This document shows, one piece after another, positions 1 through 64,000 of a stretch of DNA of 64,000 nucleotides. The notes beneath the pieces are model-generated. The model saw nothing but the letters and a program-made list of their open reading frames with translations. It did not search any database and had not been told where the DNA came from. Source of the DNA: Octopus vulgaris (taxonomy: Eukaryota); the NCBI GenBank assembly GCA_951406725.2, contig OX597824.1, positions 72,168,001 to 72,232,000 on the forward strand. The letters run 5' to 3'. The translations under genes were made by a program, and so were the position numbers. How positions within the stretch are numbered: the first letter of the stretch is position 1; every line of letters starts with the position of its first letter.

Positions 1-136
1 TCCAAAAAGGGTTTTTCAATCCAATTATTTACATACATACTATTATTTATAACTTTATATGTACTTTGGGAACCAGTTCCAAAAAAGAAATGTGTGTGTG
101 TATATGTATGTGTATATATATATATAGAGAGAGAGA

Positions 137-507
137 GGAAGCGCAATGGCCCAGTGGTTAGGGTAGCAGACTCATGGTCATGGGATTGCGGTTTCGATTC
201 CCAGACTGGGCGTTGTGAGTGTTTATTGAGCGAAAACACTTAAAGCTTCACAGGCTCCGGTAGTGGGTGGTGGCAGACCCTGCTGTACTCTTTTACCACA
301 ACTTTCTCTCACTCTTTCTTCCTGTTGTACCTGTATTTTAAAGAGCCAGCCTTGTTGCACTCTGTGTCACACTGAATCTCCCTGAGAACTACGTTAAGAG
401 TGCACATGTCTATGGAGTGCTCAGCTACTTGCACATTAATTTCATGAGCAGGCTGTTCCATTGATCAAATCAGTTGGAACCCTTGTCGTCATAACTGACA
501 GAGTGCC
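137..507 (+). mobile_element. tRNA-derived SINE (family C, long-tail form)
   Basis: tRNA-like head with A box (TGGCCCAGTGG) and B box (GGTTTCGATTCCC). The first ~190 nt are shared with the inverted copy at 1679-1983. Confidence 0.8.
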
Positions 508-510
508 ATG

Positions 511-546
<36 letters not shown>

Positions 547-559
547 CACACAGCCTCCA

Positions 560-1270
560 TTGCTTCCACTAATTTTATTTTCAATTTACCATGCATGCAT
601 AAATGTTCAGGTCCTCTCCAACACCGTGTAATGCCAATCAGTATAGTCCTTCATCATGTCCTTTGTGAAGTGCAATGTCTTGAAATTAGTCTTCACTTCA
701 TCATTCCAAGTTTTTCTCAGTGTCTCTCATCCACAGGTTCCATTCACTTTCTATGTATGACATTTGTATAGTTGTCCTCCTCCATATACATCATTTATCT
801 GTATCAGTGCAGTCTTTTCTACATATTACATTCAGTTCTTCTTATGATCAGTTTTTCTTTCAGCTCATTTGTTCTCTTGTCGTTCATGTACATCATACTA
901 CACATTCAGCAAATTACGCTTGCTTCATTTCTCTTCAGTCATCACATTTGCTGCATTCAAAGTTCATGTTTCATGAACATCCAGTATCACACATCGTACA
1001 CAAACATCACACAATCTACCCTCCACTTTGCTGGAAAAGCTTTTGTTGCTAGCAGAATAATAACTATCTGTACTTTTTCTATTTTCCACCATGACTACTG
1101 TGCTTTCAGATCATCCCTTCTACTGCTAGTTATGTCACCTAGGTAACAAAAACAGTCAACCATATGTAGAGCCCTCCAGGCACTTGATAGAATCTATGAA
1201 TCTATTTTTCTTGAGTCCTCAGTGCTTATTGTTCTGGTGTATCTTCTGTGTATGTAGCCTGCTTTCTCTG
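560..1270 (-). mobile_element. Degenerate RTE-clade LINE 3' end
   Basis: Minus-strand translation has decayed RTE C-terminal motifs (LRKTWNDEVKTNFKTL...MMKDYTDWHYTVLERT) with many stops. Confidence 0.65.
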
Positions 1271-1394
1271 TTAACCTGCCTGTGATCCTACTACATCCCA
1301 TACATCCATATTATACTGGGTACCTCATATGGACTTCCTACTTTATTTCTATATATCAAACATGGCCACCACTGCCACCACCACCACCACCACC

Positions 1395-1560
1395 ACTTAA
1401 CAACTGGTGCCGATGTGTTTATGTCCCTGTAACTTAGTGGATCAGCAAAATGGACTTTTGAAAAATAAGTACTGGAGTTGATACATTTGACTAAAAATTC
1501 CTCAAGGCAGTGCTCCAGCATAGCCACAGTCTAATGACTGAAATAAGTAAAAGATAAAGA
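1395..1560 (+). mobile_element. 3' half of SINE family A
   Basis: Matches the tail of 49101-49534 (GTGTTTATGTCCCTGTAACTTAG...GTGCTCCAGCAT...AATGACTGAAA). Confidence 0.7.
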
Positions 1561-1678
1561 TGGATAGATAGATATATGGATGGACAGACGGACAGATATT
1601 TGTGGATTAATAAGACCTTGTTAATCCACAAATAAACCCAATTTTTGATACTAGGTTTTGTGTGTATATGTGTGTATA

Positions 1679-1983
1679 TCACGTGATCACGTGACCGACC
1701 AGACCATCAGATGTTGTTACACATCGCTGGTCACAATGCGTTCGCATTGTTTTAGCCTTTTGAATGATGCCACCCTGCTGGCTAAGCGAGCAGGCCAACA
1801 GAAGAAAGAGTGGGAGAAAGAGTGGTGAAAGAGTACAGCAGGGATCACCACCCCCTGCCGGAGCCTCGTGGAGCTTTTAAGTGTTTTCGCTCAATAAACA
1901 CACACAACGCCCAGTCTGGGGATCGAAACCGCGATCCTCTGACCGCGAGTTCGCTGCCCTAACCACTGGGCCATTGCACCTCC
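1679..1983 (-). mobile_element. tRNA(Arg)-like SINE (family C, short-tail form)
   Basis: Reverse complement begins GGAGGTGCAATGGCCCAGTGGTTAGGGCAGCGAACTCGCGGTC (TCG anticodon-like). Same head as 137-507 but a different tail, ending in TCACGTGATCACGTGA. Confidence 0.8.
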
Positions 1984-2739
1984 ACGTGTGTGTATATATG
2001 TATGTATATCATTGCTTTATATATGAATGTATATGCATGATTTTTCATGGTAAGAAACTGTTCTTTCTTTTTTTTTTTAACTTGTTCAATGAGGAAGAAT
2101 CCCTATGACCTTTGTAGTTCCTTCAAGAATGATGAGATTGGTGCTCTTAGTGTTCCATTTAAACTGTCACAGGTTAACATCTGCAGGAAAAACATGGGCA
2201 GAGAGAAGATTTTGGGACAAGGGATAAGGTGATATTCTGGAGAAGCTCTGGCTCAGTAGTTAATGTGGTACATGGATGGCTGCAACCAGAGTGATGGGAA
2301 ATAGGGAGATACGTTGGTGGGAGTCTGAAAGATTACTTTTGAGTATGGATTAATCTGACCTGTGGTACATTCATTGCTGTTTCAAGAATTTCTTGTAGTA
2401 AGGAATTGAGCCCCACTTCTTGTAATTGATCTGATTTGTAAAAGAATCAGTACACCATTAAGCTAACCTCATTTACCAGAGTATTTAATACATAGATACT
2501 CACATTATATACATATATATCTGATCATTGGGTGTTCTTATCAGCTGCGGATCACCTAAAATTGACTAATGACATGTTGAAAACCATGGAAGCAAGCAAG
2601 AATAACTAAGAAATTCCATGGCTGTTAATAGTTTTGACCTTTTGGAGGCTTTATCAGTTGCTTGTGGCCTTAACTTGAAGCTCTGTTTGAGTGTGGCCAC
2701 TTCTTAGCTTCCTGGTTACTTCTTTTAAACGTTTGTGTA

Positions 2740-2807
2740 TGCCTATGTTTGCATGTATTTGTAGATGTGTGTATCTGTGAATATGTATGTGTATATAAAT
2801 GTATATA

Positions 2808-2851
<44 letters not shown>

Positions 2852-3210
2852 TGTGTGTATGGGTGTGTGTATAGGTATACAATGAGATCTTTTCCTCATT
2901 TTCTTCTTTTTTTTCACTCTCCTTTTTTTCTTCTTACTACTAGTGTTACTACATAAAAATGCATACAATTTAAAGGTATTATTTGACACACTCACCCACA
3001 TACACATGCACACACACACACGTCTACATACACATATTCATGCACAAACATGTATACATACACATTTACATATATGCACACATACATATACATACACCCA
3101 CGTACATATGCCCATACATACACCCATACATACATACACCTATACACATACACCCACATACATACACCCGCATACACACACACATATTTATGTTTACATA
3201 TATACACAAA
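2740..3210. repeat. Compound (TG)/(TA)/(CA) microsatellite region
   Basis: Visible dinucleotide runs; source of the H/T/Y/I-rich spurious ORFs. Confidence 0.9.
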
Positions 3211-3616
3211 TTTCTTTAAAATTTGATACTAAAGGAAACAAAAAAGGACACACCTATAAATATATTTCTTTTATAAAGTACTTATATATCCATGTACACC
3301 CACCCAGCCTACTATATTTTTACATGGATGACAAGTAAACTTCTTAGTTAACTGTCATTCAGTTAATAACGATCTGTCTATTGTCACTCCACAATTTATG
3401 CTACACTCGATGACGTTTACAAAGAACCCACCAAAGTTGTATCAGAATGTCATTGGAGTAAATTGCTTGGTTCAACTTCCTCTTTTCTCCCATTTTCAAA
3501 TGTTGTGTGTGTGTGTTTGAGAGAGAGTGAGTTTATTTTTGTGTGTTTGTGTGTGTTTTGTGAAAGGCTGTTAAGTTAAAGTAATTCAGACCATATGTCT
3601 CTCTCTCTCTCTCTCT

Positions 3617-3822
3617 ACCGTCTGACTGGTCCTCGTGCCGGTGGCACGTAAAAACACCCACTACACTCTCGGAGTGGTTGGTGTTAGGAAGGGCATCCAG
3701 CTGTAGAAACTCTGCCAGATCAAGATTGGAGCCTGGTGCAGCCATCTGGTTCGCCAGTCCTCAGTCAAATCGTCCAACCCATGCTAGCATGGAAAGCGGA
3801 CATTAAACGATGATGATGATGA
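3617..3822 (+). mobile_element. SINE family E ((GAT)n tail)
   Basis: TTAGGAAGGGCATCCAGCTGTAGAAAC core and CCAACCCATGCTAGCATGGAAA...TTAAACGATGATGAT tail, recurring at 19.6, 21.9, 23.6 and 63.5 kb. Confidence 0.8.
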
Positions 3823-3860
3823 TATGTACGTGTGTGTGTATATATATATATAAAAATATA

Positions 3861-3907
<47 letters not shown>

Positions 3908-4039
3908 GCAGTGCTCCAGCATGGCCACAGTCAAATTACTGAAACAACTAAAAGAATAAAATAACATATGTTCATATGTATGAGCAGTAGTAAGAAAAAG
4001 AGATGACACAGGAAAAGCAATGTTTTTGTTATGTACTTT

Positions 4040-4120
4040 AGCTTACGGCTGTTTCTGCTATAAGATGCAGCAGACTCTTAGTTGAGGGCCTGAATAACAT
4101 CCTATAGCTTCATCAGAGCC
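4040..4120 (-). ncRNA. Type-I hammerhead ribozyme motif
   Basis: Minus strand reads GGCU-CUGAUGA-A-GCUAUAGGAUG...CAUCUUAUAGC-A-GAAAC-AGCC-GUA^AGCU. 11-bp stem II; A.A mismatch at the base of stem II. Confidence 0.7.
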
Positions 4121-4371
4121 TCAAATATAAAGTGCAATATATGTATGAGGCAAGAGTGCAGTAAATCTTCCTGTAGCCTATAGCACCACAGAGAGGAGTT
4201 CCTATGACTAAATAAATGCAACCATATTATTGTTGTGTACCTCCTGGTCAGTCCTGACTTAGCAGACCTCATGATCAAAGTACCCCAGTCATGACACCCC
4301 TGCATCACAAACACACACACTTTTTTTTATGGGTATGTAGGACTACATTTACTCAATATGCCTTTCTCTTA

Positions 4372-4674
4372 TTTAGCCCTTTTTATACCAAACCACCTGA
4401 GACCAGCCGTGTTTCTTTGATGCAAATTTTCTGTTTTAAAATGTTTGAAATTAAACCTTCCATCAGGATTTCACATTCATCCATGTTCCAAACACCATCT
4501 TACTTTTCTTTCAATTAATTTTGAAACCAATGAAGAATTTAGCAAAATAACTCATTATGAAGCAGGCATTTGGAACATAAATTGACTGGAAATTTTAATT
4601 TTAGGTCACTTTAAAACAGGGAATTATCATAGAACCAAGGACATTTTCAGACAGGTTGGTATCAAAAGGATCAA
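4372..4674. mobile_element. Degenerate piggyBac-like MITE (related to 6123-6350)
   Basis: Ends TTTAGCCCTTTTTATACCAA...TTGGTATCAAAAGGATCAA; internal AAGAATTTAG.AAAATAACT and GGAACATAAATT are shared with 6123-6350. Confidence 0.55.
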
Positions 4675-4989
4675 TAATGAGTTTTCTTACTAAATTCTTC
4701 ATTATTTTCAAAATTTATTGAAGCAAAAGAAATGTATTTCAACATAAATATAACAGTGAAAGAATTCAAACTGTAATGTGTGAGTTGTGGGAGATTTGGT
4801 TACTATATTTTGCATGTGGGTGTTCCTTTGTTGGGTTGGCTCAAGGATAACCATGTTGAAAGAAGTAACAGGACATTTCTTTAAATCCACTACATAAGTG
4901 GTGGAGCTGAAGTAATATAGGATGGGCCAAAGGGGTCTGAAAGTTTAATAACTTCTTTTTATTAACTTTTTTTTTGTATATTTCTTAAA

Positions 4990-6124
4990 TATTGATTTCA
5001 AATTTTGGCACAAGGCCAGCAACTTCGAGGGAGAGAGTAAATTGATTATATCAACCCTAGTACTCAACTGATACTTATTTTATCGATCCCATCCCCAGAA
5101 GTATGAAAGGCAAAGTCAACCTTGGCAGATTTGAAGGCAGAGCATAAAGACAGGCAAAATGTCGCTAATCATTTTGCCCAGTGTGCTAACAATTCTGCCT
5201 GCTTGCTGCCTTAATACTGATATTAAATATTGAAATGTCACAAAAGAAAGGAAAGGGTTTTGATATTTAATAACAATAATTAAAAAAACAAAAATTATTA
5301 AAATTTCAGACCATTTCTGTGACTTTCATGGAGGGAGACTTGGCTGCTGTTTCTAAATGTTTCTCACTGTGGTTCATGGGACTATCTGAATGGCATTCCT
5401 AAGTGAAAAATTGCCTTGAATTTTCTTTGTGTGAAACAATACCTCCGCCTTTGCTAAGGTGGAAGTAATAATTTTGAATTTTTGCCAAAAGGGAGCTTGT
5501 GGGAGGTAGGGATGAGTTGATTACATCGACCCCAATGTACAACAGGTGCTTATTTTATTGACCTTGAAAGGATGAAAGGTAAAGTCAACCTCAGCAAAAT
5601 TTGAACTCAGAATGTAGCGACAGGTGAAATATTGCTAAGCATTTCATCCAGTGCACTAACAATTCTGCCAGTTCGCTGCCTTAATAATAATAATAATAAT
5701 AATAATCCTTTCTACTATAGGCACATGACCTGAAATTTTTGAGGAGAGGGTAAGTCAGTCACATCAACCCCAGTACTTGACTGGTACTTGTTTTATTAAT
5801 CCCAAAAGGATGAAATGCAAAGTTGACCCCAGTGGCATTTGAACTCAGAACATAAAAGCAGAAGAAATGCCACTAAGCATTTTATTGGCATGGTAACAAT
5901 TCTGGCAACTCACTGCCTTAATAATAATAATAATAATTTCTACTATAGGCACAAGGCCTGAAATTTGTGGGGACCAGTACACAACTGGAACTTAATTTAT
6001 TGACCACAAAATGATGAAAGGCAAAGTCCACCTTGACAGATTTTGAACTCAGAATGTAAAGACAGACAAAATATTGTCAAGCATTTTGCCTGGTGTGCTA
6101 TTGATTCTGCCAGCTTATCACCTT
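4990..6124 (-). mobile_element. Cluster of four SINE family B copies separated by (AAT)n
   Basis: Repeated GATGAAAGGCAAAGTCAACC...ATTTGAACTCAGAA...CTAAGCATTT...TTCTGCCAG units at about 4997-5212, 5478-5683, 5704-5920 and 5937-6124. Confidence 0.85.
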
Positions 6125-6350
6125 AACCCTTTCGTTACTGAATTTATTTTGAGATGTTCTGTGTTTCTCTCAATTACTTTAAATATAACAAAGAATTTAG
6201 TAAAATAACTTAGTTATCATTAAGCTAGTGTTAGGAACATAAATTATGACAAAGGTTTGGTGGAAGATTTTAATCCAAAACTTATGAAAACAAGGCATTT
6301 GAAAACAAAGCCAGAGCCAGTTTCAGCCGGGTTGGTAACAAAAGGGTTAA
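6123..6350. mobile_element. piggyBac-like MITE
   Basis: TTAA-CCCTTTCGTTAC ... GTAACAAAAGGG-TTAA: TTAA target duplication with CCC/GGG terminal inverted repeats. Confidence 0.75.
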
Positions 6351-6644
6351 TAATAATAATAATAATTTATTAAGATTGAAGTAACTGTTCATGAAGGTAA
6401 AAAGACAATAAGAAGAGTGTGATGCAATTTGTAATAGAGATTGTTTATTTAATGAATTGAACAATATTTCAACAGATTATCTGTCTTCTTAAGGTTCATA
6501 ATGTAAAATGGAAAAATCACAGAAATACAGAAATTCAAAATATGAATAATAAGGAAATCCTGCGTTACTTTTTAGATAAAATGACATCATTAGTTTTCAC
6601 TTTCATGTGACAAGGTAACGAGGAAAAAGAAAAAAAAGGAAAGG

Positions 6645-6925
6645 AAATAATAGTTGTAGAAACACTAAGAGTATTAACAACCAGATTTGATAAATTTGTT
6701 GGAGAAACTGGGATTGACATCAGAGTAGAACAAGCTCAGAAAATTGCTTTATTGGGTACAGTGAGAATTTTGAGATTGGTACCCGGGTGTTAAGTATTGT
6801 GGAAAGAAGCCCTGTAAGATCCTTGACAACAGGCTGTTGTCTGCTTTTACAGAATTAGCTGGAGCAAGTGAAATCAAGAGCTCTGAGAAGTGAAATGGAA
6901 ATAATAATAATAATAATAATAATAA
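6645..6925 (+). mobile_element. R4/Dong-clade LINE 3' end with (AAT)n tail
   Basis: Translation IIVVETLRVLTTRFDKFVGETGIDIRVEQAQKIALLGTVRILRLVPGC* (stop 6791-6793) matches the QK.ALLGT.RILR C-terminus of R4/Dong ORFs. Followed by a short 3'UTR and (AAT)n. Confidence 0.7.
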
Positions 6926-7187
6926 TGTTGAAAATATTAAATAATAATTATCATTCCTGTCTGAAAGGATGTAGGTTACTTTAAGTTAATCACTTTAGTT
7001 AGCTTCTTTAGGCATTTAAAAAATAATTAAAGCTGGTTAACCTTTGAATATCTTTTTGGAAGTTGGACTTCCAGGAGGTCAGACCTGTTTAAATGTCAAA
7101 CAGTCAAAAGTCTCTTAATATACTTAAAATTTCCATGCCTAATGCTGAGACATTTCAAAAGATGATCATCTCTGTCCTGTCCTGTCT

Positions 7188-7318
<131 letters not shown>

Positions 7319-8908
7319 ATCATCACCATATATTTGATGTTTTTGTTTTTTGTTATAGTTGTCAAACTAGAATGGGTTCAAATCCTGTCAGATCTGGTTT
7401 TAGCTTTTCATTTCTCAGAGATTGATAAAATAATTAGCACTCGTGCAATAATGGCAGTTTAACTTTTAAACACTCTTAGAGTTACACATGGTGTTATAAA
7501 TTTTATCAATGCATAATTTTAGGGATACAGATTGTAAACGAAAATTACTCTTTTTATAACTACTTTAACTTTTTGTGATTGAAAAAGGTTTTTTTTTCTT
7601 TGTTTTGTTTATAAAAATTTCCATAATTAGCCACATGAGTAAGAGAATTTCATATATTGTAACCAGTTGAAGGAACTCTGAAAAATTCATTGTCATTGAA
7701 TTAAGGTTCACTTGGCTGGACCTCCTCTCTAAGAAATGTTCTGGCCTTCTGCCAATGTAAGAAACCATTATTGTGACACAAAATGAGGTGGGGGGAAAAG
7801 CTGTGTATAAAAAGAATCAGGTGTAGTTTGCTAGAGGGAAGACTGTATTTGAAATTTTAGTGTGTGTAGATGATGATGATAGCTGCGTAAAAGAAAGTGC
7901 TGAGCACTCAAAGTTGATGGTGTGAGAGGGTGCTTTTGAACAGAAAGACCTAGAAAGACAGAGTAAAGGGATCCTGAGCCTCACAAAATAGATAAGGAAT
8001 TGTGACAATTGGTTACATGCTGTAACTGAGAAAACCATCTGTTGGGCATGTATAGCAAAGAGAACGCGAACAAGGGAAGTAGTTTGGGAGTTTTCGGTAC
8101 TTCTCTCCATTTCCCCTCTCCTTCATTTCTCTTGGAATTTTTTCATTACACTTATCTTCTGCTATACCCCCACCTCTTATGGTTCCATTCTGCCTCTTTT
8201 TTCCCTCCCACTGCTTCTACACTCTTCACCTGTCTTTCTCTCTGTGCCCTCTCCTCACAACTTTTCTCCCACCTCAGTACTGTCTCATCTTTCCTTCCCT
8301 TTTTTCCCCCTCTTGATAACCTCACTCCTCTCAACCTGCAATGGCTCCCTTCTCTTTTCATAGCTTCCCTGGATCCTCATCACCGTCATCTCTTTCTCAT
8401 TCCCCTTCTTCTCCCATCTTCCACCCATATTTCAACTTTATCACATGGGATTGCACTGGATCTTCCTTGTACAATCCACCCCACAACTCTTCTACTCTGT
8501 CCTTTCTTTCCTAGCAATCCCTTAACACTACTCTTTTCCTTCACCTTCACCCTATTCTTTCCATACTTCTCATCCCAGCAGTGTCCATCCTGTGACTCTC
8601 CCCACTACAGTCCCTCACAGCAATTTGTTCCTCTTATCATACCCCACCCTCTCACCACCCCACCTAAAATTTCAATATCTGTCCTTTTCTCCCCATCACT
8701 TTCTCTCTCTTGTATTTTTCTTTCAGTCACACTGGTTCTTTAGTTATTCCAGAGTTACAAGTTGGCAGCACTAGTGTCTGTACAATGTAAAAAAAGCACC
8801 CAGTACCCTCTATAAAGTGGTTAGCATTAGGAAGGATATCCAGCCGTAGAAACCGTTCCAAAACCAAGACATTGGAGCACAAAACAATCCTCCATCTTAC
8901 TGCATCAT

Positions 8909-9109
8909 ACTCTTTACTCTTTTACTTGTTTCAGTCATTTGACTGCAGCTATGCTGGAGCACCACCTTTAGTTAACCAAATCGACCCCAGGACTTATTCT
9001 TTATAAGCCTAGTACTTATTCTATCGGTCTCTTTTGCTGAACTGCTAAGTTACGGGGACGTAAACACACCAGCATCAGTTGTCAAGTGATGTTGGGGGAA
9101 CAAACACTG

Positions 9110-9168
<59 letters not shown>

Positions 9169-9330
9169 TGATGGGCTTCTTTCAGTTTCTGTCTACCAAA
9201 TCCACTCACAAGGCTTTGGTCGGCCTGAGGCTATAGTAGAAGACACATGTCCAAGGTGCCACGCAGTGGGACTGAACCCGAAACCATGTGGTTGGTAAGC
9301 AAGCTACTTACCACACAACCACTCCTGTGC
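8909..9330 (-). mobile_element. Near full-length SINE family A
   Basis: Reverse complement of the 49101-49534 type: tRNA-like head, CCTTGG.CA.GTGTCTTCTACTATAGCC, internal (TA)/(TG), GAAACAAGTAAAAGAGT tail. Confidence 0.85.
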
Positions 9331-10020
9331 CTCCTGCGCCACTCCTGTTAAACTATCTAAAATGGTGATATGGATGGCAGAGGCATGATGGTGGTGAGGA
9401 GGAGAAAGAACTGTTTTAACCCTGAGAGTAAAAATTAAAGGGCTTACATACATGAAAATAATTTGAAAAAAAAACAACAAATTTCCAGCATGCTAAACTG
9501 GCAATCCTTATATAAAACAAAAGGCTTCTCTTGTATTTTATGTTACATTGTGAAGCCTGCAGCATTAAATAAGACAGTATAGAGGATCAGAATTACTAAA
9601 ATGTGACATTGGACGACATTATTGTGGATCCACAATAGAAATAATTTGAAGATCAATACACACTGCACTATTATTCGGATGTTAGGAATATGTGGCAAGG
9701 ACAAGTCTGTACAGTTGAAGTCTGCTGAATTAATTTATCATCAGTTTAGGACTAAGCTCTATTCTTGAGTTACTTCTCTTTTCCAGCTGGTCCATTGCTA
9801 ATATTGAGTTTCTTGCTAGCAACTGGCTTATTATTATCAAGTTTGTTGCTTGAAGTTTAGCTGTTGTTAAAATTCCAAGTTACTTTCAGTTTCTGTATGG
9901 ATTGCTACTGACCTGTTGCTTGCTACTTGTCTTTTGTGGGCAGCCAGACTGTTGCTTGCTGCTGGTTCTTTTGCTTGCAATTTGTTCATTACTTACAATT
10001 AGTCTTTCGCTTGCTGTTTG

Positions 10021-10586
10021 TATTGGGTTGTTCACAAAGTTCCTGCCGATTTTTAAAGGAAAGAAAAAGGTCAATAAATACTTGCCATTACATTTTTAAT
10101 CAACCAAATATGAACCATGTTGTTGCACAATGCGTCTCCATCTTTCCTTTAACTTGAAAATACCCTCTTCCCAGAATTGAGGTTTCATGGCAAACAATTC
10201 ATCAAGGTATCTTTTTACATGATCCAAGGAATTGAAATTTTTACCATTAAGACTATTCTGCAGAGACCTGAATAAGTGGAAATCTGAAGGAGCAATATCT
10301 GGTGAATATGGATGGTGGAGTAACATATCCTAGCCAAGCTGCAGCAATTTTTGCCTGGTTCCCAAAGCATCAAGTGCCGAAAATGAACTTTCTTGTCTTC
10401 CATTTTAAAAGGTTACAGAATTAATAAGGTTATAGGAACATAAATCTTCTTCCGTGAAAAGATATCTTAAACTGTGCTCTAAATGGAGGTGTAGTCAAAT
10501 CCTATTTTAATGACTCATCCATGTTCTAAAATAAGTTGAAAGGTAAGCTACTATAAATTGGCACAAACTTTCCAGACGACCCAATA
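10021..10586 (-). mobile_element. Internally deleted mariner element
   Basis: TA-flanked TIRs (TTGGGTTGTTCACAAAGTTCCTGCCGATTT / TTGGGTCGTCTGGAAAGTTTGTGCCAATTT). N-terminus MEDKKVHFRHLML is joined to C-terminal PYSPDIAPSDFHLFRSLQN...GIFKLKERW (YSPDLAP motif). Confidence 0.9.
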
Positions 10587-11352
10587 TATTGCTCACTGTT
10601 CATTTGTTGCTTGCAACTGGTCTGTTGCTAGCAGCTTGTCTATCACTTGCTGTTGGTCCATTACTTGGTCCATTAATCTGGTCCTTGCATTTGGTCTCTT
10701 AATGGTAACTTATTTATTAACTGCAGTAACTCAATTGAAGTGAAAGGTTTCTAATCTATTATCAGAAATCGTCTATATAGTTATTTTTAATTGTTCACTG
10801 ATTGAAACACGCCCTTCACTATTGTCCTGAATAGTTTAAATAACTACCAGTCAGTATGAAAAAGAAAAAGAAAAAAAGAAATCTGAACACTCAGATTTCA
10901 ATCTAGACAAATATTTTCTGATTATTTCCATGCATGCTGTGCAGCTAAAATGTCTAGTTGTGCAACTGTCATTTAGTTTTGCATGAAAAAGCATATACTG
11001 TGCAAAGCTGTTGCACAGTCAATAACGATAAGAATACATTTGTGTTGGTGGAAACATGTTTGACAACTAAGATAGTTAATCACTGAGATTATCTTTTATT
11101 TGATTCTTTTTTTGTTGAAAATCTGGTAAATCATTTGAAAAGTTTGAATTTGTTATAGAAACAATCTGTTGTTAATAATATCTGAAAACATACACAAACT
11201 GCTGTTTTTAAATATTCTTTTTTTTTTTATCAAAATTATTCACTTTGAAACCCTTTTTTTTTTGTAGCTGCTTGGTTTCAAACACTGCCCCCTCAGTTTT
11301 TAAATCACCTTTCATTTATTGCATATTAAAACACTTGATGTATAAATATATG

Positions 11353-12023
11353 CCATATATGTAGTCTGATAAAAAGTATCAGTACTGATGTTATAAAAAA
11401 AAAAAAATTACAATATATCAATTTGGCATTTAATCCCCTTCAAAGTAGTCCCCTTCTGAAGCCCCACATATTATCTAGTGTTGTTTCTATTGATGGAAGC
11501 ATTTCCAGAATCCCTTTATTGGAATAATGAGCAACTGCCTTATCGCATTCTATTGGATTTCCTTTCAAGCCTTGGTTTTGGGGTCATAGCTATAGACCCA
11601 CAATTTGTCACCTATTATGACTGTCTTCAAAATGTTTTTGTCTTCTTTTTGAGATGACCACACCCTACACATTTTACTTCCAAACACTGCTATAAACAAC
11701 AGAAGTGTGCAAGAATGTTATAACTTAGTATGCATGTGCCACAGAGTTCAAGGTCAACCTGTGCCAAGTGGCTTCACTCTGCATACTTTAGCTCCATTAT
11801 CATAGCATCATTCCTGATATTTTTTTAATCATATCTCATATGATGGCATATTAGATGCCTTTTTTTCTCCAAGAAAAAGTCTAAAAAATCCTCCCACATC
11901 CTATAGTTGAAATTGAAGCCCCCATAAGCTTTATGCACTAAAAGCTATTTTTTCTTGAATATGTGCCTCTGAAATTGGGATACATCTAAAATGTGCTTGC
12001 ATCTTTTATGCCATCAAATATGG
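11353..12023. mobile_element. pogo/Tigger-like MITE interrupted by a mariner
   Basis: Right TIR GCATCTTTTATGCCATCAAATATGG. The left TIR is rebuilt from 11353-11359 plus 11841-11858 (CCATATATGATGGCATATTAGATGC). Confidence 0.6.
11358..11840 (-). mobile_element. Degenerate non-autonomous mariner
   Basis: Imperfect TIRs TATGTAGTCTGATAAAAAGTATCAG / TATGAGATATGATTAAAAAAATATCAG; minus-strand C-terminal remnant ASEGDYFEGD*. Confidence 0.7.
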
Positions 12024-12754
12024 TTCTGGAATACTTGATGCTGGGGTCACTTAAGTTTCAAACTTATTTGCTTGTAAAATATTTTTCATATCCTCATCAT
12101 TACAATTTGTTTTTACTTCAAAACCCCACTGTCTTAAAATTTCTGGGTTGCAAACTTCATTTTGAACTTTAGGATGACTAATTTGTAACAGAGCAGCTAT
12201 ATGCTTGTATTCTATAGGTATAGAGTTTCATGTTATTATTTATGAATAGATCAGTACATACAAGTTTATCTGTTGGCGATAGATACCATGTCATTTGGAA
12301 ATGTTAACAAAAATGACCAGTTCCCAATCCAGGAGTGGATTTACCTCTCATTTATTTAAAATCATGAAATCAGAGCTGAGCATTTCCTTTGGCATTTGTT
12401 TGGAAATATTTTATTCTTGCGTGTATGGAATGTGGAAAATAGTGATGGTAATTAATGCAGTAGTATGTTGATTCCTGGAAGAATCATTGGTGTATCAGGG
12501 AAAAAAAATGCCTCAAACTATTTGTTCCAGCTCTTTACTTTGTGAGTTTGAGTTGCACTCAGGTCAACTTTACATTTCATCCTTTCTAGGGCATGCCTTA
12601 ACAACTTTACATTTCATCCAATCCAGGGCATACTTCAACAGAACCATAAGAATGTCAAACCAAATACTTTGCAGTATTTGCTCTAGCTCATTGCATTCCA
12701 TGTTCAAATTTTGCCAAGGCTTGCTTGGGTGATTAACTGTATCTGTCACCTAGT

Positions 12755-12982
12755 TTAACCTTTTAGCATTCAGATTACTGCGTCAAATGTAAACCTTATT
12801 TATCTGCATGGTTTTGAATTAATCATGTATTATATTGTGGCTTTGAGGTTTTGATGATGTTATTGTATATTTTCAGAATGATATTGTAAGGTAGGTGTGA
12901 GAGCCCAGATCTGGCCAGTTTGAACATAAAACTGGTAGAATATTTCAGCTGGATATGGCTAGTTTAACTGCTAAAGGGTTAA
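12755..12982. mobile_element. piggyBac-like MITE
   Basis: TTAA-CCTTTTAGCA ... TGCTAAAGGG-TTAA. Confidence 0.7.
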
Positions 12983-13399
12983 CACTCGCACTTAGTCTTT
13001 AGATATCTTTAATGAAGGCCACTCTACTGTAGGTATTCAAACTACGTTACTGGTTTGAAGATATTTCTCTTTCCAGCTGTCCCACTAGATTTGGAGACCA
13101 TACCCTGTAAAGGGTCATGAACATTGCTTTTCCTCCTGACTGAAAGATAAAAAACAAAGTGCTTTTTAGTCAACAGCTAGGTTGGTGTAATTCCATAGCT
13201 TTTTCAACTCCCTTCTGCACAGTATTATGGTCACTTGATATTGTCCTCACTTGATATTGTCCTCTCAATAAGTATAATTACTCTCAACTATAATTTTCTT
13301 ATATCATTGAACCCTTTTCTCTCATTACCAAATCTATATATGTTCGTTTTTTCTTTTTTGGTCCCATTTCTTGACTTTTTTTGTTTTTCTATCTTTTAG

Positions 13400-13512
13400 G
13401 ACAATGTCAACGTGTTCCTTGAGGCATGTCGAAACACTTTCGGTCTAACTAACACTCAGTTATTCGACAGCTGTGAACTACAGGACTTGTCCCAACGAGC
13501 AATTGCAGACAA
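13400..13512 (+). CDS. LMO7: Coding exon of an LMO7/LIMCH1-like protein (CH domain), phase 0 to phase 2
   Basis: Long pyrimidine tract, TTTTAG acceptor, AA|GTAAGT donor. Encodes DNVNVFLEACRNTFGLTNTQLFDSCELQDLSQRAIAD, which aligns with the LMO7-type CH segment DNINVFLKAC..GL...QLF...DLQDLS.R. An invertebrate gene may be co-orthologous to LMO7 and LIMCH1. Confidence 0.9.
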
Positions 13513-13706
13513 GTAAGTTTTATCATTGCTTAAGAACTTTAGTTGTTGCTTTGTTTTTCTCTTTTTTCTTTTACTGATGTTGCTGTTGCAGGTTTTTTTC
13601 TTCTTCTTTTTATTCCTTTCTATTAAAACTGCTTCTGTTTACATTGTTGTCTGAATTTCCTTGCTTGTGTATGAATGCTGTATGATGGCATATACATATG
13701 TATATA

Positions 13707-13916
13707 TATAAGTAAATAAATGGAGTTGAACACAGATGCTATTCAAATTCTTTTACTTTCGACATATGTTTCGAAAACAACATTGGTCTTATTCCAAAGG
13801 AATAAACAGTGTAAAATGCAATCTTCTCATCAGGAAAGAAAGAGAACCTATCTCAACAACAAGACATTATAACAATTTGAATAGCATCTGCGTTCAACTC
13901 CATTTATTTACTTATA
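13707..13916. repeat. 43-bp inverted repeat enclosing the hammerhead
   Basis: 13707-13749 (TATAAGTAAATAAATGGAGTTGAACACAGATGCTATTCAAATT) is the reverse complement of 13874-13916 with one mismatch. Confidence 0.9.
13748..13846 (-). ncRNA. Type-I hammerhead ribozyme, intact core
   Basis: Minus strand reads CUUUC-CUGAUGA-GAAGAU...GUUUUC-GAAAC-AUAU-GUC^GAAAG. Stem I is 11/13 paired, stem II is long, stem III is the palindrome ACAUAUGU. Predicted cleavage between 13761 and 13760. Confidence 0.85.
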
Positions 13917-14061
13917 CTACACAAATTACTGCACATTAACCTGGAGTTTCTACCTTTGAATAGGTCGCTACATCCTTGTTACTTGCGTGAATTTTGCTAC
14001 CCTGGTAACTGTTTATTGAATTTTCCATGTTAACGGTAAACAAAGGATAATTCATTCATCC

Positions 14062-14114
<53 letters not shown>

Positions 14115-14729
14115 TATTTGTGCGCACGTGTTTGTGTGTATCATCATCATCATCATTCCTTTAACAACTATTTTCCATTATTGCATGGCTTGGGCAGAGT
14201 TAATTTTTTGAAGATTTTTCTGCAGCTAGGTGACTGGGTACCCTTTCTGTCACCAACCCTCACCTATTTCCAACCAAGGTAATATCTCCTCTTAGACAGA
14301 TATATTTTTGCAAAATATTGGAAATGAATAGCACTGCTTGTATGGTAGTGACACTTATTTGCAACTGTCATTGTAATGTGAAGACAAGGAGACACAAACA
14401 TACACACACACACACCCTCAAACTCACATGTACATACACACACACATACCTCTACCTTGAACATGAGAGCTGTTAATTAGAACTGTCTTGTACCAAATGA
14501 CGGAGCCTAATCCAGAAGAGCAAATTGTAGTTTGAGGAAAACAAATTGCTCATCAAATAGTGAAACGTAATATCTGAAAACTGCAGGTTTTTGAAGTTCA
14601 GTACAGCTGAGGGCCCAGAGGTAATCTCACCTGCACTGGCTAGTCATATTATACTTTCAAGGCTTGTTTTCTCATTCACGAAAGGTTACACATGTCAGAA
14701 CAGCACTAAGTAGTCTTATATGCATACAA

Positions 14730-15180
14730 GGTGCAGCAAGCATGGCTGTGTGATTAAGAATCTTGCTTCCCAATCATGTGGATTCAGGTTCAAGCCAACT
14801 GTGTGGCACCTTGGATAAGTTTCTGCTACTATAGCCCCAGGCTTGTGAGTGGATTTGGTAGAGGGAAACTGAAAGAAGCCAGTTGTGTGTGTGTGTGTGC
14901 ATGCATGTTTGTGCACATGTGTACGCATGTGTGTGTGTTTCCCCTTTGTCTTGACATCATGTAATGGTAGTAAAACAAGCCTCACCATCATACAAGTGAT
15001 GATGTTGTTTGTTTCCAGCCTTCCATGAAAGGCATGTTTGACCATGGGAAAATATTACCTTGTTTGGAAACAGGTGAGAGTTGGTGGCAGGAAAGGCATC
15101 TAGCTGTGGAAAAATATACTTTTACAAATTCTGTCTAACTTATGCAAGCATGGAAAAGGGGATAATGATGAGGATGATAA
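14730..15180 (+). mobile_element. Composite SINE (family A head + family E-type tail)
   Basis: A-type head, (TG)n, then GGAAAATATTACCTTGTTTGGAAACAGGTGAG, a GGAAGGGCATC-like core and GCAAGCATGGAAAAG...(ATG)n. Confidence 0.75.
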
Positions 15181-15801
15181 CAGTTGATATTATAGGCATA
15201 TATTCATACATACCTGAGCACTGCTGCTTTTTATATTCAAAGTTATGTACAACTATTGCTGAGTTGAAAATCCATTTTGTCTGAATAGATAATGGTGGAC
15301 CTCTGCTGATGAACCAAATTCCATGCTACATTTGCCATATAAAATTTAAAACCGAGTCATTGAGTAACTGATGATGGGATGTATACATATATAATGTGCT
15401 TGTTTATTTGTGTTGTTGACCACGAACCTTTGGTATTTTGTATACTCATTGTTTCAGAGTTGTCCTTCATTGAGGTTCTAGTTCTGATAAGAGTTAAACT
15501 TGTTCAGGGAGTTTATAGTTTATGGCGGTTTTGTTGTATATATTTATATATATTTATTTATATTGATCACTCTAAAATATTTTAAATTCTTGTCTTCAAA
15601 GTTAAATTTATTTACTTTCTTTGACATTTTCCTCTCGACACTCTTTTGTCATTTTTGTTTTCAATTTCTCCCTCCTGCTCTCCCGCTCTCCCTTTCTCTT
15701 CTTACTTCTATCTTGTTCCCTTCTCACTCCACTCTCTCTCTCTGGCTTATCTCTTTCATTTTCATTTCCTGTATTTATTTCTCCTTCCCACTACAATACA
15801 G

Positions 15802-15808
15802 TGAGAAG
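15802..15808 (+). other. Candidate 7-nt microexon (or acceptor of a longer alternative exon)
   Basis: First AG after a ~198-nt AG-free pyrimidine tract (15602-15799); CAG|TGAGAAG|GTGATA; TGCATG at 15823. Confidence 0.25.
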
Positions 15809-16660
15809 GTGATAGCCATCTCTGCATGTTTCCTTCGTATTCAGCTTGTCAGAGAGATATCACCATTCTTTTGCTACTATGCAAGTCGACAACAGGTTCA
15901 TGCTTTTCACACACCCTGGCATTGCTTCTTTTCTCTAGCAATGGTACACAAGGAGCATGAGGTGTTTTCTGTGTGAATTGTACAGAAATCCACATTTTCT
16001 ACACTCCATTAACATTAAATGCAATGACCTCTAAAAGTGTGGTATGTACTTCTATATCTTTGTAGTGCTACATAGATGAGAGTTAAAATTTCCCCAGGCT
16101 TTTGCTACAGTGTATATCACAAAAAAAAGTAGGAAAATAGAATAAAGAAAGACACTTATGTCCATTTCACTACATCATGAGTCACTATGTCTAGGAGCCT
16201 CTTTTGTAAGCTGCATATTGTGGTGAATATTGTTAAGGGACATGAGACTGCGTGCTTAATATGACGTATGCATTGGCCACCTGACTATTATTAAAGAGTC
16301 CACTCCTTCTTGCTCTTTTTATTGAAGTTTACCACCTTGGGTTTCTCAGCTGATTCCAGTTTTAACTTATGAAACTTAATTAGATGTTTAATTGAATAGG
16401 AAATATTTGTTGACTTTAAACCTGTTTCTGCAAATACCAAGTTACAAGCTTACCAATTTCTCTTTGTTTACCTTTGTCTTTATCTTTATTTTGTATGTAA
16501 TGGCTTCAGAATGTGTGCACATCTATGCATGAACCATTATGTTGCCAATGCAAACACATAGTACACCTATGTCTTAATACAGCACACTCTGCTTTGGTGG
16601 TAGCGGTAGTGGTATGGAAATCGAGTCATACTTGATTTCCATAGTAATATTGAAATCATA

Positions 16661-17078
16661 AGGGCGGCGAGCTGGCAGAAACGTTAGCACGCCGGGTGAA
16701 ATGCTTAGTGGTATTTCATCTGCCGCTACGTTCTGAGTTCAAATTCCGCCAGGGTCCACTTTGCCTTTCATCCTTTCGGGGTCGATTAAATAAGTACCAG
16801 TTACGCACTGGGGTCGATATAATGAACTTAATCCGTTTGTCTGTCCTTGTTTGTCCCTTCTGTGTTTAGCCCCTTGTGGGTAGTAAAGAAATAGGTATTT
16901 CATCGCCATTACATTCTAAGTTCAAATTCCACCGAGGTCGACTTTGCCTTTCATCCTTTCGGGGGTCGATAAATTAAGTACCAGTTACGCACTGGGGTCG
17001 ATGTAATTGACTTAACCCCTTTGTCTGTCCTTGTTTGTCCTCTCTATGTTTAGCCCCTTGTGGGCAATAAAGAAATAG
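16661..17078 (+). mobile_element. Dimeric SINE family B
   Basis: GGCGGCGAGCTGGCAGAAACGTTAGCACGCCGGG head followed by two tandem body units, each ending GCCCCTTGTGGG..TAAAGAAATA. Confidence 0.85.
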
Positions 17079-17109
17079 GAAATCAAGTCATACCATATGA
17101 GTGGATGGA

Positions 17110-17448
17110 GTTTCTCAAGGTGGATTTTCTACAGCTGAATGTCCTTCCTGCCAACCAACTTTACTAATTTTCAAGCAAGGTAATATTTCTCCATAGCCTG
17201 ACATGTTTTCATAGAATATAGGAAATGAATAACATTTATTTACAACAATCACGAGATGTCAAGACTAGGAAACAAAATTTCACACGCTCACATACAATAA
17301 GCTTTTTTTCAGTTTCTTTATACTAAGCTCACTCATATAACCTTGTTTGGTTATAATAGAAGACACTTGCACAAGTCCGCCATGCAGTGGGACTGAACCC
17401 AAACCATGTGGTTGAGAAGCAAACTTCTTAACCACATAGCTATGCCTA
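17110..17448 (-). mobile_element. Composite SINE (A head + E-type tail), degenerate
   Basis: Reverse complement of the 14730-15180 organisation. Confidence 0.65.
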
Positions 17449-17698
17449 TGTCTTGAAGTTGCACAAAATGGTAACCAAGTACTTGAAAAAGAGCTCTGCA
17501 ATTGGATACATTCAGAATGGTTGTTACATCATCCAGTCAGCTGTAGCCATCAAAGGGTCTTTGACATATCAACACCTTGCATTTGCAAGATTTTGGGCTT
17601 GGCACCACTCTGCAACAGATGCAACTCGTTTGCAACTAAGTGAACTAGAAAAACATAAAATGTGTGATTAGTTCAAAACAATATGATAAAATAAGAAT

Positions 17699-18613
17699 TT
17701 CAAGGTGATATCAAAAGGTTCCTGGGCTAGTTATGTTTAATAGAAAAATAACTTATTTATCTAATTTTTAACGTCATATCCTTCGAAATAGTCACTTTGC
17801 ACAGTAATACACCAGTCCCAGCATTCTTGCCACTTTTGGAACCTGACCTGGAGGTTGTTTTATGTAAGCGAGTCAAGGATATTCTTCAATTCACTCTTGA
17901 TCTTGACAACAGTGTTAAAATCGCGACCTTTCACCTGCATTTCTATTTTGGGGAAGAGATGGAAGCCCACAGGTGCTAGATCTGGTGAATAGGGTGGGTT
18001 TGGAAGCAATATGATGTTTTTGGCAAGAAACTCGCGAGTGAGGAGGGCTTGGTGACGGGGTGTATTGTCGTGAAGAATCCAAATCTTTGCGAATGTTCAG
18101 ATTGCCTGCATGGACCTATACGACACCAACAACATCAATAATGTTGTTGACTGTCCTCCAATGATCTTCATGCATAAGCTTATGAATTTTCTCCACATTT
18201 CTGAAGGTGACGCTTGTGGCAGGTATTCCAGATCGCTCATCATCTTCCAAGAATGTTCTTCTGCATTTGAAGCTCCCTTGCCACTTGAAATATTGCATAT
18301 GACCCATTGCCTCATCACTATAAGCTTGCTGAAGCAGGCTCAGTGTCTCTGTAGCAGACTTCCCAAGTTTTATGCAAAATTTCACATTGGCTCATTGTTC
18401 CAATTTCCTGTCCATGACAAAAATTGCAGACTACAGCATACATATGATCACAAAAACACAAATTTCACAACTTGCAAAGTAAATACAGCGATGTCTCTCA
18501 GCACACTACATTGTGAAGGTCACTCCTAACTCTTGCTGCACACAGAACCATGTACTGCCATCTGTTGGCATGCTATAGAACTGGTCTGGAAACTTTTTGA
18601 TACCACCTTCATA
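17699..18613 (-). mobile_element. Internally deleted mariner element (pseudo-transposase)
   Basis: TIRs AAGGTGATATCAAAAGGTTCCTGGGCTAGTT / AAGGTGGTATCAAAAAGTTTCCAGACCAGTT. HTH region KFCIKLGKSATETLSLLQQAY...LEDDERSG; PPYSPDLAP at ~17971-17997; C-terminal FQKWQECWDWCITVQSDYFEG. Confidence 0.9.
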
Positions 18614-19530
18614 TATTTAACAAAGCGATCTGAAAGGTTAAAGACCTTTCCAAGTGTGGATAGAGGTAAATCAACAGTAATAAAATGTGTATGTTTTATG
18701 TGTAGACTTGTATATAAGGTGTGTAAATTTATGTAGCATTAGTGGAATCAAAGTTGCAAAATTCATTGATAATTTTTGCCATTCATTTTTTTGGTGAAAT
18801 AATAAAATAAAACCCCGAAACAACTAATATAAATAACTGGTATTTCAACATATTGAAAGTACTAACACACACACTGTATATATATTTACATTATGGCATA
18901 AACATATGTGGAAATGCTCTTCATTCTTGGCTGTCATGTTAAATAGTGTGACATGAAGGGTTTTTGTTTTTAAACCAATTTTGTTCAGTCATTCATACTT
19001 TGTAACATTTATTCAGGCCTCATTAACCATTAAATAATATAAGCTACAACTTAGGGTACAAAGAAAAGTAAATGTCACAGATTTTTTCCCATTGCTGGAT
19101 TTACCATGGTGTAAATGGTAAATTATAAGTTTTCTTTCCTATTGTGAATATTAAAAAATGTGTAATTATAAGTAAATAATTTGTTACTTAAAATGTATCT
19201 TTTAAATCTGAGCGTGTTCTGGCAGATTGGAATGTGTTTGTGCTGATTGCTGTTGTATTTTGTCACTGGATGACATCTCCTTATAGATGACATGTTCATA
19301 ACAAATCAGTAAATCACGTGTTATGAACACACATCGTCTAAAAGGAGAAGATGTACTCTAACAACAAAACACAACAATGATCAGCATATTCCTACCTGAA
19401 TATGTCAGAATATATTGAGACTGAATCAATTCATCATTGTTTGGATTCTCACTGTTCTACAGGTACCTCGTGAATTATGATCTGTTTGATAGACTTCCAA
19501 CATACATCAACAAATATTTTGTTTACCGAT

Positions 19531-19758
19531 AACCACCAACCGATCATGGCCGTTGCCAGCCTCCCCTGGCACCTGTGCCGGTGGCATGTAAAAAGCATCC
19601 ACTACACTGGAGTGGTTAGCGTTAGGAAGGGCATCCAGCTGTAGGAACACTGCCAGATCAGACTGGAGCCTGGTGCAGCCTCCTGGCTTCCCAAACCCCG
19701 GTTGAACCGTCCAACCCATGCTAGCATGGAAAACGGACGTTAAACGATGATGATGATG
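19531..19758 (+). mobile_element. SINE family E
   Basis: Same core and tail as 3617-3822; last ~138 nt nearly identical to 23575-23713. Confidence 0.8.
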
Positions 19759-21409
19759 AAGGGCCTGTACCCTTGATAAATTCATCAGTCTCTGTGGGGT
19801 GACTTTGACTGAGGAGACACATTTTAAGCTTAAAACACCATGGTGTTTCAAGCAGCAAAATTTGCATTGAGAAACAGACTGCTTTTGACTGCAACATTTT
19901 CAAGGGATGTTAACAAGACTTATGTATCGTACAGTTATTGAGCTGTAAGGATTAGATTATCATCATAAAGGTCGTGATCTCTTGAGTGCCTCTGCTTGTT
20001 GGTGAGGCCCTTGTTGTGGATGAATTCAAGACTTTTCTTAAGGGCATCTCTATTTTTACCATCTTCAGTAATGAAAGATATATCGGTTAATGTGGTCCCC
20101 GATATACAAAACATGTGATGGCCGTGGTTGGAATGATGTTGCTCATAGGTCTATTCAATCCAAACTGATCTGGAGCTATAAAGCAATTAAAACAAAACAG
20201 GCTGCAATGTAGGAGGGTATGGATGTGTGTGTGTGTGTATGTGTGTGTTCAAATATGTAAGGCAGGTCTAATTAAACCAATGATTTTAGAAATATAATCA
20301 ATTTTAAGTTAACTCCTTGTTGAGTGTGAGGAAACATATTACTTGAGTAATGATCTCCCGGTATCTTCCTTTACCAATTTTGAGGGGAAGGATTAAGTTT
20401 ATACCATCAACCCCAGTACTTGACCATGTTGGAATTTAAATTTGGACTGTAATGAACTCGTACAAATACTGCAACTTTATCAGCATCAGCATCATCATCA
20501 TCGTTATTATAATTTTCTTCAGTGTTATAACAACTGTTTTTATCCAAGCTAATATTTGTTGGAAGAGCCCAAAACATTGTGTTGTATTTGTCTGGATTCT
20601 ATGCAAGGTCTATACTGATCTCAGATCTGAATTTAGCAATTCCTCCCAAGTTTTTTGTTTTACTTCTAGCATTAACACCTGACACATTTCTATCTAGCAT
20701 GCACTAATATATTAGAATATATGTAATTGCATGAGAAATATTAATACAAAAAATTTATCTTTCCTCTGGTCATATCAATTTTGAGGTATACTTACTATAA
20801 ACATACAACAAAAAAATCTATACGTTGAGTACTTGAAGAAACTAAATAATTTGAAGATGAACTATTGATAGTGCCTAGTTGTTTCAAATCTCTTGAAACA
20901 CCTGAGTTATAGAATCTTTGAAATTACTAACTGCCTTCAGCATCAATGTGAACTGACACCACTTTAAACAAAAACAAGAAGAAAGTTAATGTTCAAGACA
21001 GCACCTGGATGCTTGCTGTATGGTAACTGTTTTGATAGCATTTGTGTTTGGGTTTGCAGCAGATCCTTCCATCAAGTTAGCTGTTCTTAATTCAACCACA
21101 TAATTTTAGTTCGCACCTCTGCCATGATGGGAAACTGAACACATGGCCACAGTTTTAATCATGTTTAAATTGTACATTTACGATATTCATATCTGCCTTA
21201 TGTTTCACTTAGTTCAATTCCTGGTCAACTTGATCTCCACTTACTTTAATCTCTAATTGGTTTGATCTCTTGAATAGGCTCCTATGACATTGTGTATTAT
21301 TATTATTTTTTTTTTTTTTAAAAACAAAAGTTTTCTAGTTCAGTTCTGCTTTAAGACCATGTTCAGGAACAAGATACCTGGTGTAGATATAAATATTGTG
21401 AATAGACAT

Positions 21410-22290
21410 AGGTGCAGCCATAGTTGTGTGAAAAGAAGCTTTCTTCTCTACCACATGGTTTTGGGTTCTGTTCAACTGTGTGGCACTCTGGGCTAGCATC
21501 TTCTACTATAGCCTTGGGCCAACCAAATCCTTGTGAGTGGATTTGGTAGACAGAAACTGAAAGAAGCCTAACCTTAACCCTAACCCAGATTGTTGAATAT
21601 AGAAACACGATTAGCTTTGGCTTGATTTGAACTCTGAACTGACAGGAAACAAGTTAAATACTATAACGGGTGCAAGAATAGTTATGTGATTTAAGGATTT
21701 CGCTTTCCAACCACCTGCCTTTGGATTCATTCCCACTATACAGAACATTGGACAAGTGTCTTTTACTATAACCGCAGACAGACTAAAACCTTATCAGTGT
21801 ATTTAGTAGACAGAAACTGAAGGAAGGCCATTCTGTATCATCATCATCATCATCTTCGTTTAACATCCGTTTTCCATGCTGGCATGGATTAGATGGTTTG
21901 ACTGGAGCTGGTTAGCTGGGGATCTGTCCAGACTCCAATTGTCTGTTGAGGCATTGTTTCTATGGCTGGATGCCTTTCCTAATGCCAACCACTTAGCAGA
22001 ATGTGCTCGGTGTTTTTTAAATGGCACAGGTGCGTTTTCGCATATGTATATGTGTGTGTGTATAATGTATGTATAGGTGCGGGTGTGACTGTGTTTGTCC
22101 CCCCACCACCACTTGACAACCACTATTAGTGTGTTTACATCCCTGTAACTTGGTTTGGTGAAAGAGACCAGTAGAATAAGTACCAGGCTTTAAAAAGCAA
22201 AAATTACTGGGGTCAACTCATTCAACTAAAATTTCTTCAAGGTGATTCCCCAGCATGGCTGCAGCCTCATGACTGAAACCAGTAAAAAGA
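21410..22290. mobile_element. Nested SINE cluster: two A-type heads (+), family E copy (-, 21838-22030), A tail (+, 22085-22290)
   Basis: Recognisable motifs of each family; the E copy appears inserted in the microsatellite middle of an A element. Confidence 0.65.
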
Positions 22291-22825
22291 TACACTCTAA
22301 ATATGAATTTAATGGTCTAGAAAAATATTATCTTGATTGAAACAACATACTATCTCAGATATTTATTTCATTTAATAATTACATTTGATCAAGTCAGATC
22401 TTGCATTGATAACTAACTTTTGTGGCGACAGAACATGAATTAGCTTTAAATCAAATGTGACCTGGACACCAGTAGGTGGCTGTGGAATGTAATATTTCTT
22501 TCTGTATTTTTTTTTTTTTAAATATGGGTTGATTAATCTGAAAGAGGTGGATTTTCCTACATGGTGAATGTCAGTGTAAGCAGAAGTAAGTAAAAGTCTG
22601 CATGCATGAATGAAAATGATATCGTAAGAGTTGGCAAAGAGCTTTCTCACTAGATACTTATCTAATAGAGCTAGCATAGTAGCAAAGCTTAACATAGTTT
22701 CAAAAGTGTGTTAAAAGTATGCTTGAAAGAGACCTCAATCTGAGCATAACCTGGAAAGACTTATACTGAAATCACCTCCCATTGGAAAAGTAACGACTGA
22801 AATTCAGGAATAGGAAACAACCGTC

Positions 22826-23250
22826 AAATTCAATTCAATTTTTATTGGCTCAAAAAGCAAAAGCAAGGCCATGTAAGGGGACAGGGAGTTATGTACAGGG
22901 AGGGTGGTCATACAAAGAGTTCAGGCCATTTCTGGTCAAGAGAGACTTTGAACCGAGCAGTCGTCGGCATCTTCACTATCTTGTCCGGCAGCTTATTCCA
23001 CAGATCCGCAACCCGGACGGAGAAAGCCCCTCTCCTTCGATTGAGATGAAATCGTCGTAGATAGAGCTTTTTGGAGTGACCCCGCAACCCACACTCTGGA
23101 GCAGGAGTGAAGAACAGCTCTTTCGAGAGGTTATGATGTTGTGAGCAAGAATGAGATCACCACAGTGGCGTCATTTTTCGAGAGAATAAAGGTCGAGCAT
23201 CTTCAGCCTTTCTTCATAAGACAAATGCTTGAGACCAAGAACCATGCGGC
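22826..23250 (-). mobile_element. CR1-clade LINE 3' end
   Basis: Minus-strand GLKHLSYEERLKMLDLYSLEK*RHCGDLI...LRGHSKKLYLRRFHLNRRRGAFSVRVADLWNKLPDKIVKMPTTARFKVSLD. Stop at 22908-22910, then AATAAA and an (ATTGA)n tail. Confidence 0.85.
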
Positions 23251-23567
23251 CCATCACCAGACTTTGGTAACTGGGGGTGCTTCAGAATATTTTAGGTGGC
23301 CACTAATTTGTAATAATGCTTAAGTGGAGTTTCAAAATAAGTGTATCACTAAATCTGAAGGTATATTATTGAATAATGAGGAGACAGTGCCATCCAGTGC
23401 ATCCCCTTAACGACAGCCTTGCCTAAGAGAAACAAAAATGACAGAAAAATTTGATTGAGTAATAGTGTGACACCTTTTCATATATCTTGTAAGGGATTCT
23501 GAAAAACTGCCCTTTAACTCCAGGCTTGCACGCTGATAAATCAAGAGGCAAATGTTTTCTGGTTAAG

Positions 23568-23713
23568 ATGCTGGGCATTAGGAAGGGCATCCAGCTGTAG
23601 AAACACTGCTAGATCAGACTGGAGCCTGGTGCAGCCTCCTGGCTTCCCAGACCCTGGTCGAACCGTCCAACCCATGCTAGCATGGAAAACGGACGTTAAA
23701 CGATGATGATGAT
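23568..23713 (+). mobile_element. 5'-truncated SINE family E
   Basis: Core and (GAT)n tail. Confidence 0.8.
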
Positions 23714-24268
23714 TCTCATATGATTTGGAATGAGATTATTGTGTATATAAGATTTGGTTGCTGAGTTATCCTTTTAAACTTAAGAAGATCCATCTACATT
23801 CACTGTATTTAACTATACTCCAAGAAATGGTTAAGGATCAGTATTTATTGTTACTTTTCATTAGTGCTGTATAGGAGAGGTGGGCTCTTCTAAGGTGATT
23901 TTATACAAGATATACTGCCTGAAAACTAAGCCTTCAGGTATGAGCCTGTGACATAATTGATTAAGAGATTATCTCTGGGCTTAGATATAGAGATAACTGG
24001 ATGAGGATAGCATGGTTTAATCTTGTTGGAAATTATTAGATTATAATAACATGTGTTGTAAGTAGAACATAGAGGGTTGAATGTGGAGAGGTAGATCCAG
24101 GGTAGCATTGGAAAGAAATGTTGATGTCAGATCTGAAAATGTTGAGTCTCTAACGAAATAGATGATTCATGATCGATATAATTAGGGGCATTTTTGCATT
24201 GGAAACAAATCCAGCCTATGTCAACAGTGAAAAATGTATGTTAAAACGTGTTAATAAATGTTCTAATT

Positions 24269-24485
24269 AAGGCAGCAATCTGGCTTATTGTTATTGTGCT
24301 GGACAAAATGCTTAGTGGCATTTTGTCTGTTTTTACATTCTGAGTTCAATTTCTGTCGAGGTCAACTTTGCCTTTCATCCCTTCAAGATCTATAAAATAA
24401 ATACCAGTTGAGTACTGGGGTTGAAGTAAATCAATTTACCCTTGTCCCTTGAAATTGCTGGCCTTGTGCCAAAATCTGAAACCAA
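24269..24485 (+). mobile_element. SINE family B
   Basis: AAGGCAGCAATCTGG...TTCTGAGTTCAA...CTTTGCCTTTCATCC...GGCCTTGTGCCAAAAT. Confidence 0.75.
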
Positions 24486-24819
24486 TAAATGTGTATGATT
24501 TAAACACAAGGACAGCAGTTTAAGGAGAAGGAATAGCTAACACCATTGACCCCATTGCTGAACCAGTCCTTTATTTTATTTACCATGGATGGGTAAATAA
24601 ACTGTGACAGCACAGCATGACTATGGCGAAGGAAATGTGGTAAATTTAATTTGACTATTACTTATTTTATTGACACCAGAATGATTATAGGCAAAATCAA
24701 CCTTGTTGGAATTTGAACTCAGAGCTTAAAGGGATGTTACTAAAATTTCAGGATATCTTGTCTGATGCGTCACAAAACATTCAAACCTCAACCCTTATTT
24801 TGTATTACTATTATAATGT

Positions 24820-25263
24820 GACTAGCTATTTTGACCAATGCTTCACTCAGATTTTGGTGTTGGTGGTGTTTTGTGCAAATCTAAAAATAGGGAAAAAATG
24901 TACTCTTTTTAAAAGTTGAAAAATTTTGCCCGCCTTTCCAAAATCCCCCAAATTTTTACACCCACAATTAAAGATAACCGCCTCTAGCCCCTGCAGCAGT
25001 ACGAAAAGCCACCATTATTCAAACAGCGCAGCCTGTCTATCCCATAAAACTCAATTTTTCCCATATTCTTCACCATGGCAACCAAACGGTAGCGACTTGC
25101 AACCCTCCTCACGCCATTGCCCACCCCATTTTACCCCCCAGTGTAAATTTTGGTGCCAATCCGACCCCATCAATTGCCACCGAAATGCCACCCGTTCCCA
25201 TACCAAAATGAGACAAATAACCAAGAAATCAAACACCTTTTTCACATTTCAGCTTTATAGATA
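24820..25263 (+). mobile_element. Probable non-autonomous Helitron/Helentron (DINE-1/HINE-like)
   Basis: 5' ACTAGCT....GACC..TGCTTCACTC, internal GTGTAAATTTTGGTGCCAATCCG, 3' CACATTTCAGCTTTATAGATA. Resembles rolling-circle non-autonomous elements. Confidence 0.5.
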
Positions 25264-25521
25264 TTGATGATGATGATGATGACTATGATGATGGTGGTAA
25301 CAATGATGAAGATAATAGTTATAGTATGTATTTGCGAGTGTGAGGTTGGGCATGCACCACCCAGTTTGCTATCTGACCTCTACTGGTCTTCAGACTCCAT
25401 TATCTCTCTTTCTATCTCTCTCTCGCTCTCTCATGTTATTGTTATTTTGTGTTTTCTGTGTTTGTCTTTAATCTACAATCTAATGCACATCGATACCTAA
25501 ACAGTCTTGTCACATCTTTAG

Positions 25522-25551
25522 GTCAACATACGAAGCTCCATCTGGGAAAAA
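25522..25551 (+). other. Candidate 30-nt symmetric (phase 2-2) microexon; alternative acceptor at 25505 gives 47 nt
   Basis: CTTTAG|G TCA ACA TAC GAA GCT CCA TCT GGG AAA AA|GTGAGT. Open in the frame of the flanking exons (K-STYEAPSGK); ~110-nt AG-free tract upstream of 25503. Confidence 0.5.
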
Positions 25552-26222
25552 GTGAGTATATACACACGCATTTATGTAATGTAGTATACATGTACCTGCT
25601 GTTGAAATGAAGCATTGTTCTCTATGGAATGCTGTCTCTTCCCCTGCCACATCACTTTATACCATCTCCTGTTATACCATCACTACCACCACCACCATCT
25701 CCATTTCTTGTGCCATAGTAACAGTACCATACAGTATCATATTCACTGTTATCAAATCAACATCTCCTGCCACCATCAACAATAAAACTATTCAGTGGAT
25801 GCAGGTATGGCTGTGTGGTTAAGAAGCTCACATTGCAACCACCTGGTCTCGGGTTCAGTCCCACTGCACAACACCTTGGCTAAGTGTCTTTCACTATAAC
25901 CCTAGGCTGACCAATGCCTTCTCAGTGAATTTGGTAGTCAGAAGCTATGAGGAAGCCCATCATATACATACATACAAACATGTCTGTTTGTCTGTCTATT
26001 TGCTGTGCTCTTCCTCTTTGCTTATCAGTTGACTACCAATGTTGGTACCAGTACCTAATATGAACATAATGGCTTCTCAGTACCCTACAGACTCAGCTAT
26101 CCACAATCTTTCTTTCATTAATTACATGCACACACACACTAATATTCATCTTATATTACACACCATTTTTCATTTTCAAACTGTAAAATGTGTGTGCGTG
26201 TGCAAACACACACACACACATG

Positions 26223-26261
<39 letters not shown>

Positions 26262-26467
26262 TTCTTTCTGTTCATTGGTTATTTCTTATTAGATTGTCAA
26301 ATCCTTTATTAATTAGCCCTATATTTTCACCTCATCCTTTTCTACCCCATTCACCGCAAAGACAAACCTGTCTTGAATTCATTACAATATTTTTTACCAC
26401 CACCCACCACCACCATGTCACCCATTCTCTGCATCTTGGTTCTCTTGACCAAAGCTGATTCTTTTAG

Positions 26468-26523
26468 TAAGAAGTATTGTCCTGCTGAATGTAGAAGTAT
26501 ATTGTTTGCCTCTGATGGAGCAT
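26468..26523 (+). other. Candidate 56-nt cassette exon (phase 2 to 1)
   Basis: TTCTTTTAG|T AAG AAG TAT...GGA GCA T|GTAAGC; open as KKYCPAECRSILFASDGA. Confidence 0.3.
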
Positions 26524-26759
26524 GTAAGCATGATAGTTGGTGCTATCCTTCCTTCTTTGTTTTACCCATTAGTCATGATATATATATATGTGTGTCTCTG
26601 TGTTATGTTTAAGTGAAATGATTTCTGCTTGGTCTGGAGTTTTTGTAGTTGTTGTAGATTTAGAAGTGTTCTTGTAGTTTTTCTTTTTGTGTTTTTATAT
26701 TTATTTTCAGTATTTAAAATGTTGCTTGCTTTCTGTATGCGAGTGCATGTGTGTGTGTG

Positions 26760-26795
<36 letters not shown>

Positions 26796-26848
26796 TATAT
26801 AACGGCGGCGCATCAGCATGGCCGCAGCTCTGAGCTGAAACTAGGAAA

Positions 26849-26896
<48 letters not shown>

Positions 26897-26943
26897 TATT
26901 TTACTTGTTTCAGTCATTTGACTGTGGCCATGCTGGAGCACCA

Positions 26944-27001
<58 letters not shown>

Positions 27002-27105
27002 TGCATATATGTATGTATATATGTGTATTTGAATATATGTACTTACCAGGCAAGTGATTTGATCTGAGACTGTGTTCTGTATGTATATATGAATTGCATT
27101 TTTAC

Positions 27106-27450
27106 AGGTGTGCCTGTATGGTAACCTTATGGTTCTAGGTTCAGTCACACTGCATGGCACCTTGGGCAGGTGTCTTCTACTATAGCCTTGGGTCAACCAA
27201 AGCCTTGTGAGTGGATTTGGTAGAAGGAAACTGAAAAGATGCTCATTTTGTGTGTGTGTGTGTCCCACTACCACTTGACAACCGGTGTTGGTATGTTTAC
27301 ATCCCCATAACTTATTGGTTTGGCAAAAGAAACCAATAGAATAAGTACCAGGCTTTGGAAAAAAAAACGTAACAAGCGGTGTTGATTCATTCAACTAAAT
27401 GTTCTCCAAGGTTGCAGTCTCTTGACTGAAACAAGAAAAAAAAGGGAAAA
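27106..27450 (+). mobile_element. SINE family A
   Basis: Head, CCTTGGGCAGGTGTCTTCTACTATAGCC, and body/tail motifs. Confidence 0.8.
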
Positions 27451-27849
27451 GATGTAATTTATGTAATTTATGTGTGTGCATGTGCACACATATATATTTC
27501 TACACACACACAAATGTGTGTGTGTTTATGGGTACACAGGTGTGTATATTGTTGTGATGATGGTGCCCTGGGCAGTTAATATGGTATTGGCTGGTGAAAG
27601 ATTTTCAACTATGAAGGACTATGAGAATTGAGTGAAGCATATGGATGGCAAGCAAGGTGTGGATTTGTGCCTAAATCCACTTATGTCCTACCTTGTTGAA
27701 ATCAAGCTTAGGAAGCACAGCAAAGCAGTGATTTACGAGGTAGAGAAGGAAACTGGAAATGCTTCAGCATGGACACACCATGTACTTGTGAGAGGAAAAC
27801 TAACATTGAGAACAGAAAGCAAATCCTCAGACAGTGTTAAAACAGAATA

Positions 27850-28262
27850 GCGGTGGCAAACTGGCAGAAATGTTAGCACGCCGGGCAAGATGCTTAGCGG
27901 GTATTTTGTTTGTCACTACATTTTGAGTTCAAATTCCACCAAGGTCAACTTTGCCTTTCATCCTTTCAGGGTCGATTAAATAAGTACCAGTTACGCACTG
28001 GGAGTTGATATAATCGACTTAATCCGTTTGTCTGTCCTTGTTTGTCCCCTCTGTGTGTAGCCCCTTGTGGGCAGTAAAGAAATAGATATTTCATTTGCCA
28101 TTATGTTCTGAGTTCAAATTCCACCGAGGTCGACTTTGCCTTTCGTCTTTTCAAGGTCGATAAATTAAGTACCAGTAATGCACTGGGGTCGATGTAATCG
28201 ACATAATCCCTTTGTCTGTCCTTGTTTGTCCCCTCTATGTTTAGCCCCTTGTGGGCAAAGAA
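27850..28262 (+). mobile_element. Dimeric SINE family B
   Basis: Same two-unit structure and unit-specific variants as 16661-17078. Confidence 0.85.
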
Positions 28263-28485
28263 AAAAAAAAGAATAGCTGCTGCATGGTTGGAGCAGATGC
28301 TGTTGCATCAGCTTGGTGCAGTGGTTACATGGATGATGAGGGAGAAAGTGTACTACATTGTGGAGCCTGGTAACCGCAATATTTTTGGTAGCAACAATGT
28401 GGCTCAAAATAGCAATGTTGTTAAAATTTGCTGAAATCATTATGAAATCCAACATTCTGTAATACAAACTGCCCAAATGTCTCAT

Positions 28486-28558
<73 letters not shown>

Positions 28559-28658
28559 TCTCAAGAACCACTGGATGGATTCGGATGAAACTATATATAT
28601 AGTCCAACCCATGCTAGCATGGAAAACGGACGCTAAACGATGATGATGATGATGATGA

Positions 28659-28693
<35 letters not shown>

Positions 28694-29857
28694 CACAGAC
28701 ATAGCTGTAGAGTTAAGAAGTTTGCTTTGGGTAAAAGAAAATAGAGGAGGATCAGTTAATTATGATTTTATTCAACATATTCCTCTCTCAGGTTCACACA
28801 CTTATTACTGTATCCCTTCAGTTTTTCTAAGCCCTGTAAAAGAACTCAGAAGGTTGGGCCTTCAACCATGCCTTTCACAATGCCCTCAAAATCAGGAACT
28901 TTTCAGCACCACCTTGTACGCCCTTCCTAACACCTGCATTTTTACAAAGTGCTCTCTGTAATTTTTTTTTACCACCAGCACTTGTGAAGTCACCGTGTAA
29001 CTTGCAAGACAAGAAAAGAATGAGGAAAAGGAAAAAGTTTTCCCTTTGACTAAATGAGAAATGAGTATTTGAGAGATGGAAGGCAATGGTTTTGTTCATA
29101 AGTGTGAAACTCTAGACCTTGGAGTAACTAACTCCTGCAGTATTCTCAACAAATAAAAGATTGAATATTAATAATTTATTTTGACATTTTTAGGTTTGTA
29201 CATTTTGAAAATTTCTATTATTTGGTAGTATCTCTGTATGACAAGTATTATCTTTGTGATATATTACTAAATGACTTTTATTGACTTGGTAATATATTTG
29301 CATGCTTGCTTTTCATTTTGCAATGGAATTTTTAGATGACACTCTACATATCTTCAGAATAATCTTTCTATAATCAGTCATTAGTTGAACATTTATCTCT
29401 ATGTGCTGTCTCAATTGTAAAAGAGGTGAAAAAGACACACTGAAGTACTCGCTTTATAAAAAGCCTTAACCTGTACAAATTCTATAAACTTGAACAGTAT
29501 TACAAGGATACAGTAGATAAGGGAATTCAGTATGTGCAATTAATTTTTGAAGCAAAGAGGTTGTCATTGCCATATGGTTTTATATCAGTAACCATCATAG
29601 TAATAATAATAATCATGATGATGGTGATGATGATTTCAGATTTTGGCACAAAGCCAGCAAGTTCAGGGAAGGGGTTATGTCGGTTACATCAACCCCAGTA
29701 CTCAACTCATACGTATTTTATCAACCTAAAAGAATGAAAGGCAAAGTTGACCATGGCAGAATTTGAACCTAGAACATAAAAACATGAAATGCTGCTAAGC
29801 ATTTTGCTCAGCATGCTAATGATTCTGCCAGCTCATTATCTTAATAATAATACTAAT

Positions 29858-29890
<33 letters not shown>

Positions 29891-30330
29891 TGTTTCTTTA
29901 TTGGTCACAAGGGTCGAACACAAAACAAATAGGGACAATACAAAACTAGGGACGTGTGGAGTTTAACACAAAAATCGAGTAAACAATAAAATAACAAAGA
30001 CAATAATACAATTAAACAATAAAATTCCCCTAAAGTGGGGAGTTCCTCAAAGGGAAAACCGAGGAACCCTACACATTCTGGTTATCTCGACTGCCAGATG
30101 CACCTCAGCAGACACCTCTCTCTCTCCTTCTCTGCTCCTCTGGTTTACAAATGAAAGTTCAGAGTAGGCCCATTCACACAGGCCATCCTCACCACATTCA
30201 CCCACCTTTCAACAAATTTACTTGGGGTACAGAACTTCCCTCTCTACTCTCACTTTTCTTTTCAAGTGGAAGTTGAAAAAGTCAATGAGGGCTTGACTGA
30301 GCATGAAAGTATCTGTCTTCAGTCCTTTCA
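29891..30330 (-). mobile_element. L1/Tx1-like LINE 3' end inserted in (AAT)n
   Basis: Minus-strand remnant ALIDFFNFHLKRKVRVEREV...KFVERWVNVVRMACVNGPTLNFHL*, 3'UTR with AATAAA, (AAT)n on both sides. Clade assigned by resemblance only. Confidence 0.55.
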
Positions 30331-30820
30331 ATAATAATAATAATAATAATGATGATAATAATAATAATAATAATAATAATCCATTCTACTATAGGCACAA
30401 GGCCTGAAACTTTGGAGGAGAGTGCTGGTCAAATACATCCACGGTGTTCAGCTGGAACTTACTTAATCAACCTTGAAAGGGATGAAAGGCAAATCAGCCT
30501 TAGTGAAATTTAAACTCGGAACATAAAGACATGGAATGCTGTTAAGCATTTTGTCCTGTGTACTAATGATTCTGACAGCTCACTGCCTTTAGTATCAAAT
30601 TTTGGCACAAGGCCAGTTGTTTTAGGAGGAAGGAAGGGCTTCGATCCCAGTACTTGACTGGTACTCTATTTTGTCTACTCTGAAAGGATAAGACAAAGTT
30701 GATCTTGACAGGATTTGAACTCACAATGTAAAGAGGTAGAAAAAAATGCTGCTAAGTATTTTGTCTAACATGTTAATGAGCCTGCCAATTCACTACTATA
30801 ATAATAATAATAATAATAAT

Positions 30821-31187
30821 AAACAAGAGCACTCAGAAAGCACAAGCCTCTGCCAAGGCAACACTAACATCCTCTCAATGATTAGCCAGAGATGATTTTT
30901 GAAATGAGAATATCTGAAATAAACTCGACTGTTCTCACAAATGAGAATACTAAAAATGAACCTGACTGCTCTCAAAAATTAAGTAGAAAAACCAGAAAAA
31001 TAATCCAGAATCCTTATCTGGTACTGGATTGATCCCAAAATCTAATTAGTTCATGCCTGTTACAAGGCCAAACATCTCTGAAAGTTTCATCCGAATCCAT
31101 CCAGTGGTTCTTGAGATATCTTGTCCATGGACAAACAAACAAACACAACTGAAAACAATACCACTGCCTTCGTTTTAGGTGGAGGTA
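30821..31187 (+). mobile_element. Non-autonomous Helentron-type element
   Basis: 5' AACAAGAGCACTCAGA...CCTCTGCCAAGG and 3' AAAACAATACC..GCCTTCG...AGGTGGAGGTAA hairpin/subterminal repeat. Fragments also at 5433-5467, 28555-28592 (-) and 32248-32349. Confidence 0.6.
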
Positions 31188-33096
31188 ATAATAGTAACAA
31201 TCCTTTCTATTATAAACACAAGGCCTGAAGTTTGGTTGGATAGGGCTAAGAGATTATATCAATCCCAGTGCTTAACCGATACTTATTTCATGTACCTCAA
31301 AAAGATGAAAGGGAAAATTGACCTCGGCAGGATTTGAACTCAGAATATATAGACGGATGAAATGCTGCTAAGCATTTTGCCTAGCATATGATTCTGCCAG
31401 TTCACTGCCTTAGTAATAATGATAATAATAATAATCCTTTCTACTAAAGGCACAGTGGCTGAAATTTTGGGCGAAGGAACTGATCAATTACATCGACCAC
31501 AATGTTTCACTGGTACTTAATCTATTGACCCCAAAAGGATGAAAGGCAAAGTTGACCCCAGTGGAATTTGAACTCAGAACATAGCGATGGGAAAATACTG
31601 CTAAGCATTTCATCCAGTGTGTGGTATTTCACTTGTCACTATGTTCTGAGTTCAAATTCAGAACATAGCAACTGGCAAAATACTGCACACTGGACGAAAT
31701 GCTTAGTGGTATTTTGCCTGTCGCTACATTCTGAGTTCAAATTAATAATGATAATAATAATAAAGATGATGATGATGATGATTTAAAATTTTGGCAGCAG
31801 GCCAGCAATTTTGGGGAGGTGATAAGTTGATTGCATTGACCCCAGTTCTCAGCTGGTACTTATTTTATCAACCCCAAAAAGATGAAAGGCAAAGCTGATT
31901 TCAGTGGAATTTGAACTCAGAGTGTAAAGACAAACGAAATGTCGTTAAGCATTTTGCTTGACATGCTAATGATTATACTAGCTCATCACCTTAATAAATA
32001 AAAAAAAAAAAAAAATAATAATGATAATAATTCTTTCTACTATAAGGGAGGGCTTTGATCCCAGTACTTGACTGGTACTCTATTTTGTCAACTCTGAAAG
32101 GATAAAAGACAAAGTTGATCTTGACAGGATTTGAACTCACAATGTAAAAAAGGTAGAAAAAAATGCTGCTAAGTATTTTGTCTAACGTGCTAATGAGCCT
32201 GCCAATTCACTACCAATAATAATAATAATAATAATAATAATAATTATAAACAAGAGCACTCAGAAAGTGCAAGCCTCTGCCAAGGCAACACCAATGTCCT
32301 CTCAACGATTAGCCAGAGATGATTTTCAAAATGAGAATATCTGAAATAATTTATTTATTCATTTTGTATATCATGGTCTACTTTGTCTGATGAAATTACA
32401 TTGGCGCCAGTATTTTACTGGTGCCTAATTTGTCAACCCTATAAAGATGAAATGCAAAGTTGACCTCAGCAGAATTTGAACTCAGAATGTGAAGATGGAC
32501 AAAATGCCGCTAAGCATTTCACTCGGCATGCTAATGAATACTATTATTATTATTATTTCTGATTCAGGTACAAGACCAATGATAATGATAAGAAGAACAA
32601 TAATCTTTAATAAGTCTTATGTGCCTTGCTACATAGAAATGTGTACCTGGCTCTGTTTAATGAGAAACTTGTGACTCTCAAAAAAAAAAATAATAAATAA
32701 TAAGAAAGATAACTAAATAAATAAATAAATGTCTTTAAACTTGAGTTTTAGGACATACCATAGCTTTTAGTCATAGGGAACACTTTTGTTTGTCAACCAA
32801 CAATCACCACTATAAACATTTTGTGTACTACTCACACACACTCATATATCTATCTATCTACCTACCTATCTATCTATCTATCTATCTATCTCTCAACAAT
32901 ATTCTCTCTCTCTCTCTCAACAATATTAATAATAAGGATTACTACTTTCAGCTATATATTTCAGGACGATAGTTTTTACACAAGGAAAAATATTTTTTTA
33001 GTATTATTCTTATTCTATTTAATATTTTTTCGGTCATGTTTTTCTTTTTGCCTCTATATTTTGATATTCCTAATCCACCCCCCACCCCCATCCTAG

Positions 33097-33124
33097 TCAC
33101 AAGTGTCCTTCAATCGAGTGAGAG
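33097..33124 (+). other. Candidate 28-nt microexon (phase 1 to 2; stop if entered in phase 2)
   Basis: ~94-nt AG-free tract, CCTAAT branch-like motif at 33069-33074, CCTAG acceptor, strong GAG|GTAAGC donor. Confidence 0.4.
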
Positions 33125-33161
33125 GTAAGCTCTCAGTAGGCTGGTTCTTTTTTTTTAACGT

Positions 33162-33583
33162 TACTCTCTTTTACTCTTTTACTTGTTTCAGTCATTTGAC
33201 TGTGGTCATGCTGGTGCACCGCCTTTAGTCGACCAAATCGACCCCGGAACTTATTCTTTGTAAGCCCAGTACTTATTCTATCGGTCTCTTTTGCCGAACC
33301 GCTAAGTGACAAGGACATAAACACACCAGCATCGGTTGTCAAGCAATGCTAGGGGGACAAACACAGACACACAAACATATACACACAGATACATACATAT
33401 ATATATACACACATATATATTACAGGCTTCTTTCAGTTTCCGTCTACCAAATCCACTCACAAGGCATTGGTCGGCCTGAGGCTATAGCAGAAGACACTTG
33501 CCCAAGATGCCACGCAGTGGGACTGAACCCGGAACCATGTGGTTGGTAAGCAAGCTACTTACCACACAGCCACTCCTGTGCCT
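33162..33583 (-). mobile_element. Full-length young SINE family A
   Basis: Nearly identical to 49101-49534 in inverted orientation. Confidence 0.9.
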
Positions 33584-33729
33584 ATATAGTTTCAATTTCT
33601 GTTTGATTCCACATTACCTACTCTTAACTTAATATGTTTGGAAAATGCATCAACTTCTCAGAATCTCATTTTCCCTACACCTGTAAAATTGTCTTTGATT
33701 CTTGTGGAAAATCGAAAAACAACGTTTAT

Positions 33730-33965
33730 TGTTGTTGTTTAACCCCGGGTTGGTTATGAGGAAGCAGACCTATGACTAAAAGCATTCTAGCCATGACAGT
33801 CACTGTTTTTCTCTATTTTGTTTGTTTGTTTATTTATTCATTTTGTATATCATGGTCTACATTGTCTGATGTGTCCTTTCTTTTCTTTAAAAAAAAAAAA
33901 TTATGTATGGCTTGACAGAAGTTTGGCTATTGTCTCTAGCAGTTGGAGCAACTGAGTAGAGCACT
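33730..33965 (-). mobile_element. Old dispersed repeat (family F, (AAC)n tail)
   Basis: GTTTAACCCC.GGT...GCAGACCTATGA.CAAA.GCATTC.AGCC...TTTGGCT..T.T.TCTAG. Related copies near 38.7, 39.6, 42.1, 42.3, 43.1, 45.3 and 45.9 kb. Confidence 0.55.
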
Positions 33966-34181
33966 CATGAGCAAACTGTGGCCCATGGGGCACATACAGC
34001 CCCCTGACACTTTCTGAATGGCATGCCTAATAAAAAAAATTACCTTACAAACACACACACATACATACATAGAGGGCATGATGACCTCTTGTGGTGGTAC
34101 CATGATAAAATGCACCTACTACACTTTGTAAAATGATTGGGGCTGAGAGAGTCATCTAGTTTTAAAAACTATACCAAAAAT

Positions 34182-34570
34182 AGGTGCAGGCATGGCTATA
34201 AGGTAAGAAGCTTGCTTTCCAACCATATGGTTCTGGGTTTCAGTTCCACTGCATGGCACCTTGGGCAAGTGTCTTCTACTATAGCCTCAGGCTGACCAAA
34301 TCCTTGTGACTGGATTTGGTAGTTGGAAACTGAAAGAAGCTTGTTGTATATGTGTGTGTGTGGTGTGTTTGTGTCTGTTCTTGCACTGCCACTTGACAAC
34401 CAGTGTTGGTGTGTTTATGTTCCCATAGCAAAGCAGTTCAGCAACTGTCTGATAGAATAAGTACTGGGCTTTAAAAATGAGAAGTACTGGGCTCGATTCA
34501 TGCAACTTAAAACTCTTCAAGCCGGTACTCCAGCATGGCCGCAGTTTAATGACTGAAGTGAGTAAGAGAT
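34182..34570 (+). mobile_element. SINE family A
   Basis: Full head/body/tail; head-to-head with 33162-33583. Confidence 0.85.
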
Positions 34571-34912
34571 ACCTGGTGTAGAGACTACTTTATTGGCTTG
34601 TGAAGTATGTGTTGGTGTGAGATAGAGTTGATGCATGATATATTGTCTTTATGTTGCTACAAGTCAGTCTTGATCAAGCATATCTATGATCAAAAGTGTT
34701 CCAGACATGACCAACCCATAATTTTGTATTATAAAGATTGTTGTTCTACAGGTAGGTGGTGGAAAGGTGCATGTAAGAAAGACGAAGACAAGGGTTGTAA
34801 AACCAGTTTGAGTAACATTAAAAAATATAATTAGTATTCACATAATTAGTTTTAGTTATTTTTGCTTTCATGATTGTTATTATTATTATTTATTGTTGTT
34901 GTTGTTGTTATT

Positions 34913-35183
34913 AAAGCGGCAAGCTGGTAGAATTGTTAGCAAGCTGGACAAAATGCCTAGTGGTATTTCATCTGCTGCTATGTTCTGAGTTCAAATTCCG
35001 CCAAGGTCGACTTTGCTTTCATCCTTTCAGGGTCAATTAAATAAGTACCAGTTACAAACTGGGGTTGATGTATTTGACTTAATCTTTTCCCTCAAATTTG
35101 AGGCCTTGTTCATCCACTAGAAAGGATTATTATTATTATCATTATTATTATTATTATCATTATTATTATTATTATTATCATTA

Positions 35184-35218
<35 letters not shown>

Positions 35219-35452
35219 ATTATGATTATCATTATTAAGGTGGCAAGCTGGCAGAATCGTTAGCACACTGGGCAAAATGCTTAGTGGCATTTTATCCATC
35301 TTTATGTTCTAAGTTTAAAATTTGCCATGGGCAACTTTGCTTTTCATCTTTTCAGGATCGATAAAATGAGTAAAAGTCAAGAACTGGAATCAATGTTATT
35401 GACTGGCCCTCTCCTCTAAAATTTCACGCTTGTGCCTATAGTAGAAAGGATT
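34913..35452 (+). mobile_element. Two family B SINEs separated by a long (ATT)n
   Basis: B motifs with TAGAAAGGATTATT tails. Confidence 0.8.
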
Positions 35453-35899
35453 GTTATTATTATTGTTGTTGTTATTTGATAGTGGATTGGTTGAATCATT
35501 AAAGCTTCGGACAAAATGCCTTGTGGTATTTAGTTATCACCCTTTGCATTTTGAATTTAAATCCCAGCAAAGTCAACTTGGCATTTCGTCCTCCTTCTGA
35601 GATTGATAATATAAAGTATCAATCAAGTACTGCAGTCAATTTAACTGGCTAACCCTTTTGTCCCCTCAACATTTTTGATCTTGTGCTTATGATTATCACT
35701 CTTTTTGTTAAGAGAGTGAAAGTGCAAAATGGTAGAATGTAAGATTATATGCATTTCAATTTTTAGTTTCACTCCTCAATATTCTCATTTCAAATTCTCA
35801 TTTCAAATCCTAGCAAACCTCTGGTATTGGTAAAATGAATACCAATCGTGAACTGACATTGAATATATTATCTGTAGCCTTCGTCCATAAATTTGTAAA

Positions 35900-36600
35900 G
35901 TCTCACAAACAGTTGGTACTGAGAACCCTGTCTGTATACATGGACAATGTCACTGTGATCAGAAATCATGGGGTTGTTAGCATTCTGAAGGAATAACAGG
36001 AATAAGCATTAACTGGGACTAATTGGTAGGCATGCAACTCAATATCTGGAGTGGAAAGTCTATGTGGGATGGTGATATCTTTAGGCAGAACTATCTTAAG
36101 CACAATGGGCAGTCGTCTGGGGTTGCCATGGATCTAGGGGCCCAATGCTAAAGTATGTATACTGTAGTGTACTTGTAGGGTGTATGAGCCCCACTATGTG
36201 TGTGTAGGAACCCCACTATGTTACTTTGCCCAGGAGGCCTATAATGAGTGTCCACTTAAGGTGTTTTGGGTCTGGTTCAGACTGGAAAATCAAGTGAAAA
36301 TCTGGGATGAGATCATGAGGAGGGTGGTCAGTCGTACTTGGAAATGAATTAAGAGAAAGCTGTCTCTGAAAGGCTGGATAGAAGTAGTCTATTTAATCTT
36401 TAACCTCTACACTGTTTGAGTGCTATATTGTCATCTAACTAGCATGCCTTGTACCCAAAAAATAGCTGACCAAATTGGAGCATATGCTCTTTCAACTAGT
36501 AGAAGGGATGCCAACTATTTGAGGATCATGGAATTACATGGCTGATGATACACAGATTCACACTGAAGCAGACGGAACCCCAGAGATTCCTTGATGATGA
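35900..36600 (+). mobile_element. Degenerate L1/Tx1-like RT fragment
   Basis: YMDNVTVI (YADD-like) near 35935 and VWFRLENQVKIWDEI...W..KRKLSLKG near 36270-36375. Confidence 0.55.
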
Positions 36601-37719
36601 CAGCAGTGCAAAGGTGCAGTTGTCATTAACATGACATGTATTTTTGCACAGTTCATTTCTTTGACTAAGCTGCAGTTCTAGGTGTAAGTACTAGTCAAGT
36701 GCTAGAGTCAATGTAATGAATATTATTGGACTTGTGCCAAAATTTGAAACCATTATTATCATTATGATAATCAATTCTCCTGCATGGTTCTATGACTTCC
36801 ACCACTGCTTCTGTAATTAGTGTTTTTAGTGTCCTCTCAGAAACAGAAGTGTTTGAGAATAGACTGTATTTTTTTTTTTTAAGACAATACTGGATTTTAA
36901 TGCCTATGTAACATCTCAGTTTCACCAAGAAAATCTTACACCACCTCGTCTCCCGCCAACATATTAAGCTTCCTGTTGAATTATTTCTGGAATTAGCCAT
37001 TTAAAACCTAACTAATCATTTGCTTTTCTTTCATGGCATTTTTTTCCAGTGAGGTGATTGGTTGTGTAATTTTATTTCTTATTCTTTCTAAAATGTTTGT
37101 TATATTACCCTCTTGACTCTTAACTTTGTTTTCTATGGTTTGACAGAGTGTATGTACATAAGGCAATACAACACAGCATGGAGCAGGTGGTGCATTTTCA
37201 TGCGCCACTGGTTTTCAGATTGCGATAACAAAAATAGGGAATAAATCCTGTCCTCTACTATTACTAATACCACTTATGGTGAAGGTGACGATGATGATGA
37301 TATTTAGTATTTCGTAACCTGTTTGTCTACCTTCTTTGCTTGTTTAAAATTTACAACCACCCACTCTGCAATAATAGTTAAACTAAATAAAAGGAAGAAT
37401 GTAATATTGTCATACACTTGGTATGTTGCAGTGAGAATAAGGTAATAATGTCATGAAATGGCAATGGCTTACAATCATTTCATTTTATGACAAGATAGCA
37501 AGATGTCTTAATGATAATGTTTTAAGTTAATTGCCATCTTGTGACAAGAAGACAATGTCCTACCATGAGATAGCAACATCTTGTCATAAATTAGTAAGAC
37601 TTGTCATATGTTAGTTGGCAACATACTGTGATATTTTTTACAATAAGTTGAAATCATACTATATTAAACTGCCTTTATGTTGTTCATGTTGCATACATCT
37701 GACATTAAGTTATGTACTA

Positions 37720-37950
37720 ATATCTTAGACTAGCATAAAACTGACCCAGGCTGATGTGTTATTGTCCCAAGCTGGCATAATAGCATCTGAATCTAGCATG
37801 GTACTATCTTAAGGTAGCGCAGTTCTATTTCAAGTTGGGTTGGTATTGTCCTGAACTGGTTTGGTGTTGTCTCAAACAGGGATGACACCATCTCGCAATA
37901 ACTTGATGCTGGCTCACAATATCCTGACACTGTCTCAAGTTGGCATGGCT
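37720..37950. repeat. Degenerate 21-bp minisatellite
   Basis: Units such as CTAGCATGGTACTATCTTAAG / TTGGGTTGGTATTGTCCTGAA / CTGGTTTGGTGTTGTCTCAAA, in register. Confidence 0.6.
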
Positions 37951-38258
37951 CTCTCTCTCCTATTGACTGTATTTAGAAGGTTCAATGACTATTTGTAGCT
38001 CTTGCTGCTGACTCAAGCAAGAGCTTATTAATCTAGTAGATGTATCAGTGTTAGTACAACAAACTAAGTAAAACCTGAGTAAGGTATCAAAGAGATTGGG
38101 GTGGAAAGGCCCAAATTTAATGGTAGAGTTCTGGAGTTGATCTTTAGCACTGAAATAGAATACTCCCAAATATGGAGAAAGAAAATAGTTGTAGATTGAA
38201 AACTGGTATAAAATGAAAACTCTGTGCTGATGATGGTAGATTTGATAAGGTTAAATCT

Positions 38259-38491
38259 TATTTCTTTACTGCCCACAAGGGGTTACACACAAAAGGGACA
38301 AACAAGGACAGACAAACGGATTAAGTCGATTACATCGACCCCAGTGCGTAACTGGTACTTATTTAATTGACCCCAAAAGGATGAAAGACTAAGTTGACCT
38401 CAGCGGAAATTGAACTCAGAACGTAATGGCAGGCGAAATACCGCTAAGCATTTCGCCCGGCATGCTAACGTTTCTGCCAGATCACCGCCTT
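38259..38491 (-). mobile_element. SINE family B (monomer)
   Basis: Reverse complement of the 48323-48552 type; TTGATAAGGTTAAATCT occurs on both sides, a candidate TSD. Confidence 0.85.
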
Positions 38492-38814
38492 GATAAGGTT
38501 AAATCTATTAACTGAATAGTTATGAGTTTGTATCTTATCACACTGGCAGCTTACTGCATTTGATGGTATGCTGAAACATAACTTATAAGAGTTACCAAAA
38601 ACATTAAGTCTTGATTGAGTACACCTATGATCAGAAGCATAATCATCAGGTCTTGTTTTTAGGCATAAGCATATCAAGGACTACATTGCCCAGTATGTCA
38701 ATATATCATTTTTTTTGTTTTATTAAGAAGGTGAGGTAGGTGTTGAAGGACATTTGATTGTTACTTCTAGCAAGTCAAGCAGCTACATACAAGCCTCCTT
38801 TGCTGATGCATTCT

Positions 38815-39192
38815 TTTATCTTTTTTACTTCTTTGAATCATTAAACTGCAACCATGCTGGAGCACTACCTTGAAGGGTTTGGTTGAACAAATTGATTCCA
38901 GTACATTTCTTTTTTTAAAGCCTGATGCTTATTCAATTGGTTCCTTTTTGCCAAACCACTAAGGTAGGGGAATGTAAACAAACCAACACCAGTTGTTAAG
39001 TGGTGGTGGGGGACAAACACACACACACACACAATAGGCTTCTTTCAGTTTCCATCTATGAAATGCACTCACAAGGCCTTTGGTAAGCCCAGGTCTATCA
39101 TAGAAGACACTTACCCAAAGTACCATGCAGTGGGACTGGACCCAGAATCATGTGACTGGGAAGCAAACTTCTTACCACACAGTCACACCTGC
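38815..39192 (-). mobile_element. SINE family A
   Basis: Head and tail motifs on the minus strand. Confidence 0.75.
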
Positions 39193-40798
39193 CTAAAACA
39201 ATTTTTTACCTGTTAAAGAATTTGAACAGCTTACTGTTATACAGTGACTTCACTGCATTTCTGCCTACAATGTTGATCTATACCTTCTTGAATATGGATG
39301 CTGTGGTTAAAGTGCACTTTGCAACAGTGCAGTTTTAATTTTGATCACACTGCATAGCACTTTAGACTAATGACTTTTACTATAGCTTTTGCTTTGCCCA
39401 AGCCTTGTGAATGAATTTAGATAAACGAACTGTACAGAAATTTGTCAGGTGGGCTGTACTTGTATGTGAAAGGTCTCACTTGTTTTATATTGGTTCAGCC
39501 TGAAAATTGGTTTTCTAAAGTACTTTACAATCATCATTGTTTAGACTCAAGTCAGCCTTGAGAGAACATATCTGTGATAAAAGGAATTCCAGCCATAATA
39601 TGTCTTTTTTTTTCAAGTGGGTAGGGTATGATTTGAAGGAGATTTGGTTGCTATTTCTAAAAGGAGAGCCAACTACATAGATGTTACCCTTGTTGACTCT
39701 CTAGAACAGGTTTATAGGGTTCTGGAGTGACTTTAAAGCCCACACCCTGCCCTGGAATTCCCCACCAATCCTTTCTAGTCCCACCCTAATAGAGATAGAA
39801 AAAAAAAGATCAGTCAGTTCTGTCTTCTCTAGTTGTTTCCTATTTACTTGCAAGACACACAGACACATTTGCTTTAGCCTCTGGTTGTTATTTTATAATG
39901 AGGGGTTATGGGGTGGATCTTAATGATGACATAGTATAGTGACTCCCACCCATCCTCCAGTCACTGCACCCGCCCAGTTCTGCCTTGAAGGTCAGTTACA
40001 AACCAGTGGAGGATGTGAAATGCAAGTTAAACAGGAATGTTAAGTGTCAGTGTAAATATTATCATAGATTTCATTTTGTTTTTAAAACCTGTCTGCCTAG
40101 GTTGTCTCCTGTGTGTGTACATATGTTTGTATGTGTGCAAGAGAAAGAGAGAGAGTGTGTGTGTGTGTGTGTGTATGAGAGAGAGAGTTTGTGTGTGTGA
40201 GACAGAGAAGGGTAGAGGGAGTTCATGTTTGTGTGGAAGTTTATTGTGATTCATCAAGAAGTCCCGAGAAGGAATGGAAGGAAGGAAAAAAAAGACAATG
40301 TTGGAATTTTGATGAAGACAGAGTTAAAGAATTTATTGCTCTCTTGTGTGGATCAAGGTGGTATTTGGTGCAGAGATAGTCAGATTATGGAAGATGGGAT
40401 TGGTATTTTTTTTTTTACGTAGGAAGTCTACTTTTTTGTTATTGTCATGTGTTTTCGTGGTTCTGTGTTGAAGTCCCACCCAGGTCACCTTAACCTTTGT
40501 CAATGTTACAACTACCACTACCACCCTTTTAGTACCTTAATTTTTGTTTTCTGTGTTGGCATGGGTTAGATTTGTCTGAACCATATCATGTTTTTGCATT
40601 ACTTGGTAGTTTAAAGCCTTCTTATTTCTGACCTCATCTAACTTTTTTCCCCAAATGTCTCCTCTGGTTAACATCTATGTATCTCAGCTTCTCACCACAA
40701 AAAATTGGAACAAACTCTACAAGGCATTTTGTCCTCTGTTCTGATGTCTACCAGATTACCACATGAAAGAAGTGAGGTAATATAGATTAGTGTAGGAC

Positions 40799-41548
40799 TT
40801 AACCCTTTGAAGCTGCAAGTATACTTTGTAATAGGGATAATATCATTTGATTATTATTCCTGAAAGATGCAAAAGCAGGCAGCAGCAGGAATTTGTATTT
40901 ACAACTCACTAATTGGTAGAAACATTGCTATTTTCAGTCAAACGCATAAAACCATGTGTCTACCGTAAATCTTCGTGTATAATCCACATTTTTTTCCCAA
41001 AATTTAAAGGTCAAAATCCCTAGTGCGTACTATATACGGGGTTAAAAATGAAAAATATTTTCTAAGCAATGTCCGAGTCTCTATTTGCTTTCCAGCAATG
41101 TTTATTTAGATGCATTTTGTGATGTCGGGCGCAAAAATATCTTAAGCTAAGCCTGAAAGCAATGAAGTCATAAAAGAATCATCCATAACTTGCAGTAAGC
41201 GACATTTATTAAAATAAAAGTATTCAGAACACAGAATAACATATAACAAAAACAATTTTCAAACATATTTACATTCCCATATAACAGTTAAGAACATCAC
41301 CATTATTGTATTACGCATGTGCGGAAGTGTTTGTTCGACTAGGTGCTGCGACTCAAGCTAGAGAAGGAGTGCGTATTATACACAAGGTTTAGGTTTATCA
41401 GAGGTACAGCCCCCTAAAAATCCCCTGCGTATTATACACAAAGGTGGACTATACTCGAAGATTTATGGTATTCACTTCTGTATCTTCTATGGGTATAGTC
41501 AAATGAAATCAACCTTGCTAAAGTATACTCATGGGTTCAAAGGATTAA
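40799..41548. mobile_element. piggyBac-like MITE carrying a nested pogo-like MITE
   Basis: TTAA-CCCTTTGAAGCTGCAAGTATACTTT vs right-end reverse complement TTAA-TCCTTTGAACCCATGAGTATACTTT. Confidence 0.65.
40961..41470. mobile_element. pogo/Tigger-like MITE
   Basis: TA-flanked 27-bp TIRs TACCGTAAATCTTCGTGTATAATCCAC / TACCATAAATCTTCGAGTATAGTCCAC; subterminal TGCGTATTATACAC repeats. Confidence 0.85.
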
Positions 41549-42539
41549 GAGACATTTATGCTTTACATGCTGACATCTGAAGGGTGGCTCAGTAGGTTTC
41601 ATAAAGCAGCTGACAAATTGCCTTGTGTTATATAGTTACATATCATTATGGTGTGAGTTCCAATCCTGCCAAGGTCCAACTTGGCCTCTCATTCTTTTAA
41701 ATAAAAACAACATGCCAGTCAAGTATTTGGCTTGACATGATTGATTATTCCACTCTGTCTCTATTTTAGAGTTCATTGTTAGGCATTGTGCATATTTTAG
41801 AATTCATTATCACACCTGTGGAATGTGGCAGAAGTGCAAACCGCAAAGTGCTATGTGCTGCATCTAGGTTAACTTGCAGATTTTGGGCATAATACATGAC
41901 TGCAACCTACATTATTATACTGACTAACATTGAAGTTATATATCTAATGCAGATGGTCAAGTGTGTAAGGTATCAGATAACTAGAGTCAAGGTAGACAGG
42001 ACATACCAATTGACAATCCTATATTGTGTTTGTAACAAAGTTACTGTACTCTGGATGGCAATCTACCAGATCTAAGATGTTGTTGCTGTTAGCGGTGTAG
42101 TTTAGGTTAGGACCAGCTTCATCAAGCAAATCTATAATCAAAAGTATTCCAGCTGTGATCATCTCATCTTTTAGTGTGTTTTGGTCTATATTAAATGTTT
42201 CTTTCTTATATTAAAATTGTAGGTATGTTTTGCTGATAGTTTTATCAATTTGAATGAGGCTCAGATTGGTGTTGCTTAACTCCAGGTCAGCTCTGATCCA
42301 GTGGACCTATGACCAAATACCTTCCAATCTTTACTTTTTTTATGTAGTGTAATGAATGCTACATTATCCAATGTGTTCTATATTTTTAAAGTGGTACAAT
42401 GGAATTTGATGGAAATTTGGCTGCTATTTCTAGTAGGTGTAACCCTAACTATGTAGAGGTTCCTGCTGAATTTCTGTAGTACTGCAGGGGGATATAGTTT
42501 CCATTGTAAGCAGCAGGTTTAATATAAAATTGATGAGCA

Positions 42540-42850
42540 TCGGGCTCACAATCATGAGGTAGTGAGTTTAATTCCCGGACCAGGCTGTGTGTTGTGTTCT
42601 TGAGCAAGATACTTTATTTCATGTTGCTCCAGTTCACTCAGCTGTAGAAGTGAGTTGCAATGTCACTGGTGCCAAGCTGTATTGGCCTTTGCCTTTCCCT
42701 TGGATAACTTCAGTGGTGTGGAGAGGAGAGGCTGATATGCATGGGCGACTGTTAGTCTTCCATAAACAACCTTGCTTGGACTTGTGCCTTGGAAGGTAAC
42801 TTTCTAGGTGCAATCCCATGGTCATTCATGACCAAAGGAGATCTTTATCC
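42540..42850 (+). mobile_element. CORE-like SINE, 5'-truncated
   Basis: TTGAGCAAGATACTTTATTTCATGTTGCTCCAGTTCACTCAGCTGTAGAAGTGAG resembles the MIR/CORE domain. Confidence 0.65.
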
Positions 42851-44576
42851 TGTACTCCCTTTAACCCTTTTCCCCACTTCTCTGTAATGCTCTGTCTTTT
42901 AATCTCATTTAATTTTCCCAATGTGAAATATTTCTAAATAGCATTGAGTTATGACCCCATAACTGGAAGGTTGTCACTGGACGTCATTCCTGTCCTGGTT
43001 CACTAGAAAAGTCATATAAATAGTTCACCCATGTTAGTAACTGACTTATATTTAGCCCACCACTCTATCCCCTTCTGCTTTACAAAAGTATCTTTACTGT
43101 GTCCTTACTACTATTAGTTATTACTTTTTAACCCCAGGTCAATCCATGATCAAAAGAGTTCTAATGATGACTATCTTGTTTTCACATTTCTTTTTTTTTT
43201 TTTCAAACGTCATGTATGACATATTACACAATCAGCTGTCATCTTAGATACAATCTTTTCTTTTCTTTAAGACAGAGGCATGTGTGTATTTGAATTTGTA
43301 GAATGGTTATGATGATAATGTTTTTGGATTATAGAAAACTTGATTATTGTTAAATGTCTGACTGTATAATTGATGTGTTTATGAGGTATGCATATGTAGA
43401 TACCCACATATTTACACACAGAATGATGCACACACACATAGACACACCCTTTTTTCATGTTGGCAATGCTTGTCATAAGGTCCTGAATTTGATGCTACCA
43501 CAGGGGACCTTAGATAAGTGTGTTCTGATGTGGTCTAAAGTCCAGTAAGCACAGACAGTGCAGAAGCTCGTCTAATGGTCTTTATCTGTTGTTCAAAGGG
43601 TGTGCCTTGTCATACACTGTGTCAAGCTGATCCTGTCTGGGTGTTACCTTAGTATCTCTGAAATACTCACAGGTTTACCTTAAAAGTCAATGGATATTTC
43701 TTTTGCTCTTTTACTGGCTTTACATTAAACTGTGGCTGTTCTGTGACAGTAATACTAATCCTATCAAATGGTGAAGTTTTGCCAAACTTTAACCCTCCTT
43801 ATGAATTTAAATTTTACACCAGTCAAATATTTCATATATATACATGCGTGCATGAGTGTGTGTACACACACACACACGCACACATACAGGTTTGTAGATT
43901 GTTTTGAAAAATGCAGACAAATAAATAGATAGATTTGACTGACAGAAAAACAGACAGCCAGGCAGTTGTGTGCTAAAATTAACCACATATTTTCAAGTAA
44001 CAATAGCCACTTACTCATCTGAGCAATGGACCAGAACTGATAAAATGTATTGTATAACATTTCTGTCTTTGCTGTTATTGGTGGAAATGGTGTTGTTATG
44101 TTTATATCAAAACTGAAATACATATCACCGTTGTCATCGTCGTTTTATGTCTGCCGTCTGTTCATGTTGGCATAGGTAGGATAGATCTGGTTACATACAT
44201 GGGCCAAGGAAGGACGTTATCTTGCTTGCATTCCATTCTGGCTTGGTTTCTACAGCTAGTCACCCTTCCTAATTCCAGCCACTTGTCAGTATGGTGAATG
44301 CTTTCTGTTTTTTTTTTTCAAGCCACCCATACTAGAGAAATGTTATGTCCTCATCACGGCTAAAGGAACTGCACAAGCTTATACTTTACAAAGTGTGCTG
44401 GGTGTATTTGTGATACTAATATTAGAGTGGTAGCCGTGTCCTTATCACAACTAATGGGAGTCAGAAACTAATGTTTCTTCTTGCTCAGTAGCCTCTTTCT
44501 TTCATTTGTTCAGTCACCTATATATATATATATGGAGAGAGAGAGAGAAAGCACAGTTGCCATATTTCATTCTATA

Positions 44577-44673
44577 ACAGTCACCTCTGATGAGCACAGG
44601 GCTACATAATTAGACAGTTACCTAACATTCCGTTGAACACCCTAGTGTGAAACCAATTGGTAAGATCAGCTGT
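44577..44673 (+). ncRNA. Type-I hammerhead ribozyme motif (partly decayed)
   Basis: CUGAUGA(44587-93)-GCACAGGG...CCCUAGUGU-GAAA(44649-52)-CCAAUUG-GUA^AGA. Palindromic stem III; weak stem I. Confidence 0.65.
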
Positions 44674-44789
44674 AACAGATATATTATACTGTACACTTTG
44701 ATATATATATGTATATGTATGTATATATATATATATATATATCATGAAAGAGAGAGAGGTGTGTGTAGGAATCTTCTGGAAGTTCTTTA

Positions 44790-45125
44790 GAGTAATGTAG
44801 CTCAGATTAGGGAGTCTCTCATAGTAAATCAAGCCACTTCTTTGCATTGTGAGACCACAGCTCTGGTACTATGAACGTGGTTAGAATGTCACAGGAAAGA
44901 ATCACAAGATGGGTTCTTCAAGCCGAGCTAATGAGCAGGAGACCTAGGGGTTGTCTGAGAACGAGATAGTTGGATAATGTCCATAGCCTCAGTTGGCCAC
45001 ACTTGGGAATCCAGCTGGAAAATTTAATGATGGTTGCTTCTGATAGGACCCTATGGAGAATGCGCCCGAGGACTCTGCCTCCACATCCCTCCCTGGAATA
45101 CTGAGTGAAAATGGATGGGTGGATA
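44790..45125 (+). mobile_element. RTE (Rex3/Expander-like) LINE 3' end
   Basis: VVRMSQERITRWVLQAELMSRRPRG...LDNVHSLSWPHLGIQLENLMMVASDRTLWRMRPRTLPPHP followed by a GGATGG-type tail. Confidence 0.75.
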
Positions 45126-47341
45126 CACACACACAGAGACAGATAGATAAATGGATATATGATAGTATTAGTTGTGAGCATGAGTATGGGGTTTACTGTT
45201 AAATCACGTTACAAAATGCTATGTGTTGTGGTACTTCTTTAGGCCCGCCACCCATCAGTCAAACCTGAAGTAAAAACTGTCATGAGTAAATGTGTTCCAG
45301 CTATAGCTATCCTGGGAAGGGGATTGCTTTTTTTCTTTTTTCAGACTGTATTTTGGACTATGCTGTTTAGTGTGTATTTTACTTATATGTGATTCGAAGC
45401 AGATATAACTGCTATTTGCCTTTCATCCTTTCGGGGTCGATTAAATAAGTACCAGTTACACACTGGAGTCGATATAATTGACTTAATCCGTTTGTCTGTC
45501 CTTATTTGTCCCTTCTGTGTTTAGCTCCTTGTGGGTAGTAAAGAAATATATTTCTAACAAGTTGAGTGACTAGATAGAGAAGAATTTTGTGTTGTGTGGT
45601 GTGGTGAGGTTCATTATGAAAAGTGCTGTAACTAGATTACTTGTTTTGTTGGTGTGTTTATGGTGATATGTATTTCTACTTAGTTTATCGACCCCGAAAG
45701 GATAAAAGGCAAAGTCGACCTTGGCGGAATTTGAACTCAGAACGTAATGGCTACGCATTTCGCCCAGTGTGCTAACGAGTCTGCCAGCTCGCTGCCTTTA
45801 TGGTGATATGGTGTTGATAGTAGTGGTAGTGCTGATAAAGAACTGATATATCAAATAACTTGCAGCAGAATGGGATTGGAAATTATTTGAGGTGGTGGTA
45901 GTGGTACTGAGCCCCAGGTAAGCCATGATTGAACAGAGCTATGATCAAAGGCATTCCAGCCGTGACCATTCTGTCTGTATTTGACTGACAGAGCTATGTT
46001 TGATTGCAGTATATTGGCAGTTCATCCAGGACTGAATTATCCAAAGCACACTTGCTTCAATGAGTAGTGTGATGTGGTGACGTGATGTGTGGAGCAATGT
46101 GGAGGAGAAATGTAGTGGAAGTGAAATGTGGTGTGGTGTGATGGAATGGGTGCATGGTTATTGAGATAATGCAAGACATAGTGGCTGTGTTTGGAGTGAA
46201 GATACACTGCATGGGGTTATAATGTGCTGCGTGTTGCTTGTGGTAAGGTATTGGGGAAAAGTGTGTGCATTGAATAACTAAATATTTGTCATGCTCTAGT
46301 AAACACCAGCAAAAAATGTTGGCTCTTCTTTGTCATCATCATCATCAATTAGTTTGGCACACCTGCCTCATACAAAGTCCTTTCTTGTCAGCCTGTTTGT
46401 GTTCTAACTGCATTACATATGCACCCAGATTTTACACTGAGTGCAGTATATTGAATTCCTACCTTCTCCCCTTTTTGAATTTTGAATATGGTCACTTTCA
46501 AGATGGCAGTAGCAACCTTTCATTTCTTATTTCTTTACTACCCACAAAGGGCTAAACATAGAAGGGACAAACAAGGACAGGCAAAGGGATTAAGTCAATT
46601 ATATCGACGCCAGTGCATAACTGGTACTTAATTTATCAACCCTGAAAAGATGAAAGGCAAAATCGACCTCGGCGGAATTTGAACTCAGAACGTAACCAAC
46701 CTTTCATTTCTTGCAAACTAAAACTCTTGTCTTGGCTAGATTTACTTTCAGACTTGTCAATTTCTGGCTTCACTTCCATGTTTGGAAATCTTCCTCTAAA
46801 CCTTCAATAGTTCAGCTGTGAGAACTAGGTCATCAATATATAAGGTGTTCTCATGGACAGCCAGTCTTAAACACTTTTCTTATTGCCTCCAGTACTATAT
46901 TTAAATTGGTGATGGTGGTGGTGGTGGTGGTTAATGATACCACTGTGCTTTTATAAGTATATCAATTGTGTAACCTAAATTTTTGTAAGATCTCGAACAT
47001 TTTTTAATAAATATGTCCTGTGAATTTGTTTCATGTTGGTACAATCAGACAAGTTTTGTTTGAACCTTGAAAAAAAAAGAAAACCAGGATAAATATAAAA
47101 GTATTTTCATTTCATTTGGTGTGAACAGCTCAATTGTTTAAGATCTATGTTAGGTTGTAGTATATTGGAAGATACAGTAGAGCAGCAAATCAAATGCCTT
47201 CCAGAATTTTCTTGAATTCCTTTACATTTACAGTTTGAAAACCTGCCTAGGTTAACTTTGCCTTTCATTTTTGGGGATCAATGAAACAAAGCACCAGTCA
47301 AGTACTGGGGGTCAATTTAATGTTCCTATAAAACATCCTGT

Positions 47342-47590
47342 GGAGGCGCGTGGCTTAGTGGTTAGGGTATCAGCATCATGATCGTAAGATTGTAGTTTTG
47401 ATTCCTGGACCAGGCGATGCATTGTGCTCTTGAGCAAAACACTTCATTTCACGTTGCTCCAGTCCACTCAGCTGGCAAAAATGAATAACGCTGTGATGGA
47501 CTGGTGTCCCGTCCAGCTGGGGAACACATACGCCATAGAAACCGGGCCCAGGAGCCTGGCTAGGCTTTAAAAGGGTGCATTTATTTATTT
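47342..47590 (+). mobile_element. tRNA-derived CORE-like SINE
   Basis: GGAGGCGCGTGGCTTAGTGGTTAGGG head, TTGAGCAAAACACTT...CTCCAGTCCACTCAGCTG core, (TTTA)n tail; TATAAAACATCCT on both sides as a candidate TSD. Confidence 0.8.
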
Positions 47591-48322
47591 TTATAAAACA
47601 TCCTAAATGGGAATGAAATTATAATAAAATACTAAAACTTTACTTTTTATACTTTTGAGATCAATAAGTACCAGTCAAATACTGGTGTCAATTAAATGTC
47701 CCTATAAAACAACCTAGATCCTTCTCATCCTCTTCCTCTCCTTGTTTTCCTTCTCCCCCATCTCTCCTCTCCTCTTCTCTCCTCCCTTTCAGTGTCCTCC
47801 TTTCATGCAGATGTTAGTTGGACAGATTCAAGTCTGAGGACCATATCATACCCCAAGGTCTGCTTCGACATGGCTTATATGGCTTGATGCCCTTCCTGAA
47901 GGCAGCTGCTTTACAGAATGTAGGAGAGTTTTGTTTCCATGGCATCAGCGCTTGTGAGGCACCTTGCAACTTACAAGACTAAGGCCCTAAAGTGGCCCCT
48001 ATAAGTTAAGGGAAACAGAAGAGATAGGCTACAATAATTCTAGATGTGGGTGATGAGAGAGGGGAGAGAAATATGATGAGAGGAACAGATGTATAGTTGT
48101 GAGAAGGTGGTTATGGAGAGAGTAGAAGAGCACACTGTGATGGGGGAGGAAGTGTGTGGGGGAGAGGGGAAGAGAGAAAGGAAGTCATTAATGAGAAAAG
48201 AAGGGATAGAGTAGAAATATGAGGTGGGTTGGATAGAGGGAATCTGAAGCTATTTTACATTATAAAGGTGAATATAGATGGATAGGAAATGTTTTAGTGC
48301 CATATATTTGGTATCACTGATA

Positions 48323-48552
48323 GGCGGCAAGCTGGCAGAAACGTTAGCACGCCGGACGAAATGTGTAGCCGTATTTCATCTTCCGTTACGTTCTGGGTTC
48401 AAATTCCACCGAGGTCGACTTTGCCTTTCATCCTTTCGGAGTCGATAAATAAAGTACCAGTTTTGCACTGGGGTCGATGTAATCGACATAATCCCTTTGT
48501 CTGTCCTTGTTTGTCCCCTCTGTGTTTAGCCCCTTGTGGGCAATAAAGAAAT
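48323..48552 (+). mobile_element. Young SINE family B monomer
   Basis: CpG-rich complete copy; ATATATTTGGTATCACTGAT duplicated on both sides (TSD). Confidence 0.9.
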
Positions 48553-48782
48553 ATATATTTGGTATCACTGATTTGATGCTGACTTATTTGACATCAAGAT
48601 GGTTTAATGTTTCTCTCGTTCTACCTCTGTGTGTATGTGCATCTTATTATGTTTGTATGTATGTGTAATGTCTTCTCTCTCTCTCTCTCTCCCTCTCTCT
48701 CTCTCTGTATATATATATATAATTATATAATATAATTTTTGTATGGGTTTGTATAAATATTTGCATTTACATACTATGGCAT

Positions 48783-48839
48783 ATTGTACTGATGACAGCA
48801 AGGGGTTTTACAACCCTAAGCCAGAAATCAATCTACAAT
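48783..48839 (+). ncRNA. Type-I hammerhead ribozyme motif (CpG-decayed)
   Basis: AUUGUA-CUGAUGA-CAGCAAGGG...CCCUAAGCCA-GAAA-UCA-AUC^UACAAU. Perfect 6-bp stem I; stems II and III are restored by reverting three CpA to CpG. Confidence 0.6.
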
Positions 48840-49100
48840 TAACCATTTAAAAAAAAAATCTTATTCATTTATTCATCTGCCCACTTACAACCTATACTAG
48901 CGGAGTGTAGATGTGGTGTTTAGAGCCGTTTGACATCTGTTTCTAACATTTTGGTGGGGTTTATCCGCACCCTTTAATATACTTATACAATATAATTATA
49001 TAATAGTATAAATTGTTACTTTATGGTTTTATTACACACTGGCCACTTGATAAAATCATTAAAGTAGTTTTATCCCTAACTTTGTAAATTAATATAAACA

Positions 49101-49262
49101 GCAGGAGTGGCGGTGTGGTAAGTAGCTTGCTAACCAACCACATGGTTCCGGGTTCAGTCCCACTGCGTGGCATCTTGGGCAAGTGTCTTCTGCTATAGCC
49201 CCGTGCCGACCAATGCCTTGTGAGTGGATTTGGTAGACGGAAACTGAAAGAAGCCTGTCGTA

Positions 49263-49315
<53 letters not shown>

Positions 49316-49534
49316 GCGTGTGTGTTTGTGTGTCTGTGTTTGTCCCCCTAGCATTGCTTGACAACCGATGCTGGTGTGTTTACGTCCCTGTCACTTAGCG
49401 GTTCGGTAAAAGAGACCGATAGAATAAGTACTGGGCTTACAAAGAATAAGTCCCGGGGTCGATTTGCTCGACTAAAGGTAGTGCTCCAGCATGGCCGCAG
49501 TCAAATGACTGAAACAAGTAAAAGAGTAAAGAGA
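49101..49534 (+). mobile_element. Full-length young SINE family A
   Basis: GCAGGAGTGGCGGTGTGGTAAG...GGTTCAGTCCC head, internal (TA)n(TG)n, GAAACAAGTAAAAGAGTAAAGAG tail. Confidence 0.9.
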
Positions 49535-49838
49535 GCAGTTTCCAATGTTTTACCAAAAAGGAGAATTATACATTAATTGTCACTAAATGTGAGTAGGGTG
49601 TTAGGAAATGCCTACATTGCTAGAAATAAGAGCTAAACCACTCTAATGCTGTCACCAAAACAGGTCATATGCTCAATAAACCTTGCCAAATAACTGCCAA
49701 ACAGTTGAACCCAATCAGTCCGTTCCATGGATGGAAGGTGTAAAGGAAAGAGACCATAAAAAGTAAAAGTAGATAGGGGTGACAAGGAATCTGAAGAGTC
49801 ATTGAAGAAAATTGAGGCATGGGAGTTGTGGAAGTAGT

Positions 49839-49884
<46 letters not shown>

Positions 49885-49984
49885 GAAATGGCTGTTGAGG
49901 AAGTATGGAAGCTGTAGGGAGAGTACAGTGAGTCACTCCACCTAGGGTACTTTTTCTGCTCACATGCACACAGTTATGCACTGT

Positions 49985-50410
49985 CACCCTCAGTCATGCT
50001 CTTATTTGATGGGGCTGGAGTCATCCCAGGTTAGTGGTTCCACAGGTGTTATTGTGCATAGAGCTTCCAGGTCCACCAGTGTTCCTCATCACTGGTGATC
50101 CTGTGCCAACCTCTCTGCATCCTCCAAGGTGACATCAAGCCTCTGGAGATCTTTCTTAATCACATCCAACTATCTGGTGCTGGGCTAGATAATGGCACCA
50201 TTTGATATTCTTGATGGTCCTCAGGGCTCTGCTATCAAAGCCATCAATTTCCTTTGCCAGGGTCATTGTGCGAGGCCACATTTCTGCTCCATACGGGAGA
50301 ACAGAGAGGAGTGCCACGTTGTGGATAGGGTGCTTTATCATTGGGGAGATAGAGCAGTGGTGCCAGAGAGGTTTTCATAATCATACAGTTCATATAGGCT
50401 AGCCTGTATG
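49985..50410 (-). mobile_element. RTE-clade LINE 3' fragment
   Basis: ORF 50156..50341 LLSVLPYGAEMW...IDGFDSRALRTIKNIKW, and downstream VIKKDLQRLDVTLEDAERLAQD. Confidence 0.8.
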
Positions 50411-50955
50411 ATGCAGCCAGTGGCACAAGGTCAGCAACTTTGGGGGTTGGAATAAGTAAATTAGATCAACCCCAGTATTCAACTGGTTCTTATTTTATCG
50501 ACCCTGAAAAGATGAAGGGTAAAACTGACCTCAGCAGATAGCTATGATGTGAGTGGCTGCATGCTCAGAATGAAAAGGCAGTTGACATGTCATTAAGCAT
50601 TTTGCCTGGTGTGCAAATGAATCTGCCAACTTCCTACTTAATATTAATAATGATCTCCAATTTTTGCACAAATTATCATAGAAATATAGTCAACAGAATA
50701 AATAGTGTTTCATGACTAGTCTTGATTTATCAAACCAGAGAAAAGAAAAGTTAGCCCTGGCAGGATTTTAACTAAAAAAACAGAGGTTTGAAATGCAAGC
50801 TCCAGTTCCTTATGTGATTTCACTTGAAATTTGGAAAAGAAATATCAAATCATTGCACATATTTTGCCTGACACATCTAAAACTTCAAAGGTTGACAACA
50901 TCCACCATCACTACATCAGTTTAATATTACTATAAAATATTCTAGATCTGAATGA

Positions 50956-50992
<37 letters not shown>

Positions 50993-50998
<6 letters not shown>

Positions 50999-51553
50999 GC
51001 CCTGATGCAGTACCAGGCAGTGGCTCTCATGGCTTCTGATCTTAACTGATTGGAAATGTTATCAGGTACATTGTTTTGTCTTGGTATAAAAGATGGGCTA
51101 CAGCAAATATTCTGCTCATTACCACAGATTTGCTTGTCAGTTGTTTGACCTTAACCAGTTGAGCATGTCCCTTAGTGGCTGACGATATGTGCATCTCTGA
51201 TCACGAGCAGAAGTAGTGGAGGAGCATGATAGCCATGTGTTGAGAGGAATTCTTTGGGATTTGAATAATTCACCTCTGGAAACATGGGTGTTTCGTTCAA
51301 CATCCTTAAACAACCCTTATTCAGAGACCTTTTGAGCAGGATAGCTTACTCAACCAGAAGAAAATTCTAATTAGGCCCCACCTGCAAGGTCATGTGCTGT
51401 TTATCTTGATATAAGCTCACCATGTCGCGCACATATGGTTGTGATGCATGTGCCTAGTGTACCCTTATCAGATGGGTAGTCATGATGGATATACTGGGCT
51501 TTGTATATTTTACCCCAGTGTCACTTTGATGGCATGCACTGCTCTCTCACTCA
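50993..51553. mobile_element. Unclassified ~560-bp insertion inside (AAT)n
   Basis: Complex sequence bounded on both sides by perfect (AAT)n; no ORF, TIR or tRNA head recognised. Confidence 0.45.
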
Positions 51554-51581
51554 ATAATAATAATAATAATAATAATAATCA

Positions 51582-52007
51582 GCCTTTCTACTATAGACAC
51601 AGGGCCTGAAGTTTGCAGAAAGAGGGTAAGTCAATCACATTGATCTCAGTACTCAACTAGTACTTATTTTATCAACTCTGAAAGGATGAAAGACAAAGTC
51701 AGGCCTGGTGGCATTTGAACTCAGGACGTGAAGACAGACGAAATACCGATGAGTAATTCACCCAGCGTGTGAACAATTCTGCCAATTCACTGCCTTCAAA
51801 TAATAATAATAATAATAATAATAATGGTTTCAAAAGTTGCCTTAAGGGCAGCAATTTTGAGGGAGGGGACGAGTCTATTACATTGACCCCTAGTGAGCCT
51901 GAAAGGATGAAAGGTAAAGTCAACGTCGGTGGAATTTGAACTCAGAATGTAGCATCAGGTGAAATTCTGCTACGCATTTTGCCCAGTGTACTAACGATTC
52001 TACCTTC
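51582..52007 (-). mobile_element. Two family B SINEs in (AAT)n
   Basis: B motifs separated by (AAT)n. Confidence 0.8.
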
Positions 52008-52386
52008 AAATAATAATAATAATAATATCTTCCTTCTTAGGTTAATACTTGTCAACTAATGGGGTCGATACAGTTGTTTCTTCACTCTCCCAACCTTTGT
52101 GTCTTTGCATCAATATTCAAAAATTAATGTTCTCTATGGGAAAAAAAAAACAACCTTAACAAAAGAACTTATAAATTTATTGTCCCGCCACCCAGTTGTT
52201 CTTTAATGTTGCTAATTTTTTTTTTATTATGCTGTAAAGCTTTGATGAGTTATAAATAATTTTTGTAATGATTATGTACATTTTTCTGTGTACATAATAC
52301 CAGTCACATCTGTTTTGTGATATAGTTATACACTGAACATAGCAACAGTCATACATAGACACAAATATACACACATACCAGGCATA

Positions 52387-52421
<35 letters not shown>

Positions 52422-52444
52422 ACACACACACATACACACACGCA

Positions 52445-52468
52445 TTCTTATTTGTTTCTCAGGTGAGT
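52445..52468 (+). promoter_or_regulatory. Candidate recursive splice site (3'ss immediately followed by 5'ss)
   Basis: TTCTTATTTGTTTCTCAG|GTGAGT, with AG at 52461-52462. Confidence 0.4.
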
Positions 52469-52619
52469 CAACCAAGTGTGTGTGTTTCTACACAAGTATG
52501 TGTATATACACTTAATATTTTACTCAAACGTGAGTTTATGTACATGTAGTATAACTATCTATCTGTCTTTTCTCTCTCTCTCTGGCTCTCTTTCCCACTT
52601 TTACTCTTTCTCTTTCCCT

Positions 52620-52691
<72 letters not shown>

Positions 52692-53046
52692 ATGATGTAC
52701 ACACACACCCATGCACACAGTTATAAACACTTTTATGGATGAATAGCTTTATAGACATATACATACACAATGATATAGTTATATTGACATATCTAGGTAT
52801 ACTTAGGTAGATAGTATATTTTAAAATTATATAAACATTCAGAAATATTTTCTATAAAATGTAAGAATTAATTGCCTCCTTTGCCATTATCGTCATCAGT
52901 ACGCAATAAAATGTCTTGCTATGGGACATTTTCCTTGTCTACTTCCCTAGGGAACTGGAAGACATTCCAATCAAAGCATTCTCATGACTTTTAACACCAC
53001 CTGAATCTCGATTCATTCCTTTCAGTTGTTTAGTATAAAACACACA

Positions 53047-53083
<37 letters not shown>

Positions 53084-53199
53084 TCAAAATGAATTGTGTT
53101 GACTGTCTTTTGGTTTTTAGGTTCAAAATTTCTTAGTACAATGTCATTAACATTCTTACACAAACACGCCAACATATGCAGACACACACATATGTATAC

Positions 53200-53265
53200 A
53201 TACATGTCTCTCTGTGTGTGTGTGTGTGTGTGTGTGTGTATAGATAGATAGATAAGAATGTGTGT

Positions 53266-53301
<36 letters not shown>

Positions 53302-53385
53302 GAATGTGTGTATAGATAGATAGATAGATAGATAAGAATGTGTGTGTATAGATAGATAGATAGATAGATAAGAATGTGTGTATTT
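53200..53385. repeat. Higher-order microsatellite [AAGAA(TG)nTA(TAGA)n]x4
   Basis: Directly visible. Confidence 0.85.
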
Positions 53386-54787
53386 ATGCAAGCATGTCTG
53401 AGTGGGTTTGTATGCATTGATATATGTACATTCTTGTGATATGAAAATATGCTTTTTACATTGCCTTATAACTTACACCTTGCACACACATATACACACA
53501 ACCTTGCAACATTCACATATATGCATATATCTACGCAACACATAGACGGACACCTTATTAAAAAAAATATAATAAATAAATAAATAATACAATAATTGGT
53601 ATTTAACTTGAAAAATAAGCAAAACCTGATAAACTTCCAGTTACGAGAGAAATCTTGTCAGTCTAGAACATTCGAATGTGTCTCCCACTCTTTATTGCTG
53701 TTGTTGTTATTTAAGTCAGTATGTATCCTTATATTCCAGTGTGTGTTGGCAGAAGTTGTATGACTGAGTGGATATGGTGATATATTGACTAGCAATTCTT
53801 AGATTTTCAGTTCAAATGAAGATATTGCATTGAATTAAATACTCCTGATTTTATGTACCTCAATTTCATTCATCTAGAAATTTGAGATGATAGTCCCCTA
53901 TTTCTCAACAAATATTACTACTATCCAGGAGTTAGGTATCTATCTTGTCTGCTGACCAGGTGACTCTTAAAAGTCCTTTGGAGCATAAGGTGATGTTTTT
54001 TTATGTTTCTGTGCTTAGCTTAAGTGAGGTGTTACTAAGGTTTCATTTTATGTCTTTGATTTCACCTGCAGAACATACGCCTAGTTGCTGTAAAAGTCTT
54101 TAAACTTACAGACATGTGAGGCTGAAGCTTATCTGGATTTTCAAGGCATTTGCAGAAGGCTCCCTCTTGAATGTAATGCTAGTCCCACTATAAGGTTAAT
54201 GCCCAGGTGCCACTGATAGTCATTTTCAGTTGAGTTTACTGGAACAATATGAAATGAAATGCCTTGTTTTAGGATATATTAAAGAATACATAAACTGCTT
54301 CCTTATGAGCTAAACACATACCAGGAGACAGAGTAACAAGATATTGGATGGATCCCCAAATGCAAAACCAACAGCATTTTAAAGGTTGTAGAAGGGTCGC
54401 ATAAGTTCAGTTGAGATACAGAATACAATTTAGACAAGTAAACACAAATAGGAGCTGTTTGGTTTGAGAATTTAACCCACGACTTTATGACTGTGAGCCC
54501 AACATTTTAACTTTTAGGAAAATGTAATTGTTGACTTCTAATCCTTCACCTGGGTAACTGGAGCTATCATACAACTGATTGTATTGTTATTGTAAGGTAA
54601 CACCTGAAGTTTGAAGAAACTGGTAGTGGTGTGCTTCAGCAACAGTTAATTAAATCAAATATAAGTCACTAAAATTTATCAGTAATTTACATTTTCCAAC
54701 CTGTGGCATTTGAGACATTCAAAGCCTAAACTTCTGGGATGGAAGTTTTTGACTTTGTTTGAGTTTCCCATTTCACTGATGTATTAG

Positions 54788-54850
54788 AGAATGCTCTGTG
54801 AGGATGCCTGGCTGCTGCCGTTCTTCAGCGTTGTTATCTGCAGTAATGTT
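54788..54850 (+). other. Candidate 63-nt symmetric (phase 2-2) cassette exon
   Basis: TTAG|A GAA TGC...GTA ATG TT|GTGAGT; open as ECSVRMPGCCRSSALLSAVM; locally GC-rich; TGCATG at 54930 and 55048. Acceptor is weak. Confidence 0.3.
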
Positions 54851-56427
54851 GTGAGTGTTTTGGATTGCCTCAGAAATTTTACAGGGAAAATACCAGTGTC
54901 CCATGGCATAATGTATAATCAAAGGAGTGTGCATGCTTCTTTATTTATTTTTATTTTTATATTGTTGTTACTTCCATTTTTATTTACTTGTCTAAATATG
55001 GTTCGTTTTTTTTGTTTTTTTTCGATAAATAAAGTTTGTCCACATTCTGCATGTCAATTGAACTTGCCACAAACTCTTCCAAAAGTTCTGAAATGCTATT
55101 AGTTTTGTGTTTGGAGATCCCTTCCACCTCTTCCTCCTTATCTCCTGGTTTGTATTGCCCTCACAAGAAGGCAGTTTATGTATTCATTAAGAACTGAAAA
55201 TTACAGCTGTTGTATGTTACCAGTGAAGGCAGTTTATTGTCAGCAGACATGGTAGAATGGTCACTTAATTGTCTTGCTATATTTTGTTTCAGCTGTCTAA
55301 ATTTTGCGTTCAAATTTTGCTGAGTTTATTTTTGATATCTTCTGGAATTATAAAGTAAGTACCAGGCATATACTGGTTCAGTTACCTCTACTAATCATTA
55401 CATGATTATAAAATTTAAAACAACAGAGCACCCATAACTTTTGAAAATATTTTTCCATGCTCAGAATTGTCAAAGCATGGAATTAATTACTTGCATCAGT
55501 TATTAGCTGTCAGGACATTGCAACCTTCAAAAATTTTATGGTTCCCAATATTTGCCAACACTACTCCTGACATATATATGCACCCTTCCATCTTAATGAG
55601 TTTTTTTTATATTCATTTTTCTGTCTTCTTGTGTTTTATTCTGTGTGCTGTGAGTGTATTTCTGGCTTTTATTGCTATCTTTCCTTACCTATATGACTGC
55701 TTTCTTTCTTCTCTCTTAACCTTTTCCAACAAAATTTAATGCACCTGAGTACTGTACACAATGGGCTCCCTTATATAAATTTTAAAAAAAATTAAGGTAG
55801 AATTGTTAGTCCCCCCCTCCCCAAAAAATATTCAGCAGCATTTCTTCATTTTCACATTCTGAGTTCAAATTCCGCCGAGGTCGACTTAGCCTTTCATCTT
55901 TTTGGGGATGATAAAATAAGTATAAGTTGAGCACTGGGATTAATGTAATCAACTAGGCCCTCTGCACAAAATTTCAGGCCTTATACCTATGGTAGAAAGG
56001 ATCCTTCTTCTTCTCCTTCTTCTTCACCCCACTCCACCCCATCCATCCATTTTCTGTGTTGGCATGGTTGGACAGTTTGACAGGAACTGGCAAATGCCAG
56101 AGGTCACACCAGGTTCCACGGTCTATTTAGGCTTTGATTCCAGTTTTATTACACTCTTCCACCTACAAATTTAGGGTCTTAGTTTCAATATAGGGTTGCA
56201 TTAGATGTTACTGAGAGATTGGAAATCCAAGCAAAGAGCAGGGAGATGCAGCTACATGTAAAATAAAGCTCCTTCCAAACATAGAAGCAATATGGTGAAG
56301 TATTGTATTGCAAACACTTCCTACCCAGGATAACCTGGCAAAATAAATACACATAAGAGGATAATGATTAGGTTAGATGTCAACGAGAGTGGTGATAATA
56401 AATAATTCTTTCCCTTTTTCTTTTCAG

Positions 56428-56470
56428 GACAACTCATTTGAAAGAGGAAAATGATCGAAGATTGAGAAAC
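56428..56470 (+). CDS. LMO7: Coding exon of the LMO7/LIMCH1-like protein (CH domain), phase 2 to phase 0
   Basis: TTCTTTCCCTTTTTCTTTTCAG acceptor and AAC|GTAAGT donor. Completes AA+G (K), then TTHLKEENDRRLRN, matching LMO7 KQEETDRRVKN; phase-compatible with exon 13400-13512. Confidence 0.9.
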
Positions 56471-56742
56471 GTAAGTTGTACCTTCTTGATTTTATGTCAA
56501 AACAGTTGGTGTGCCTCTTAGTTTCATTTCATTTATAAAAAAAAAATTAAATAGGTAGATAGACAGATAAATAGATGGTTTTTTTGTAGGTATATATTTG
56601 TTTGTGTGTATGTATGTATGTATATATATATATATATATATATGTTCTTAAAATTTAAATCCACATCTTTGTCTGTATATCTACCTTCTCTATAATGTTG
56701 CCACTTGATTTGAAAATTTTTGTATTAATGGAAAACCTCTAT

Positions 56743-56833
56743 AATTGGCTGATGAGTACTCAGCATCTTAAATCTGTTGTAATACTTACAACATTTAATA
56801 AAATGATGTAGTACGAAACGGTCGTACCAAATT
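56743..56833 (+). ncRNA. Type-I hammerhead ribozyme, intact core, sense to the host pre-mRNA
   Basis: AAUUGG-CUGAUGA(56749-55)-GUACU...AGUAC-GAAA(56815-18)-C-GGUC-GUA^CCAAAUU. Stem II is extended by UGUUGUAA/UUACAACA; predicted cleavage after 56826. Confidence 0.8.
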
Positions 56834-56910
56834 GCCGGAATCATTCTTGTTGCTTATTTTGATTATATATATATATATATAAGTAGATACTAGATAGTGT
56901 ATATACATAT

Positions 56911-57262
56911 AGGTGCAGGTGTGGCTGTGTGATAAGAAGCTTGCTTCCCAACCACATGGTTCTGAGTTCAGTCCCACTGCATGGCACCTTCGGCAAGTGT
57001 CTTCTACTATAGCCTTTTAAGTGGATTTGGTAGATGGAAACTGAAAGAAGCCTGTTATGTATGTGTGTGACTTTGTGTCTGTTTGTCCCCCACCACCGCC
57101 TGACAACCAGTATTGGTGTGTTTACATCCCTGTAACTTAGTGGTTCACCAAAAGAGACCAATAGAATAAGTACCAAGCTTAAGAAGAAATAATTAGTGGG
57201 GTTGATTCATTCGACTAAAATTCTTCAAGGCCAGAGTCTAATGACTGAATCAGATAAAAGAT
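56911..57262 (+). mobile_element. SINE family A
   Basis: Head/body/tail motifs. Confidence 0.8.
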
Positions 57263-57752
57263 ATACACATATAACCACATATACATACATGTATATGTGT
57301 TTTAATATGTACCCTTAACTTGACATCATTGTCATAAAAGTGATGTTATTTTTTTTCAGTCCTCTGTGAAAAACATTTCTGGTCATGAGACAATATTCTT
57401 TTCTAGGCACGAGGCCTAAAATTTTTGTGTGTGTGTGTGGGGGGCAGTTGATTAGATCGACTCCAGTATGCAACTGGTACTTAATTTATTGACCCTGAAA
57501 GGATGAAAGGTAAAGTTGACCTCGGTGGAATTTGAACTCAGAATTTAAAGACAGACGAAATACCACTAAGCATTTTGCCTGGCGTGCTAAACATGAGGCA
57601 ATATTACCATGCTTATAAACAGGTGACAGGAAGGACAATTGGCCATAGAAGAATCTGCTTCAACAAATTCCATCTGACCCATGCAAAAATGGAAAAGTAG
57701 ATGTATGATATTCTATACTAGTCACAGCTTATGTATAAATGTATTTGTTGTC

Positions 57753-57800
<48 letters not shown>

Positions 57801-57862
57801 AATATTATTCCAATCTTACAGGGAAAAATTCAATTTAGAAATACTAAATCAAATTTCACAAA

Positions 57863-57908
<46 letters not shown>

Positions 57909-58719
57909 TTAGAAAAAAAACACCTTTTATCAATTCAACAATGAAAAAATTAAATTATACCATATAGAAAAAAATTACATCTTATAGAAAAATTAAATAT
58001 AAGATAAAAACATATACCAATGATTAAGTAATGTGCAAAATAATAAATAAAATGTATATATTTGGTAGAATGACTACACGTATATATATATATATAATAT
58101 TTAAAAAATAAGTAGCTGTTCAATAGAATCTGTAATGGAATGTAAAGTGTTTTGTTAAAATGTGTCATCATAGCTAAATTGAGATGAATTTGACTGGATT
58201 TCATTGATCTTGACCTCTTTGATGAAAGGTGTGACTGAAATTGGTTGTAGATGCTGCACAGTTGACTGGACATTCACTGTTATGGTTTTATTTAGCTGTG
58301 GACAGACTAATTGGTTATACAGAACAGCTGTAGAGGCTGTGGAGAACAGACTGTAGTAGTACACAGTGTTATTACTGTTACTTGGCTTTGCTGGTGAGAT
58401 TGGATTTCTTCTCAGTCTGGTTGTATAGATTTTGGACAATATTTGACTATGGAACTCGCATTATGTGTACCAGTGTAAAATTTTCTTTTTTCCAAAACCA
58501 AAATAGTTGCGCACATAACCAAGGTAGTGAGAAATATATTTGAAATTTTACACTCAGTTTTAATTTTTTTTCCTCCCTCTCAGTAACATACACATACATA
58601 GGCACACATGCATGCACACACACACACACACACACAGAGAAAGAATTAAATAAACACATTTGCACAAGCATATATAGAAACATAGATCTATGTATCTGTC
58701 TGTCTGTCTCTCTCCCTTC

Positions 58720-58787
<68 letters not shown>

Positions 58788-59394
58788 ATGAGAGAAAGAG
58801 AGAGAAATTAATGTAAGCTTAAAACTATCAAAATTGTATACATATTTATCTAGTGTATATATTAAAGACACACACTTGTAGGTTTACCTTGTATTTATTT
58901 ATTTATCATAATGGTTTGTAATGTTTTTCATCATCATTTAACATTCATGTTTTTATGCTTGCATGTGTCAGGTTATACACACATACACATGCACAAATGT
59001 ACACACACAGACACACATGTATGTACATTTGTGTATAATTCATATTAATAAAAACGAAAAATTCTTAGTTTGGCATGAAATGAATTGGGGGCTCAAACAA
59101 AAATATAATGAAAAAAATATGCTTGGTTGTAAGTTTGATACTTGTTGTTCCACCAGATTAAGAAGAGTAATTGCCACTGCTCCTGTTATACACAAATACG
59201 GATAGATACTGAATTCTTTACAGAGCACTTCATATAAATTTTATACTGTAAAAAAATTTTTTTAAAGTTATAAAAATGGAATTGGCAAGCAGCAACTGTA
59301 AGCTTCTACATCTACAAATTTAGATTTATTGCAACATTAAACATGTTTTTTTGTTGCTGTTTTTTTTGTACACATCATCATCCCTGTTGTTTTA

Positions 59395-59822
59395 GCATCC
59401 ATTATTTTCATGCTAGTATGGTTCATGCATAATTAAAGCAGGTTTTCTACAGTGGGCTGCCCTTCTTGTTTTGCAACCCTCACCTGTAATATTTCGTCTT
59501 ATGGCCAAGCATGTCTTCCACAGAAGATTGGATTGGACATGAATGGCACCATTTGTATGACAGTGACACTTATTTACAACCATTGTAATCTTAAGACTAG
59601 CAAATATGCATGCACACATACACACACATATGCATACATACATACTGCATATACATATATATGGTGGGCTTCTTTCAGGTTCCATCCACCAAATCTACTC
59701 ACTAGGCTTTGGTGAGTCTGGAGCTGTAGTAGAAGATGCTTGTACAAGGTGCTACACATTAGGACTGAACCCAAAACTACATGGTTAAAAAGCAAGCTGC
59801 TTAACCACACAGCCATGCCTGT
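59395..59822 (-). mobile_element. Composite SINE (A head + E-type tail)
   Basis: Same organisation as 14730-15180; inverted relative to 61585-61975. Confidence 0.7.
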
Positions 59823-60099
59823 GACTTAAATTTGTTAATTCATTTGCAGCAAAGTATATTGACCAGAGCTGCTCACATGTACATGTCTGTTTATATATTT
59901 AGATATTTTGTATATTTGTGCATGTACATACGTGTGTGTGAGTGTGTGTGTGTGTGTTATATTAGCTATGATATTAAGGTTCTGAATTATTAACCACATC
60001 AATACAAGTTTTCAAAACCTTACTATAACCATTGTGTTATATCCCTGACTGAAATACATTTAAAATATTTGTGTATTTTAATAACCCAGACATGGGTAT

Positions 60100-61430
60100 C
60101 CTGCAGCATACAGGATTTTATGAATGGCAGGCCTAACAAAATAAAATAACTTCAAAATTTTTCTTTTAGAAGTGCAGCCTGCCTGATAATGTAACCATGT
60201 CTCGTGCAGTCTGTTTCTTGATGAAAATTGCCCTTGTCTGTCATAAACAATAACCTCATTGGACAGCTGAGCTCAAAAGTAGTTCATTGATTTGTGGCTT
60301 CTTTGAAGATGAGACTGATAAGGTGTTTGTGCACTGGACATTTGATAGCTTGTACTGATATAATTTTAGCTTCTGGAGGAGATCTCCTGCTCACCACCTT
60401 TTATACAGATAGGTAGAGAAAGGTGGTCTCCCTTGATTTTGACATCATGAATCAACACAGTGTATTGAAGTGTGAATGTACTGGTTTTTGTGCAAGTATG
60501 TCCTTCATATTGTTGTAGCACTATAGCTCAATTCTAGTTAGATGTAGCACATATGCATTATATGAAACACTGTTTTTGTAGTAACACAATCCTGTGATGT
60601 AGTTGTTGTTGTTAAGCAACAAGACGGGTAAGGGTGATTAGGTGATGATCTAGGGCTTAGGGACAGGAGACCCCAGACTTTGGAAAAAAAAAAAAAACTT
60701 TGGTCGTCTTGTTGTAGTCGAGGGATCTTCATTGATGCCCAACACCACTGGGAGGTGACCCTCAAAGTCGCTGGAAATGGAGATCTCCAGGTCCAAATTC
60801 TTGAACGGCTCCTGTGATATATGTAGGCCATTAACAGTGACATGTTGACATCTTCTGTTCCATCAACTTTGATTAACAGAAATGTTTCTTCTGGACCGAG
60901 TTAAGTAACTGTACTATATAAAATATTCATCAAAGATAAACAAGTGTCCTCCATGATACCTTGAGATTGGGCTTTGTTGATGCTGTTTTTTCCATATCGA
61001 GTTTTTATATTTTACATTGCACTCTGAGCATCTTGTTGTCTATGATTACATATAAAATGTCTCAGTTTACAATTCCTAAAGTGCAGTTGATGATTTAATG
61101 AACATATATGTTTTCCTTTATAAAACCATTGCTTTACAGCTCTGCAGTTTGATATCTCTTCTGAGCTCACTTTCTGTTAAGCTGGTTTTAATAAAGTTAT
61201 TTTCACAAGCTATCTTACTGGTGCAAAAGCATGAAGTCATCAGTATACAGATATAATTTGTGGCCACAGATGTTAGTTGGCAAGATCATCTTCACCAGTA
61301 GTTTTTATCCTGAGTAGTAATGTCCCCTTGGGTTCATTGTGAGCTCACAAGAGAGTGGAATATTTCATGAGGTTACTATAAGTGGGCACTGGTGTTGAAA
61401 AAGGTCCTGTATTTTCTTAGAAATAAGATA
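60100..61430 (-). mobile_element. Highly degenerate LINE RT fragment
   Basis: Minus-strand TQGD (~61320-61335) and LYLYTDDFML (~61230-61258) at RT-like spacing; many stops; extent uncertain. Confidence 0.4.
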
Positions 61431-61584
61431 TTTAAACTAGATTCAATATCTATGTTTTAAATACATTTTTAAAAGAAAAAAAATATCTTTGTCCAAGTCT
61501 AAATGAGTCAAATGTTGTGTTATCAGTGAGCAGAAACGTGACTGGTGATCTGCCAAGGTCCAATGTAATTTCAGTGTGTTGATG

Positions 61585-61975
61585 CAGGCAAGGCTATGTG
61601 GATAAGAAACTTGCTTCTCAACCATGTGCTCTCAGGTTCAGTCCCAGTGGATGGCACATTGTACAAGCATCTTCTACTAGAGCCTTGGGGTGACCTAGGA
61701 ACCAAAAGAAGCCTCTGTGTGTGTGTGCGTGTGTGTGTGTGTGTGAGTGTGAGTGTATGTGCATGCTCACTCTTGTTTTGGTATCATGTGATGGTTGCAA
61801 ATGAACTTCACTGTCTTACAAGTGTTTGAAAAACATGTGTCCATGGGAAATACTACCTTGCATAGAAGCAAGTGAATGTTGACAATAGGAAGGACATCTG
61901 GTCATAGAAAATACGCCTCAACTAGTTCTGTCTGACCATGCAAGCATGGAAAAGTTGATATTAAATGAGGATGGT
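61585..61975 (+). mobile_element. Composite SINE (A head + E-type tail)
   Basis: As 14730-15180. Confidence 0.7.
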
Positions 61976-63394
61976 GACAAAGTCCTTACCTTATTTAGTA
62001 ATTTCAAGAAAAAGTTTTATAAAAGGGGGTACTTACAAATCCATGCAAATCATTTCAAGCTAGATGGGATAATAAACTACTGTGCAAAATTAGCTTCACT
62101 TCATTTAGAATAAGGTTTGTTTTTGTTTTTTCCTTTCTGTTTTACAAAACATGTGAAGGGCTGTTCATAAAATGCCATGCTTAGAATGCAGCAACTGAGC
62201 TAAAAAGACAAAAAAAAGGATGGAGGGAGCCACTGATCTACACTAACTAAGAATGAGATTTGGCCAAGTATTGAAGCTTGTGGGACTGATGCATTGATAA
62301 TGATAGACCAGAGGGTTGACACAAAAGAGTGACTTTAGTCAGTGTCCCATTAAGGTACTTTGGGAACCACCTTTGCTATAACTTTTGATCGCACTAGTTG
62401 TCCTAGCAAGCAAAAAGAATCATGATCCACACCTACTTCATGGTTGAGTGGTTTATGATTGGAAGTGTATTCAACTATGAAAAATCAATTGTGCCAACAG
62501 AAAAACTATCCCACCCATGAAAGGATGTGAAAATCAATGTAAACACAACAAAAAGTGTGTGTGCATATATTTTACACACACACACACATGCACATGCAAC
62601 TGCTGTAGTCATGAGCAGAACTGCAGACTAGACCAGCTTCTCCTTTATACAACTTAGTCCTCTTATCACCTGGAACCATTTCACATTTGTTATTCATTTT
62701 TCATTCTTAATACTGTCCTCTCCACCCACATTTTACATTGATTGCTTGCCTGAGCCACCAAATTATCTCTTCTCCACCACCGTAAGTCTCCCTTTCCCCT
62801 CCATTTGTTGTCTGCCTTACATGCTTGCAACCTACCTAACCACATATCATCATTCTCTCTGTCTCTCTCTTATTCCTCTGAATACCATATTATTACTATT
62901 CTGCTCTTCACTGCCACCCACTCCATTTTCTGCACTGTCAATCATCTCTCCCGTACATCCCCCAGCTCATTGGTCACACTTCAGCCTCCTCCCCACCTGG
63001 AGCCAGCCCTATTTCTACAGTTGTCTCTCTTCTTTATACCCCTACTTATCATTCCTTGACAGTTGTGTTCCATGATCTTCACCCTCTCACCCATTCCCTA
63101 CCTCTAACCATCCCTCATTCTCCCATACATTCTTGCCACCTCTACTGATTCACACTTCCTGTTTTTCTGTCCCCTCCCATTTCTACTCACCTCATATCTC
63201 AAGGATTTACTCTAATACCTCATCTCTTTCCAGCATCACCCCACCCTCTTTCACCCTCTCTTCTGAAATGTGAATTTCTATGAAACTCCCCTACAGCAAG
63301 AAACTTGATTTGTTCTGTCCCTTTCTTCCTCATTTTAACCCTTCATCCCATAGCATAAAGCTGCCTCCCACCTAACTGAATCATCACTCAATTG

Positions 63395-63620
63395 AGAGGT
63401 CTTGTCATGTGAGTTACTTGGTGACCTTCTTTGTGCTGGTGCCACAAAAAAAGTACCCAGTACACATTGTAAAGTAGTTTATGTTAGGAAGGACATCTAG
63501 CTGTTGAAACCATGCCAAAACAGACATAGGAGTTCAGTGCAGTCCACTGGTTTGTCAGTTCTTGTCAAACCATTCAATTTATCCCAGCATGGAAAATGGA
63601 CACAAAAAAATGATAATGAT
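63395..63620 (+). mobile_element. Degenerate SINE family E preceded by a C/T-rich tract
   Basis: GTGCTGGTGCCAC.AAAAA..ACCCAGTACAC...TTAGGAAGGACATCTAGCTG...GCATGGAAAATGGAC. Confidence 0.65.
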
Positions 63621-64000
63621 CTCACCCACATGGCAGGGATCTTTCAGTTTCTATCTACCAAATCCACCCACAAGACTTTGGTTGGCTGGAGGTTATTGTA
63701 TAAGACACTTACCCTAGGTAGCATGCAGTGGGACTGAACCCAAAATGAAGAACATTTTCCTATACTACATTATTCTACATGAGCCAACAAGGAAGCTGCT
63801 TTGTGGTTGTTTGACCTGCTAGAAATAAATCATATATTCAAATTACACCAAACAAAATGCTTTTTAGTAATTAGTTATGGCTCTTACATTCAAATCCTAC
63901 TTAAGGTCTACTTTCTCTTTTATCTTTCTTATGGTCAATTAAATTTGAGCCTTGTGCCTATGTTAGAAATCAATATTTAATCCACCTCTATGATTCAGTA

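Follow-up and report, generated by a model that had tools for sequence, protein, structure and literature searches.

Endonuclease (EN)-bearing Penelope-like elements (PLEs) have a standard insertion product, a truncated copy in inverted orientation whose tail is confined to one side (PMC8557442; PMC3846280). The first of these accounts calls the origin of the inverted ends and tails an open question (PMC8557442). The inverted pLTR insertions of such elements, e.g., Adineta Pen2a, combine a head-to-head truncated copy, a one-end tail, a microhomology junction, TA-rich flanks, a hammerhead in the pLTR, and an Asn-rich RT-EN insert, and the family described here shares all of these features (PMC8557442; PMC3846280). 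For Poseidon PAc of the green anole, it is reported that in vitro both strands are cut, that two internal start sites delimit the tail, and that uncleaved RNA is used (PMC11167929). The window that we analyzed, i.e., the whole 64,000-nt stretch of Octopus vulgaris DNA (C11:72168001-72232000), very probably contains at 13707-14066 a 360-base remnant of a Hydra-clade Penelope-like retrotransposon, in which two 5'-truncated, hammerhead-bearing ends lie head to head between TA-rich flanks, likely through one insertion event; the 43-base arms are the overlap of the two ends, and the remnant is likely without host function. The feature is real but an ordinary Penelope-like insertion.

The locus had come to attention through a sequence-only reading, which described a minus-strand hammerhead enclosed by a 43-bp inverted repeat and offered two interpretations. 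The first, an inverted Penelope-type terminal repeat, was right: the sequence derives from the pLTR of an element that encodes a protein. The arms (13707-13749 and 13874-13916) match at 42/43 positions, as had been stated, and pairing stops beyond them; the single mismatch, at 13732, places an A opposite a C. The extent of the feature was correct only at its start, 13707. It does not end at 13916, and the right arm runs on for 150 nt as the same element to 14066. The short-end piece is 98% identical to the reference copy L024:821-1822 and 92% identical to both pLTRs of L198, and the corresponding values for the long-end piece are 94% and 91%. TA-type flanks, in which no target-site duplication is readable, are present at both ends of the window insertion and could have been partly synthesized during insertion. 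The 23-mer that spans the junction of the two pieces occurs once in the 2.8-Gb genome.

Table 1. Features of the insertion and of the host gene around it (window coordinates)
Feature	Position	Strand	Basis or remark
Host coding exon, calponin-homology-like peptide, GT donor at 13513; outside the element	13400..13512	+	RNA contigs
Intron containing the insertion, 42.9 kb	13513-56427	+	
Short TA-rich left flank	13690..13706	.	placement of the boundary ambiguous within TA
Short-end piece, 5'-truncated pLTR fragment with hammerhead, stopping at the family's fixed short end	13707..13878	-	reference 681-852 of L024:821-1822
Left arm, final 43 nt of the short-end piece; inner end overlaps outer pairs of stem I	13707..13749	.	
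Type I hammerhead motif	13748..13846	-	core motif and covariation in sister families
Stem I	13846-13834 with 13760-13748	-	11/13 paired
Core CUGAUGA	13833-13827	-	
Long stem II	13826-13773	-	
GAAA	13772-13769	-	
Head-to-head junction, 5-nt microhomology between the two pieces	13874..13878	.	
Long-end piece, inverted 5'-truncated fragment, arm and tail	13874..14066	+	reference about 808-1002 of L024:821-1822
Right arm, initial 43 nt of the long-end piece	13874..13916	.	
150-nt tail; belongs in the parent to the 5' UTR of the unit that follows, stopping 52 nt short of the AUG	13917..14066	+	L198 internal context
(TA)n right flank	14067..14111	.	
Next host exon	56428..56470	+	RNA contigs

The parent element can be read from other copies in the genome. 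In L198, a member of the same subfamily, 193-bp direct pLTRs with a hammerhead in each surround an ORF, and in L207, L209, and L211, from sister families, the ORF is likewise flanked by pLTRs or partial tandems. The parent has one RT-linker-GIY-YIG ORF, with the GIY-YIG-type part upstream of the hammerhead and the RT motifs farther upstream. By motif, family and sister copies carry DKT, QFDI, MGS, and YRDD in the RT and IY..YIG at the C terminus. DKT stands in place of DKG, and the RWL variant in place of RWK, in 4/4 proteins with an N terminus; CxxC-E and CxH lie beside E and N of the C-terminal EN in 4/4 proteins with a C terminus; and the CCHH cysteine pair, read by eye, is absent from that domain. 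Intact ORFs of 778-904 aa occur in the sister families. Among the copies examined, none from the window's own subfamily had an uninterrupted ORF, and Pfam and PDB sequence searches with the element protein recognized neither its RT nor its endonuclease. The linker of L081, L082, L085, and L024 contains in-frame (AAT)n poly-asparagine tracts of variable length, which resemble the Asn-rich inserts described for rotifer Penelopes (PMC3846280). A sister Hydra-like family (L201-L204 and L207-L210, e.g., C10:96298843) has many near-identical intact 899-aa ORFs, and its tandem and inverted copies are 98-99.9% alike; it has likely been active recently.

The published description of the Hydra clade (PMC8557442) includes a single ORF, a C-terminal GIY-YIG, DKT, RW(L/K), no CCHH, CxxC and CxH around a conserved E and N, a canonical hammerhead, and TA flanks, all of which the Octopus family shares. 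The family differs from that description in having no CxCX5C linker, a much longer stem II, and full units of ~3.2-3.7 kb versus under 3 kb (PMC8557442). The CxCX5C motif is found in 0/4 proteins of the Octopus genome with a linker region versus 34/45 database homologs. Based on motifs and unnamed homologs rather than a tree, the family appears to be a Hydra-like variant that lost this motif. Hydra-1_Obim of Octopus bimaculoides seems to be a separate family, differing by eye in its N-terminal protein sequence and its hammerhead (PMC8557442). Other identities were considered and set aside: Neptune (its CX2-5CxxC linker motif is present in 0/5 proteins), Naiad (the EN is C-terminal, not N-terminal), and a MITE (copies share neither the same terminal inverted repeats nor a junction). 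A literature search conducted mostly outside subscription journals and Repbase returned no description of the Octopus family or of a 150-nt tail.

A 24-mer from the arm has 569 exact matches in the 2.8-Gb genome, and a similarity search gave 1965 first-look candidates, of which 40 were scored; the best pieces, the window itself aside, are 86-98% identical. Copies end at two fixed places, 54 nt (short) and 204 nt (long) past the predicted ribozyme cut and thus 150 nt apart. Of 91 distinct contexts of the 24-mer, 47 are followed by a TA-type repeat and 43 by the tail; the remaining one shows neither. The tail of 150 nt, like those of 151 and 159 nt in two sister families, compares with a published 30-40 nt, which is a typical value and not a strict definition (PMC8557442).

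Are the two kinds of end combined at random? For a sample unselected by architecture, we used the first 100 listed of the 569 matches; four places sampled earlier were not taken again, and 10 duplicates among the 88 loci were dropped, leaving 78. Two-part calls were made in 51 of these; 7 had spurious low-complexity partners and were removed, leaving 44, of which 13, with a single end at a non-standard place, did not enter the pairing count. The 31 two-part copies with two standard ends comprise 30 short+long, 1 short+short, and 0 long+long (p=1.5e-8 versus 50%), so that the one-end tail rule can be put, for the Octopus family, at 30/31. In the similarity-search sample, which overlaps the pattern sample in a few loci, 28 of 62 unique loci are head to head, of which 22 are short+long and none is a like pair. 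TA repeats directly follow 59/72 standard 3' ends in the pattern sample. The sole short+short copy is L133 (C2:60026250-60026399), in which both pieces begin at the palindromic stem III and a TA run lies between them. Several loci represent one insertion multiplied by segmental or tandem duplication (L095-L101 at C1:21.08-22.29 Mb, L013/L029, and L117-L119); duplicated insertions were merged before the pattern-sample count, and L013 and L029 were kept as two in the similarity-search sample.

The two arms of one insertion are also related in subtype. At subfamily-diagnostic bases, 42/260 (16%) are mismatched between arms of one insertion, versus 39% +/- 4% in random pairs, in a comparison of 42 arm pairs that includes a few duplicates. 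That arms of one insertion usually share a subtype indicates that the halves come mostly from one RNA or from sibling RNAs. In L006, L010, L029, L091, and L149, the arms differ at 3-4 diagnostic sites. We considered whether halves come from different parent copies as a rule and rejected it; the arms are mostly of the same subtype, and such an origin is true of a minority at most.

How would two unlike ends come to be joined? We posit that the endonuclease makes a cut in each strand of a TA-rich target, that reverse transcription would be primed by one target end at the short site and by the other at the long site, and that both cDNAs would stop early, their truncated ends then being joined, in the window copy, at a 5-nt microhomology. 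The sequence of these steps and their chemistry are deduced from end positions. The minus-strand piece crosses the predicted cut, and therefore it was copied from RNA that either had not been cleaved or had been religated. The family has in common with Poseidon PAc a pair of fixed start sites delimiting the tail, an AT-rich target, an uncleaved-RNA template, and no sign of ends at the hammerhead cut (PMC11167929). The PAc sites lie inside the ORF, 30-40 nt apart; in the Octopus family, 150 nt separate the two sites, and both precede the AUG, within the 5' UTR (PMC11167929).

The two-end model leaves unexplained three observations: the long piece often extends past the short site, there is one short+short copy, and a few copies have discordant arms. 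Simple L1-type twin priming on one RNA predicts no long piece past the short site without strand displacement or a second RNA. We also weighed whether the inversion postdates the insertion, through a further, independent insertion event, a DNA rearrangement, or, as has been proposed for rotifer Penelopes, self-priming on an antisense template. Some copies do have arms of different subtypes, as a later or independent origin would allow, and self-priming is a published proposal for head-to-head repeats (PMC3846280). Independent insertions, however, should give like-end pairs about half the time, and 1/31 is observed; an independent origin also fits poorly with arms that are usually of one subtype; and self-priming predicts mirrored junctions, yet many partners have no overlap (gaps of about 50-130 nt). 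We regard these routes as improbable and retain priming from the two target ends as the preferred reading.

What might define the two start sites? Alignment folding predicts two nested long-range helices around the tail. In the outer helix, 10 nt from the arm are predicted to pair with sequence around the start codon, with 97.8% of cells paired; no pair is changed on both sides, 7/10 pairs are invariant, and coding sequence makes up one of the strands. The inner helix encloses the long end and is 93.6% paired, with 3/10 pairs changed on both sides, double changes that represent few independent events among 14 related sequences. A single-sequence fold of the L198 pLTR-tail, no better than shuffles (z -1.2), has the outer helix present and the inner one absent, and so supports the pair weakly. 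We speculate, as a possibility that we hold to be rather doubtful, that in the family RNA these two helices bracket the 150-nt tail, that the arm hides the start codon in the outer helix while the covarying inner helix presents the long start site in its loop, that this fold would fix two start sites handed asymmetrically to the two target strands and would switch the RNA between message and template, and that TA targeting persists without the linker zinc finger proposed to mediate it. If the TA runs pre-exist insertion, then ends that abut TA despite the lost linker cysteines weaken the proposed link between linker and TA targeting.

The hammerhead in the window is inherited from the parent element. 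On the minus strand, it has the complete CUGAUGA/GAAA core, a stem I with 11/13 pairs, and a palindromic stem III (ACAUAUGU), and the C17 of its GUC lies at 13761, so that the predicted cut falls at 13761/13760, all as the sequence-only reading had it. Its description as "intact" holds for the core and not for stem II, which has a C-to-U change at 13776 relative to the family majority; the predicted pairing probability of stem II is 0.32 in the window copy versus 0.99 in a family-type copy. Across 12 copies of the sister families, stem I is 95% paired with 2/5 pairs changed on both sides, stem II is 96% paired with 4/11 pairs changed on both sides (figures that exclude the inner stem II hairpin), and stem III is 100% paired and invariant. 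Rfam gave no match at gathering score in the 64,000-nt window, and within 13500-14100 none of its hammerhead families matched at E<=10. The core is intact in 82/112 young copies. A case for selection on it among these copies is unconvincing, with a divergence of 3.3% versus 3.0-6.1% in adjoining stretches.

It had also been proposed that the minus-strand RNA folds as a ~210-nt rod. That rod is indeed far more stable than shuffled sequences (z -11.3 and -14.0 for the two strands, 0/200 shuffles as good), because of the arms, but the hammerhead is absent from its minimum-energy fold. The helices of the hammerhead have a predicted ensemble probability of <=0.04 in the rod, forcing the hammerhead costs 6.7 kcal/mol, and stem III is predicted to be unformed in every monomer fold. 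The window hammerhead is antisense to the host gene; to cleave, it would require transcription of that strand and likely a second copy with which to dimerize. Single PLE hammerheads had no detectable cleavage in vitro (PMC4209133), and the weak palindromic helix III suited to dimers, like the type I topology, is shared with metazoan PLE hammerheads and non-LTR retrozymes (PMC4209133; PMC7229834; bioRxiv 10.64898/2026.07.22.740005). Compared with non-LTR retrozymes, the window element is not tandem, has a single hammerhead, and has a coding parent (PMC7229834; bioRxiv 10.64898/2026.07.22.740005). One hammerhead and a protein-coding parent rule out a retrozyme identity. Elsewhere in the genome, L143:1452-3065 and L082:7974-8617 are retrozyme-like, with hammerhead-bearing units arrayed in tandem at 506- and 534-bp periods. 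A fossil of in vivo cleavage was sought as a peak of 5' truncations at the predicted cut and was rejected: 6/45 5' ends fall at 795-800 versus 4.7 expected (p=0.34).

The insertion lies in a host gene. A coding exon had been placed 195 nt before the element, and this stands (13707-13512 = 195): exon 13400-13512 is present in RNA contigs of 2/4 runs, four runs being taken as RNA and used as contigs only, and is joined there to 56428. The joining makes this a plus-strand host gene with a 42.9-kb intron and puts the hammerhead antisense to it. These contigs leave the unique intron flanks without coverage, the reads from the element stem from many copies, and an expression search listed no RNA dataset. 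The best PDB match of the exon peptide is Vav-3 (E=0.0025); the gene may be LMO7/LIMCH1-like. For its name, a DUF4757 search returned no match, which is uninformative, and atlas matches are all <0.9.

Could the insertion have been co-opted, with the 43-bp hairpin edited by ADAR or slowing splicing near the 13512 donor, or with an antisense ribozyme regulating the gene? The hairpin sits inside a transcribed gene, 195 nt from a donor; on the host strand, its pairing is the most perfect among the 15 inverted pairs <=2 kb apart in the window; and its mismatched A opposite C is a preferred ADAR context, all of which makes it a plausible candidate ADAR substrate. In three related organisms (A, B, and C), DNA contigs that begin in unique flank extend 19-22 nt into the element, a reach below the 31-letter bar and hence a weak hint that the insertion is common to the three, which would fit neutrality or function alike. 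This comparison extended to 14060, short of the TA repeat; organism D had no coverage at the junction, and no empty site was observed. In squid, ubiquitous edits are mostly in introns and 3' UTRs that overlap repeats (PMC9068888). Intronic editing of repeat hairpins is, however, common and would not prove function. The same intron (13513-56427) has many dispersed short repeats in both orientations, which form ten further inverted pairs within 2 kb, so that 11/15 of the pairs lie in it. Nor is the pairing conserved beyond expectation: no sign of selection was found on the window copy, with 1 difference/43 versus an arm-to-arm value of 5.9% for the family (P=0.27). The ribozyme is antisense, weakened in stem II, and disfavored in the rod, and the in vitro results cited above for single PLE hammerheads count against it as well. 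We consider co-option highly improbable, and the window copy likely has no host function.

Editing calls at this hairpin are confounded in a specific way. At position 13732, a G contributed by other copies accounts for 67-89% of the depth in four DNA runs, and further A-to-G differences from other copies appear in DNA runs at 13736, 13776, 13808, 13815, and 13846. Since other copies carry G at 13732, the A-to-G check that had been suggested is confounded, and unanchored RNA reads would mimic editing.

There remains the second interpretation of the sequence-only reading, a self-contained fold-back element of MITE-like or retrozyme-like kind, mobile as a 210-nt rod whose terminal inverted repeats enclose the ribozyme; near-perfect arms, a very stable fold, and the 5/44 two-part copies that also enclose the hammerhead between 42-54-bp arms speak for it, but its probability is close to negligible, given that the junction occurs once per genome, that the right arm extends 150 nt as element sequence, that the five enclosing copies all differ in junction and four of them enclose much longer pieces, and that the element to which the sequence belongs, as its pLTR, encodes a protein. 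A unique junction and an arm overlap that varies across similarity-search copies from -102 to +251 bp mean that there is no fold-back family. It had been stated in advance that arms unique to this copy would mark a one-off insertion scar rather than a family feature; the window insertion is such a scar, although the process behind it has operated repeatedly in the family of Penelope-like insertions to which we assign it.

As a single locus, it matters little, being one among hundreds of such scars with a layout that is already published. It does carry two warnings: hairpin and ribozyme motifs arise cheaply from Penelope-like insertions in the Octopus genome, and other copies imitate A-to-G calls in Penelope-like hairpins. 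The family is more useful for PLE mechanism: its tail is long, its ends follow the short+long rule almost strictly, its predicted helices are accessible to mutation, its linker zinc finger has been lost naturally, and the intact ORFs of sister copies could serve in vitro work. We see these family-level observations as modest leads on PLE mechanism.

The window also contains hammerhead-like motifs of other families. The one at 56749-56826 (+) lies ~280 nt beyond exon 56428-56470 in the same orientation as the host gene and would sit in the host pre-mRNA; it has good stems I and II and a fold z of -1.9, and it would be a better candidate for a host effect than the hammerhead at 13748-13846. A second, at 44587-44662 (+), folds no better than shuffles, and a third, at 4044-4116 (-), has a long stem II.
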